Positions 1-64,000 of a stretch of DNA of 64,000 bases are shown piece by piece. The position numbers and the translations under genes were made by a program. Source of the DNA: Picochlorum sp. SENEW3 (lineage: Eukaryota); contig CP120461.1 of NCBI GenBank assembly GCA_034226945.1, positions 868,001-932,000 on the forward strand, given 5' to 3'. Under the pieces are notes generated by a model. That model did not search any database, was not told the origin of the DNA, and saw nothing but the letters and a program-made list of their open reading frames with translations. Numbering within the stretch: position 1 is the stretch's first letter; each line of letters begins with the position of its first letter.

Positions 1-100
1 TTTCTAGTGAAAAGGTGAAAACCCATGCCAAATCCCTCACAAAGACCCACACGCCCCTTGCCCTAGGAACAAGGCACCCACGATTGCAACAAGACCGCAC

Positions 101-280
101 CTGTGCCAGACTGAAAATCACATCCACCTTGTTGGCAACATCAGGGTGATGGTGTCTGAAAACCTGAGAGAAAATTTGTCTGAGTAAATCATCGTCCTCT
201 TTCAGGAGGGCCTGATTCACCTCCATGGAGAACTGAGGCATGTCGCCCATTGATATGCCCTTATCTGCAGAGATATCCAT
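101..280 (-). CDS. PPC1: Phosphoenolpyruvate carboxylase (plant-type PEPC), 5' exon; gene continues beyond the left edge
   Basis: Manual translation MDISADKG...LLKEDDDLLRQIFSQVFRHHHPDVANKVDVIFSLAQ followed by donor cag|gtgcgg at 100; resembles the green-algal plant-type PEPC N-terminus as I recall it (DDDSLLRQVFFSILRHHHP..AAKVDVIYALSQ). Absent from the ORF track. Confidence 0.8.
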
Positions 281-575
281 GCTCTCTTCCGTAGAACTGT
301 AAATCTAAATGATATGAATCAATTGGTGCATGAGGCGATGCTTTGTATGGCTCATGCCATGAGATCGAGTTTGACACGATCATGGATGGACATAGTAATT
401 CGGAAGGCCTGTGTTCCGTAAATAGGAATAAACCATACCTCTCGATGCAAAGCCCTTTTGGCACACAATAATAGAGAATAATAATACTCGCATGTTATTT
501 CATCCATTATAAGTACTCGTGGGGAATAGATGGTGGCTGGTTGAGTGGAATTTGAATTGCTGAGGGTGCAGAGCC

Positions 576-1604
576 ATGTCTTCAGTGGTGACGAGTTCGA
601 TAGATGCGCCGATTCTAGGATCTGTAGTAGCATATAATGATAATAGTACGAAAGTGGCTGTATCAGATGGTGTACGGGTCGTTGTGAGGGGGTGCCGACC
701 GGAGGATGCTGCTACTCAGGGACATAAAGAGGAGGGTGATGTGTCGAGTATTGTTGTGGAGCCGAATGTGGGGGTGGTGACGGCAATGTGTTGGATGGGG
801 GGTATGTTTGGGAATGTTCTATGCTGTGGGACGGATGGAGGAGTGGTGATGGTCTACGCAGAGCCTCCTGGAGCTCCAGGAGGATGTGCTGCGAGGGAGT
901 ATGTCCTGCGGTGTATGCTTCGGTATTCAACATCGACGGTGACGTGTGTTCGGCGAGCTCCTCAAAGTATAAGTAATAATGGAGGTCCCATGGTGACTGT
1001 GTCGTATGGAGATGGGAGTATTAGAATATTTGAAGGGCTTGTTGGGAAGATGCACTCTCGGGGAGGAGCTCAGACTGGTATCGAGTTCTTAGATTCTGTT
1101 GATGGCGTGTGGGAAGTTCATAGTGTTGTATCTCCGATTGAGAAACCGGATATGGGGGGATGCATCTGTTTTGATTGGAAAGCATGTGAGGGTGAGACTG
1201 CAGTTTTAGTGGCAGGATATGAAGGATGCTGTCCTCAGATCTACTCGTACGATGTGAAACATTTCACATGGACACATAGGGATGAGCTCACTCCCTCGGA
1301 CGGTGCCATGTCGACTGTCTCGGATATTGCATGGGCACCACAGTTGGGTCGGCCGTACGATATTGTAGCGGTGGCTTGTGGGACCTGTGTAAACCTATGG
1401 AGCATATCTGGGCCTGTGGATGAACTAGATATGCATGTTATAGCAACACTTGAACACGATGCGCATGTGTGGCAGGTGGGGTGGAATATGACGGGCAACT
1501 GGCTGGCTGCATCCACAGATGACAATAGAGTGTGTTTATGGAGACCTGATCTGGCAGGAGAGTGGCTCTTATTGAACGTTATCCAGGGATTAAATAAATT
1601 ATGA
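576..1604 (+). CDS. SEH1: WD40 nucleoporin Seh1 (SEC13/SEH1 family)
   Basis: DIAWAPQLGRPYDIVAVA and HDAHVWQVGWNMTGNWLAASTDDNRVCLWR match Seh1 C-terminal WD blades. Confidence 0.75.
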   Translation: MSSVVTSSIDAPILGSVVAYNDNSTKVAVSDGVRVVVRGCRPEDAATQGHKEEGDVSSIVVEPNVGVVTAMCWMGGMFGNVLCCGTDGGVVMVYAEPPGAPGGCAAREYVLRCMLRYSTSTVTCVRRAPQSISNNGGPMVTVSYGDGSIRIFEGLVGKMHSRGGAQTGIEFLDSVDGVWEVHSVVSPIEKPDMGGCICFDWKACEGETAVLVAGYEGCCPQIYSYDVKHFTWTHRDELTPSDGAMSTVSDIAWAPQLGRPYDIVAVACGTCVNLWSISGPVDELDMHVIATLEHDAHVWQVGWNMTGNWLAASTDDNRVCLWRPDLAGEWLLLNVIQGLNKL

Positions 1605-2371
1605 TGACTTTGTATTCTTCTTAGGCTCGATGTAATACGACGGGAATGCAAGCCCAGTAAAGGTCTTTTTCCTTGTATACAGACGCCCAACATGAGGCAT
1701 CACATTCCATGCCACGGTGACGTTGAACTCAGTGTCACGAAGGCCCTTTCCTTGGTCAGACAGAACGAATGGGTACATCTTCTGAAGCTTTCTAATATCG
1801 AGTTTCGCATTTGCTTTGCTCTGAATAATCCTGTTCCAGATGACCATTTCATTGTATGGAGACTCTTCTGTTTCAAACTCTGCCAGAACATAGACATATA
1901 ACTGCTTTGTGTTCCAAGAAAACTCAGATCTGAGATCAGCATGCATCTCAATATTCAACAGCGCCTGCATCAATCAATTGGTATGGGAATTGCAATTCGC
2001 AGGGAATGAATAATAATTAAAAAAACAGACAAGCAGTCTGTGTCTCTCCAACACAACTCACCTTGTCCACCCCCTTCTCTGCATAGAGAGCATCAACTCC
2101 CTTTACATCTAGGTCGACTGTAGCCTTACTTGGATGAAAGAGATCTGCATCGAGAACAGGCAGGACAGCGTGAGTGGATCAGTCAACAATCTGACTGATC
2201 AAGACAACAGCCACGGGAGTGACTCCATCCTCCTTATAAGGTAGCATGAGGCAAACGAATTGATTAATTATGCTTGATCGTACCAGTGACTGATGCCAAG
2301 GAGGCCATGATGGCTAAAACGGTGACTGCAAACGTCGAGAGCGCACTCGCCCTCTGCCAAAGCGTATGCAT
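1599..2371 (-). CDS. SPCS3: Signal peptidase complex subunit 3 (SPC22/23); exons 2371-2284, 2144-2062, 1964-1599 (178 aa)
   Basis: N-terminal MHTLWQRA plus TM segment; ADLRSEFSWNTKQLYVYV and VAWNVMPHVG motifs; phase-compatible GT-AG introns. Confidence 0.9.
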
Positions 2372-2420
2372 CCTGTTTTACAGTTCTAGCGTCATATGAT
2401 GCTACAAATAATAAAAATTC

Positions 2421-4673
2421 TCAAGTTCTCTCCAGAATCTGGAGGATACACGTATCATGGTGGATGGGGGGTGCGTGTTTGTGTCGAGCCGATGCTGGGG
2501 CTAGGTACATGTCTACTCGTTTCCCTTCATTTAATCCCTGTTGCATTTGGTATTCCATGGCCTGCATCGATATGGAGGACAGGGTCAGTGCGTGTACTAT
2601 ACTAGAGATGGCGGTGATGTAGATACGTACCATGTCTGTGTCGATTCTCTCGACATGCTGTGCTAGTTTTTCTTCTAGAGTCTTTTCAGAGAGCGAGCCA
2701 CGTCTAACATCTGACACCAGATCAGACATGTCTATCCCCCTACATATTCGTTTTGCGTCGGTATCTCTTTCAGATATGGATTGAAGGACTGTGTACACGG
2801 CAGCGGCTACGTTCGGAATGTATTTGGACAGGTTTCTTTTGCGCTGCTTTTGTTCCCTTGCAGCTTGCTGTCGTACGATTTTCTTTTTGAGTTGGACACA
2901 GCAGTTTTGGATCGCTGATCGAACGGCATCTTGGATACATTTAACATCATCCGCGATGTATTCTTTTCCAGCTCCCTTGAACGGAATTTTCGTGGACACG
3001 AGCGATACAAAGACACCCACCTTGTCATTTGCCTGATTGATGTTGTATGAATTCCAATTGATGCGTTTCATCGCTGTTCTCGTGATGACATCAGATCCAC
3101 CTTCAAAGAGCAGAGGAATTCTATTTGCGTATCTAAATATATTGATGCCTGGTTTGACATTTCTTCCCCCCATGCTCACAGCAGCTTCCACAATGAATGC
3201 ATGCCCTTCGGAAACTCCGACAGATCCTCCACATGTTGCCACCATATCCGGTCGCAGCTCTTTCATCACGCCTAATCGAAGATTATATTCTCCTGCTGGA
3301 CTCAGATGATGCCCGTCGGGATCTGGGAATCGCACTTCGTGCAAAAGCTGGTGCAGTCGAAGGATGTCCTGTTCCTCCAAATCGTGGGGGTCTGTCAGAG
3401 CGCCAGATCCCAGCTCATCAGCAATCCTTTCGGCCAAATCTTTCGACACACAGTCAAACTCTTTGTACAAAAAACTAGACAATTTGGTGTACTTTGTGGA
3501 TTCCACGAGTCTCTTGACCAGCTCCAAGTCGACTGAGGATGGGTGATGTTTGGTGGCTTCTGGTGGAGGCGGCATGACTGAGGTCCTCCTGTCAAACACA
3601 GTCTCAAACACATTCTTTTCATCCTGACCTTTGAATTTAAACTTGAACTCTGCATACGGAGTAATGACAGCAATCTGCTGCAGATACTTGAGAACTTTGG
3701 CTCTGTAATACTGCCAGTGCCCACAAATGGTCACACTCAATTCTGCACCATGCCATCCATTCTCATTCGTCAGTTCTTTCCCCTCGTGTACATTTGGCAA
3801 ATTTTTTCGAATGTCGATATCAAGTTTATAGTACGATTTCATCTGTGACCCCACTCGCGCCGAATATATCTCAATGGGAAGCCCAGTACTCATCTTTGAC
3901 CAAATCAGTGCCATTTTTGCACCCAGTCCAAACTTTCCTCTCGTCTGCTTCACCCCATACTTGGTTCCAGATAGAACTTTACCAAGCATATTTGGAATAT
4001 CATCATGATTCATTCCCATTCCATTGTCTCGAACAGTCACTTTGTAGAACATCTTTTCATTCCTTGCATGCGCCTGCTTTTGCTTGGCAAGCAATTCCTT
4101 CTTCTTTGCTTCCACGACATGCTCACTCTCACCCTTTTTTTCCGCAGCCTTGAGCATTCGCTCCATATCCTTTTGTTCCTTGGTCAACCGCTTCGTTTTC
4201 TCCTGATCCGTCTCAAAATCCTGGTACAAGGCCTCATCCACTCGATCAACATTCGAAACCCCTCTCATCGTATTCAGCGTCGCCTGACTGATTTCTTCTC
4301 TGCAACACGAGAGACAATAGTTATTTACAAAACTGCATCAAAGAAGAAGAAACAAACACGCCACCATCACATACACGGTAATCTCAATGTCAGGCAGGAC
4401 ACTGATGCTCTCTGCAGAGTCCAAAGAATTCTCCACAAGCTCACGAATCGTCGTATACAGACATTTTCCAGGCTACAACATGATACAAAACATTGAATCA
4501 GTCCTTCATTATACCATACATACAACGCAAAGAACAGCAGCAACAGGAATAGGCCAAGCCAACCAACTCACATTATCAAACCCAGCAATGTTTTTATTAT
4601 CGGCGAAAAACTCAGCTGGACTCTTCTGCTCCAGCGTCTCCTTTTTATTACCGATAGTCTTCTTCGCAACCAT
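2421..4673 (-). CDS. TOP6B: DNA topoisomerase VI subunit B; exons 4673-4572, 4472-4375, 4299-2631, 2561-2421
   Basis: [44 protein letters not shown] and QTRGKFGLGAK (GHKL ATPase); RYANRIPLLF and KIPFKGAGKE transducer motifs. Confidence 0.95.
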
Positions 4674-5073
4674 CTTTTCTCAGTCTGGATCCGTCTCCTC
4701 TGTATGAAAGAAAGGCTCTGTCGTATCGTTGAAAACGAATTCAAATTCTTCACACGCTCTCTGTCCGATTTGCTACTGTTTTACATCCTCGAGACTGTCC
4801 TATTATAAAATATTTGATAATTGGAATTGACATATTCCTGTAAATTCGACACATCGGTATCAATCTGGTCTTGGATGCGAAGGTCCACAGAACCGTATTG
4901 GATATCCCATCAACGGACCCGTTGATAGGTGTCTAAAGAGTACCGCGCAAATGCTTCTGTTCAGGCATTCTTCCGATCTTGACGCACTGCAGGAGCGATG
5001 AGTAGATACTTTTGATATTGAATGGACTTAAAATCGGATATACGCTGTTGGGACGTCACGTGGACGAGTTTTC

Positions 5074-6030
5074 ATGATGCTCTGCTGTCTCAGAAGAGAC
5101 GCAAGCAAGCTCCTCTCTCGTGTCATCCGAGGGGCAATTCATGAATCTCGTAGTACACATATGAATCTATGGAGCATTGAAGCTAGTGTACAGGGCGAAT
5201 GGTCCCGCAGTAGGCTGATGATGGATGGCTTTGACCCTTTCCTTGGGCACCAGAAGACTGTACAGGCTTGTCGTTTTTCATCGCTTCCGACAAAGAATCA
5301 GCCATCAGGGGAAAGAGAACAAGATAGATCAGCCACTGTAGATGATGTGGTGAATCAAACGCTTCAGTCGATATGTGCCGTTGATTTTACGCCTCATTTG
5401 GAGATGTTGAAAAAGACAAGATCGGTGATGATGTATGATGAATTTATACAAGAGTTTCACGAGGCTTTGCCATACGCAAATGATGACGATGCGCATAGGA
5501 TTTGTGATGCATTAGCGACTTCTGGAAGTATCATTAGATCTGGAGACATGGTGTATCTGCGGCCGCTGGAGATTGCCAGGAGTCTGAGGAGCCTTCTTCC
5601 TGTTGATGTGCCGAGTCTTGAGAAAAGGCTTGCAGTTGTCCGGGACAAACTGGAGCCAATGGAACGTATAAAGAGTGTGATCGAGCAAGAGGCTCAGAGG
5701 AGAAATACGAAATTTAACATGCTGTTTCTGGGATTGCTCGCGGGGCAATGGGGGATATTTTTCAGATTGTGCTATTGGGAGCTCTCATGGGATGTCGTAG
5801 AGCCCTTGGGATTCTTTGCAAATGGCTTGACTACCTTACTGTCTTTTGCATGGTTTCTACGGACACGTCGAGACTTTTCGTATGAAGGCATGTCAGACAC
5901 GGTGACATCGGCCTACGCCCACCGAAAGTTGACGGAGCAGAATTTCAACTTTGTAGAGTATGAACGATTGACACAGGAAGCCAATAGATTAGAAGAAGCA
6001 TTGAATTCGATAAAAGCACGAGTACTGTAA
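5074..6030 (+). CDS. MCU: Mitochondrial calcium uniporter (MCU family)
   Basis: Coiled coil plus two TM helices flanking YWELSWDVVEP (DIME-type filter); presequence-like N-terminus. Confidence 0.88.
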   Translation: MMLCCLRRDASKLLSRVIRGAIHESRSTHMNLWSIEASVQGEWSRSRLMMDGFDPFLGHQKTVQACRFSSLPTKNQPSGEREQDRSATVDDVVNQTLQSICAVDFTPHLEMLKKTRSVMMYDEFIQEFHEALPYANDDDAHRICDALATSGSIIRSGDMVYLRPLEIARSLRSLLPVDVPSLEKRLAVVRDKLEPMERIKSVIEQEAQRRNTKFNMLFLGLLAGQWGIFFRLCYWELSWDVVEPLGFFANGLTTLLSFAWFLRTRRDFSYEGMSDTVTSAYAHRKLTEQNFNFVEYERLTQEANRLEEALNSIKARVL

Positions 6031-6033
6031 TAT

Positions 6034-7265
6034 TTACTTTTTCCTTCCAGCTGCCTTCTGATTCTTCTGCGCAGTTTTCTTTTTCAAATCCTTGACATAC
6101 TTGCCTTCCAGTCGCCCCTTTTTATTCGCCCCCTTCTTCTTCATTCTGTGACCACTGCTCTCCTCGCGAGCAGCCGATTCAAACTTTCCAATCGCCTTTC
6201 CAATATCCACAATATCATCCGCATTCTTACGAATAATACTATCCACTAATTTGCCTTGCGATTCCCTCTCAACCTGACGGTTTACTGTCGCTGACAAGTA
6301 CTTTTTATCCCCACCCTTGCCCTTGCGATGCTTCATCTCCTCCCCTCTCACCACTCTATCAAATTTACCCATAGATCCCGTCGACACAGCCACCTGCTTC
6401 GACGTCTGCACCAATTCAGACAACATGTCTTTCCTCTTGGTCGGTTTTCCATGCCCATGTTCAGGTAACGTGGCAGCAAGCCTCAGTGTAGCTGGCAAGG
6501 CCCCTTTGCCTCCCTCCTTCACAGCATTCTTCAAATTCTCCAACTGCCTGCCCTTTTGCTTCTTCACCCTCTCTCTCTTATCCTTTGAATTCTTTGTAAA
6601 TGGATCCTCCACGCCCGTATCCTCATCATGCCCTGCCTCCATAATAGGAATATCCCCCTCATCTCCAACCCGCTTGTACCCATACCGACGCCGCCACTCC
6701 CCACTGACCTCATCCCACTCCAGATTACTCCTCTTCCTCTTCTGAATACCCTTCCGCTGTGCAAATATCTCCCACTTCGTAGGCGGTCTAGGCTTTGGTA
6801 AAGGCTTCTCCCTCGGCAACACGGTGCTTGGAGCAGGCAATGCCGCAATCCTCCCCACAGGAGCAACCTCACATGGCAGCTCAAACAACTTCTTCGTCAT
6901 CACCTGAAATATGCGAGTCGCCATCTCATGACACACTCTATCAATATTAGAAGCATCTGTAAACCCCGTGTGATCATCTATCGGCGACGCATCATACGCC
7001 ATCAAATTCCCCAGGTCAAACTCACAGCTCCCAAGCCCATCCTCTCCAAACTCGTCCTCAGCGGCCCTGTAAACAACAAATGAAAGGATATATATCATTA
7101 AACACATTAAGTAAATATGCATTCATCCAGTATAATGGAACGCAGCATTCCAAAATTGAACGGATGCATGGACGAATGCATTCGTTCGTGGTCGTCTTTC
7201 TAAAGAACAACAACGCACCCATCATGACCAAGCTGCTCTGCAGTCACTTTTACAACAGGATCCAT
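6034..7265 (-). CDS. RRS1: Ribosome biogenesis regulatory protein RRS1; exons 7265-7219, 7066-6034
   Basis: FDLGNLMAYD, LPREKPLPKPRPPTKWEIFAQRKGI, WRRRYGYK, STGSMGKFD motifs. Confidence 0.93.
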
Positions 7266-7464
7266 GGTATCATACAAATTAATAACGAATACCAATGCGT
7301 ATCACAAGCATGGATACGCATTGGTCCTTTGGATTTGTCTTATATCATAAACATCGGAAGATTTTTTAAAATCTCGCCTCTGGAAAAAAAATGCTACAAA
7401 ACAAAAGAGTTCACACATCCGATCATCAATGAAGAGAGATAGTTTCATAAATAAATAACAAATA

Positions 7465-8289
7465 ATGGCAGAAGAAGGGAATACACAGGATTTGCTTGGG
7501 GGTCAGGTGTTCAATCTACCCCACAGCGTCGAAGACGAAGACTCTCTGCTGTTTCAAACTGACTATGACCTTTTGAAAAAGGCTCTCATGAACGAGAAGG
7601 CGAGTCCAGAGATTTTACCATATCAGCATGATTTACTGTCACGTTTATACATTCGAATAGACCAACAGGTACGTCATATAGACAACAGGGCTACCTGTTC
7701 CATTGCAGATTTTTGATTGATTGATTGTTTTTCAAAAAAAAATTGGACATGTCTCCAGGAGCGGATTGTATCATCATACGGATCTGGAGTATCACAGATG
7801 GACGATGACGCTGCGATGATGGACGGGGGGATATCGCAGGAATTGGTTCGGACCATGATTGCTGTGGAACTGACTCGGCTTCGATACATGATGAGGTCCT
7901 ACCTTCGCGTCCGATTGTTCAAGATTGAAAAGTATGCCATGCATTGTGTTGGAGAGAGTCATGTGAACGCTCGTCTGTCGTCATTGGAGTCCGCCTATGT
8001 CCAAGAGTATGTCAATCTGACGCTGCAGCACTTGCGGAGCCATGTCACCAGCAAGCTTCCAGAGGCATTTTCGGCAGTCAGTAAGCAGGCGACTGCTCAT
8101 CCCCATCCAGATATGATTCCTACGCCTGATATAGGTCATCATGTGTTTGCTCGAGTGGAAAGGACTATTGGTGATGTACAAATGTATGATGATGGGACAA
8201 CAGAGGATTTGGTCCAGGGGGATTTGTACATCATGAGGTATAAAGTGATTCGGGAATTCCTCCAAGATGGCAGTGTTCAATTAGTTTAA
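7465..8289 (+). CDS. SLD5: GINS complex subunit Sld5; intron 7669-7758
   Basis: NEKASPEILPY, ELTRLRYMMRSYLRVRLFKIEKY, GDLYIMRYKVIREFLQDGSVQLV. Confidence 0.93.
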
Positions 8290-8341
8290 TAATCTCCTAT
8301 GAAAAAGAACTGCTAGAGGGGTGAATGGGCAGAATAGTCAT

Positions 8342-8639
8342 ATGGTGTCTGCTATTCAGGGGACGTGTATTACCTGGTCCGTTGCTGTGTTTGTTCTATT
8401 CTCTTGTTTGTTTGATTGGTTGACTGCATTCATCCTTACCTGAGATGGATATTACATGCAGTGATGATCAATTGAAAGAGATTATCAAGGCGTTGAATGC
8501 GACTGCTGAAGAAAAGTTTTTGATTTGTGAATTACCTCGAGGCAATGCGCTGTTTGTGAAGAACGATAAAGTGGCGTACGTGAAGGATTTAGTGAAAAAA
8601 TATTTCGAATCTCTTCATTTCGATGTCGATAAGCAGTAG
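8342..8639 (+). CDS. TFB5: TFIIH subunit p8/TFB5 (REX1-S); exons 8342-8376, 8462-8639 (70 aa)
   Basis: Spliced MVSAIQGTCITCDDQLKEIIKALN...EKFLICEL...ALFVK fits the Tfb5 pattern MV.A.KG....CD...K.FI...L....LFV; size typical; next to REX1-B. Confidence 0.8.
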
Positions 8640-9099
8640 TCGAGGTGTTATAGAGCGGGTGTTTGAGGTGCAGGAGCGACGGGCTCGAGCCTATTCCATG
8701 CTCGAGTCGAGTTTTGCATCGTCTGATGATGAGATGGGGCAGCGGATGACGGTGGAGAGGGTGACGGGAGAGTTTCAAAAGCTGAGTCAGGAGATTCGGG
8801 ATATGGAGTCAACGCATGATGATGAGGTGATTGTGGGCATCTTGAAGGGTATTCAGAAAGAAGAGGCAGAAAAGCTTCGTTTGACGGTGGAGATTCATAG
8901 GTTGAAACGGTCTGGGATGTTGGATGAGGAGTGTGTGATTGGTGAGGAGCATCATTGCCAGCATCATGATGACAGGGTATCTCCTCATGAGGTGAAGGCT
9001 GCTCTTGCAGAGGCATATTTTGGGTTGGAGCAGTGTGTTCGGAATATCCAGGAGCACTTGGAGGAATTGCGGTACATCAACATGGATCTTTCTCAATGA
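8623..9099 (+). CDS. REX1B: REX1-B domain protein (required for excision 1-B family)
   Basis: FEVQERRARAY, VTGEFQKLSQEI, IQKEEAEKLRLT and IQEHLEELRY follow the REX1-B helical pattern; directly downstream of TFB5 as at the Chlamydomonas REX1 locus. Confidence 0.75.
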   Translation: MSISSSRGVIERVFEVQERRARAYSMLESSFASSDDEMGQRMTVERVTGEFQKLSQEIRDMESTHDDEVIVGILKGIQKEEAEKLRLTVEIHRLKRSGMLDEECVIGEEHHCQHHDDRVSPHEVKAALAEAYFGLEQCVRNIQEHLEELRYINMDLSQ

Positions 9100-9168
9100 A
9101 TGAAATAATACATATCAACATGCATTGTAAAACATAGTAGTATTCTTTCTTCGACAATCTTCTTCTTC

Positions 9169-10782
9169 TTATCCGACGGAACCTTCGAGCTTCAAGCTCA
9201 TCAATTGGTTCACTTCAGCGGCAAACTCCAACGGAAGTTCATTGAATACTTCTCGGCAGAAACCAGAGATGATCATGCCAACGGCTTCCTCAGCATCGAT
9301 GCCTCTCTGTTGGAAGTAGAACAATTGGTCTTCTCCAATCTTTGATGTGGAGGCTTCGTGTTCCACCTGCGATGCTGGGTTTCTCACCTGGATGTATGGA
9401 TACGTATTGGCTGCAGCAGTATCCCCAATCAACATGGAATCGCATTGAGAATAATTACGAGCGCCATCTGCGGATGGCTGCATCTGCACGAGGCCTCTGT
9501 ATGCATTTCTGCTCTGTCCTGCAGAGATGCCCTTGGACACAATGCGTGACCTCGTCCTCTTGCCAACGTGGATCATCTTTGTTCCTGTATCCGCCTGTTG
9601 CTTGTTATTCGTCAGTGCAACAGAGTAAAACTCCCCGATGGAATCGTCTCCCTTCAAGACCACAGATGGGTATTTCCAAGTAATGGAGCTTCCCGTTTCT
9701 ACCTGTGTCCATGAAATCTTGGAGGCGTTGCCACGGCAGATGCCCCTCTTTGTGACAAAATTGTAAATACCGCCCACACCATCTTCATTTCCTGCATACC
9801 AATTCTGTACGGTAGAGTACTTGATCTCTGCCCGAGCTCCTGCACTCAATTCCACCACAGCAGCATGCAGCTGATTCTCATCATATGCTGGAGCAGTGCA
9901 CCCTTCAAGGTACGACACATACGCATCATCTTCGCATACAATGAGTGTTCTCTCAAACTGACCAGTCTCGGACGCATTGATTCTGAAATAGGTGCTCAAT
10001 TCCATGGGTGACGTGACTCCCTTTGGCACATAGACAAAGGACCCATCAGAGAACACTGCAGAATTCAATGCAGCAAAATAATTATCAGCAACAGGCACAA
10101 CCGAGCCTAAATGCTCCTTCACCAATTCTGGGTACTCCTTCACAGCCTCTGATATGGAGCAAAAGATGACACCAGCCTTGGCAAGCTCTTCTTTGAATGT
10201 GGTTGCAATCGACACAGAGTCAAACACTGCATCCACTGCGACATTCGCCAGTCTCTTCTGCTCCGCCAAAGGAATTCCTAGTTTATCAAACGTCGCAAGC
10301 AGCTCTGGATCGACCTCGTCCAAGGACTGCTTCTGCTCCTTCACCTTTGGTGCAGAGTAGTACGAATATCCCTGGTAATCAATTGTAGGATAATCGTTGT
10401 CCGACCATTCAGGCTCCTCCATCGTCAACCATTTTCTATATGCTCGCAATCTAAAGTCTAATAGCCACTCCGGCTCATCCTTCTTCGCCGAGATGGCCCT
10501 CACCACATCCTCACTGAGTCCCTTGGGAAACACATCAGACTCAATCATTGTCTTGAATCCATACTTGTATGGCTTACTCAACATTTTTTGAATATCTTTC
10601 TTCTCCTCTTCCACTGCATCCACATCGCTCGTACTCTCTACCGCAGCCATCGCCACAGTTCTGGACCCCTGTCTCTGCCATGGTCGCTGGGGAGTCCTCG
10701 CAGCCAATCCCACCCGCCTGGACCCCGACGAGCGCATCCTCACAGCCCCACTGGAACGTTGCATTGTACGGCACATCTTCAT
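9169..10782 (-). CDS. SUFB: Plastid Fe-S cluster assembly protein SufB with transit peptide
   Basis: [43 protein letters not shown]-terminal LKLEGSVG; Arg/Ser-rich N-terminal extension. Confidence 0.97.
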
Positions 10783-11179
10783 ATTTGCCTCGTTATGTTA
10801 TCCTCCAATGCAAAAATAACAGAGTATCTCAATTCACGAAGAAAGGTTACCCTCGGTTATCGTCCAAGAAATGTACTCGGTGTAGTAGTTTTGCCTTCCT
10901 CTTCCGACTACCACCTCGGCCACTCTGTATAATACTTTAATGTAATAATTTATATTCAATTAATACCTACTTGGCCAAGAGGCGTGGTCGTTTTGATGCA
11001 TGGTGAGATGAACGGGTGCTTCATCCACTCCTACCAAGCTTGGTAATGATTACAAGTCCTATCAAATGGAACATTGGATGGGACATGTGATTATTACACC
11101 TACCAGCCACATTCTGACACATCATCGCATATATTTTCATGACACACACACCTGTTGATACTCACATTGTACTATATAC

Positions 11180-11980
11180 ATGCGTACTCATGTGATGAGG
11201 AGGATGCATGCCAGTCTATCTGGGATGTGTGCCCGGACAGGCTTTGGTGCCCAGGGAAGACGGTCTCAGCTCGCCCACGGAACTGGTGGATTGATCATGG
11301 TGAGCACTCGAGTCTCATATCATTCCATGTCACGAGTAGTAGCTTTAGCATCGACGCGAGACAGTGATGTCTCTGTGGGACAGGGCAGTGCAGGCTCTGA
11401 TATGAATGCACCAGGGCAGACACTGGTGGAAGATGGATCTAGATTAGCATGGCAGAGGCCCGATCTGGCAGTGGTACTCGTCCATCCACAGATTCCTCAA
11501 AACTGTGGCAACATTGCTCGAACATGTGCAGCAACAAAGGTGGCATTGCATCTGGTGGGTCCTCTTGGCTTTGAACTGAATGATACAAAGTTGAAGAGGG
11601 CTGGGCTCGATTACTGGTCGTGGGTCGCCGTGAAAGTTCACCCAGATATAGAATCCTTCTTAGAGTTTTACTCGGGGTTGCACGGCGAAAAGAGCTTGGT
11701 GGCGTTTAGCAAGTTTGGAGACAAACATTATGCTGCAGAGGGCTTGTACAAGGAGCAGTTGATGGATGGCAAGAGATACTTTTTAATGTTTGGAGCAGAG
11801 ACTACAGGATTACCAGATATCGCCCATGAAGCTGCAACTGATATTGTCAAGATTCCCATGCACAATTTCGAGCATGTGAGGAGTCTGAACCTGGCCACAT
11901 CTGTAGGAATTGGCTTGTTCGAAGCCCTCAGACAACGAGATGGGGCAGACTGCCTTCCGGAAATGAGCGATACTGAATGA
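11180..11980 (+). CDS. trmL: TrmL-type SPOUT tRNA (C/U34 2'-O)-methyltransferase, likely organellar
   Basis: VVLVHPQIPQNCGNIARTC, LKRAGLDYW, FGAETTGLP, VRSLNLATS. Confidence 0.9.
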   Translation: MRTHVMRRMHASLSGMCARTGFGAQGRRSQLAHGTGGLIMVSTRVSYHSMSRVVALASTRDSDVSVGQGSAGSDMNAPGQTLVEDGSRLAWQRPDLAVVLVHPQIPQNCGNIARTCAATKVALHLVGPLGFELNDTKLKRAGLDYWSWVAVKVHPDIESFLEFYSGLHGEKSLVAFSKFGDKHYAAEGLYKEQLMDGKRYFLMFGAETTGLPDIAHEAATDIVKIPMHNFEHVRSLNLATSVGIGLFEALRQRDGADCLPEMSDTE

Positions 11981-12311
11981 CACCGTTGCCTCTCTGTATT
12001 CCATAATTTAATACCTCGCACATAAATTGAAACAATCAAGCGTACAATCGCCATCATTCCAGAGCGGTTCTATCCCGACGCAAGTACACATGAGTTCCCT
12101 AAGACCGACAATGCCATGCACAGGGCGAATGGGGTCAAAAGCACGGCTGATGGATTATGGCAGGGTATGTTGGCATGAAATGACATCTAGATGACGCATT
12201 GATGGGTGTTATAGTACTGTATCGGCATTCGTTGAGAAATGTGCGAATGAAACCCTAATGGCTAGAGCAATAAAACACGATTGGCTGATTGATGGATGCA
12301 CCTGGCTGCAG

Positions 12312-13778
12312 ATGATTTCCAAAACCAATGCTAGTGTTGCTCTGGGAATGGTAACTCGTCATAGAAGGGATAGATTGGTGTGCTCTGCTGCTGAGGGGGA
12401 GCCCAAAAAGTTGTGGGGAGGGAGGTTTACGGGGGAGACTGATCCATTGATGGAGAAATTCAATGAATCTCTGCCAATGGATAGAAGGATGTATGCGGAG
12501 GATATTCTGGGAAGCAAAGCGTATGCAAGAGCTCTGTCAAAGGCAGGGGTTTTGACAACTGAAGAGGCTGCCAAGATTATCGAAGGTCTGTCCATGGTAG
12601 ATAACGAGTGGGGAGAAGGACGGTTTGATGTCAAGCCTGGGGATGAGGATATTCATACGGCTAATGAGAGGCGTTTGGTTGAGTTGATTGGGCCTGTTGG
12701 AGGAAAGCTTCACACAGGAAGGAGTCGCAATGATCAGGTGGCAACGGATACCAGGCTTTGGCTTTTGTCTCAGTTGTTGGAAATCAAAGCGTGTCTGACA
12801 GAGTTGATCAAGGTTGCTGCTGATCGAGCCGAGGCTGAAGTCGATGTCATCATGCCTGGGTTCACCCATTTGCAGCCAGCACAGACTGTGCGCTGGTCTC
12901 ACTGGTTGATGGCGCATGCTGCTGCGTGGCAGCGAGATTTGATGCGTCTCGAAGACCTCCTCCCTCGTGTAGCGACCTTGCCTCTTGGGAGTGGCGCCCT
13001 CGCCGGAAATCCATTTGGTCTCGACAGACAGCTCCTTGCAGAGGAATTGGGATTCTTTGGAGGTGTCTGCCCAAATTCAATGGACGCTGTCTCTGATCGC
13101 GATTTTGTTGCAGAGACGGCATTCTTCGGCGCGCTTCACCTCACTCACTTGTCTCGTTGGGCAGAGGATTTGATCATTTATTCCTCTGGAGCATATGGGT
13201 ATGTCCAGTGCAGTGATGCCTATGCAACCGGATCCAGTTTGATGCCCCAGAAAAAGAATCCTGATGCATTAGAATTAATCCGTGGAAAAGGAGGCAAAAT
13301 GATCGGAAACGTGTCGGGTTTGTTGGCTGTCATCAAAGGAACTCCGTTGACCTACAACAAGGATCTACAGGAGGGATGGGACATCATGTATGAGACTGTT
13401 GATACCCTCCAGGATTGCATTCGCATTTCCATCGGTGTTCTTAGTACGATAAAGATCAACCCAGAGAAAATGAAGGCTGGACTCTCGGCCGATATGCTGG
13501 CCACAGATTTGGCCGAGTACCTAGTCCGCAAAGGTGTCCCCTTTAGGGAGACACACCACATCTCTGGAGAAGCCGTCAAGATGGCAGAAGATAGAGGCTG
13601 TGCCCTGAGTGATCTGACAGTCGATGATTTGAAAACCATCAATCCTCTATTTGAAGCAGATGTTGTTGACGTGTGGGACTTCCAGCGATCAGCAGAGATG
13701 AGAGACACAGAAGGAGGTGCCAGCACACGCTCTGTTTTGGAACAAGTGCAGAAACTGAGATCCTATATTGGGTCCTGA
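12312..13778 (+). CDS. argH: Argininosuccinate lyase (plastid); the ORF track starts at 12258 but the ATG at 12312 after a ctgcag acceptor is more likely
   Basis: LWGGRF, HTGRSRNDQVATD, MPGFTHLQ, GSSLMPQKKNPD, YNKDLQE. Confidence 0.97.
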   Translation: MISKTNASVALGMVTRHRRDRLVCSAAEGEPKKLWGGRFTGETDPLMEKFNESLPMDRRMYAEDILGSKAYARALSKAGVLTTEEAAKIIEGLSMVDNEWGEGRFDVKPGDEDIHTANERRLVELIGPVGGKLHTGRSRNDQVATDTRLWLLSQLLEIKACLTELIKVAADRAEAEVDVIMPGFTHLQPAQTVRWSHWLMAHAAAWQRDLMRLEDLLPRVATLPLGSGALAGNPFGLDRQLLAEELGFFGGVCPNSMDAVSDRDFVAETAFFGALHLTHLSRWAEDLIIYSSGAYGYVQCSDAYATGSSLMPQKKNPDALELIRGKGGKMIGNVSGLLAVIKGTPLTYNKDLQEGWDIMYETVDTLQDCIRISIGVLSTIKINPEKMKAGLSADMLATDLAEYLVRKGVPFRETHHISGEAVKMAEDRGCALSDLTVDDLKTINPLFEADVVDVWDFQRSAEMRDTEGGASTRSVLEQVQKLRSYIGS

Positions 13779-14126
13779 TTGCCATGGTTGATATGGCAAT
13801 TTTTGGTGATGATTATATATCGATGTGGTATCAACACACGCAGTATAGATTATATATACTAGTCCTGTGATATCATTGCAATGACACTTGTGACAATGCA
13901 CCCACCCCAACTATAATTAATTGGGGTGAGCCTTGCAAGCTTGCAGGCTACTACTCTGTGGCCCGTATGAGAGCCTCTGGGAGAGGTATAGAATCCTGCT
14001 GATCCGTTGTTGGTTCCGGCATCGCTCGGTAACGCTGTATTGTCATTTAAAATTATTTTTAGTATCATTTCATAGGGAATCGAGTCCGCATAGCCCTGTA
14101 CCTGAGCAACCCTAGGTTCAAACATC

Positions 14127-15333
14127 ATGGCCTGCATTCAACCACGACACTCGGAACTGATCCGATCAGTCCTATTATGTGTCATACTTTGCATAATATT
14201 CAGTCCATTTGCGAACGCTGGGTGTAAAAAGAGAAAAGCAAGGAACGTGTTGCCTGAGGAGTTGTCTCTGAATGCTGAACGGTACCAACAGCAGGAGGTG
14301 GATGTTTCTGGTCTGCCAAAGGAATTCTCCTGGCTTGATGTGGATGGGAAGAACCTGTTGGCGCCATCTTGGAATCAGCATATTCCTCAGTACTGCGGAA
14401 GCTGTTGGCTTCATGGAACTCTGTCCATGATTCAGGACAGGCTTAAAATTCAAAAGAAGGGCATTGGCCCAGATGTGATGTTGGCCAGACAGTCGCTGCT
14501 CAATTGCGCTGCGTTTCATGATTATGGGGCAGGGTGCGATGGAGGGGATGTGATAGACGTCCTCCGGTATATGGCGCACTATGGCTTGCCAGATGAGTCA
14601 TGTCAGCCATATGCAGCTACAGATCATACAAAGTATGGGAAGAAGGCGAAAAAGTGTCCAGCGGCGGGGTACTGCTCGAATTGTATGACGATTGATGAAA
14701 AAGATACATGCTGGCCGGTCAAATCCCCGATTCGGTACTATTTAGATTCATATGGGACGGTGAAAGCTCCAGGTGAGGAGGCAATGATGCAGGAGCTTTT
14801 CAAAGGGGGGCCATTGACCTGTTCAATGGCGACTCCCGAGACGTTTGATTATGGATACCATGGTGGTGTCTATATGGATCAATTCCATAACAGTACAGAT
14901 GTTGATCACGATGTGGAGGTAGTTGGATGGGGAGAGACAGAGAAGGGGCAAAAATACTGGCTTGTGAGGTGCGTGTGTACATTTTTTGCTTCTCTGTTGG
15001 CAATGGTGTGTGTATCAATTATTTTGTTACATGTGTAGGAATTCTTGGGGTACCTACTGGGGAGAGCTAGGATTTTTCAAGATTGAGAGGGGAACAAATG
15101 CCCTCCAGTTGGAAGCTGGAGATTGTTGGTGGGCAGTCCCCACATGGAAGGATGAGAAAGATGTTCGTGATGGAAAGTTGGTGGGAACAATGTGGGGAGT
15201 ATTTACTCCAGAGGAGGCATCCAAGATGAAGCCAGAGGCTGGAACAAAGCCCCATGAGGATGGTGCCTCATCTCTTGAACAAGAGCAACACGACACTTCT
15301 TCTTCTTCTTTCAAGCGGGTGCAACCCTTTTAA
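14127..15333 (+). CDS. Cathepsin X/Z-like papain-family cysteine protease; intron 14969-15038
   Basis: Signal peptide; NQHIPQYCGSCW (cathepsin X insertion), DHDVEVVGWG, and RNSWG rebuilt across the intron. Confidence 0.9.
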
Positions 15334-15392
15334 TTTCGATTATATACGAGTTTCTCGGAAAACCAAAATAGTACCTGATGGTGACGGTACAT

Positions 15393-16628
15393 TTATGCTG
15401 CTCTGCGGCGCCCACTGGCACCAGGTGTACTCGAAATAGAGTCGATTCCAAAGGTATGCGGGTCTCCCTGTCTCAGTTTCGATCGAACACTTGGAAGTGC
15501 ATAATTGATTGGTTTACGTCTTCTTAAAGACGATCTTATGGATTTCGGCTCGGTGTAGCAAGCTTCTTGGTCTAGTCTTTTTGTGTTGCCATCAGATTTC
15601 CTCCAGCTGCATGGCAAGTGTTTGGCTCAGTATGTCGTATTCTTTTCCGTGTAATATATATACAAGCAAAATCAATAGTAAAGAAAGATATCGCACCTTT
15701 CTGAAGCCTTCTTCCTCCCAGTCGTCCTCGCCTCTTCGTAGAAGAGCTCCTGTACAGGTGCCTCTTTTGTATTGAGAGGTGCGGAATGCACAACAGCATG
15801 CTTTGGTGTCTGAAACCCATTTGTTGAGAATGCATCACCTTCCGATGATACGAACGAGGTGATATCTTCATGTGCTGCAGTATCTTTAGAAGAAGGAGAT
15901 ATTCGCCTCTCCAACAAAGGTTCCCTCCTCCCACTGTTCTTTTGCAAGGCATCCAATCGCAATAACACTGGAGTTGGCCATTGCTGATGCCCAACGTTTC
16001 GTGGCTCTCCTCCACCTTTTTCACCCAGATCTTTTTCATCATCGTTTTGAGATATTCTCCTGCTACAGATTGCCCTGGCAGGTTTCCTCAATGACACATG
16101 CGAAGCATCAAGAGCACCCAACCTCTCATGCAGCCCTGCTTGATGGCGTCCCTCTCGTTCCCTCACCTCGTCAATATTTTCTTTTTCCTCCATACATATA
16201 CTACGTGTAGTTTTATGGGTATCGTCTTCACGGTGACTGCCCTCGTATGACTTCATAATATCCAGCAATTGAGCATACTTTTCTTGGAGAGCCTCAAGGT
16301 TCCCAACCAAAGCCCTCTCTCGATCTTCCTTCTCCTTCACCACAGCCTTCATCCCCTCAATCACGCTCTTGTACTCGAGTTCCTTCACATTGGATAATGC
16401 CATACGACTCCGCATCATATGTCCAAGGGCATCATGCTCCTTCCGCAGAATTTCGCACTGGGCAAGAAGATACTGATTTTCGCGTGCCATGACTCTATTT
16501 ACATCAAGTAATCCTTGAATTTTACTTTCGTATTCGCTCGTATCCGGGCTCGAGGAATCCACACCCGGACGACTCTGTAGCACGCGTTTCTGTTCTTCTT
16601 GGAGTGCGGTTTTCAACACAGCGGGCAT
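15393..16628 (-). CDS. Shugoshin-like protein; intron 15696-15607
   Basis: N-terminal coiled coil; after a phase-2 intron the C-terminus RRRKPINYALPSVRSKLRQGDP matches the SGO basic motif (RR..V.Y.EPSL..KLR.GD). Confidence 0.65.
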
Positions 16629-16813
16629 TCTCTCTATTAAGCACTCGACTCACGTGTCAATTATTACATAAACAGTTCTTATAAAATCAAAAGATTTTTT
16701 AATACATTCATCAGTTCATTCACTGCTGCATTCCTGTTCGTTTTCCCAACAAACATCTGTCATGAATCAGATTCCTTGCATGGGCTCATGCAAGGAAAGA
16801 AAAAAGAGCACAT

Positions 16814-17962
16814 TCACACCACCACAGTCTGAGATTTGTTCCGCAATATCATTGAACTCATTTGACTATTGTTAACGTAGATTAAACAGTCATCGTCATC
16901 CCGAATGACACAGGTTGTTGGACTGACAACCTCTACAATGCCACTGACAACAACACCTCCTCCAGAGGAGAGCAATTCCACGTGATCTCCAATCACGAGG
17001 CATCTGCTCGAGTAAATCGCTACACCAGAAACAATATTGGCAATCAGAGGCTGCGCTGCCAAACCCACTATAATAGAAGAAGCTCCGAGTGATGTAAAGA
17101 TGGGCGTTGGATTAATGCCAATAGCAATCAAGGAAGCATACAGGGCAACCATCCATCCAAACACGGACGTTAAATTCTTAATGGAACCCATCAATCGACC
17201 GATGCCAATCGAAGCGTCCTTCTTTCTCTGTGTTTGTAAGGAATATTGCAGCTCTGTCAATAGATTGTCTTTCACTCTGAGAAGAGTCATGAGAGTAAAC
17301 AGAATAACGAGTATCTCACAGCCATCTTGGGCGATTTGTGCCATCCAATACACAATATCCGGTATTCGCTGATTAAACAGGAACGTGTGATCAGAAACAG
17401 CAGCTTGCTGCACAGTCTTTCCAGAAGATACATACAGCACATGTGCCACAGAAAACCCTATGGTCATCAACCTCATTATGGCGTATGCTGGAAAGAAGGC
17501 CGTTATGGACAGAGATATGGATCGAACACAGGATGCCACGGTCGATACGATGGCAGCGAAACCAGTTGTATTGGACCCATCCTCATTGGCACCATTTACA
17601 CGCCTCAACACCAACAGAGCTGCATGCGCCAATGCATACGGCACCACCGTGCTCAACAAACTTTCCCATACCATGTTTTGCCCCGCAGCAACGACACCAT
17701 CAGGATTTGCCTCCGCCACGCGAAGCAACTCCCGTAATACTGGAACTCCAGTCTTTCCCACCTGCTCAGTCATCTCCTGAACAAGGGGATCCAGGTGTGC
17801 TCCGGCTCTGGAAATAACCCTCAGCTTCTTACATGCCCTTGAGGTGCATCTTCCCCTGATTGCATACACATTCTTGGTACCAACCACGATGACATGGCCA
17901 CGTGGCTTGAACGCCCCATGCGTCCCATTCTGATGACCCCGCACACAGTCCATGGCCACCAT
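16814..17962 (-). CDS. MscS-like mechanosensitive ion channel, probably plastid-targeted
   Basis: TM segments ending SLGASSIIVGLAAQPLIANIVSG, then IGDHV, GIVEVV and YVNNSQM of the MscS middle beta domain. Confidence 0.8.
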   Translation of the reverse strand: MVAMDCVRGHQNGTHGAFKPRGHVIVVGTKNVYAIRGRCTSRACKKLRVISRAGAHLDPLVQEMTEQVGKTGVPVLRELLRVAEANPDGVVAAGQNMVWESLLSTVVPYALAHAALLVLRRVNGANEDGSNTTGFAAIVSTVASCVRSISLSITAFFPAYAIMRLMTIGFSVAHVLYVSSGKTVQQAAVSDHTFLFNQRIPDIVYWMAQIAQDGCEILVILFTLMTLLRVKDNLLTELQYSLQTQRKKDASIGIGRLMGSIKNLTSVFGWMVALYASLIAIGINPTPIFTSLGASSIIVGLAAQPLIANIVSGVAIYSSRCLVIGDHVELLSSGGGVVVSGIVEVVSPTTCVIRDDDDCLIYVNNSQMSSMILRNKSQTVVV

Positions 17963-18593
17963 CCAAGATTACATAACAAAATCATAAAGGATCAGATTGG
18001 CAAAGGCGATGTCGGTTCAGACCAACCTTGAATGTATTCCTTAAAAAGACATGTAAATACCCGCGGCCGTGGTTCTAGATCTGCTTCGAGAATCACAGTC
18101 GTCAACAAGAGGAGCAGGCGCTCTTCCACTATGCCATTCTCTATTCAGATTTTGAATCAATTAAAAAATTCAAAACCGTCTATCTTCAGAAAGATTTCAT
18201 TGTCAGTTCTCTTTTGGACACTAGTAGTCGCGTGTTCATTTCCACTCAGATATTTGGTATGTGTAACTGAGGCAATGTATGAAACATATCGATTGAATGA
18301 TATATTTTTGTATAATGTGTCATTGGAACGGGTTCGGTGGGGTAGAAATAGGTGGGAATTTGTATCACCTTCTGGGAATGTGAGACCTACGTCCGAGGGT
18401 GTAGGAGGTTTGTCTCAATGGGGGTTTGCCATTGTGGGACACGGTCGGGTATCATGATATCTCATATTTGATGATTCTGTGTGCAGTAGAGGTGTAGCAT
18501 TCAATCATAGTAGTAGAGCCGTCGACAGGTTGTAGATAGAAGTTTGTTTCGATCAAAGAGTGTTTCTGTCCGGACGCGATTGACGATTTCAGA

Positions 18594-19433
18594 ATGTATT
18601 CGAAGAAGAGGTCTGAAGAGGGAATGCCGAAGCATGCCACATCAGAAAAAAGTGTCAAATATGTAGTTGATGAAGAAGTTGAGTTTGACGAGCTTGACAT
18701 ATACGGGGATGATCAGCATGAAGGAAACCCTGCGGGGGAGGCTGATGTGCACTCCAGCGAGGTTGATGTTGCTTCTGGGGTTGTGCTACCATATTCTGAC
18801 GAGGAAGAAGATGCTCTGAGTTTGGAAGATGAGCAGGATAAAGTTGTAGCTGGCGCAGGGGTGAGTATACCCCAAAGGGAGAAGAAGGATGATGCATCCA
18901 GCAACCTGGGGTCCCTGCCAAAATTCTCCCCGAGAGCTGAAACAGATGGGATTGCCATGTCCCTGCCCGGGACTCATTTGCTGACTCGTTTTCATTCAAG
19001 TACTCAGCAAGAAGCAGATGCTGCCTTGATGGGAACATCTGCTCCGATCAGAATTCCAAAAGTCCAGAGGAAGGCTATTTTGGAAGGCTCTCCAGGGATG
19101 GCAGCTCGAACAGGGCTGGGAGCTGATTTTGTCCCTCCACATCTTTTGGAAGACAATGCCGAAAACTTTGGTTTACTTTCTCCATCAACATCAATCAAAA
19201 GGGAAAAGCTAGTTGCTCGAAATGCAATTTTGAGATCCACAGGTTTCATTGAAGTACAGTCATTTACTGCACCAACGAGCGAGATTATCGATGCTGTCAA
19301 GGAGAGTGTCATGCCAGAAACCACGAGTCCATCTCGCACAGCATCTGAAGCACTCGAGATTAAGAACAAACAAATGTCTCCCAGAAAGCCAATGGCATCG
19401 TCCTTGACAGCAATGTTGAGCACATCAAAGTAA
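18594..19433 (+). CDS. S40 senescence-regulator family protein (DUF584)
   Basis: EFDELDIY, TSAPIRIP, FVPPHLL, RNAILRSTGFIE motifs. Confidence 0.75.
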   Translation: MYSKKRSEEGMPKHATSEKSVKYVVDEEVEFDELDIYGDDQHEGNPAGEADVHSSEVDVASGVVLPYSDEEEDALSLEDEQDKVVAGAGVSIPQREKKDDASSNLGSLPKFSPRAETDGIAMSLPGTHLLTRFHSSTQQEADAALMGTSAPIRIPKVQRKAILEGSPGMAARTGLGADFVPPHLLEDNAENFGLLSPSTSIKREKLVARNAILRSTGFIEVQSFTAPTSEIIDAVKESVMPETTSPSRTASEALEIKNKQMSPRKPMASSLTAMLSTSK

Positions 19434-20128
19434 TAATGATATGTGGATTACATCCCACTACAATAATACAGTGTCTGTCCTGATGGTCCAAATAATAATT
19501 CGGGCAGCGCGTCAATTTTCAGAGCGACTACATTCTTGTGTATCATTATGGATGTATGAATGGAAGCAGTGTACTCCATGCCACAAATAAAAAAAATGTC
19601 GAAATAAAATTAAAAAAATGCGTTGTCAATGTTTTTCCCATACGCACGTGTAACTTCTACTATTACTATTACGTTTGATTACTCACCACCATGGAGCGTT
19701 GAACACACCTCGTTATAGTATCACGAGGTTTCATTCCCATGTTGCTGACATCGCGTTGCCTTGCCGCATACATGCACCACCCAGCAGACTGGTGCAGATT
19801 ATGATGCTGGTGATGAGCACCGCGGACAATACACGATCGAATGGAACGATACTACATGCGTAACACCACATGGTGCTGTGGTTCAAAGAAGTATTCTGAT
19901 ACTACTGTTTAAATTTACGTTTCAGTAATTGTTATTTCCAGCAAGTATTCCTTTACGGTACGTGCAATACTTTTGACACCACCCCGCCGCTCCTCTCTGG
20001 GCGAGTACTGCTATTCGCGTGAACAGATGATTGCCCGCACGGGTCTTCCCCCGACATGAATTTTTGAAATAAACTCGTTTAGTACAATAAAAGTATGAAT
20101 CTTTGCCCGCAGGTTTCGATTGATCGCC

Positions 20129-20668
20129 ATGAATATCTCAACGCGCGTCCTCTCAGGACTGGCTGTGCTCCTCGTCGCCGCGTCTGCCGTGGTCGCCGTG
20201 CCTTGTCCTCACAACAGGAACATCATCACGTGCTGTGCCTCAGCCAGACCAACCTACAGCAATGGCAAAGTTATCAGATGGACATGCAACCAGTGTGACG
20301 ATGGATACAGGCGCTCCAGCAATGGGCAGCAGTGCATCCAGCAGAGGAGTAACCAATGCGGCCGTGGACAAGGCCGGGATTACTATGGCAACTGCGTCTC
20401 ATGTTCTGATGACAACTGCCAGACATGCTCTCAGCTTTGGACATTCTGCAATCAATGCAAAGATGGATATGTCACAAACAGCAATGGTGAATGCGAGTCA
20501 TATGATCCTTGCGGCCGTGGAGAGGGTCTGGACTACAGTGGCAATTGCGTTGATTGCGTCGATGAGAACTGCCAACAATGCGGCTCATTGTGGACTCAAT
20601 GCACCAAGTGCAAGTCTGGATTCAGTCTGAATGACGACAAGGGTTGCGACCCACTGCTTTTGGGGTAG
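20129..20668 (+). CDS. Secreted Cys-rich protein with tandem furin-like (CxxC) repeats
   Basis: Hydrophobic signal peptide; two about 50-aa repeats CGRG.G.DY.GNCV.C.D.NCQ.C..LWT.C..CK.G. Confidence 0.7.
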   Translation: MNISTRVLSGLAVLLVAASAVVAVPCPHNRNIITCCASARPTYSNGKVIRWTCNQCDDGYRRSSNGQQCIQQRSNQCGRGQGRDYYGNCVSCSDDNCQTCSQLWTFCNQCKDGYVTNSNGECESYDPCGRGEGLDYSGNCVDCVDENCQQCGSLWTQCTKCKSGFSLNDDKGCDPLLLG

Positions 20669-21399
20669 ACATGCAACTTTTACATCTCAATGGCCACTCA
20701 AATGACTTGTTGAACGAGAGAGGCATATCACAGACCGATGCCTATATATTACCATATCATGGTTTTGAAGTAGGTGTAAAAATCAAAGAAACGAGAGACA
20801 TGGTTTGAAACACTCGTGATGATACCATCATGGTATTACCATGGGCATAAATGCCATGATGATGTGATCTCGACACTATAACGCACGCCATCGACGCCAA
20901 TCTCCCACTTCTATATCTATAAAAAAAGTATGTCATCACTATTGTCATCAAAATGATTCAAATACCCATCAAGTAAGGTTATCGAATCGACTAATAGCAC
21001 AGAGAACAAGAGCTTTGCATTGCAATCGAATGTGGTACGCACCTGGGTTGATTGATGCATCCATATGGTATGCCAATAGGTTTTTTTCTGGTATCGTGTT
21101 ATATTTGGTGGATCAAAGCCTGAGACATGGCTGATGGGGGGTTTGGAAACCAAAGCCCACATGCGTAACAACGACGACGGCATCACTCTTCTACACAGAC
21201 GGTTTTTTCCTCTTTGAGCGTTACGCATGTCATTTTCTATGTATAATATGGTATTGGGTGGGTCGAACGTATTGGGTGGAGGGCTCTGTGTGAGTTTCAG
21301 GGCTGGAGCGGAGTGCTCGCATGTCGGGGGATGCGCGTCGCCGGGTTTGGGAGTTTGATGAGGGTTTTCTGTGCTTGTAAGGATATATAATGTATTACT

Positions 21400-22785
21400 A
21401 TGACTTATATACGCATCTATGTAGGGTATTTGATGGCTGCTAGGGTGTGCAGTACGAAACAGGCTACCAAGGCTGTCCAGCAGCAGCGGCAGGCTGGTGT
21501 GGTTGGGGTGGCTCGGATGGGTAAGACGAGAAAGCGGCGTCAGGTGAAGGAGGAGATTGATATAGCGTATGAATATGTTGGGATGAAGAGGGCTGGTACG
21601 GTGATGATGAGTCGGAGTGGGAGGCAGGTGAAGCCAAAGGTGTATGCGGATGAGCTGGTTGGGGATGGTGCCTTTCTTGTCCAGATTGATTCCAAAACGA
21701 GGGATGTGGATGTTCATTCCAGTGCAGAAGATTGTGAATCGCCGATAGGGGAGGATACTCGAAGGCAGATTTTGGGAGATGATGATGGGAAGAAGACGAG
21801 CAGTGGTGGTCGACGTGGGGGCAAGTCTGGGAAGGGATCTGGGGGCGGGATATTCAAGGCTGCTGCTGTTTCAATATTACAGGAGGAAGGTAGGCTCATG
21901 TCGACTGGGGATATTGCAAAGTTAGCGTTACGGAGGGGGCTGATCAAGTGCAGTGGAAAGACACCAGAGGCGACAATGGCATCTGCATTGTACACGGATA
22001 TCAAGCGTAAAGTTGGTGAATCTACATTCATTCGTCCTCGAGAGGGCTTGTTTGGTTTGAAAGCGTGGGAAGAGCGGTATATGTGTGGAGAAGAGAGGCC
22101 TTGTGTGGGTTCTTCTGGAGCCAAGAATACAAGTAGTGCTCATGATGGGAATGCGAATGTGATCCCATATGATACGGTGGATAATGCTGCTGATGCGTCT
22201 AGAGAACATAATGTGAGAGAGCAGCAGGATGGGGGCGCAAGTGGGGCTCAGGGAGAAGATGCTCCTGCTGTGGGTTCTGCAAATGGGGGCATGGAGCGAC
22301 ACAATCCTCCCAGAGATGGACTGATTGATCTCTGGTCCGCTGCAGAGAAGATCAATCAAAAGAATAAAAGGCGAAAGGTTTTAATAACTGCTGTGGATGC
22401 ACCAGCGCGTGTTTCGCTGCCTGTCATGAGGAAAAAGGCCAGCATTATTGCAGATTCTGTGCCGCAAGAGCAGGAATCTGCAGGGGAAAAGGGATCAGTC
22501 GTTTTCAAGAAGGAGCCACAGCGAGAGGAAGCTTGTGTACAGTCACCAAGGAGAGAAACAATATGTAGTCATCAACACAAGGATGCGAGCATATGTATGG
22601 ATAGTGAGATGTGTGAAACAATGCTCTTTCAGCTTCGACTGATACGGTACTGTATTGAGAACCCGAATGATTCTTCCGAGGTTTGTGCTGAAAATGCTGT
22701 GAGAAAGATGGAGGACACGATCAAATCGTATTTGACGCAAATTACAGCACAAGAAGACTTGAACAATCGCACTGCCGAGATGTAA
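21400..22785 (+). CDS. HARE-HTH (HB1/ASXL/restriction endonuclease winged HTH) domain protein; exact start uncertain
   Basis: FKAAAVSILQEEGRLMSTGDIAKLALRRGLIKCSGKTPEATMASALYTDIKR...FIRPREGLFGL. Confidence 0.75.
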   Translation: MTYIRIYVGYLMAARVCSTKQATKAVQQQRQAGVVGVARMGKTRKRRQVKEEIDIAYEYVGMKRAGTVMMSRSGRQVKPKVYADELVGDGAFLVQIDSKTRDVDVHSSAEDCESPIGEDTRRQILGDDDGKKTSSGGRRGGKSGKGSGGGIFKAAAVSILQEEGRLMSTGDIAKLALRRGLIKCSGKTPEATMASALYTDIKRKVGESTFIRPREGLFGLKAWEERYMCGEERPCVGSSGAKNTSSAHDGNANVIPYDTVDNAADASREHNVREQQDGGASGAQGEDAPAVGSANGGMERHNPPRDGLIDLWSAAEKINQKNKRRKVLITAVDAPARVSLPVMRKKASIIADSVPQEQESAGEKGSVVFKKEPQREEACVQSPRRETICSHQHKDASICMDSEMCETMLFQLRLIRYCIENPNDSSEVCAENAVRKMEDTIKSYLTQITAQEDLNNRTAEM

Positions 22786-22900
22786 AGGAATGAAGTTTGC
22801 CATGCACATTATGGTGCTGCCGATAGATAAAATCTTGCTTTTTTTTTCAACGCTATGTTTCTTTAAAATAATGATACATCCATGCCTGTAAAGTAGTGTC

Positions 22901-25357
22901 TTAAACAACCTCCATGGCCGTGACCGTTGCAGCAACGAGTTTCTTCAAATGTCCCAACTGTACAAGTACCTTTTGCTGGTCCTGTGATTTGTGTTCAAAG
23001 TTTTGCACGGAGCCCTCAACAGTGTCGAGCAAAGAGAGCACTTTGAGCTCTAGAATTGTCTTTAATGCATCTCGCTCTTCTGCCCACGTGTTCACAGCTT
23101 CTGCGTGGTCAGGCGCAGCTGCCATGTGTGTGGGCCGTTCCGCTTGATGTGCTTCTCTTCTGGGAGATTCAGCCTGCTCCTTCTCGTCAACTACGAGCCC
23201 ATCTTTCTCGGCACCTTCCTCTTCATTTCCATCCAAGCTTACTTTACTGCTCAGCTCAGAAGTCACTTCGAGAGGACCATTTGCAGAATCTTCATTGTGT
23301 TCCACCTCGCCAAGCATCACAGACAATGAACACTCGTCCTGTTCATCGTCAACATTGCATTCCGAAGCACTGTTCTCTTTTGAAAACGTTATGGAAGCTA
23401 GCCGTTTGCGAATAGAGATGAGTTGTGCGGTTCTCCTGTCCAAAGCGTCCTCTGTCTCTTTCAACCTCTTCTCTGTGGACTCCAATGAAGACTGCAGATC
23501 TAACAATTCTTTGTCCCTCTCACCCAACCGTTTGGTCAGAGCAACCATAACATCTCGTTGCTTCAGTAAAAGCGTCTTTAGTCTCTCAGTTGCGGCCTTG
23601 TCTTCCGCTATCAGCCTTCTTTCATTCTCCAACTCTGCCAGCCTGCGCTCATATTCCTCCCGGATTTTGTTCTGCTCTCTTGCTAAAAGATTTCTAAATG
23701 CAGGAGTGTCCTGTACACTTTGCCCTCCGACCAAAAGCTGACTTTGCATGGAAGATATTCGTTTCTGAAGCGATGCCATCGCAGCTTTCTGCCGAGCAAT
23801 CTCTGCGGACTGCCTCTCAAGAGCAGAAATGGCAGCAATTTTATCAGCTTGCTCCTTTCTCCGAGCCTCTTCCAGCTGTAAAACAAGCCTTTTATCCACC
23901 AAGTCTTTACCTCTAGCCTGTAACTCGGCCCGTAAACGCTTCAGCTCCCTCTCATACTTTTTCAGCAATGTTCTTTGATTTTCATCCTCATTCACCCGTG
24001 GTGCATTCTTCACACGTTTCGCCCTGTTGGCAAATTTCAGTGTCGACAGAGACTCCGAAAATGCTTCCACAGCCGGAGAAATCACAGCAACAAACGTAGT
24101 TTTACAATTTCCTCCGAGAGAGTCCTCAAGAATCCTCGTCAATTTTGAATCCCTGTATGGAATGTGGGCCTTGACCTGCTTCCTCTTTGGATCCGTGAGC
24201 GCCCCAATCACATTTCCTAACGCACTTAGACTTTGATTTATCTTTTTACTTTCTTCCAAACGAGCGCCGCGAGCTCCAGTAAGATGCACTCGCTCGCTTC
24301 CAGCCAGATCCACCAAATTCAGCTTGCCCATGCACACGCTTCGCTGCATCTGACCACCACTATCAGAGCCTTTGGAGATGTAACTCTTTTCCACCACGAG
24401 TATAAAAATGGCATGGGACCTGGAAGATAACTCATTCAATCGAGTAGACCCAGTCATACGCGCCTCTGCTCCACGAGACATCAGATCGTACACATCTGCT
24501 GGCGTTCGCACCACCCATTCGCTCAACCCTTCCACAAAGACCCCTCGCTTTGCATCCTCTCGAATCATCAAATTCTTGCTTTCAGGCTTCAGCAAATCAG
24601 ATATAACTTCATTATATATCTGTAGATACGAAGCCCTCACCAAATAGTTCACAGGGGCATCCATGGTTGCCTCCTCTCTATGAAAATCTTGAGAAATGTG
24701 CTCAAAAATGTCATCCACCGACCTGGGAATAATACCCCTCCCCTCCCCGGTCAACGTCCCCGTCATCGTGTGCGTCTTCCCTGCCCCCGTCTGACCATAC
24801 GCGATAATCGAAGCATTATATCCCTGTAGCACATTCATCGCTACATCCCTTGCAGACTCAAAATACACATCTTCCTGCCTCGACTCCGGTGAGTACACCT
24901 TGTCAAACCCAAACCTATAGGTATTGTATACAATCCCATTCTCCACTCCTCCAGAAGCAATCGAGTCCAAATTCTCAGACAAGGTCAACGAATCAGTTGT
25001 CTCACTCTTCTCTATTGAAAATGCTGGGGCATAGGAGTGATACCCTTCCAGCTCCCGTGACAATGGAGGTCGAACTCGCACAATCACCTTGACACTACCA
25101 TCCCCAGGATCACTTGTAGTCTCACAACCATCGACGCAATCAGGACGTACGCCCGTTGTCGCCTCAACCACCTGTTCAGCACCGTACCCTGCAAACGTGC
25201 GCCTCACAACCTGATCCCCATCCATAGGTTCCATCTCATTTTCTATATTCTCATGGATACTATATCCGGCCATGGGAAAGCCGACAAGAGGCTGAGTCTC
25301 AGTGAGAGTTGGTTGAGAAGACTCATCCTCAGTCACCCTCGGACCTTGGCTGTCCAT
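22901..25357 (-). CDS. Kinesin motor protein with coiled-coil stalk (subfamily not assigned)
   Basis: VRVRP, YGQTGAGKT (P-loop), SSRSH, LVDLAGSE, HIPYRDSKLTR. Confidence 0.95.
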   Translation of the reverse strand: MDSQGPRVTEDESSQPTLTETQPLVGFPMAGYSIHENIENEMEPMDGDQVVRRTFAGYGAEQVVEATTGVRPDCVDGCETTSDPGDGSVKVIVRVRPPLSRELEGYHSYAPAFSIEKSETTDSLTLSENLDSIASGGVENGIVYNTYRFGFDKVYSPESRQEDVYFESARDVAMNVLQGYNASIIAYGQTGAGKTHTMTGTLTGEGRGIIPRSVDDIFEHISQDFHREEATMDAPVNYLVRASYLQIYNEVISDLLKPESKNLMIREDAKRGVFVEGLSEWVVRTPADVYDLMSRGAEARMTGSTRLNELSSRSHAIFILVVEKSYISKGSDSGGQMQRSVCMGKLNLVDLAGSERVHLTGARGARLEESKKINQSLSALGNVIGALTDPKRKQVKAHIPYRDSKLTRILEDSLGGNCKTTFVAVISPAVEAFSESLSTLKFANRAKRVKNAPRVNEDENQRTLLKKYERELKRLRAELQARGKDLVDKRLVLQLEEARRKEQADKIAAISALERQSAEIARQKAAMASLQKRISSMQSQLLVGGQSVQDTPAFRNLLAREQNKIREEYERRLAELENERRLIAEDKAATERLKTLLLKQRDVMVALTKRLGERDKELLDLQSSLESTEKRLKETEDALDRRTAQLISIRKRLASITFSKENSASECNVDDEQDECSLSVMLGEVEHNEDSANGPLEVTSELSSKVSLDGNEEEGAEKDGLVVDEKEQAESPRREAHQAERPTHMAAAPDHAEAVNTWAEERDALKTILELKVLSLLDTVEGSVQNFEHKSQDQQKVLVQLGHLKKLVAATVTAMEVV

Positions 25358-25568
25358 GGTTGGATTTTTTCTTGGCTTCTCTAAATTTGCTTATTATTTT
25401 TATTGAGTGATACGAGTCGCTGATATGGCTCAGTGGAATGAGGGATCGAGTTCCTTGATTAGTACAAAGAACAGCTGTTTTTTCTCTCATTCCTATCCTT
25501 GCACGCTCCAATCTTTTGTACACTGTATTGCCGATCCATTTCACCACATAATCATCACGCACAATTGA

Positions 25569-27242
25569 ATGCATCCTCGTCATGTAGCGGAATTTGTGAA
25601 TGGTTGGGTTGGGTGGAGGACTTTGGCAGAAAGGGTGCCGTTGTCTGATACAGATGGCTCTCATCCGTGTCGTCCAAGGGCACACGTTGTAAAGTACATA
25701 TCAGAATGGTGGGGTCGCTTAATGGGGGATTCTGCTGGCTACAGATTTGTCGTCTTTCTGACTCTGCCTTCAGTAGAAAGTATAGAGTGTATGCTTGGGT
25801 GTCTGGGTGGTGGGCATGTGGTGGTGCCGATCAATTGGCGATGGAGTATACAGGAGATGGTGGATGCATTGGATGGTTTGGTGGATGGGGAGGTTGTTCA
25901 GGTTGTCGTCGATGAGCATTTTGAGACCATGGGGCTCACGTTGAGTGATGATTGGAATGCAATGCATGCCCTTCAGGTGGAGGTAGTGCGTGTACAACAG
26001 CTGATGTCTCTGTGCAAAACAAATAAGCGAGTGAACGATACATGTGCGAACAAATGGGTGCTGCTCAAGGCTCCTGATGATGTGGCATTTGTAATCTTCA
26101 CGTCTGGTACAACATCAAGACCAAAGGGTGCCATGATTACGCATGATGCCATGATATTTCAGTGCTATAATAAACACATATGCTGTGGATACTGTGATTT
26201 GGATGTGTACTTGCATATGGCGCCCATGTTTCATGTGGGAGGACTGGTGAGTGCTTTGGCCATGGTGTCTGTTGGTGCGGCGCATGTCTGCATGCCAGGG
26301 CCCCATTTTGACGCCAGTGTTGCATTGGAGCTGCTTCGTATGTATTCTTGTACATCATTCATTGCTGTTCCCACTATGATGAATGATTTGATGGAGGTGG
26401 CTATGAGCAAGAAGTGCTCACTGGATCATGTGGAGCGAGTGTTGATTGGAGCAGGTGGATTGAGCCAAAGGACAATGGAGCGCATGGCAACCAGTATGCC
26501 TCGGGCGGTTGTGTATACAGCGTATGGGATGACGGAAGCTTGTAGTTCCATGACATATGCGGTTGCGGGTAACACGCGCGAGAAGGACCTAGGGGTACCA
26601 GGGAGTGCCTATGTTGGGAAACCTCCCAGGGGGATTTACATGGCAATTCTCGCACCTGATGGGTGCATTAAGAGGGAGGGACGAGGGGAGCTGCTGACAC
26701 GCGGTCGACATACGTTTTTGAAATATTGTATGAGGGACCAACCCACGGCAACTGGTACCAGAGATCAACATGGCACTGCATGGTTCAAGACTGGAGACTT
26801 GGGGTGCATCAGGAGTATGCAGGACGGGACGCCGGAGATTTGGCTCCTTGGTAGGGTTAAAGATATGATAAAAACAGGAGGAGAAAATGTATCCGCAATA
26901 GAAGTTGAGCAGGTTGTATCGATGCACCCTGATGTTCGGGAGTGCAGTGTATTTGGTGTGCCAGATTCCACATGGGGTGAGGCAGTGACTGTCGCAGTCG
27001 TACTGCATACCAATCATGGTGAACAGCCACAAGTTATTCGTGCATCATCACGAAACAATACTATGTATGCATCCATCAAGTCACATTGCCTTTCGAACGG
27101 AATGTCATCATATAAGATACCAAAGCTGGTTGTTGTGTACTCACAACAACTTCCAAGGAATGCAACTGGAAAAGTGCTCAAGCAGCAACTGCGTCAGACA
27201 ATTGTGTCTCTTTTACATGAAAAACGAATATCAAAACTGTAA
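25569..27242 (+). CDS. menE: Peroxisomal AMP-dependent CoA ligase, likely o-succinylbenzoate-CoA ligase (MenE/AAE14)
   Basis: FTSGTTSRPKG, YLHMAPMFHVGG, YGMTEACSS, TGDLG, IKTGGENV, PRNATGK; C-terminal PTS1 SKL. Confidence 0.75.
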   Translation: MHPRHVAEFVNGWVGWRTLAERVPLSDTDGSHPCRPRAHVVKYISEWWGRLMGDSAGYRFVVFLTLPSVESIECMLGCLGGGHVVVPINWRWSIQEMVDALDGLVDGEVVQVVVDEHFETMGLTLSDDWNAMHALQVEVVRVQQLMSLCKTNKRVNDTCANKWVLLKAPDDVAFVIFTSGTTSRPKGAMITHDAMIFQCYNKHICCGYCDLDVYLHMAPMFHVGGLVSALAMVSVGAAHVCMPGPHFDASVALELLRMYSCTSFIAVPTMMNDLMEVAMSKKCSLDHVERVLIGAGGLSQRTMERMATSMPRAVVYTAYGMTEACSSMTYAVAGNTREKDLGVPGSAYVGKPPRGIYMAILAPDGCIKREGRGELLTRGRHTFLKYCMRDQPTATGTRDQHGTAWFKTGDLGCIRSMQDGTPEIWLLGRVKDMIKTGGENVSAIEVEQVVSMHPDVRECSVFGVPDSTWGEAVTVAVVLHTNHGEQPQVIRASSRNNTMYASIKSHCLSNGMSSYKIPKLVVVYSQQLPRNATGKVLKQQLRQTIVSLLHEKRISKL

Positions 27243-27243
27243 T

Positions 27244-28278
27244 TTATGCATATTTCTCTGGACTCTTGAGCGCCAGGAAATCCTTCATATGGGAAACCAT
27301 TTTCGGTGGCCACCTCCGGACCCTTGCCAACCAGTCCATATCTTCATACTTTGCGCAGCCGACTGTGATCGAATTACATGCAAACTCCCACTCAGACTCT
27401 GCACTGATCGCATTCCCTCGTGCCCAGTACATGGCTGCCAAAGCTGCTCGCATGTCGGCAGAGCCAGGTGCTCTCCTTGCAATGCCCTTCATCTCCTTCA
27501 ATGCAGTCTCGTCATCTCCTAATTGAGCTGCCATCAACGCCGCATTGCTAAACGCGAAAATCGATCCATCGAGTCGTCGCTGCATCCCACCAGCCCTTCC
27601 GTTGGATACCCGCGAGGTTTGAAACCCTCGAGCACTTGATAGGTACTTGTTCCGCGCATCCTTCCACCTTCCCAAAGAGGCATAACAGTTTCCCAAAGAG
27701 TTCTCTACATACGGATCGGGAGGGCTTCCACAATTCTTTGCTATTTGTATGGATTGTTCGTATGCATCCGCTGCGTCCCCGAAACGATCAATGCCCTCCA
27801 ATGCTAATGCCATTCCAGACAGCACTCGTGCTGTATTCAAAGAATCCCCCTCTCGCTCACGAAGAAGGCCGAGCAGCGTATCATAATCAGACAATGCCTT
27901 GGCAAAATCCTTCCCATCCACATGAGTCGTTGCTCGCATTTCTAAGTAGGCTACATTGTCCGGCGATATATCCAACAACTGGTCCAGTGCCTGCACAGCT
28001 TGCCCAAACTCCCGCTCTCCATACGCCTGCCGTGCAACACTCTCCAAGACCTGTATTTGATCCATCTCATCCGCATGTACAAGGCCCCCATGTGGAGTCC
28101 AGTTGAGTACGAGACCCGCAGTATAACCTCCAAGAAACAACATGCGACGCCGAGAGCGGACAGAGAAGGACACTTGTTCCCCGATCGCGCGCCACCTCCT
28201 CATTAATTGGGTTCTATTAGGCCTACTGATTTCATTTCTATACCAGTGCTGAGGCTGACACACGTGTCTGCTTGCCAT
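27244..28278 (-). CDS. TPR protein, likely plastid/thylakoid (cyanobacterial-type family ending RRWPP)
   Basis: Several TPR helices; DMRAALAAMYW and WLARVRRWPPKM motifs; RR plus hydrophobic stretch plus VHA in the presequence. Confidence 0.75.
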   Translation of the reverse strand: MASRHVCQPQHWYRNEISRPNRTQLMRRWRAIGEQVSFSVRSRRRMLFLGGYTAGLVLNWTPHGGLVHADEMDQIQVLESVARQAYGEREFGQAVQALDQLLDISPDNVAYLEMRATTHVDGKDFAKALSDYDTLLGLLREREGDSLNTARVLSGMALALEGIDRFGDAADAYEQSIQIAKNCGSPPDPYVENSLGNCYASLGRWKDARNKYLSSARGFQTSRVSNGRAGGMQRRLDGSIFAFSNAALMAAQLGDDETALKEMKGIARRAPGSADMRAALAAMYWARGNAISAESEWEFACNSITVGCAKYEDMDWLARVRRWPPKMVSHMKDFLALKSPEKYA

Positions 28279-28356
28279 TGCTCACGGTACGTTCGTGTAC
28301 CAGTTACGCAAGACCCATCGATGTCCACGTATATATCTTCACGTGGACCACATGAT

Positions 28357-28953
28357 TCAATCGTGAAATCGAATGTGGCGACCTCCCGCACGAGTGACCC
28401 TCGTCACTGCCTTCAGATTCCCTTCAACATTTTCCTTGGAAGAAGAATTGCTGATTGCCTGGTGGCAATCCTTGTCCATCTGCATACCTCCAGGCTGCTC
28501 CGCGGATTTCGCCTTCTTCTTCTTCTTCTTCTTCTTCTTCTTCTTCTTTGTCGTCTTTTTCTTGCCATCATTGCCCTGTGGAGTGCTGGCTCTCTCCACA
28601 TCCTCCCGAATTTCTCCTTCTTCTTCTTTGTCTTTTTCCTTACCTTGCGCTGCTTGGCTGGTATCCTTGTCGCTGTTATGGCCATCATCTGCGACAGTAT
28701 CGAATGCTACCTCGAGATCTAGTCTTTCCAGCATGCGCTCCACCTCCTCCAACAAGTCTGTTTTCCGTTTCTCCAACGTCCCACCAACCGTCAACGCAGC
28801 ACCATCCTCGGAACCGTTATTGTTCTCCTTCTCTGGTACCTCTTCTGCCACAGATTGACGATAATAATACGGTGTTCTCAACATGCCATCCAAATCAAGC
28901 GATTCGAGGTCGTTTTCGTAGGTCGTATGGTTTCTCATTTTTGTGACACACAA
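28357..28953 (-). CDS. Uncharacterised charged low-complexity protein with a K12 run; start uncertain
   Basis: 198-codon ORF with E/K-rich composition, filling the space between other genes; no recognisable domain. Confidence 0.45.
   Translation of the reverse strand: MCVTKMRNHTTYENDLESLDLDGMLRTPYYYRQSVAEEVPEKENNNGSEDGAALTVGGTLEKRKTDLLEEVERMLERLDLEVAFDTVADDGHNSDKDTSQAAQGKEKDKEEEGEIREDVERASTPQGNDGKKKTTKKKKKKKKKKKKAKSAEQPGGMQMDKDCHQAISNSSSKENVEGNLKAVTRVTRAGGRHIRFHD
28513..28548. repeat. (CTT)12 microsatellite, encoding poly-Lys (AAG)12 on the minus strand
   Basis: Directly visible in the sequence. Confidence 0.95.
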
Positions 28954-29211
28954 AGAAACGTCAGCAGACGGGAGAATGGGCGTTCATGGAACAATACTTG
29001 GTTAATATATATGTGATACGATATATTAGCAGTAATTGCACTGCATCTAATACGTATTCAGAACAGAGAAAAAATCTCCATAAATAGAACATTAAGTACC
29101 ATGGGACTTGACCAACAGAATTGGTACTGACGAGATTGCAACGGTATCATCATCAAATACGGATAGATATGGACTAAAGATACTCAATTTTTTTATATGT
29201 ACTACGTCATC

Positions 29212-29574
29212 ATGGCATTGCGGACTATTACAGCTCTGGCTCTTCTTGTCGTGGCTATGAGTGCCACCTCTCGTGTTGGAGTCCAGGCGAGCACGATTCC
29301 AACAACCTGTATTGGATCGACGTGTTACACCTGTCCAGAGTATTGCGATGAAATCCAAGTAGGTGATGTTAGCGATCCGTCGTCGTGCCAATGCTCAGGA
29401 AGCAGCGAATTTTGTAACAATGCTGTGTGTACTGCTGTGGCCAATGATGGCGGTGACGACACTGTTTCTCTTCCATCTGGTGGGTCAGCAACACTGGGAG
29501 GATTCTCGTGCATGTTTACAAATACTATTGTATGCATGTGTATTATTTTCATTATGAGGTTGATAATGGTGTAA
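29212..29574 (+). CDS. Small secreted Cys-rich protein with hydrophobic C-terminus (GPI- or TM-anchored candidate)
   Basis: Signal peptide MALRTITALALLVVA; 8-Cys core; S/G linker; hydrophobic tail; stop lies within TGTAA. Confidence 0.55.
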   Translation: MALRTITALALLVVAMSATSRVGVQASTIPTTCIGSTCYTCPEYCDEIQVGDVSDPSSCQCSGSSEFCNNAVCTAVANDGGDDTVSLPSGGSATLGGFSCMFTNTIVCMCIIFIMRLIMV

Positions 29575-29690
29575 CAAGAACATGAAGTGCACTTGTCTGC
29601 AAGACATGCTCAAATGCATTTGGGAGGATGCTACCCTAGAGCACAATAGCTTGAAGATTTCCATACTGTGTGCTGTGAATAGGAGATGTA

Positions 29691-31106
29691 TTAAGCTTTT
29701 GGACAATAATTTGTGGACAAATAGGCAGGCACCCTACGCAGGTACGTCTTTGCTTGCTTCAAAACGTATGAAAACTCTTCGTCACAGACACACCTATAGT
29801 TGTCATATCCTCCACATTTCGCAAGCGCTGCGCGTGTTGCCTTGATGCGAATGGTTCCCATATTCTGATACAAGGCGGCCAATCCTTTATTTTTCACCCT
29901 CAAATAGCCCCTTGATTGTCTTTGACTGCTGAATTCGTATTTGAAGTAGAATCCAGCTTGGGTTGACAGGCGATATGTATCATATTCTCCTCCTCCTTGT
30001 TTGAAAAACTCGTGGCCAGCTCCCATACCACCGCCACCTTCGATATAAAAGAATCCATTGGCGGTTTTCTTGATCAAGCTCCCAAGAGAGTCGTACAGAT
30101 CTAGGACATTTCTAGAGTACAGTTTGATCAGGGTTGCATTGTATGTATTCTCCTTATCGCCATTAGACGATGCATCCTTATCTTGTTTGTAATACGAAAA
30201 CTCAACACCCTCAAAGGTTGTATCACTTCCAGTACCCGTTCCAGTCCCAAGACCGAGGCCGTTCAATGCACCACTTCCATCACAAAAGTTTGCCCCTCCT
30301 CCTCCGCCACCACCAAGATTGGTGTGTGTTTTATTGGAAGTCATGCCAGCACCACCGCCACCTCCCCACCCAAATACAGCTGTATCATCCACATACACTT
30401 CTGCTCCATAACCTCCACCACCACCACCCCCAATGCCGTAGTACATTGGATCTCTCGCAATGTAGTCACTTGGGGCATACATTCGCTTAGCATCAAACTG
30501 AGGATAATCCTTTTTGAATTGCTTCACAGCATCGGCTCCCAACTGTTGGGACAGCGAAGACCAATCCTCGCTATCGCCATTAAATGTAAGGAGCTTTTTT
30601 CTGCTCTTGGTGGAAATCGATATCAAAAGGTCTCCCAGCTTTTTGGACCGACCAACAGGATTCAGGGCAGTCGAACTCAGTGGGATATCCCTGGGAACCG
30701 ACCCAATGCTGGAAGCATACGCAACCAACTTGCAGACTGCCTTTCCTGGACTTACATTACTCTCAGGTCGCCACGGAAGTGGCTGTCGCATGCATGGCCA
30801 CTGTGTCTGGTCAACCCCATCCACCTGGGTGACATAATACTCCATAAAGCCCACCATGTGTCGCTTTCCAATCTTCGCACGCTCCCTAATCCGATCCACC
30901 ATTTTAAATGACGTTAAATAGGTTTCGTAACAATGCCTCTGGACATATGGAAGATCAGGCACGCCTTCACAGTCATCTTCATGCTGGATAAGGCACTTTA
31001 TTTTCTTGCCTTGGGGGACACAAATGGTCGTGTCATATTCCTGAGCAGAGACGTATAGCGGCATGAAAACCACCAATACAGTGATAAAGAATGCTTCTTT
31101 GCGCAT
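29691..31106 (-). CDS. Secreted glycine-rich protein of unknown function, intronless
   Basis: Signal peptide MRKEAFFITVLVVFMPLYVSA; G7, G5, G7 and G4 runs; Cys-containing N- and C-terminal regions; about 470-codon ORF. Confidence 0.7.
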   Translation of the reverse strand: MRKEAFFITVLVVFMPLYVSAQEYDTTICVPQGKKIKCLIQHEDDCEGVPDLPYVQRHCYETYLTSFKMVDRIRERAKIGKRHMVGFMEYYVTQVDGVDQTQWPCMRQPLPWRPESNVSPGKAVCKLVAYASSIGSVPRDIPLSSTALNPVGRSKKLGDLLISISTKSRKKLLTFNGDSEDWSSLSQQLGADAVKQFKKDYPQFDAKRMYAPSDYIARDPMYYGIGGGGGGGYGAEVYVDDTAVFGWGGGGGAGMTSNKTHTNLGGGGGGGANFCDGSGALNGLGLGTGTGTGSDTTFEGVEFSYYKQDKDASSNGDKENTYNATLIKLYSRNVLDLYDSLGSLIKKTANGFFYIEGGGGMGAGHEFFKQGGGEYDTYRLSTQAGFYFKYEFSSQRQSRGYLRVKNKGLAALYQNMGTIRIKATRAALAKCGGYDNYRCVCDEEFSYVLKQAKTYLRRVPAYLSTNYCPKA

Positions 31107-31831
31107 TATTTCAATTATTTTTGTACACGGGTCCAAAGTATCTCAGAAACCCTGTCGTGTCCTCTTCGCTCGCCACCTGCACGTGCAAGGAGCTGCGATG
31201 GCAAATCGATGGATACAGCGTAATTCACACAAATCAGATTCCAATTTATCTAGCATCCATAAAGTTCTAGAGGTGATGAGTTTGCATTACATATCATGGT
31301 GGCATCAGATGCTACTACCGTAAACCCTCTTCGTGGTCATCATGGCACGTGGTATCAAGCAACTTGCCTGCTGGTTAGCAGCACCAGGAATCCCATTCCT
31401 AGGACCAGGCCACACAACCCAAAGGGCACAAGGGCTTCAGTGTAGCGATGCTATGGTATTCTGATCTCTTCACAATGCATTCATGATAGATGGCTGTCAT
31501 CCATCCAATGCCTGCAGGCTCTGGCAGAGATGCATATATATGCATATGCAATTGATGCATCAATTCACAAAAGGGCGCCACCATTTTCAAATGTCACCGG
31601 GTGAATGAACCGTCACTGGTTGGTTACAAGCGTGCACTGGTTCCTTCTTTATAGTAAATTTATTTATTTATTCAATCATTTCACAGATTTTATGGTTGGT
31701 CTTGTATTCAAAGTGGAATAGAAGAGGCAATAGCGTTTTCAGATGAACCGAATGGAAGACGCAGAGAACAGGCAATAGCGTCTGGTTGGCATAACCATCC
31801 CTCTATAGTACAGTTTCATAGAAAAAGGATA

Positions 31832-34800
31832 ATGGCTAATGGTGTGCGACTCGTTGATCTTCTGAAGAGGGACTCGGAATGGGAGTTTTGTCGTGCAGAG
31901 GAGCTTGGTCAGGTGGAGGTGGAAACCTGCCCCGTGACTCGGCTGGCTGTTGACGATATGGTCGAGGCATCTGGACTGGCGGAGGCTCCTCCACCAGAGT
32001 ATCATGTTGATATGACTTCTGTGCAGCGAGGACATGTCTCTGGGGGTTGGGAACATCATGATTGTGATGATGATGGGTTTGAATATCCTGCATCACTGAC
32101 ACAGGGGTCGCCAGGGTGCGGGAAGATGGCATGGAGCAGTCGGGTGGATGTATTAAGGAGTGAGAAGGATCGTCCTGTGGAAGATGCTGGTCCTGTGAAG
32201 CGTGTGCTGCTGCCTCCTCAGCCTGCGCCTCTTGCGGTCAGGGAACAACAGGAGGAGAATCGAGAACAGCAGCAGAAGGCAAACGAGCCACATTATCAAC
32301 CATTATTTGATCATCATCTAAAAAGCAAGGATTTACAACCACAGCAAGAAGAAAAGCAGGCAACGCCTGGGGTCATGTTTACAACTGGGGGTGGTGCTGC
32401 ATTGAAGATATCTAAAAGCAAGTTGGAAGCAGCGTCTCGGCTCTTTGATGGACTTGAGGAGACACCTGCGAAACAGAATAATAATAATGATGATAAGAAG
32501 GAGAATATCATGAAAGGTCAAGCGAGTGCTCCATCAAATATGTTTATGACTGGGTCTGGGTCAAAGATTTCTATATCAAAGGATAAAATGGCTGCTGCTG
32601 CTAAACTGTTGGATCTGGATGAGGATTCTGATATTACCCCTTCTCGAGGTGTCTCTAAAAACAGCAACGCGACTCCCGCGCCCAAGGATGTGCAAGCGAG
32701 TGTTGCTTTGGCAAAAACACCTGCCCCAGCTGGCAAAGGATGGACGGCATCCAGGAGTCGCTTTGCGCCCCCTGCAGCTTTGGGTGCCACGTTTACGGCG
32801 CCCAGCAAGAAAAAGATGCCAGAATTTCAGACTCCAGGGAACCATGCAGCTGTGACAAAGCGTCCTCGGAGCAGTACAAGCAGTGTTGAGCATGCAAATA
32901 CTCCAGGATTGGTAACTCCCCAGGTGTTTCAGCAGACCAAGCAGGTTCCGCATTCGACTGAGATGAAGCATATGAATACTCCAGTGAAAAAAGTAGAATT
33001 GCCATTGACGCCACAACTTGCCAGCAGGTATCTTTTTGATGGAAATTATGGGCCAGGAGATGTTCGGTCACTTCTGCTTACATCTGGTGCAAAACCCGAT
33101 GTGGTTCAGGATGATTGGGTCAGGTATGTTGATACTGTCGTCGTATATAGATGTCTATAGTAATGAGATAACATACCTAATGTCGTCGCGGTGTGCAGGA
33201 ATCATTACATGTGGGTGGTCTGGAAATTGGCCCTAGTTGAGCTACACCTTGATAGGCCTGGTACTCGATTGACTTTTGATTCTGTCCACAAGGAATTACA
33301 GCACAGGTATCAGAAAGAGTATGTACAAGGAAAGAAATCGTTTCTTAAAGGTGTCCTGCAGCGGGATTATCCACTCAAGGTTCCATGTGTGCTCAAAGTA
33401 GCATCCATCCAGCAGTCGCCCCAAGCTGCAGTGCTGGAGCTGAGTGATGGGTGGTATAGCATCACATGCAACTGCGATGAAAAACTGGCACTTTTAGCTG
33501 CTCAGAGGAGAATCTATGTTGGGCTGAAATTGAGGCTGGTGGGTGCGGAACTTGTCGGTGGGAATCCTGGAGAGCCATTGGTGGCAACAAAAGAGACACG
33601 AGTATTTCTTCAGTATAACCAAGTCCACCCGATACACTACACGTCAAAATGTGGCATTCAAAAGTATAATAGAATCCCGGTCACTCCTATATCTGCGATA
33701 GATGAGAAGGGAGGGACTATTCCTAGAACAGTTGTGTCTGTGCTTTGTGTCTTTCCCCCGCTGATGTGGTCCAAGTTGCCCAGCGGTGTTTCGACATTTC
33801 AAACGGTATCATTGGCAGCAAAAGCTGAGACTTATTTGGATGCTGAGATGGTAAAGATAGCAGATAAAGTAAAGGACGATGTCGAGAAGGAAGAGATACA
33901 CATGTGTTCCTTGTGGTTGAAGCAGGGCAAGCCAGATGGTATGAAAAAGGTGGAAAGGCTGTATGCCTCCTTAGTAACATCAGCGGGAGGAGATGACTTC
34001 ATGGAGACTCTGAATGAAAGTGATAAGATGTGTCTCGAAAAGTATGTCGCGGAGAGAAGGATGGAATTACAAGATATACAGCAGCAACGATGCAGAGAGA
34101 TGCTGGGCTCTGAAGTCCCTTCCGCTCTAGGAGCAAGCAGTATTCCTTGCCAAACGCTGCTTGTCGGAGAGGTATCAAAGCAATCATCTCCTGGACTCGG
34201 CCCTATGGAGTATTTTTCCTCGAGCATTCGATCAGTGAAAACGGCCCTTCTGACGCTGTGGAAACCACGCGATGATATGCTCAGACTGAAAGAAGGTGAC
34301 ATTCTCTCCATTACCTCGGTCGATGTGTTCAAGAGGGATGTCAAGAGCCAAATATATAGAGGACCCTTCTTGGAATCTCTCAAACATCTCCAAACGTCTC
34401 CCAAATCTGTGTGCACACAGGTGGAGAGGGCAAAGATTGATGCCACCAGGGTGGTCCAAGGATCGTCACACATCCGCAACGTGACAATCCAAAAGCTGCT
34501 CCATGATGCCAACGGTGGATACATGCTCCCAAACCTCATCAGCATGAAAGGAATAGTATTGAAAGCATCCTCGCCATCCCTCGCTAGTGATTACTCACAC
34601 CATTTCCAATGGATTTTTGCAATCGATGCCTCCCAGCAGGGCAATGAGTCTGCCTGGACCATGGCCATCCTCCTCGCTGGGCCGCAGGATGCCATCAAGT
34701 GGGTAGACGACACCAAGGCATGGACAAGCTACCACTCATTCGAAAACGTGGAAGTGTTTGGGTTCGATCATTCAAACCAGATTGTTCAAATCAAGGCAAG

Positions 34801-34921
34801 CATGGGAACATCCATCACCACAATGCCTCTGGAAGAGAACACTGCCTTGGCCTCTGTTTCCAAAAATACGCCCCTGTTGGAATCTCTTAGGGACAAAGCC
34901 AACAAGTTGCTCTCATCGTAG
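31832..34921 (+). CDS. BRCA2: BRCA2 homologue; intron 33124-33198
   Basis: Two BRC repeats (FTTGGG...ISKSKLEAASRLF; FMTGSG..ISISKDKMAAAAKLL); WVRNHYMWVVWKLA helical domain across the intron; LELSDGWY (OB1). Confidence 0.9.
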
Positions 34922-34935
34922 CATGTAAAGAAGAC

Positions 34936-35172
34936 CTATCCCACCTTTTTATGCTGCATCTCAGCCAACTTTCTTTTATACAGTTCCTTATCCCGAATAA
35001 CCCCTTTGTGAAGATTCTGCGCTCAATCGCAATCACATCAGCCGTTATATACATACAATGTTTCTATATCCGCCCATACCTCTCGCTCTACCTTCTGTCC
35101 GTGGTGAATGTAGGCAATGCCCAATCCAGTGACCAAGGTCGTACCCACGAGGAATACCGTGCCACGTTTCAT
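34936..35172 (-). CDS. PET117: Cytochrome c oxidase assembly factor PET117; exons 35172-35080, 35016-34936 (57 aa)
   Basis: Spliced MKRGTVFLVGTTLVTGLGIAYIHHGQKVERE|NLHKGVIRDKELYKRK matches the Pet117 pattern VH..Q..ER..LH.GV.RD.ER. Confidence 0.85.
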
Positions 35173-35223
35173 CCACAACCAATCCAGATAATTACAAAAA
35201 GGAAATAAAGAATAATACATGTA

Positions 35224-36453
35224 TCATGCTCTCTGCCACAGGATACCACTGCCTGCGACATCTGGGGCTACATATCTGCATGCAGCATAGTCTTGCCACA
35301 AGGCTTTGAATATAAACCGATCATCCTTTTGGTAATACTTTCCCAGTATAGGCTTCAATGCTTCCGTTGCTTCTTGTGCATGATAATGAGGCATCTGAGA
35401 GAAGAGATGGTGGGTGACGTGGGTATCTGCAATATGATGGTGCAAGGTATTCAAAAGCCATCCATAGTTCCTGTCCACAGTTGCCAGGGCACCCCGGAGC
35501 CAATCCCACTCTGAGTCAGTATAATGAGGGAGAGAAGGATGCGTGTGCTGCAGCAAGGTAATCATGACCAACCAGAAGTTGACAATCAGGTATGGAATGC
35601 CATATGTCTTCACCAACCAACCCCATCCCCATGCCTCTCCAGCCCTATACAAGCCATAGATAACAGCCACCAGGGATACATCGCTCACCGCCACTTCAAT
35701 CCTTTCACGCTTACTGAAGATTGGAGACCATGGATCGAAATGGTTGACCCACGTATGTCCAGGATATGGCCTGGACTTGACATTGAACAGGAGATACATG
35801 GGCCAACCCAACAACAGAGATCCCATCAACTTGACCAATCGATACGGTCCAAACTGTTCCCATTCAAAGTCTTCCGTCACACGATCTCTCACCTTGGGCA
35901 CAAACACCTCATCCTTATCCACAGACCCAGTGTTTGAATGATGCCTCCTGTGGGAATGCTTCCATGAGTAGTATGGCACCAACAGGAGGGAGTGGAACAC
36001 CAACCCAACCCCATCATTCACCCACTGGTACTTTGAAAAGGCCTGATGACCACACTCGTGCGACAGCACCCACACCCCGGTCCCAACAGCTCCCTGGAAA
36101 AACCAGTAGAGAGGCCACAGCACGCCATACCGAACCCTAGAATCCTCCACAGAGTCAATATACGTCGACCCCGCGTACAACATGGCAATCATGGAAAGAT
36201 CCACCAACAAATACAGGAGAGATCTGACCAAAGACCTCTCAAAGCAGTGCGCAGGGATGGCTTTACGAAGTTGTCCAATCGTGAAATCTGGCGTGTTTGT
36301 CGGCTGTCTCTTGGCAGCATCCGCCTTTGCATTCGTTCCATTACCATTCTTGATATGATCCATTTTCTCACCTGCTTGAGCCGCATCAGAAGCGTTGGAC
36401 CGTCTCCTCCGTTTTACAGCCATGGCCACGCTGCTGTCGTCTACTGCTGCCAT
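35224..36453 (-). CDS. FAD2: ER omega-6 (delta-12) fatty acid desaturase
   Basis: His boxes HECGH, HRRHH, HVTHH; AIPAHCFERS; WDWLRGALATVDR. Confidence 0.95.
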   Translation of the reverse strand: MAAVDDSSVAMAVKRRRRSNASDAAQAGEKMDHIKNGNGTNAKADAAKRQPTNTPDFTIGQLRKAIPAHCFERSLVRSLLYLLVDLSMIAMLYAGSTYIDSVEDSRVRYGVLWPLYWFFQGAVGTGVWVLSHECGHQAFSKYQWVNDGVGLVFHSLLLVPYYSWKHSHRRHHSNTGSVDKDEVFVPKVRDRVTEDFEWEQFGPYRLVKLMGSLLLGWPMYLLFNVKSRPYPGHTWVNHFDPWSPIFSKRERIEVAVSDVSLVAVIYGLYRAGEAWGWGWLVKTYGIPYLIVNFWLVMITLLQHTHPSLPHYTDSEWDWLRGALATVDRNYGWLLNTLHHHIADTHVTHHLFSQMPHYHAQEATEALKPILGKYYQKDDRFIFKALWQDYAACRYVAPDVAGSGILWQRA

Positions 36454-36919
36454 GAGAGTCTGCGATCAGAGAAGAAACAATATGTAGTAGTACAACTGTT
36501 ATATGAAAGAATTAAATGATACTGTTCTGATTCCGATCTGTGGAGTCGGCTGCCTTTGTGGAAATGTGTCACGTGGTCATCTACTTGACGCTTTTTCGAC
36601 TAGCCATATATGCCATGTGTATATGTGTGTGTTCGACTCCATGGTAGGTATGCAATAGGCATCCAGATGATATACAGATGGAGGATGCAAGTATACGATC
36701 TCGTTGCATGTAAAGGCTATATGCATTTGACATGGTGCCATGCATCTGCATGGCTGTTGGACTCACTCTTGAGTCGATCTCTTGAGAGAGATTTATTTAT
36801 TTATTACGGAGATGCGGGTAGACGGATCCCAATACAATTGTACCCTGTTCTACTATTACCACAGTGTTAATCCTTTTTAAAAGAATATTTTATATTTGAA
36901 GAGTATTCTCTTGTGAAAT

Positions 36920-39900
36920 ATGCATGTGGAGAGGTGGCCACAAGGCAAGAGGGAACCCGAGGTTCCCAGGACGCAACTCACGTTAAAGGAAACGATGAAT
37001 AGATACCGGGCGCGAAGAAACCCTATCAATCTTGCTAGAGAGAATGATAGTAGTAATAATACGAATAAAGAGAATGGAGAAGAAGGTGAGGCGAAGAGGG
37101 ATGCGATCCAAGGAGCTGCTGCGAGGGATGCGATTTGCATGAACATGGCACAAGGGAGGAGCACAGTGGCGGAGGAGGGACGATGGCAATGGCTGATCGA
37201 TCGACGAGATGGCCAAGGGAAGAGGCCAGAAGATGTAGACTTCGATCCTCGAACACTGTATATTCCCGACCAAGGGCTTCGTGGCATGACAAAGTTTGTC
37301 TCACAGTTCTGGTCTATCAAGAAGAATAACTTTGATGTGGTGCTGTTTGTTCGTGTGGGGTCATTTTATGAGCTGTACGATGAGGATGCTGATGTCGGAT
37401 TGAAGATTGGTTTGAAGCCCATGGGGACGGGGATTCAAAAGGTGAATATGTGGAAGGTGGGCTGTCGTGCATCGAGCTTTGACTTTTGGTGTATGAAGGC
37501 ACTTTCATTGGGCCATGCTGTTGGCAGGGTGGAAGAAATCCATGGGGCAGAGGGGCATGGTACTATACTTCAGAGGGAATTAGTGCAAGTATATACGCCT
37601 GGGACATGCAGGATTGCATGTTGGAATTTCGATGCTGACAGTCAGGTGCAAGATGGTGAGGGAACGGCAATGTTGTTGGCTCTGTGTGAGAGTGGGTCGG
37701 CTACAGATGGACTCGTTGGCGCGTGTTTGCTTGATATCGATAGAGCAACTCTGCGTATTGCTCAATGGCACGAGATAGATTATGAGAAGACTATTCTGAC
37801 CAGGGTGCTGAGTGATACAAATCCAACTGAGATTGTCTGTCGATCGAGGCTGAGTGAAGAGACGAGGCGTGTGCTTGCACGGTATAGGCCGTTGGTGGCA
37901 GAGGGGATCGATTCAAAAGCATCTATACGATTTTTGAGGGTAGATTCGGACAGGTGTATTGCCCCCCAGGGGCCAGGATTTGATGACGAGGCGTGCATGA
38001 CAGGGATTCAGAGACTGGTGGAGACATCTTTCGGTGTGGACTGTGCTTGGTTTTCTGATTCTCTCCGATCGTGTGGAGGGGGCGATATGTCTTTGCAAGC
38101 TCTTGATATAATGGTTCATTATTTGAAGGATACAAAGATTGGGCGTGGTGTCATGAGACGAGCTAGGGTTGAAAAGATGATTCATTTTTCACCCTCTGGT
38201 GCTGCAATCAATGGCACCATGATGCTGGATGGGACTGCATTGAAGACGCTGGAAATTCTACAGGGATCTCTTGGGACTGTGAAAGGATCTTTATATGAGT
38301 TTTTGGCCTCTGAGACTCAAACAGTAATGGGGAAAAGATGCATCTGGAAGTGGTTGTTGGCCCCTTTGTTCCGGCATGCTGATATCCAGGAGAGGCTCCT
38401 GGTTGTGGATACTTTCCGGAAAATTGATGTCGAGCCATTGCTGGAAGCATTAAAGTGTCTACCTGATGTAGAAAAGATGATGCCTGTGGTCGCTCAGCAG
38501 TTATCTCAGCTTGATCTAAAGGAAGAGGGAGAAAGCCTATTGCACCTCGCTGGCGACACAAGCCTGACAGCACATCTTCAGAAAACTGTATGCTGGGGAC
38601 AGATCAAGGGGTTCTGCTCTGTGATTCGATCTCTTTTATACTTTTCAGAGTCTTATCTGGAGTTCATCGACAATCTGTCTTCCACAGAAGACAATTTATT
38701 GGACAAGATACCAGTCTTTCAGAGAAGCAGAGAAGCATGCCATAGAGCTCGGCATGCACTTGTTCCAATGGCAACCTCTATCCCTCTCCCAAGCTCAGAT
38801 CTGAAGAAGCACGACCCTGTGATACTACCAGAGGGCATTTGGTATAATGTGGATTCATGTGCTGCTGAAATGAGAAAAAGTCAGGAGATGGTAGATGAGC
38901 ATGTCAAGGCCATGGTGGCCATGATTTCGAGCTCATTCACTGGGAAGAAAAACGTTATAGGAAAGATTCGGATGAAAGGAGAGGCAGAAGGAGCTTGTCT
39001 TGAATGTCCAAAAGCACTCGAATCTCACATATCTAGTAGATTTGGCTGGATTCCGTTTGAACGCACAAGGAGTGGCATTTTGTACAGAGACAACATGCTT
39101 GTGGAGCTCTCTGTGAAAGCTGTCGAAGAGAAGAGAGCATACAATGGGGTGGTGTTTCAGGTCCTCTGCATCCAGGGAAATAGATTTTTGGATGAATACA
39201 CGTCCCTGCTCAATTTATGCCAATGTATTGGAGAGCTCGATGCGTTGGCTTCATTTGCGTTTGTTACAACCAGGAACAAGAGGAATTTGGCATTTACTCG
39301 TCCACAATTCAAGAGGGCTCATGCGGGAATACCATGCTTGCAGCTCAATAATGTTTGGAATCCTCAAATGCTATCATCAGATGGTATCAATGGTTCAGAC
39401 TCATCTCTGGTGACAAACAGCATTGCCATTGGCGACATGGCACCCAGCACCCTGCTCATTTCTGGAGCAAATTCTGGAGGAAAGACAACCTTCCTGAAGA
39501 CTGTCTGTATTGCCACCATCATGGCCCAGATTGGATGTTATGTTCCCTGCTCAGAGGCAATCATTTCACCTGTTAACAGAATAATGACGAGGATGGGAGC
39601 AAGAGATCGCATAGCAGCTGGAGAGAGCACATTTGCCATCGAAATGAAAGAGACATCTGCAATTCTAAACCAGGTCGACAAGTATTCCCTGGCAATTCTT
39701 GACGAGCTTGGTCGTGGTACATCCCCAAACGAGGGCGAAGCAATTGCTTGGGCAGTACTCAAGTCTCTTTGCAATACATGCAGGGTGCTGTTTGCCACTC
39801 ACTACCACGGTTTGAACTCTTCCTTTGAGGCCAATCCGATGGTCTCTCTGCATCATATGCCACTCATCAATCCAGAGAATGAGGCTGATAGATTCAAACT

Positions 39901-40241
39901 ACTACCTGGTACGCTTTCCATTTACTTGTATCTGCCAGGTCTTTGATTCATCGAGGTTGAAATTTTCATTTGCAGGACCAGCACCAGACCAGTCTTCTGG
40001 AGGAATCTTGTGTGCCTCCAATGCTGGAATTCCAGACAGCGTCACGTCAAGAGCCACCAGCATTTCCAACCACATTAAATTCAAGTATTATACTCCCACA
40101 CGTGAGCATTGTGCTATGATTTGCAACGTATTGTGCAGCCTGCAAAGATTGCTCACACGGGTAGACCAGGCTAGTCAAATTCTTGAGTTTGTCCAACAGT
40201 GCCAAGCTGAGATTCAAAAGGCATTAGTGCACGAGCAGTAG
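36920..40241 (+). CDS. MutS homologue, MSH6/MSH7-like and divergent; intron 39909-39975
   Basis: FDPRTLYIP, QFWSIK, GSFYELY (Phe-X-Glu), Walker A SGANSGGKT, GESTF, DELGRGTS, FATHYH, C-terminal NAGIP. Confidence 0.85.
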
Positions 40242-40255
40242 ATCATTCTGTACAC

Positions 40256-41830
40256 CTAGCGCACGAGCCATCCTCTAATGCTACCATCTTCTGAGAAAGA
40301 ATATATTCTGTAATCTGTTTTCCACATGATATTCCTGATGGGTTTTGTATGCCCAGAAAAGTGACACACGCAGTCTCCTCCCTCCACGTCCCAAATCATC
40401 AAAGAATTTGTTTCAGATCGAGTTGTTGCGACATATTTCCCCGATGGAGAGAATTTGACAATATTCAACCTGTTTGAGGCATGCCGTAATGATGATGCCG
40501 TCCACGCTGGAATATCTTGGGGCAATGGAACGCTAACCTCTTCCAAGCAAAAGCTCTCTAGTTTCACTGGAGTGTCTGTGATATCCCAGATATGCACAAA
40601 CCCATCGCTACATGCGCAAGCAAGAAGAACCATTGCCTCAAACTCTCCCTCTTTAATCATGATACTATCTGCAGACGTAGGGCAGCCGCGAAGCCCATCA
40701 ATAGCCATGCATGGTGCTGACAGTTTGCCGTCAACCCAGCCTGTCTCCTTGTCATAAACATCCCACAGCAAAATCCTTGCTTCTTGTTGCACCAGCTGCG
40801 CATGCGCTGTCATCAGATATTCCCCGCGAGAACTAAATGTTATAAAATCACACAACACGACAGGTCCAGATTCCCAGGCAATTTGCTCAAAGCATGACCC
40901 ATCTGGGATGTTCCACAGACGACACACAGAGTCTCCAGAGGCTGAGGCACACATATCCCCAGACGTCGACAAAGCTATTGAACTCACCAAAGACGAATGA
41001 CCCGTCATTTTCCCCAAACAATGTCCACTCTTGATATCCCATATGCGAAGCGTGCTGTCTGTCGACGACGTAATCAACACGCTGTTACATGGTGTGCACA
41101 CCAGTCCATTAATCCTATTTTCATGGCCCTCCAGCACAACCTCTGCCTGCACTTCTGGAATGCTCCCACCTCCCATTGCATTCTCAATCACTCTTTCGAT
41201 AGTTGAAATCCTCCATATTCGAGCTGTCTGATCCAGAGAACCAGTGAGCATCCATTCCTTGCTCGGAGACAGTGCCAGAGTTGTGACAGCATCACTGTGA
41301 CCTCTGCACACTGCAAGAATCGATCCCATCATGCCATCACACACATAGCAACCACCATCCGATGTAGCACAAATAAAGCACATCTTCCCTCCCAAATCAC
41401 ATTCGATCGAATCGTAAATCACAGCCCGCTTGGGAGTGGTTGCAAAAAAGCAACATGCCATACTAGAGACCATCTTCCTCAGCTCACGAAAATTCTCCTC
41501 TTGCTCTCCAATCAACGAAGGATCAAGCTCGAAAACCCTTTCATACGACCGAACTGCGTCTTCAAGCACTGCCAGCGCTGCATCCTCCTTCTCCTTCTTC
41601 ATACGGCCCCCTACCACCTCCAGCACTCTTGCTTTTTGAAGATGACCCAACGCCCACCGAGGCCTCACTTCAATCGCCTTCTCAGCGCATGATTTTGATT
41701 TCTCTAATACATCTTTACGTGTATCGCTACTGATATCGCAGTCTAAAGCATCACGCAGAAACTTCTCTGAGTCTTTCACGAATCGAACTGAAAGGGAGAC
41801 AGGATCGCCTGGCGTCTCTATGCCACACAT
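40256..41830 (-). CDS. TPR plus WD40 repeat protein
   Basis: N-terminal TPR-like helices; repeated GH...W-D/R/N blades (GHSDAV, GHENRI, GHSSLV, GHTKPI). Confidence 0.8.
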   Translation of the reverse strand: MCGIETPGDPVSLSVRFVKDSEKFLRDALDCDISSDTRKDVLEKSKSCAEKAIEVRPRWALGHLQKARVLEVVGGRMKKEKEDAALAVLEDAVRSYERVFELDPSLIGEQEENFRELRKMVSSMACCFFATTPKRAVIYDSIECDLGGKMCFICATSDGGCYVCDGMMGSILAVCRGHSDAVTTLALSPSKEWMLTGSLDQTARIWRISTIERVIENAMGGGSIPEVQAEVVLEGHENRINGLVCTPCNSVLITSSTDSTLRIWDIKSGHCLGKMTGHSSLVSSIALSTSGDMCASASGDSVCRLWNIPDGSCFEQIAWESGPVVLCDFITFSSRGEYLMTAHAQLVQQEARILLWDVYDKETGWVDGKLSAPCMAIDGLRGCPTSADSIMIKEGEFEAMVLLACACSDGFVHIWDITDTPVKLESFCLEEVSVPLPQDIPAWTASSLRHASNRLNIVKFSPSGKYVATTRSETNSLMIWDVEGGDCVCHFSGHTKPIRNIMWKTDYRIYSFSEDGSIRGWLVR

Positions 41831-42027
41831 TTCAGCCAAAATGACATATAACTATTACAATATTGGATTTGCAGAACATGAGGAGCTTTTTGATTCGTAT
41901 TTTTATCTGTGGATCCGCATTCAACAAAGTTTGACTCAAATATAGAGGTCAAACTCTCACAATTCAGTCATGAAGTAGGTTCTAGGTATTACATGATGAT
42001 TCCACTACGTACACACTGCATTTGAAT

Positions 42028-43360
42028 CTACTCTGAGCCATCAGGGAACTCATCCAAGGCTCCCTTCTCACCATTGACATAGTGCTTAACGATTGCCAGC
42101 ATACGTTCGAATTTATTAGGGTGGTAATTCACATGAATCATGGCTGGGACGGTTGTTCCAAATTCCTGTGGTCTGTGTCTAAGGTATTTGAACAATACCT
42201 TGGAATTCATGAATATATGGATATCCATCACTCGTCGTGTCACTGCTGGGTCCTGGTTTCCAGGGCTGTTTGGGAAGAAGATGCATTCATTGAACAATGC
42301 CTGATCCCAGCCATTCTCCGTCTCCACTCTATGGATGAGCTTATCCAGCAATGCCATTGTTGCAGTCGATGGTCTGATGTAGAACAAGCCTGAATTAAAA
42401 ACAAAGATTCTCATGGAATGAGCGTACCGTGACCAACCCATACTTTTGTCATCCTGGATCATGAGGAAGAATAAAACTTGATTAGAATGTACCTACACAT
42501 ATGCCAAAGACACGCCAAAGATATCTACGTACGTATACATCATTGTACCCATAAGCTGTCTGAGTATCCCATCCATCACTCATCGATTCCACATCACTGT
42601 CCCTGACCAGGTGGTCAAATGGATTCTTCAACGTGACGACATCCACATCCGATAAGAGTACCGAATATCCGAGATCCAAAAACCGCTTGAGAATGCGAAA
42701 TTTGAGGGCTGACACCGCATGATTGCTCCCTGCATCCTTTTGAGATTTCGGAATCTCTAAAGTCATCCTAAATGCAGGCAACCCTCTCTCCTCCACATTC
42801 TTCTTCGTCTCGTCATCCAAGGCAACCACCATGGCATTTTCTACCTTTGCTCGTTTCACCCCATCCATCCAAACATCCAACATGCCACCCTTTTGTGCAT
42901 AATTGATATTACTCACAGCAACCAAAACCTCATTGTTGATGGCCACTTTTTCCAAAAATGCCGCAAGTTCAGGGTCCTTCTTGTTCTTTTTAGCACTTGG
43001 AGTCCACACAGTATGCCTTCCAATACATTTGCCTTTCTCTTGACCTGCCGAAGACATGCTTTGCGCGTCGGAAATTTGCTTTGCCAAGGCCTCCGTCTGT
43101 GCAGCAGCTTTTTCCAGTGCCTCGTCCCGCTCTTTGCTCAACTCCTGTACCTTTTTCTCCAACCTATGAATATCTTCCAACCATTTTTCCTCTGTAGTAC
43201 CACTGGATTGAATGGCAGCCAAAGAACTCCCCCCAGCCCCTCGAGGGATCCTGTCTGTCTGGATCAGTGCAATACAAGCCCCCAGCGCAAAGCCCAGAAA
43301 ACACACAAAGATCAGGGCTTTCCTTTTAGAAATAGTTATTTCAGCACGTTTCGCGCTCAT
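42028..43360 (-). CDS. RRA: GT77 arabinosyltransferase, RRA-like; intron 42532-42454
   Basis: Type II TM plus coiled coil; NHAVSALKFRIL, LLSDVDVV (DxD), AYGYNDVY|DDKSMGWSRYAH, FNSGLFYIRP, HVNYHPNK. Confidence 0.9.
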
Positions 43361-43791
43361 TGGTGCCTTTAAATCGTACACACTATCGCCCCTAACAACC
43401 CAAATATTCTACTGTATACTACAATTCATTCCTCGCTGCCATGATATTTGAAACCTCAATACTTGGATTACAATAGATGTATAGTTATAGAGACTTCAAG
43501 GGGATATTCGGGGCGATTCGGACATTGACTTGTGGTACGGCAATCAGACTGCACTCATCATGGTTGAACCCACACCTGCCATCAGGCTGCAGGTGATGGA
43601 TGGTGCCGCTCATCAATATATATTAGATCGGCACATGCCTGGAGGAGGTTTTTGGATGATACATGGATGAATGCAGCATCCCGATGCCGGGTTGAAAAAA
43701 TCCAGTATGCAGTAGGAATGGCCATGGCCATTCCTAGAACAAGAGGGAGAGCTGACCTGTTGTTGCCAAGAAAAAAAAGTAAAATCATAGC

Positions 43792-45542
43792 ATGCATTGT
43801 GTCCGATCTCTATCCCGTGTGAAACATACACTGATTTCATGGGAATTGAAGCCAACACAGGGCTCATTGACGCCGTTGCGGTGGATGGGTACGTTTGTTG
43901 GTGGAAATGACCAGTTGGAGAAGGTTGAGAATGCGAGCCTTTCTGGTCTCTCCTGGCTTGATGCATTCGTTGTAAATTATGAGAAAAAAGGTGTGCCTAA
44001 GAATGCGGGTGTGGATTCGGAGGAAGGGTTTCCGATGGTATGTGTTTTTCTTTGACGGTGCTGCACGAAGGGTTCGTGGGTTGATGAATCGTACTTTTGT
44101 GACATAGAAACGTATGCATATGTTGATGGAGCATCTTGGATCCCCTCAAAACGGTCTGAGATGTGTTCATGTGGCTGGGACGAAGGGAAAGGGGTCTACA
44201 GCGGCATTTATAGAGTCTATTTTGCTGAAGAGTGGATACTCTGTTGGGCTGTACACAAGGTATGTGAAAACTCTCTCATGTATCGGCATTGGTGAGACTC
44301 TTACAGCATGATTTGGATGTATTCAGTCCTCATATAATGAGTATCTGTGAGAGAATCCGGGTGAATGGCGAGAATATTGGTGCCTCTGAATTAGATGCAT
44401 TGATTGATTCATCTCGGGAGCAGATTCAGAGGTGCCAAGATTCGATCATCAATACGGATGACGGTGGTCTGTCTCATTTTGAGGTTATGACGGGCCTTGC
44501 ATTTCGTCATTTTAGAGATGCAAACGTGGACGTGGCCGTAATTGAAGCAGGGCTGGGGGGAGCTAGGGATGCCACAAATGTTGTTGACATCTTGGATGCA
44601 GCAGTCATCACACCAGTCGGATTTGAGCATGCCGATGCTCTTGGTGGAACAATAGAGTCTATCGCTCTCGCAAAATCAGGTATTATGAAAGAAGGAAGGA
44701 CATCAATTATTGGTAGACAAGAGAATCGTGAGGCTGAGGCGGTTGTGCTTCACCAGGCATCACTAAAGAAGAGTCCATCTTTTCGAACAGAGAGTATCGT
44801 TGATTACCATGTTCAATCGCAGACTGTAGATGGCAGCTCGCTGACACAAAATGTGTTATTTCAAATTCCAGCCTCTATAGCTTCCGATTGCTTTGGGAAC
44901 GGAGGGGAAGATCTTGAAATAGACATGGCGCTACGCATGGTTGGGGAGCATCAGGCAGCAAATGCAGCAAATGCAATCTGCACAGCCATCGGGCTGAAAA
45001 TGAATTCTGGATACGACAAGATATCGTTAGATTCCGTCACTCGAGGTATTGAGAGGACCATGGTACCAGGACGATTCCAAATAATTGAACAAAGCGAGAT
45101 TCAGGGGCAACCTCTTGTGACTGTTGTGGATGGTGCGCACACAAAGGAGTCTGCTCGCTGCCTGGCTGACACGGTGAGGCAGATTTTCCCAGACTCGCAG
45201 ATTGCGCTTGTTATTTCCATGGCTTCAGATAAAGATCACGAAGGGTTTTGCCGCGAGATACAGAAAGCCAAGCCATCTGTCGTGGTGTTTACAGATTGCC
45301 TGATTGCTGGAGATGGTACAAGGTCTGCTGGCCCAGGAGTCCTGGCTGGCGCTTGGCAAGTTGCGAAAATGACGAATAGAATCCCTGGATGGAGATGTAG
45401 GGAGCTGATACAAGCTTCCATGAAAAGCGCGATTGCCAAGGCTCGACACGAATTATCAGGAGAAGCCAACCTTGACAATGGTCACCCAGGTGTTATACTT
45501 GTCTGTGGCTCTCTGCATGCAACAGCAGCAGTCATGCATTAA
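43792..45542 (+). CDS. DHFS: Dihydrofolate synthetase (FolC family); introns 44038-44107, 44260-44326
   Basis: NYEKKGVPKNAGVDS (plant DHFS-type N-terminus), HVAGTKGKGS, YTSPH, EAGLGGARDATN, DGAHT, CGSLH. Confidence 0.88.
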
Positions 45543-45582
45543 CTTATTTACACGTATCTATATATATGTATGAGAACGCATA

Positions 45583-48558
45583 TTAGTTGTCTTTGTCGAC
45601 AAACTCATCGTCGTCGTCATCCAGGCCCCAATCATCATCCAGGTCGATATCCCCATCAAGTTCCTCTTCTAGCAGCTTTTCTTCCTCTGCTGTCAGTTCT
45701 AGGACATCGTTTTCTTCTTCTAAATCTTCATCATCTTCTTCTTGGGCATCACATGGTTCATCAAAGACATCTTCTTCTTTCTCTTCTGGTTCTGGCAACA
45801 TGGGTTCCTCCTCTTCAACTGGAGTAAAGGCCTCTTCTTCTTCTTCTGCTGCTGCTGCTTCCTCTTCAACCTCGGGCTCTGGTTCTTCTTCCTCCTCTGG
45901 CTCCGCTTCTTCGAAAACGTCTTCTTCTTCCTCTGGCTCTGCATCTTCTTCAAAAACGTCTTCTTCTTCTTCCGCATCAATCTCTTCTTCTGGCTCCTCA
46001 TACACCTCATTGCTTCGGCTACCATATCCTGTCTCTAATGCCTCCTTCTGCAATGACAAGCCACCCAAATCTCGTCCGAGCATTTCTACCACACCACTTG
46101 GAGAGTCCTTACCACCGAGAGCCATTTCCTTTTCCAAGGCCTCCTGCCATCCAGGGAAGAGATTTGGATACTCGTCAGGATTGGCAAGCGACTCTGCTGC
46201 TTTGGGGTTGATTGTAATCAAATCTGATTGCCACAAGCCTACTATTTCAGTCACTTTAGAAGGACAGTACGTCCTTGCAAAGAATGCAGCCTCAGGGAGC
46301 CTTCCACAGGCAATCAACAGGTCCACACACCCCTGTACATCACCCACCATGAATTTGCAGATGAAGGCAATATTATCCTTTCCGTGCTCATGAGCCAACT
46401 GGGACAAGGTCAACAAACCATCCGCATTGCCCTGCGCTGAGTAAAGCATCAGAAGACCACCCCAGTCTGAAGATTTGTTGAAACACGATTCAGACAGTTC
46501 CATATTCCCAGATGAGAATGCAAGCTCGCCCAACTGCCTCCATTTAGCTTCACTATCAGAAGCAGAAGCCAAGCGCGATGCAAGATCCAATTCACGTAAA
46601 CCAATCGCCAATTCAAACTTGTAGTCATCATCTGTTGCAATCTCCAATGCCTCTTCCGAGTACCCCTTGGCCTCCAAAAATTTGGCCAAAACATTATGGT
46701 GCTCCTTTGGAATGCCATCAAGCACATCAGCAGCAGTGTCAAAGTCTTCACGCATGATGAGCGTTTTATACTCGACAATAGACAGCAAGAGTTCATACGA
46801 TGTCACTCCGAAATCACGATCAACCAAAAAGACTCTTGATTGAGCTGCCATGTATCCCAACAAGTACATTGGGCGATCTAAATGATGCAGCGTTGTCACT
46901 TCACCACCAATACAATAGTTCAATCTCCACGAAGCATTATTGTATATGAAACAATCTCCCACCCAGATGGCTGACTTGACAACCTCTGGAATCTCAGCCT
47001 GCAGCTCAAAGGCATCCTCAATGCCATCCTCATCATCAATCTCCTCACCAGATTCAAACACAGCATCCACCACATCTTGCTGAAAGGATAACAAAAATAT
47101 TGCTTCCTCAGTCGCAATAGCTACAGAACCACCCGACTCGGACCAATACAAGGCCTTGGCTGACACATCAATCCTACGAATAGTTTCTCCAGTAGACCAA
47201 TCAAGGAACATGACAAACTCCTTTGTCCTCACACCAAGCAACGCCCCTCCATGAATACCAGTAATAGCAAATGGTACTTTGATCGGAAACGCTTCTTTAA
47301 AGTTCTTGTGCACCTTGATGATGTTGGAGCTTTCCCTCGTTGCATACACTGACGAATCCTGACTCCACGCAAACTCCAGAGCAGAACCAAACGCCTTATT
47401 CCTCCAAGCCAACGCAGTATACACCACATACTCTCCATCACCGCACACCGCCACAAACCGACCGTTTGGAGAATGCTCCAAACTCTGAGGATACACATCA
47501 GAAGACCCCAAATCCTTCACCGCCAATGGCAACCTCTCCCCATCCTCAGTCTGTGCAGCCACATCCCCCAGCGCCTTTATATTCACCGTCTGAACCTCAT
47601 TATGACGCGCCCAAATAACCTTCCCAGACGCATCCATCGACACCAAAGGATCCTCTCGCCCCATGGTAATCATCACACACCCCTCATCATACCCAAATGC
47701 CACCGCATTGCTCCCCCTACACGTCGCAATCGCCCACGCCCTCTCCATCCCATAATTCAGCGTACTCTCCAACCGATACGTCGTCGAATGCCACATCTTA
47801 ATCGTCCCATCCTCCGCCCCTGTCAATATCACCGGCAACTCTGGATGGAACGCCACAGCACTGATATTATGCGCATGCCCATCCAACATCTGAATACACG
47901 CCTTGGTCTGATAATCCCATATCTTCACCAGACTATCATCAGCTCCAGATATCAAATACGGCTTGTCCCCACCAACATAATAATCCACGCAGTTCACCCC
48001 ACGCTCGTGCCCCTCCAATGTAAAATTCGGCACTGGAGACCCAATAGACCACACCTTGACAGTCCTATCCAGCGACGCCGATGCAAACGTATTCGTATCC
48101 TTTGGATTAAAAGCCACGTACATCACATAATGACCATGCCCCTCAAACATCTGCGTGCACATCCAATCCTTGTCCCAATCCCACAGCTTGATCGTCATGT
48201 CATCAGAACACGTCAAAATCAACGGCAGAGTCGGATGCACCGCCACGTGTCTAATATAATCCTGATGAGCTTCAAACTGAGCAACTTTTTCCATCGTATT
48301 GTAATTATACACCCGGATGACCATATCATCCGCCCCACAGACCAACCATTGCTTCCGGGGAATGAACTTGACAGTCCTCACAGGCAATTCGGTTACTTCA
48401 AATGAGTTCACCAGTGTGTTATCAACATAATTCCAGATACACACGTGACCAGAGTAGAGGGATGTGACCAACCATGGCTCTGTCGGATGGATGTCCAATC
48501 CCTTGACTCGCTCAGACCGTTGGCTGAATGTCCTGGTGGCATCCAGTCTCAACGGCAT
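45583..48558 (-). CDS. SEC27: Coatomer beta' subunit with long acidic tail
   Basis: MPLRL..RSERVKGLDIHPTEPW, double WD40 propeller, YTALAWRNKAFG, PEAAFFARTYCPS, ESLANPDEYPNLF. Confidence 0.97.
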   Translation of the reverse strand: MPLRLDATRTFSQRSERVKGLDIHPTEPWLVTSLYSGHVCIWNYVDNTLVNSFEVTELPVRTVKFIPRKQWLVCGADDMVIRVYNYNTMEKVAQFEAHQDYIRHVAVHPTLPLILTCSDDMTIKLWDWDKDWMCTQMFEGHGHYVMYVAFNPKDTNTFASASLDRTVKVWSIGSPVPNFTLEGHERGVNCVDYYVGGDKPYLISGADDSLVKIWDYQTKACIQMLDGHAHNISAVAFHPELPVILTGAEDGTIKMWHSTTYRLESTLNYGMERAWAIATCRGSNAVAFGYDEGCVMITMGREDPLVSMDASGKVIWARHNEVQTVNIKALGDVAAQTEDGERLPLAVKDLGSSDVYPQSLEHSPNGRFVAVCGDGEYVVYTALAWRNKAFGSALEFAWSQDSSVYATRESSNIIKVHKNFKEAFPIKVPFAITGIHGGALLGVRTKEFVMFLDWSTGETIRRIDVSAKALYWSESGGSVAIATEEAIFLLSFQQDVVDAVFESGEEIDDEDGIEDAFELQAEIPEVVKSAIWVGDCFIYNNASWRLNYCIGGEVTTLHHLDRPMYLLGYMAAQSRVFLVDRDFGVTSYELLLSIVEYKTLIMREDFDTAADVLDGIPKEHHNVLAKFLEAKGYSEEALEIATDDDYKFELAIGLRELDLASRLASASDSEAKWRQLGELAFSSGNMELSESCFNKSSDWGGLLMLYSAQGNADGLLTLSQLAHEHGKDNIAFICKFMVGDVQGCVDLLIACGRLPEAAFFARTYCPSKVTEIVGLWQSDLITINPKAAESLANPDEYPNLFPGWQEALEKEMALGGKDSPSGVVEMLGRDLGGLSLQKEALETGYGSRSNEVYEEPEEEIDAEEEEDVFEEDAEPEEEEDVFEEAEPEEEEEPEPEVEEEAAAAEEEEEAFTPVEEEEPMLPEPEEKEEDVFDEPCDAQEEDDEDLEEENDVLELTAEEEKLLEEELDGDIDLDDDWGLDDDDDEFVDKDN

Positions 48559-49002
48559 CGTAGATATCAATTGATGTATCTATCTAAAACAGAATACCAA
48601 GAATAGAAGTGAGATGGGAGGGAGACAGTAGGGGAGTATAACAACAGATGGATCAGAGTAGGGTATAGATGTCCCATCCATGGATGGGTTTGATGGGATA
48701 TTTCTATAGCCTTGGCGCATGCCTTGAGGGATCCATGGTTGCTCAAGAATCTTGCATTCTGGGTGGGTAGAGGCACATATAAATACGTATCTATTGGTTA
48801 AAGTATCAATAGTCTATTCATACGCCCACAGGTATGTTGTATGTGGCGGTGGCAGTCTCATGGCGATGATCAGGATTCGCGTTGATTATATTGGTGAGAA
48901 CGGGGGCGGGAGAGGCCTGTTTGGTATGTATTATGAGTATTTATGTGTGCTTGTGTGTGTAGGAGTCTGTATTTTGATACCAAGGAAAAGAAGACACATC
49001 GC

Positions 49003-49371
49003 ATGTCCGCTGCTGACCTCGGAGGATTTTCTTTGCCAACTGGACCGTCTCTGGGAGGTTTTGACCCATTCGAAAAAGAGGACGGGAAAACGAGCAAAAA
49101 GTCTGATGTGAAGGAGAGTGTGCATATTCGAGTGCAACAGAGGAATGGTAAAAAGTCATTGACAACGGTGCAAGGATTGCCTAAAGAGTTCGACCTGAAG
49201 AAGATATTGAAGGCGTTGAAGAAGGAATATTGCTGTAACGGGTGTGTTGTGGAGGACGAAGAATTGGGAAAGGTGTTGCAGTTGCAAGGTGATCAGAGGA
49301 AGAACGTGAGTACGTTTGTTGTGGAGAACAAGCTGGTGAAGAAGGATGCCATCAAGATTCATGGGTTCTAG
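49003..49371 (+). CDS. SUI1: Translation initiation factor eIF1 (SUI1); probable 5'UTR intron 48832-48962
   Basis: VHIRVQQRNGKKSLTTVQG, KKEYCCNG, QLQGDQR, IKIHGF. Confidence 0.97.
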   Translation: MSAADLGGFSLPTGPSLGGFDPFEKEDGKTSKKSDVKESVHIRVQQRNGKKSLTTVQGLPKEFDLKKILKALKKEYCCNGCVVEDEELGKVLQLQGDQRKNVSTFVVENKLVKKDAIKIHGF

Positions 49372-49718
49372 TACTAGTATAGGGTGGGATAGCGGTGGTA
49401 TAGAGGCGTGGCGGTGTAGAGGAGTAGATATAGCGATGGTGGATTGTACGCGACGGAAATGAGTACTGCTTTCTCTCTCTTATTTCACTGTACCAACACG
49501 ATACTGCTGCGAATTTCCGAGTGCTGTGTTTTTTTCCTTCTTCTTTGTCCGTCTCGATCTCATGATGAGAGGGAGGAGGGGTAGGCGCATGCATATGATA
49601 CCACCACTACTACTACTATTCATGTTGTTTACAATGTATGTAATACAAGTGCATTTTTTTTTCTTTTGGCCTGTGCCAAACTTCTTGATGCATGCTCTTT
49701 TTAGAAGAATGACAATGA

Positions 49719-50938
49719 TTATGATGCATGGTGTGTAGTACCATTATCATCATCATTCTTCATCGTCTTCTGAATATGATGATGGTCGAACATGAAATTG
49801 TCCATGTAATCGTCGGCCACCTCGGTGCCAAAGCATGTTGCCAAGACCCTGCGGGTCTTGTCATTTTCTAGCTGCTTGGCGCAGTATCGAATATGCGCTT
49901 GCTCAATCTCTTGTATTGTACTGCTTCCATCTTCCAGAGGGGTCGCTAATCGAGCAAATTGGAGGTGGAAGTTGATCAATGCAAGGGTATACTTTAGGAA
50001 TCCTCCCATGTCCTCTGGGGATGTGGGCCGCAGAAGAATGCACAAGGGAGAAAATATGTCACGGCCCCAGTCTGGAATCCCCCTATTTGTTGCTACATTA
50101 TACGTGTCTTGAAGTGACTGGACAGACGTTGCATAGAGTGGTGGCAACGTGAGGCTGGATGTCACGGGACATGGATCTATGATGGCCAGCGATGGCGTGC
50201 CCTTAAAGGCCACCAGGTCCATGGATACAATGGGGAGGCTAAAGTTTGTCCGGGGATACATGACCAAGTGCAGGACTTGCATCCCATCCTGCTTCACAGC
50301 TACTTCAATGTGAAGCTTTCGGAAACAGTACGACTCGTACACCCTATTCTCTATCTGCATCCTGGGCCATGCTGCATCCTCCTTTGAGGGGTCTGGTATA
50401 TTATGGCTCATTCGACCCTCGCCCTTGGGGTCCATCGTATCCAAGTACGCATACTTCCTCGGTATATCACTCGCTGTCACATCTGGGAGAATATCCCACA
50501 TCATCGTCTCGATATGACTGACCAAGAGCTCAATCTGGGGAATGACCAGTGGCCCCACACGCCAGGACCCCATCTTGACCATCTGAGCCACCTCCTGCGA
50601 CGTGAGTGGTTTCTCTGCATCCATACAATCATTATCATACATCAATAAACAGCACATGCGTGTACAATGGACATACCTGGTGCATTGGCAGGTCGCTCTC
50701 CTCCACTCTGTCCACTAGAACCCATGCCATAAAACAGATCATGCACTGCTGGATCCTCCATCATAGCATCCCATTCCGTCTGCTCTTGTTCAGTAAGTCC
50801 ATCTGGACGTCTGTATTCATCATTCGTATCTCTAGGCAAGGCTCGACACACGCGTGTCTCGTGGTGGGTTGAAACGGGAAGCAAAGTCCCTTGGCAGTGA
50901 TGCTGACTGCCCATTGACAGCCTGATGGCCATTCTCAT
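49719..50938 (-). CDS. PCYA: Phycocyanobilin:ferredoxin oxidoreductase (PcyA-type bilin reductase), plastid; intron 50676-50615
   Basis: IENRVY..FRKLHIE, LHLVMYP, SMDLV, WGRDIFS, QLENDKTRRVL...FG...ADDYM..FMFD. Confidence 0.85.
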
Positions 50939-51258
50939 TTTGCTATCGGTTTGAATTTTTATGGATTCATTCCAATCGAAGAAAGAGGAATGCATTTTCT
51001 TTTGGTCACGAATTCAGAAAAGGCCTAATTAAGCAACTGCCCCACTCTAGATGCAGAGTGCCGGTTTCATGGTCCAAGTGGGTTATTCGAGGTATCATTC
51101 TTATTCTATAGTAGGTGTTGCATGCTTTGAATCATATACAGGCGGATTATACTGTAAAAGGGCTGTTGTGTGCATGCGCATTTCTTTCATGTGGATTGCA
51201 ACACATTGGTGCGGTGAGACGACATCCTTGGTGGCTTAAAATAGGCTCTACATAGTAT

Positions 51259-53079
51259 ATGAGTGATTCTGATAGCATTGCATTCGATTCCCTCGGGATC
51301 GATGCGAAGATTGTGAGGGCGTTGAATAAACGTCAATTTAGACGTGCAACTCGAGTGCAGGCTGCATGCATCCCTAAAGCGTTAGAGGGGCATGATATTG
51401 TGGCACGAGCTCGAACGGGGAGTGGGAAGACGTTGGCATACCTGGTGCCAGCGCTGCAGCGGTTGTTGGAGGTGGACAAGGGGAGGGTGGGGTGGCAGGC
51501 TCTCGTCCTAGTTCCTACCAAAGAGCTGTGTGAACAGGTGTGTCAGGAGGCCAAGTCATTGGCTCTTGCATGTTCAGGGTCTATTCAGGTGACGAGCTTG
51601 ACTGGAGATGGGAGGAGTCTTCGCCAGGCGGCAGTTACAGCTGGTTCTGTTGTTGTGTCGACGCCTGGTAGAGTGGCAGAGCTTATACGGAGCAAGGTTG
51701 TGCGTGGGGATATGCTCGGGTCCAATTTGACCTTTCTTGTGTTGGATGAAGCTGATCTCTTGTTGAGTTATGGATATGAGGAAGATATGGATGTGATTTC
51801 GCCATGCATTCCTCGATCCTGCCAATGCATGCTGACGAGTGCCACCACATCAGAGGATGTGGAGAAGCTGACGAGATTGATTCTCCAAAATCCAGTATCA
51901 CTGGATCTATTGGATGTGACCGACCCAAATAAAAAAGTGTTAGAAGAAGGAAAGGATGATATTGATCACCGTAGAATAGATTTACCATCAGCATCGGGGA
52001 ATCCAGGTTCCCTGACAGAGATGACGGAGCGGCTGCTGAGACTTCTGACGATTCTCAAGTATGGATTAGTGGAGAACAAAGTTTTAATCTTTGTGAATTC
52101 TCCTGATATGGGAATGAGGACGAGGCTGTTCTTGGATGCATTTGGAATACGCTGCTCTGAGATGCACTCAGAAATGCCTCTGAATACGCGAAACCATCTA
52201 TTGCAACAATTTAATAGAGGGCTGTTCGATTATTTGATAGCTACAGATGATGTGCATGGAATGGACGATGCTTCAAAAGGCAAGAAGGGGAAGAAGAACA
52301 AGAAGGATGAGGAGTTTGGTGTGACACGTGGGATAGATTTTAAGGGAGTCAAAACTGTCATCAATCTGGAGCTTCCCTCAAGTATTGATGGGTATACCCA
52401 CCGCGTCGGTAGAACCGGGAGGGCGGGAGAGCATGGGACGGCCATCTCGATCGCGGGAAAGGGAGATGACTCCATCATAAAGGATGTTGTGGCTCGTTTG
52501 GAAATCTCTGGCCAGTCCTTGTTGGAGTTTGATCGCATCACAGCGTCTGCAGTCGAAGGGCTCCGATATCGTGGAGAGGATGTGGCGAAGAGTATTACAA
52601 AATCAGTGATACGAGAAGCGCGAGCAAAGGATATTAAAGGAGAGTTGATGAACTCAAAACGCCTTGCCTCCTTCTTTGAGGAAAGACCATCTGATCTTCA
52701 GCTCCTTCGCCACGATAGGTCGGTGGCATCTACCACGGCAGGGGCTTCAGCCTCACATCTTAAACATGTACCAGCATATCTTCGCGACCCTTCACTCCAG
52801 GGGAAATCCTTTGTTGGCTCATCGGGTGTCGTTGGAGGCAATGGTTTTCTGGCACCACGAAAGAAGAGAAAGACTGACAAGATCGATCCAGTGAAGGGAT
52901 TCATGAGAGCACCAAAGCGTGGGGGTGATAGATTCGAAGAGCCTACAGAAATGGAGATGAGAGCCGAAAAAGCTGCTGAGAAGGAGCGCAAAAAGCTTAA
53001 AAAAGCTGGGAAATTGCCAGGAGAGCCATCATTCGTCCCCAAGAGGAATGTCCGGAGACACAAATCACGCAAACGTTGA
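51259..53079 (+). CDS. DBP9: DEAD-box RNA helicase DBP9/DDX56
   Basis: ARTGSGKT, DEADLLLSYGY, SAT, DEEFGVTRGIDF, HRVGRTGR, LRYRGED, LLRHD, HLKHVPAYL. Confidence 0.92.
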   Translation: MSDSDSIAFDSLGIDAKIVRALNKRQFRRATRVQAACIPKALEGHDIVARARTGSGKTLAYLVPALQRLLEVDKGRVGWQALVLVPTKELCEQVCQEAKSLALACSGSIQVTSLTGDGRSLRQAAVTAGSVVVSTPGRVAELIRSKVVRGDMLGSNLTFLVLDEADLLLSYGYEEDMDVISPCIPRSCQCMLTSATTSEDVEKLTRLILQNPVSLDLLDVTDPNKKVLEEGKDDIDHRRIDLPSASGNPGSLTEMTERLLRLLTILKYGLVENKVLIFVNSPDMGMRTRLFLDAFGIRCSEMHSEMPLNTRNHLLQQFNRGLFDYLIATDDVHGMDDASKGKKGKKNKKDEEFGVTRGIDFKGVKTVINLELPSSIDGYTHRVGRTGRAGEHGTAISIAGKGDDSIIKDVVARLEISGQSLLEFDRITASAVEGLRYRGEDVAKSITKSVIREARAKDIKGELMNSKRLASFFEERPSDLQLLRHDRSVASTTAGASASHLKHVPAYLRDPSLQGKSFVGSSGVVGGNGFLAPRKKRKTDKIDPVKGFMRAPKRGGDRFEEPTEMEMRAEKAAEKERKKLKKAGKLPGEPSFVPKRNVRRHKSRKR

Positions 53080-53131
53080 TAAATAAGAAATTTTATTTCT
53101 TCTCTTGTAATACTGTATTAGTTGCGGAGTA

Positions 53132-53613
53132 ATGGGTAGATTTGGAGGTGGGTTGGTCATGCCAATGCATGCTGCTGTCAACTGCGCTCATCTCGCGCCT
53201 TTATTGTGCGACCATTATACGATAATGTGCAACTCATGTAATTTTTCATTAATTGCATTGCAGGTGGAACCAACAATAGCTCCTTTAATGGTAGGACGAC
53301 CAACTGGCAAAAGGTGAAAAGGATAAAGGCACGAGTGGCAAAGAAGAGATCTGGAGCGAAATCAAAGCACTTGGACACTGCTGTGGAAGGAGTGAGTGGC
53401 AAGAGGACTGGTAAATCCCAGAGGAAGTCCCAGAGGAAGGAAAGGCTTCGACAAAAGGAGCAACAGAATCTGGAGTCTGGGATGGATGTTGATGGTGAGA
53501 AGAAGCCTGCGAAGAACTTGGCAAAAGCATTGAAAAAGACTGGCAGTGGCAAGAAAATCGTTCGAAAGATGATGAGCAAGTCAGAGGGCGAGGTGGATGC
53601 AATGACAGCCTAG
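53132..53613 (+). CDS. Small basic protein (121 aa), possibly Alb1/C11orf98-like ribosome biogenesis factor; intron 53148-53263
   Basis: Phase-compatible splice gives MGRFGGGTNNSSFNGRTTNWQKVKRIKARVAKKR...SGKRTGKSQRK...MDVD; K/R-rich; the family guess is weak. Confidence 0.6.
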
Positions 53614-53617
53614 CAGT

Positions 53618-54886
53618 ATGGAGCAACTGGTACAGGCATTTTTAGAAACATTTAGGGGACTGGGGACTCGGGGGAAACCTCAACCTGCTGAGCATACCAC
53701 CTTGGCTGGTGTAGTGATTAAATTTGATGACACGTATGCTTTGGATGAGACGTTGCTTGGTGGTTCATATGTGTTTGTTGCAATGGCAACGGGAACCAGA
53801 TGCATTCCAGCAGCATCCAGGTGCCCAAAAGGATCCACTGTTCATGATGGCCATGCAGAGGTGTTGGCCAGAAGAGTCTTTAATAGATGGCTACTAGAGG
53901 AGATAGAAAACTGTAGAAATGGTGAAAGATCGCTGATCTTCCTGAAAGATGGAGACAGACCTCCTTGCCTGAGGGATGGAGTGAGTTTTGAGCTACTAAT
54001 ATCAGCTCTTCCTTGTGGAGATGCTTCCATCGTGGAACAACAGGGACGCAAGAGAGGTCGCACTGGTGCTAAAGTTGTCCCTCGCGATGGCCCTGCGAGA
54101 TTGCCAGAGGCTGGTGATGTGGAGAGCCAGGATTGTTCACAAGCGCGTGGGGTTGTTCGAAGAAAACCAGGGAAGGGTTCACCCACATCCAGCGTCTCAT
54201 GCAGCGACAAAATCCTTAAATGGAATCTGTTAGGTTTTCAGGGATGTTTAATGCTACCCTTCATCCAAGAGCCACTGTATTTTAGTAAGATAATTGCTCT
54301 CACAAGTGATGAATGTGGAACACCAGGGAATGTGGACACTGCTGCATCGAGATCAATGCAAAGGGCGCTGTGGGAGCGTGCATGCAACCTTAAGGAATGC
54401 CTTGAAGGATCCATATTCGTTCGACAGACTTTTCCTAGGTTCACTGCGATTTCTGTGAACGCAGCAGTCCTGGAAGAGCACGGTCTTGTGGCATCTTCAA
54501 CAAGGAAAGTCTCCCCAGGAATCTCTGCAATGTGGTGGGCCAAAGCGTCAAAGGACTGGAAGTCGAAACGTCTGGACTATATGTCCCATATTCCTAAAGG
54601 TGATAAGAATTACTGCGAGGTCATTGTTGGAAAAACCGGAGTAAAGATGGGCTTTCAAAAGTCGGCAACAGACCCACCTGTTTGCAGCAAAGCATGTTCT
54701 CGCATTTCACGTGCTTCTATGAGAGACTTGGTGCAGCAAATGTACGATTCTAGAGACGAGAGACTCAATTCTGGCATACTTTCACACGATGAGCTCAAAC
54801 TTTCTGTATGTCCTGAGTACATGGAGGTCTGGAACAAACTCCGGCAACCTGGATCGTCATTATCAAACTGGATTTGTAAATCATGA
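53618..54886 (+). CDS. ADAT1: tRNA-specific adenosine deaminase ADAT1/Tad1
   Basis: GKP..E.T.LAG N-terminus, ATGTRC, HDGHAEVLARR, PCGDAS, RRKPGKG, SCSDKI..WN..G.QG; no dsRBD. Confidence 0.88.
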   Translation: MEQLVQAFLETFRGLGTRGKPQPAEHTTLAGVVIKFDDTYALDETLLGGSYVFVAMATGTRCIPAASRCPKGSTVHDGHAEVLARRVFNRWLLEEIENCRNGERSLIFLKDGDRPPCLRDGVSFELLISALPCGDASIVEQQGRKRGRTGAKVVPRDGPARLPEAGDVESQDCSQARGVVRRKPGKGSPTSSVSCSDKILKWNLLGFQGCLMLPFIQEPLYFSKIIALTSDECGTPGNVDTAASRSMQRALWERACNLKECLEGSIFVRQTFPRFTAISVNAAVLEEHGLVASSTRKVSPGISAMWWAKASKDWKSKRLDYMSHIPKGDKNYCEVIVGKTGVKMGFQKSATDPPVCSKACSRISRASMRDLVQQMYDSRDERLNSGILSHDELKLSVCPEYMEVWNKLRQPGSSLSNWICKS

Positions 54887-54937
54887 TTTACAGCTCGTGT
54901 AATAAATACTATTGTATAGATAATGATGTCTTTGAAT

Positions 54938-56054
54938 CTATGGAATTGGTTTCGATGCAACAATTTTGTCGACAATCCGCGTCAAACTCAATGCACTGGG
55001 ACTTGCTTTTGCAGTTTCGAATATTGAAACGCCCTGCTCTGCAGCCTTGCTCATTTCCAAGTCCATTGGTATCTTTCCTAGAAAAGGGACTCCGAATTCA
55101 TCTGACATTTTCTCAGCAGCACCATCCTTGGCGAAAAGCAGCTCACCATTGGCGCGAATATCCCCAGCATTAATACTGCCAAGAGCTTCACGAATCTTAC
55201 TGGAAACATCATGGCCATCCTGGTCAACAAATGACAGCGAGGCCACCGGCACTGTGAACCCTGACATATTTTCTACAACTCCCAAGATTGGAACGCCAGT
55301 CTTTTTGCAGAAATTTATTTCCTTTCTGACATCAATCAGGGATACCTCTTGCGGCGTTGAAACAATAACTGCCCCAGCCAGATTCCCATGTGCCTTGTGA
55401 CTGGGCAGCAAAAACTGCACAGCCGAAATGTGCTCATCTGATGTGCCGGGGGGCGCATCAATCACAAGATAATCCAGCTTTCCCCAATCCACATCCTTCA
55501 GAAACTGTTTAATGAGGCCATTCTTGCGTGGCCCCCTCCAAATAACTGCATCATCTGGATTTGTGAGCATAAACCCAATGCTCATCACACCAAGATTCTC
55601 CTCGACATAGACAGGAGACCATCCAGAATTGCTATGATGAATTTCCTGCCCTTCCAAACCGAGCATTCTTGGCATTGACGGGCCACATATGTCAATATCC
55701 AGCAGGCCCACTTCCAAACCTTTGGAGGCCAGAGAGAGAGCCAACTGGGCACTCACTGTGGATTTTCCGACCCCGCCTTTCCCTGAAAGTACTAGCACAG
55801 TATTCTTTACATACTGTAATCTTTCAGCGATTGTCTGGAGATCCGGATCTGGACCCTTGGGCGCAGTGGAACAAATCTTCTGGTTGGGGCACCCAGCACA
55901 CGCAGAAGCTTTTCCTGCCTGTTCGCTATTCGTTCCAGGACAACCTGTAAATGCATTATTATGACTTAATGGGTCAACTGTAGATTAGGTATCCGAGAGA
56001 AAACGATAATAGCGTACTCTCTGGTGCATTGTCCGGCACATGCGACGTAGCCAT
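54938..56054 (-). CDS. NBP35: Cytosolic Fe-S cluster assembly factor NBP35; exons 56054-56018, 55944-54938
   Basis: N-terminal CPG...[46 protein letters not shown]. Confidence 0.95.
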
Positions 56055-56376
56055 TTGAAATACTGAATCGAATTCGTAGGTAAAGTTTTACAGTCAAGGA
56101 TATTCAGAAACAAAATACTGAATCATCAGCATTGCACATCCGTGATACAAGGTTGGCAGTCTGGATCTTGATACATGCACAGGCACTCTCCAGCAACGAT
56201 TTCAGTCTCTTCCGTCCACGCATTGGCCAATGGATTCTGACAGTGACGGTGTCAGACACACTGAGACCAGGGTTGCCATCTGATCCAGGTTCCCAAAAGT
56301 CGTCGACTGACCTTCTCATAGCGTACTCCTGTCCATTGAACACCAATGTGACGTCACCAAACCAGACTAAAAGTTG

Positions 56377-57405
56377 TCAGCCGAGGCCCCAAAGCTCAAC
56401 TGCACCTATTCGAAACTCTTCCGTGCTAGACAAACTATCATTTCCAAAGGTCAGACTGGACCTGGATAGGCCAGAAGAAAGGTCACTATTTAGCCAAATG
56501 GCATACCCCCCTGCCCCGCCCACAGCAATGGCCTCATGTGTTCCCCACATGAAAAAATCATTCTGCGACTCTGCTGACTTTTTCCACCACCAATGCCATA
56601 CACCAGGATTCGGCTCAACTCGGAACACAAAAGTCTCCCCCGTGCCATAATATCTACTGCTCAACTTCCATGGCTCTGAACAGAATGCCCCAAAAACATG
56701 CTTATCCATATCTCTCACGAGCAAGACTGTGGGAGCTTTCCCTTTACTTTTACGCAATAACGTCTGCATGCTGATTCCATCTCTATGTGTGCTGTAGAGA
56801 AGAGTCCATGACTTTTGTCTATGTCGCAACGGCACATGAGATATTATGCTCTGAATGTCCTCTCGTGACACCAACTTGCTCTCCTCACTTAGCATGGGGT
56901 CATTCAGTTCCTCAAGTAGAACAGCGCTAGATAGCAATGGCAAAGGGTCTACCCGATCGCCAAGCCGGACAGATTCCTTTTCTACAGGTCCTGGGGAAAA
57001 CTGCAATCCCCTCCTCTCCTTCTCATCCTCCAGATCCAATGCTGATATCCCAGAGACAGAGGAAGCATTCCTTGAATGCGTTATTGACTGAGATACACTG
57101 TCATCGTCCTCCAGATCTACTATATCCGCCACTGCGTCCATGAACCTGCGAGCACCACTGACAAATTTTCTCCAAGGCCCCTTCCTATCTGGAGATGGAG
57201 CCCTCAAACTCCCCATGCTGGACGAGGCTGTCATTCGCCCTTCACTGTGTCGGATAGATTGTGCTGGCGATGGGTTAATCCCGTAATCAGACACTATGAA
57301 ATCGCCCCCCGAAACGTTCTTCTCGTCTGCAGGGGCCTCGGACAGTTCTACAAACACAGCAAGGAACAGTGAAACAGTCGTCGTATCGCCCACCCTCTCA
57401 TCCAC
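56377..57405 (-). CDS. TLDc domain (OXR/NCOA7-like) protein; 5' exon unresolved
   Basis: WTLLYSTHRDGIS, VFGAF, YYGTGETFVF, AVGGAGGYAIWL, TFGNDSLS, VELWG. Confidence 0.9.
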   Translation of the reverse strand: MDERVGDTTTVSLFLAVFVELSEAPADEKNVSGGDFIVSDYGINPSPAQSIRHSEGRMTASSSMGSLRAPSPDRKGPWRKFVSGARRFMDAVADIVDLEDDDSVSQSITHSRNASSVSGISALDLEDEKERRGLQFSPGPVEKESVRLGDRVDPLPLLSSAVLLEELNDPMLSEESKLVSREDIQSIISHVPLRHRQKSWTLLYSTHRDGISMQTLLRKSKGKAPTVLLVRDMDKHVFGAFCSEPWKLSSRYYGTGETFVFRVEPNPGVWHWWWKKSAESQNDFFMWGTHEAIAVGGAGGYAIWLNSDLSSGLSRSSLTFGNDSLSSTEEFRIGAVELWGLG

Positions 57406-57757
57406 ATGTAGAACAAACCCTGTATGAATTTTTTAAACATGAGAAGCAACTCAAAAGCCCAGGAAGCCTGCTACTTGTGCTTCCTGAACTAGATTTGGGG
57501 GGTCCGAATTCCCGTCAACCAAACACAGCCATGCCCAGAATTTGGATACCATGCAAGTCTGATGAATTAATTCAACTCCTGAAGCTTATCCGTGCAGAAT
57601 ACAATGACCTCTGCAGAGTCTATCATTGCCATGATCAATGGTCAATGGCCATCTGGCCAATGACTGGCAGTCACCATGGTACAACATTGGGAAGATGTGT
57701 GATCATTCTATAAAAAGGATGTGTTACCATGTGTCAAAATATGTATGTTTATAGCAT

Positions 57758-58879
57758 TCATCCCCATCGGACGACGGCAGAAGCCCATGAGAGACCAGCA
57801 CCAAATCCAGCAAGGCCAAGGACATCTCCCTTCTTAATGTCCCCTCTCCGGACGGCCTCGTCTAACGCAAGGGGGATTGAAGCAGCAGATGTATTTCCAT
57901 ACTCGGAAAGATTGGAGACAACTCGCTCAGGAGGGACGCCTAGCCTATCAGCTGCAGAGGAGAGGATTCTCATGTTGGCCTGGTGGAGGACAAGCCAGTC
58001 AATGTCTTCCTTTGTCATTCCAGCATCTTTCAGCGCCGCACCAATGACGTTTGGTACAGCGCGTACGGCAAATTTAAACACTTCTTGTCCATTCATTGAA
58101 AGATTTGAATACGAGCCTTCTGAAGAAGCACCCTCACCTTCAGGCTTGTTTCCATGCCCAGAGAAGGGGCAGTTGAGATGTTTGAGACCTTCTCCATCGG
58201 AGTGCATGTCAATTCCTAGCAGCCCACACGGCGCATTGGCATCTTCGTGAGCACGAAGTACAACCGCCCCTGAGCCGTCACCGAATAAGACGCACGTGTT
58301 GCGGTCTCTCCAGTCAATGTACCTGGAGAGTGCATCAGCCCCGATGACAATCACATTCTTGTATGTACCTGAACGAATAAATTGAGAGCCTGTCGCAAGA
58401 GCCATCACAAATCCACTACAGGCTGCAGTGAGGTCAAATGCTGCTGCCTTTTTCGCCCCAATCTCAGCCTGGACGGTGGTTGCACTTCCAAACAGGTCAT
58501 CCGGACTGGATGTCGCAAGGATGATAAGATCCACCTCCTCAGCACTCATCCCTGCCATCTCTAACGCTCTAATCGCCGCTAATGATGCGTGAGAACTCAG
58601 TTTCTCGTTCTCCATCAGTATATGGCGCTTCCTGATACCAGTTCTGGTCGTGATCCATTCGTCACTCGTCTCTACATACTTTTCCAAGTCTTGGTTCGTC
58701 AACACCAAATCCGGAACTGATGAGCCGCATCCAGCCAGCTGCACGCTACTTTTTACACTGATATCCAATCTATAATTTTCTCCATTATGTTGCCTCGATC
58801 CTGTGTATCTGCCAAATGCCGTCCGTGAGATGGACAGAGTACAAGAACGGCTCGTTCTACTGGGCAGCAATTTTGACAT
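57758..58879 (-). CDS. fabH: 3-ketoacyl-ACP synthase III, plastid
   Basis: TSDEWITTRTGI, AACSG, FGDGSGA, MNGQEVFKFA, LHQAN, GNTSAASIP, GFGAGLSW. Confidence 0.97.
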   Translation of the reverse strand: MSKLLPSRTSRSCTLSISRTAFGRYTGSRQHNGENYRLDISVKSSVQLAGCGSSVPDLVLTNQDLEKYVETSDEWITTRTGIRKRHILMENEKLSSHASLAAIRALEMAGMSAEEVDLIILATSSPDDLFGSATTVQAEIGAKKAAAFDLTAACSGFVMALATGSQFIRSGTYKNVIVIGADALSRYIDWRDRNTCVLFGDGSGAVVLRAHEDANAPCGLLGIDMHSDGEGLKHLNCPFSGHGNKPEGEGASSEGSYSNLSMNGQEVFKFAVRAVPNVIGAALKDAGMTKEDIDWLVLHQANMRILSSAADRLGVPPERVVSNLSEYGNTSAASIPLALDEAVRRGDIKKGDVLGLAGFGAGLSWASAVVRWG

Positions 58880-59212
58880 GGCTCTACCTTTTAAACTATT
58901 AGATGTTGACAATGTACCCCAATTATGGCTTAATGGCGATCAGAACTGCCTTCTGCGAGGTACAGTGAAATCCACGATACGCTCCCCAAAAGAATTTCTA
59001 CTTGGCTACGCTTGTGGGAAAAAAGCCATCAATTTTAAACTCTGAAACAGTTTTATTGATTAAAATGTGATCCATTGCGCAGGCACATGATCGAGCAAAA
59101 AGAAACTCATCTGTCTGCATCCGGATTTGATCTCATCATGGTGGTGGTGCTCTATGCAAAACAGCTGGAACAACCAGTTATATATAATTGGTCGTGCAAA
59201 AACAAGATTCTT

Positions 59213-60556
59213 CTATTGCTGCTTGCACTCTGCTTCCTTTGCATCCTCTGGCTTGAGTTCATACTCTTCATCATCCTCATCATCATAGTCTTCCTCCCCA
59301 TCTTCGTCCTCCTCCTCGTCGTCCTCTTCTTCTTCTTCAATAGCTTCTCCTGTAAACCAATGGACTGCATGAGGAATGATGTCTTCACGGAGGCTCTCGC
59401 CCATGGCCAGAATCTTTTCAATCTCCTCCTGGGTTTCTTCAGCCTCCTGCTGTTCCATGTCCTGGATATCCTCCAACACTGGTGGCGAGAATATGTTGAA
59501 GAATGAATCGACCTTTTCTTTCTTGACTGCAGGCTTCTTACCCTGACCAGATTTCTTCTTCATCACCTTGATGGTTGGATTGACAGAGTCTGAATGCCAG
59601 TGAATCTTGGTTCCCTCCAGCTCATCCACCTGCATCATTCCTCCCTCCTGATACAACTCAATCAGCAATGAGAGTACCTTATTTGAGAAGTATTTATTCT
59701 CTCTGAATACAAAATTCAGGCGATAGCCCTTTTCATCACCATCCTCATCCAAGACATCTTCACAGGAAATATCCTCCAAAAATTCCAAGATTTCTGAATC
59801 TTTTTCAGTCAGCTGCAACCAGTCACACCAACATGAGTTCACACCAATACATATATCAGAAGAATATACATATACGTACAATAGGCTCAAACAATGGATT
59901 GTTGCTCAAAGCAATGAGCCAAAAGTCTGGAATACCAACCACCTCTTCTTCGTCCTCTTCTTTTTCTTCTTCCTCTTCTTCAACAGCATGCTCTTCTGGT
60001 ACCTCATCTTCCCCGGCAACAATCTTTCTCCTCATCACAAGCAAACCATCAAATGTAGGCTTGTATTTCCTTTCCAAAGCTTTGATCTCCTCATTCAAAG
60101 CCTCCTCTGCTGCATCGTAATCAGCCTGAATGCTCTCCAGGTACGCAATACGAGCTTTCACAGTCCCTGGTAAACTCTCAATGTACCCACTACTAGTCCC
60201 GATGAGATTCTGCAACCCAGCCTGCATAGCCTGCACCAAACTCGCCTGCAGGACGTCTGCACAACAACAACAACAACAACAACACACTCTCACTCAGATC
60301 ACCCAACCCCCTCTTCCACGCATGCACATCACATTGTTAATACATGACCAGTCTCATATCACCCATACCAGACCACCGCAGTCTGACTGAGTTTTCAAAC
60401 GTGATTCTGATCCAACACACCCAACCCTGTATACAGCACCGTACCGTCTGGGATATTCATTTCTTTGAGAAGTTTTGATACATCTCCGTCTTCTGGTAAG
60501 GTAATATCCTCCACATCCTCCTCCCCTTCGTCCTGAACGTGTCGCTTTGGTGGCAT
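59213..60556 (-). CDS. NAP1: Nucleosome assembly protein 1; exons 60556-60445, 60256-59880, 59812-59213
   Basis: SGYIESLP, GIPDFWL, ENKYFSNKVL, SFFNIFSPP, IIPHAVHWFTGEA, acidic tail ending ECKQQ. Confidence 0.95.
60262..60282. repeat. (CAA)7 microsatellite at the 3' end of NAP1 intron 1
   Basis: Directly visible; reads (TTG)7 just before the tgcag acceptor on the minus strand. Confidence 0.9.
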
Positions 60557-60705
60557 GCTAGTCCTCGACGTATACTCTCGCTGTCCTGGCGATGATGCGA
60601 CTATGTATGGCTTCTTATTACATATATATTTATAAAAGTAAGAAATCTAGCCTTGTCGTTGAAAATTCAAAACTCTCTGCAAACGATGATGAGGATGGCC
60701 ACTGC

Positions 60706-61371
60706 TCAGATGCCTTTGAGACCAGAAATATTGGCCTTGACAGTCCAATCGGTCAACGCAATGACTGTGTCCACATACTCTTTCTTAGCTCCATCCAAAG
60801 ATCCTGAACCCAAGGCGGATACCAAGCTATTCAACTCTGCCATGGCAGTCTCTCCAGCACTCTGTGATGCGCTATCAAGAGACAATGTCTTCACAGAAGC
60901 AGCAGTCTTGCTGGCGTCGAGGCCTGCTGCGGCCGCGTTGGCTTGCTCAACGGACCCCTGAGCCAAAGCTTCTCCGATCTTGGCCAGAGCATTCACGGCG
61001 AGCTGCACAGCTGCAATGTCTTGCTTCGAACCTTTGTCTACGAAACCTTCGGCTCTGCTGAATTCCTTCTCTGCCTTTTTCTCTCCAGCAAGTCTCTTCT
61101 GACGATTCGCTTTTGCTTTCTGGACCATTTCTTCGTCGTCATCGTCGGGGATGAGTGCGAGCGCTGGCAATGGAGTTGCCATCAGTTGCACTGCAGCCAA
61201 CAATCCAGCGCCCAACACTGCTCCCCTTCGGCCCATGACTCCCTGATGCATCACATCGGTGCAATCTGACTTGACTGCGCTTACTGTGATGGCGTGACGC
61301 CTGCTGCCTGTCGTGAGGCTGAGGGTCGAGACGGTGGGTACTGAGCGTGTCAAGCGTTGAGCGATCATCAT
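60706..61371 (-). CDS. Thylakoid lumenal 16.5 kDa protein (MPH2-like)
   Basis: Bipartite transit peptide with twin-Arg GRRGAVLG and ALA cleavage site; mature start LIPDDDDEEMVQKAKANRQKRL; LAKIGEAL. Confidence 0.7.
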   Translation of the reverse strand: MMIAQRLTRSVPTVSTLSLTTGSRRHAITVSAVKSDCTDVMHQGVMGRRGAVLGAGLLAAVQLMATPLPALALIPDDDDEEMVQKAKANRQKRLAGEKKAEKEFSRAEGFVDKGSKQDIAAVQLAVNALAKIGEALAQGSVEQANAAAAGLDASKTAASVKTLSLDSASQSAGETAMAELNSLVSALGSGSLDGAKKEYVDTVIALTDWTVKANISGLKGI

Positions 61372-61762
61372 TGGTGTACAATTTAATGACTATCTGGTGT
61401 AAGAAAAAATTATACGAATGCGGTCATGGTCTGCGGTGATGAATCAATGGATCCATGGTTTTTTGTGAGGGAGACAGATATCTCCAAAGAGCTCCTGTCA
61501 ACAGAGTATTTTGACAGGAGTCTGCAATTGTCCTCGCTGGAATGACTGTGTTCCTATTGAAAATTCATCCACCTTGCTTTTCTATTACTGAGGAACAGAG
61601 ACATTTGTTCCTATTTTCTATATTAATGCAATACATGGACAGAAGGTAAACGGTGGTTGCCTGCACCCGTGCTCGAGGCCTGAAAGAGAAGAATTTGTTT
61701 ATTTCCAAGGCATCGTACCGAGTACCCAGCGCATATCTTCTGGTTAGAATTACATTTATAGT

Positions 61763-62920
61763 ATGGATCACCCCCCTGCGCCGAATATTCTTACCTACGA
61801 CTCTTCGAGCATCGTCTTTGCTCTAGATTGGAGTGTGAGTGCCCTGGAGTTTTGCAGACTTCTTGATATTTCTTCATCTCGACTGATTGGTTGGTTGTAA
61901 TTGTGCAGTCTCGGCAAGATAAGGGTGTACGAGTAGCTGTTGGCAGTTTTGTGGAGGGTGTCTCGAACACAGTCGAGATTCTTCGCGGTACGGTTCATCT
62001 GTGAGTCTCTGTTCTACTTGGGAGATGTGGGCATAATTTTTTGTATATGAGGTGCAGTGACTCCCGCAGGTTTAATTTTGGATGAAAAGGAAACGTTCGG
62101 CATAGAATATCCGGCGACGCAGGTGGGATTTATTCCTGACAGGTTTTGCAACAAGCCAGATTTGTTGGCAACCTCTGGGGATGCTGTTAGGTTGTGGAAA
62201 ATTTCAGACGCAGGGACGACGCTTGAACTTGTGTTGAATGATCCAAAGAATACCTCTAAAAATTTCAGTGCGGTGACCTGCTTTGATTGGAGTGAAATCA
62301 ATGTGAAAGTGTTGGCGGCAGGGTCGAGTGCAGGGCGATTATTGCTGTGGGACACCGAGTCAGGGAGGCTGCAGGGCACAATGGTGGGACATGAGGATGA
62401 GATTCTTGATTGCCAGTGGGCAGCAAATGATGTGATTGTTTCTTCTTCGGGCGATGGATCGATTCGGATGTATGACCTGCGGGATAAAGACCATTGCACG
62501 GTATTGTACGAGACCCCCAGGAGGACCCCTGTGCCGAGCTTTTGTTGGAACAAGCTGGATCCGAAGTATCTTGCATTTTCTATAGAAAAGAGTCGGCTTG
62601 TTAGTGTTCTCGATGTTCGCTTTCCGACAGAGCCGGTGATCTTGCTGGACGGTCATATGGGGAACTGTACAGCACTTGGTTGGTCCCCTCACAGAGAGGG
62701 ATACCTCTGCTCGGTTGGAGATGATTGCCATGCATTGATATGGGACATGGGGAAGGTGAATAGTGAGGAGGATAGTAAGCCAAATCGAGAGGCGGTGGAC
62801 GCATCTCCTATCCTAGCGTACAATGCTCAGGCAGAGATCAATGCGATGGCTTGGAATCCAATAGACCCAGATTGGATTGCCATTTGCGCTAGAAACAGAA
62901 CACGAGTATTGAGAATATGA
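61763..62920 (+). CDS. DCAF7/AN11/LWD-type WD40 protein; exons 61763-61834, 61909-61987, 62058-62920
   Basis: VFALDWS, VAVGSF, YPAT, DLLATSGDAVRLW, DGSIRMYDLRDKDHCTVLYE, LDVRFP, GDDCHALIWD, PDWIAI..RVLRI. Confidence 0.88.
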
Positions 62921-62974
62921 GATTAAATGCATTTGTATTAACTAATCCTTTGTAAGAAGGAGACTTTTCGGTAT

Positions 62975-64000
62975 TCATACAGCTTCATCAATCTCCATGC
63001 TGATCACCACTTGGGGTCCCTCCTTTGTTTTAGAGCGGGCCAGTGGCTCATTCGGACCATCGTAATACATTCTATAGTTCTTGATGTATATATATTGGTC
63101 TCTATTTGGACTCCATGTAGCATCGCTTCCACCATACCAGGATGCTATATTTATCCCTTCAATTTTGACGGTATCATTGGTTCTCCAAACAAAGTTAAAT
63201 TTCTCATAGGCAGTCTGGTCATTCACGACAAGCCTAATCATCCCGTCCGGGTATCCAGGATTGTTTAGTTTCATTTGTACCTTCACTTTATTCCACTGTC
63301 CTGGCTGGAACCTGAATGATGCCCTACCAAGTGACCATCCTGCTGTCCCATCACAATTGTTGCATAGGACAGATGGTGTCTTGGTATTGCAGTCTGGAAG
63401 TTCGGGGCACAAAGTTGGGTCTTGGGAAGGGAAAGGAGCGTATACGTATGCTTCCCCATAGCCTTCCCTTCTCCACATGACCCTATAAGAGAAACAGTCG
63501 TAATCTCTGTTTCCTCCTCCACACCCTATACCATTGGATGCCCCTCCCATGAAGCCAGGTAGCTTGCCTCCTTTCACCCATTCAAAATCAAGTGGGAAAT
63601 ACACGTCGTACTCTAATGTCGCTCCAGAAGCTGACACAGGATATGTTTTTTCAGAAGGCTCCGTTTTTGTAGGGTAGGTGTAGAAAAGGACTCCCCCTGG
63701 CTTCTCCGACCCAGGAGACCAAGAACCAGCTGGGTACGAAATCTTCATCACTGGCTGACTGCTGTCAGGGTCCGTTGGATCTATTGGATACTGTTCATAA
63801 GGATACGACTGTCCTGCAATCAAGCTACATTGCTGCCTCCTCTGTGCGCACGAATTTTTGACGTAAGATGGGGTGAAATATGACATGCCATAGACAGAGT
63901 CCAGTCTGCCCAACCACGATGGAACGTTCTGGCCATTCTCAGTCATAACGCGCTCCTTCCCTTTCGCAGTGAGGGCCCTGCCAGTCATACTGTCTATTAA
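62975..64000 (-). CDS. Polysaccharide lyase family 14 (vAL-1/alginate lyase-like); frame stays open past the right edge
   Basis: YPAGS, LEYDVYFPLDFEWVKGGKLPG, CGGG, CFSYRVMWR..G.GEAYVY, RASFRF..GQW, DG.IRL.VN, WYGGS. Confidence 0.8.
   Translation of the reverse strand, partial: LIDSMTGRALTAKGKERVMTENGQNVPSWLGRLDSVYGMSYFTPSYVKNSCAQRRQQCSLIAGQSYPYEQYPIDPTDPDSSQPVMKISYPAGSWSPGSEKPGGVLFYTYPTKTEPSEKTYPVSASGATLEYDVYFPLDFEWVKGGKLPGFMGGASNGIGCGGGNRDYDCFSYRVMWRREGYGEAYVYAPFPSQDPTLCPELPDCNTKTPSVLCNNCDGTAGWSLGRASFRFQPGQWNKVKVQMKLNNPGYPDGMIRLVVNDQTAYEKFNFVWRTNDTVKIEGINIASWYGGSDATWSPNRDQYIYIKNYRMYYDGPNEPLARSKTKEGPQVVISMEIDEAV

Follow-up and report, generated by a model that had tools for sequence, protein, structure and literature searches.

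A tightly joined ORF1–ADAT1 gene pair of Picochlorum, probably a new addition to the green-algal bicistrons

How a nuclear gene is expressed when its start codon lies 4 nt beyond the stop codon of its neighbour is the question raised by a locus of Picochlorum sp. SENEW3, contained in the 64,000-nt stretch of contig CP120461.1 analysed here (the window; assembly GCA_034226945.1, positions 868,001 to 932,000), to which all coordinates below refer. A sequence-only reading had proposed that a spliced, K/R-rich ORF of 121 aa ends at 53613 and that ADAT1 begins at the ATG at 53618; both boundaries are confirmed on the sequence, and the splice is seen in an RNA contig.

Two conserved genes separated by 4 nt

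ORF1, on the plus strand, opens with an exon that holds the start codon and first five codons (53132–53147; 5′ UTR of at least 18 nt), continues after a 116-nt GT..AG intron in phase 1 (53148–53263), spliced in an RNA contig, and ends with exon 2 (53264–53613), whose TAG occupies 53611–53613. Its last in-frame AUG opens a Met-x-x-stop tail (53602–53613), a 3-codon mini-ORF before the ADAT1 start. The 4-nt spacer CAGT (53614–53617) places the intronless, 422-aa ADAT1 ORF (53618–54886, plus strand) in the +1 frame relative to ORF1. Upstream lies a gene for a 606-aa DEAD-box RNA helicase (51259–53079, plus strand; Pfam DEAD and Helicase_C), which we take to be DBP9/DDX56-like. Downstream, a NUBPL/NBP35-like Fe-S NTPase gene (54938–56054, minus strand, the start at 56054 read by eye; PF10609) is convergent with ADAT1, and the 3′ ends of the two overlap. 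The whole stretch is single-copy in the genome (13.85 Mb, 14 contigs).

Tight gaps are uncommon in the Picochlorum genome sample. Gaps of −20 to +20 nt were found for 13 of 305 long ORFs in 600 kb and for 3 of 32 in the window, in a scan with loose limits that used the window as positive control. Donor-like sites occur in 10 of the 13 cases, which look like intron splits, a filter that flags ORF1–ADAT1 too, so that intron splits are unproven.

The ORF1 product carries 33 K+R and 11 D+E among its 121 aa. Protein identity to two relatives, the metagenome loci L001 and L002, is 90% and 62%, while only 29/46 and 8/26 four-fold sites are identical. Because protein identity is high while four-fold sites have diverged, and because homologues were found, we regard ORF1 as a real gene; the earlier concern that the upstream ORF might prove unconserved is settled by the same identities. 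The comparisons point to purifying selection on both ORF1 and ADAT1. One search returned 35 ORF1 homologues and another 42 cluster representatives. EukProt matches comprise records labelled Picre1 and Picsp_1, presumably Picochlorum renovo and P. soloecismus, and the ORF1 N-terminus matches EukProt models P0006 and P0008. Judged by these alignments, ORF1 represents a conserved, unnamed chlorophyte protein family.

No significant Pfam match was obtained for ORF1 or for 42 relatives (PF09135 and PF17719 included), a PDB search with the ORF1 profile returned nothing but low-complexity HDAC2 tails (E of 2.6 or worse), the solved Alb1/C11orf98 chains in the PDB gave no sequence match to the family, and the viral and prokaryote collections searched held no ORF1 relative. 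In the ESM Atlas, two ORF1 queries lay nearest to unnamed plant/fungal clusters (0.91–0.94) and next to Alb1 and C11orf98/DUF5564 clusters (0.89–0.92; 173–184 shared features), with recognition values of 1787 and 2080, below the 2300 mark. This model-based placement makes it fairly likely that ORF1 is Alb1/C11orf98-like, by which we claim likeness and not membership. Yeast Alb1 (PF09135) and human C11orf98/RSMC (PF17719) are, like ORF1, small, very basic proteins of ~120 aa; human C11orf98 differs in that its gene partner is unrelated to ADAT1. The accessible part of the literature describes C11orf98 as a pre-60S factor, a distant counterpart of yeast Alb1 and an alternative ORF of LBHD1 (PMC12759081). 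The unnamed chlorophyte family would thereby gain a probable identity as an Alb1/C11orf98-like pre-60S factor.

By domain and motif content the second ORF is assigned to the ADAT1/Tad1 type, with an A_deamin domain (PF02137, E 3.6e-49), Zn-binding HAE/PCG/SC motifs and no dsRNA-binding domain in Pfam, where PF02137 is the sole match. ADAR structures can be aligned with it at the HAE, PCGD and SCSDK motifs. ADAT1/Tad1 deaminates A37 of tRNA-Ala. For the 40%-identical Picsp_1 orthologue, the source gives the name tRNA-specific adenosine deaminase. We take the start at 53618 to be correct because the N-termini of the closest homologues begin at this Met or a few residues earlier; this agrees with the earlier argument that the ATG is needed before the GKP motif, the next in-frame Met lying past GKP.

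Conserved linkage and RNA across the junction

Of 79 ADAT-like metagenome loci whose surroundings were searched for ORF1, two, L001 and L002, have it. The remaining 77 carry little information, being distant (matches short or 23–36% identical) and often short-flanked. In both relatives with DNA (2/2) the helicase–ORF1–ADAT1 order is kept, with ADAT1 75% (L001) and 46% (L002) identical to that of the window, and the sequence places an ORF1 intron at the same codon (116 nt in L001, 68 nt in L002). The ORF1–ADAT1 gap is 4 nt (CGAT) in L001 and 11 or 23 nt in L002, by choice of two in-frame AUGs; it stays at or below 23 nt while the distance from helicase stop to ORF1 start, 52 nt in the window and in L001, loosens to 158 nt in L002. 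The proposed check of synteny and spacing thus upheld the order but not a fixed 4-nt spacing.

In Picsp_1 the orthologues are consecutively numbered, NSC_01926 and NSC_01925. An indirect comparison of 44 ORF1 with 63 algal ADAT entries gave 11 longest contigs of equal size, which suggests the same contig, not adjacency. In 20,000 trials of jittered controls, 82% yielded no equal sizes and the maximum was 4; a contig above 5 kb matched by chance in 2% of trials, and for short contigs this is far likelier. On an ADAT1 tree, nine of the 11 belong to the Picochlorum-side clade and two (9346 and 2750 nt) to the sister group holding Nannochloris ‘desiccata’ (support 89/89, not starred). Several ADAT1 clusters have no equal-size contig, including one whole clade on the Picochlorum side (P0044, P0048–P0053) and the N. 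desiccata cluster. The linkage of ORF1 and ADAT1 is conserved across Picochlorum, and the two form a real, conserved, tightly joined gene pair.

We then consulted Logan contigs from four runs of four studies (4 of the 19 listed). X1 is DNA-like, whereas X5, X7 and X13 are RNA-like, a class assigned by splices or lack of intron cover, with none recorded as RNA. In X13, record 13 has 32 letters ahead of the joint and thus a start at 53114; it includes the ORF1 splice and extends ungapped to 54291, 670 nt into ADAT1; record 27 of X7 spans 53425–53868. Junction-crossing contigs are therefore present in two of the three RNA-like runs (X13 and X7), although two overlapping transcripts would yield the same continuous contig from short reads. 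X5 has a loose end matching the ORF1 intron and is compatible with bridging; it was left out of the count, a variant at 53609 lying only 34 letters from the contig end. Two splice joints occur in 5.2 kb of RNA contigs, the ORF1 intron, sole on the plus strand, and the 73-nt intron of the convergent NUBPL/NBP35-like gene, spliced in X5 and X13. Contig depth, which cannot rank genes, shows no cliff at the ORF1–ADAT1 junction.

Near the boundary between helicase and ORF1 the RNA-like contigs break, X13 at 53087 and X7 at 53053, while the DNA-like X1 continues. The breaks, at two different places and at low depth, weakly hint at a helicase transcript end, and a tricistron is possible; the helicase is probably transcribed separately from ORF1. 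ORF1 RNA is present from 53114 or earlier and so overlaps the helicase 3′ end. The helicase stop 52 nt away, the TGTAA at 53106–53110, ~26 nt upstream of the ORF1 ATG and likely serving the helicase gene as poly(A) signal (conserved in L001 but not in L002), and RNA from 53114 together imply that the ORF1 promoter lies inside the helicase unit, or that the unit is longer. With the 5′ end of ORF1 overlapping the 3′ end of the helicase gene, an ADAT1 promoter within ORF1 would be possible despite the tight spacing, and the earlier assertion that the junction leaves no room for a promoter is unsafe.

The genome uses TGTAA as its poly(A) signal: in a 600-kb sample, the 120 nt that follow a long-ORF stop contain it in 72 of 231 cases, the mid-ORF controls in 5 of 231. 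No TGTAA occurs for 1262 nt past the ORF1 stop, a distance free of the signal at 73% of 89 mid-CDS positions but at only 15 of 125 likely terminal stops. Of these 125 stops, 66 have a TGTAA within 200 nt; since 59 have none, non-TGTAA signals must exist. Both TGTAA copies that had been placed at the ADAT1 end are present. That at 54898–54902, 12 nt 3′ of the ADAT1 stop and kept in L001, is the likely shared poly(A) signal; that at 54875 falls within the final codons of ADAT1 and has no counterpart in L001. The convergent gene has a minus-strand TGTAA at 54888. In the window UGUAA thus follows the second ORF and not the first, as expected of a bicistron, but both relatives carry TGTAA inside ADAT1, at +265 (L001) and +400 (L002) after the ORF1 stop, in unrelated positions.

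Possible routes to the second protein

We consider it probable that ADAT1 is made from a bicistronic ORF1–ADAT1 mRNA. Contigs across the junction, the long interval free of TGTAA and the linkage speak for this earlier proposal; the promoter overlap evident one gene upstream and the internal TGTAA of the relatives speak against it. One transcript would start just upstream of 53114, lose the 116-nt intron, span ORF1 and ADAT1 and be polyadenylated behind the TGTAA at 54898. ORF1 would be translated by ordinary cap-dependent initiation and ADAT1 from the same mRNA at a lower rate, a few ribosomes that terminate at the TAG staying bound and restarting at the ADAT1 AUG 4 nt further. This reinitiation could be fed from the AUG at 53602, since ribosomes that start there would reach the same stop after three codons. 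Here we infer the single mRNA molecule, the translation of ADAT1 from it and the route.

Between the ORF1 and ADAT1 starts lie 8 AUGs in the window (4 in frame, 4 out), 7 in L001 and 6 in L002. Eight AUGs in 367 nt compare with a mean of 9.55 in 849 windows of coding sequence, of which 42% have at most 8 and 0.7% at most 2, and AUGs before ADAT1 are not depleted, unlike the published leaky-scanning signature. Start contexts were scored with a crude matrix built from 147 unannotated start-like ORFs. By this measure the ORF1 start stands at the 31st percentile in the window, the 63rd in L001 and the 100th in L002, and the ADAT1 start at the 76th, the 53rd, and the 1st or 61st; ORF1 has the weaker start in the window but not in L001 or L002. 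An A at −3 is found in 42% of the 147 start-like ORFs versus 30% of internal AUGs, and the start consensus of this genome looks weak. The AUG count and the ORF1 contexts bear out the earlier judgement that leaky scanning fits poorly.

The Met-x-x-stop tail is shared by all three loci and by most of the family, and is probably kept for protein reasons. Its AUG at 53602, 16 nt before the ADAT1 start, ranks by context at percentile 78 of starts in the window, 88 in L001 and 7 in L002. Scanning ribosomes would be diverted by it, as would those on an ADAT1 leader of more than 13 nt; reinitiation would either be unharmed by it or use it as a relay.

Undepleted AUGs fit an internal ADAT1 promoter equally well, and the chief rival, unlikely in our estimate yet still to be reckoned with, is a set of nested transcripts in which ADAT1 comes from a shorter mRNA with a promoter in ORF1 exon 2 and a shared poly(A) site, the ADAT1 sequence on the long RNA being only the 3′ UTR of ORF1. 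Such transcripts would explain the AUGs without special translation, would fit the continuous contigs equally well and would repeat the promoter overlap implied one gene upstream, where a 52-nt gap, TGTAA and early ORF1 RNA coincide. Their cost is in the leader: to be free of AUGs it must start after 53602 and so measure at most 13 nt, and a longer one takes in the 3-codon mini-ORF, which is well placed, with its end 4 nt short of the ADAT1 start. The 3′ half of ORF1, the expected site of such a promoter, shows no extra synonymous conservation (few sites, low power), and the tight ORF1–ADAT1 gap beside a relaxed helicase gap in L002 is left unexplained. Within the bicistronic reading, ADAT1 could instead be reached by leaky scanning with short-uORF reinitiation, which taken over all readings we think distinctly unlikely. 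This route is established in vivo for green-algal bicistrons, and 3 of 43 listed bicistrons have 10–11 AUGs in ORF1 (both from the available parts of PMC11892635); the ORF1 5′ UTR of perhaps only ~18 nt, the weak-looking start consensus and the low context scores of 5 of 8 internal AUGs, under the 25th percentile of starts, would also ease it. Against this, ribosomes would have nine AUGs to pass, three internal ones standing at the 51st–78th percentile, their number is ordinary, and the ORF1 start of L002 is the strongest of its scale.

Two separate, overlapping monocistronic mRNAs, with ORF1 polyadenylated inside ADAT1 and ADAT1 starting inside ORF1, appear highly improbable. The internal TGTAA of both relatives and the existence of non-TGTAA signals would allow them, but the window has no TGTAA until +1262, the sites of the relatives are non-homologous and arise from codons, and no poly(A)-like loose end was seen inside ADAT1 among the 7 of 22 loose ends listed. 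A fusion protein, formed by a splice from ORF1 exon 2 to ADAT1 or by read-through, we regard as barely conceivable. In its favour, a public gene model, P0006, fuses the N-termini of ORF1 and ADAT1, and inspection by eye suggests an in-frame splice from a donor-like GT (53495) to an acceptor-like AG whose end is 53645; yet the three RNA-like runs hold no such joint and two contigs cross the region ungapped, the +1 frame defeats read-through alone, the acceptor-like AG is absent in L002, and none of 66 ADAT homologues has an ORF1-like part. P0006 itself is truncated, leaves both frames and is likely a false fusion model.

Post-termination reinitiation on a bicistronic mRNA is preferred because AUGs are undepleted and the weak ORF1 start is not conserved. 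By exclusion it is the most likely route to ADAT1, a moderately favoured one if the mRNA is bicistronic and a tentative one overall; a bicistronic route other than reinitiation or leaky scanning has next to no weight. The earlier suggestion of termination–reinitiation thus survives by exclusion, with its spacing not fixed and with no motif, structure or synonymous constraint behind it. TURBS is a UGGGA motif 40–80 nt upstream of a stop–start site, with a stem. The calicivirus TURBS system resembles the locus in having stop and start a few bases apart; it differs in that the locus lacks UGGGA 40–80 nt upstream and conserved structure. In the window TGGGA occurs only at −136, and L001 and L002 lack it, so that no conserved motif was found; folding z-scores range from −1.9 to +1.9, with no shared fold; and excess synonymous conservation was not seen, the out-of-frame codon comparison of ADAT1 between the window and L002 being left out of account. 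That a native mRNA couples a 121-codon gene to the next by termination–reinitiation without a viral-type element, with Met-x-x-stop as a 3-codon relay, is a possibility we hold to be rather doubtful.

Probable place among green-algal bicistrons

Nuclear bicistrons are common in green algae according to the accessible parts of two surveys (Gallaher et al. 2021, PMC7896298; Duenas et al. 2025, PMC11892635), in which ORF1 medians are 291–357 nt and ORF2 medians 1113–1185 nt. ORF1–ADAT1 shares with these published sets a short first ORF (366 nt here), a long second one (1269 nt here) and a very short gap, as well as a short leader, TGTAA only after the second ORF, unrelated functions and conserved colinearity. 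It departs from them in AUG load, the published sets being AUG-depleted and ORF1–ADAT1 having neither depletion nor a conserved weak ORF1 start, and its putative single mRNA is covered here by short-read contigs. In Auxenochlorella, 8 of 43 listed bicistrons have 0–5 nt gaps (PMC11892635, as far as available). The nearest published geometry is that of UTEX250_A07.15155/A07.15150, with a 5-nt gap and 11 AUGs in ORF1; it differs in having ORFs of 622 and 508 nt, and deaminase terms do not occur in what is readable of the paper's annotation file. Two similar-sized pairs, UTEX250_A09.22680/22675 (RMI2/Per1) and Cre10.g443105/443100 (LYR/SET), consist of other genes. Going by these sources, neither the spacing nor the AUG load of ORF1–ADAT1 exceeds the known bicistron range.

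On mechanism, the sections of PMC11892635 consulted report in vivo tests in Auxenochlorella that favour leaky scanning, one added in-frame AUG having sharply cut ORF2 output. The synthetic Chlamydomonas bicistrons of Onishi and Pringle (2016, PMC5144980, in part), with TAGCAT/TAGCCAT junctions, likewise place a short unstructured stop–start after a long ORF. There, a marker placed downstream of first ORFs as long as 654 codons was expressed across unstructured junctions of 6–10 nt, an outcome for which the authors proposed post-termination reinitiation; these constructs differ in being artificial and drug-selected, and they were later reinterpreted as partly leaky scanning (PMC11892635). In selected yeast, 80S reinitiation on bicistrons is described in the accessible part of PMC11952965.

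The terms ADAT, TAD1, deaminase and editase are absent from the readable supplements of PMC7896298 and PMC11892635, functional tables included, which agrees with the earlier statement that the pair is not known as a described polycistron. The master table of PMC7896298 gives IDs only and its readable supplements are a part of the set, so the pair may yet be listed there. None of the papers listed by the literature searches deals with the ORF1–ADAT1 pair, and ‘polycistron’, ‘UTR’ and ‘intergenic’ do not occur in the text of the Picochlorum SENEW3 genome paper. ORF1–ADAT1 is probably a newly found addition to the known green-algal bicistrons and not a new class of gene arrangement.

The current view is that green-algal bicistrons use leaky scanning, their first ORFs having shed AUGs. 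The combination of bicistron anatomy with an ordinary AUG load makes ORF1–ADAT1 a locus that separates leaky scanning, reinitiation and an internal promoter. It would either exemplify native reinitiation behind a long ORF or caution that closely paired genes of compact algal genomes can conceal internal promoters. If the reading of coupling by termination–reinitiation is true, a linkage older than Picochlorum would tie the output of a tRNA-editing enzyme to the translation of a ribosome-assembly factor.

Public gene model and ADAT1 start region

The EukProt model Picre1 NNA_005642.t1 (P0006), at the locus of the basic Alb1-like frame ORF1 and the tRNA adenosine deaminase gene ADAT1, fuses the ORF1 N-terminus to approximately 70 residues of the ADAT1 start region and then ends. 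This fusion is probably a mis-prediction; gene mis-predictions are frequent at bicistronic loci. Within the end of ORF1, an out-of-frame AUG opens a 2-codon ORF in the window, whereas in the metagenome relative L001 (1759-1779) the same AUG reads open into ADAT1 as a 7-residue extension.

Convergent end of ADAT1

ADAT1 converges on an NBP35-like gene, with 51 nt between their stops (window 54886-54938). TGTAA, the poly(A) signal of this Picochlorum genome, occurs on both strands at these ends, at 54888 (minus) and 54898 (plus). The two signals are 10 nt apart, and the 3′ UTRs of the genes must overlap. Nine bases at 54924 are missing from both the DNA-like run X1 and the RNA-like run X5.

Candidate tight gene pairs and tandem genes on C9

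Two loci with closely set frames lie on C9. At L095:2083-3380 (G000:C9:242083-243380), a 185-codon and a 248-codon coding-like frame on the same strand share 7 nt. Neither a donor-like site nor a significant Pfam match was present, and the pair is either a further bicistron candidate or a frameshifted gene. At L127:4895-6328 (G000:C9:564895-566328), 12 nt separate the stop of the Rad9 last exon from a downstream 316-codon ORF that scores weakly for coding at its start, lacks a match in a Pfam search and may be the shadow of a gene on the opposite strand. Two near-identical genes of about 700 aa stand in tandem on the minus strand, 3.6 kb apart (G000:C9:615513 and 619123).

Helicase upstream of ORF1

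In each of the three loci for which DNA is available (window 51259-53613 and the metagenome relatives L001 and L002), a DBP9/DDX56-like helicase lies immediately upstream of ORF1. The intervening gap in the window is 52 nt long, contains the helicase TGTAA and overlaps the ORF1 leader. In L002 the gap is 158 nt and holds two short perfect inverted repeats, spotted by eye (3399-3430); the window lacks these repeats. The helicase and the Alb1-like ORF1 product would both be 60S-assembly factors.
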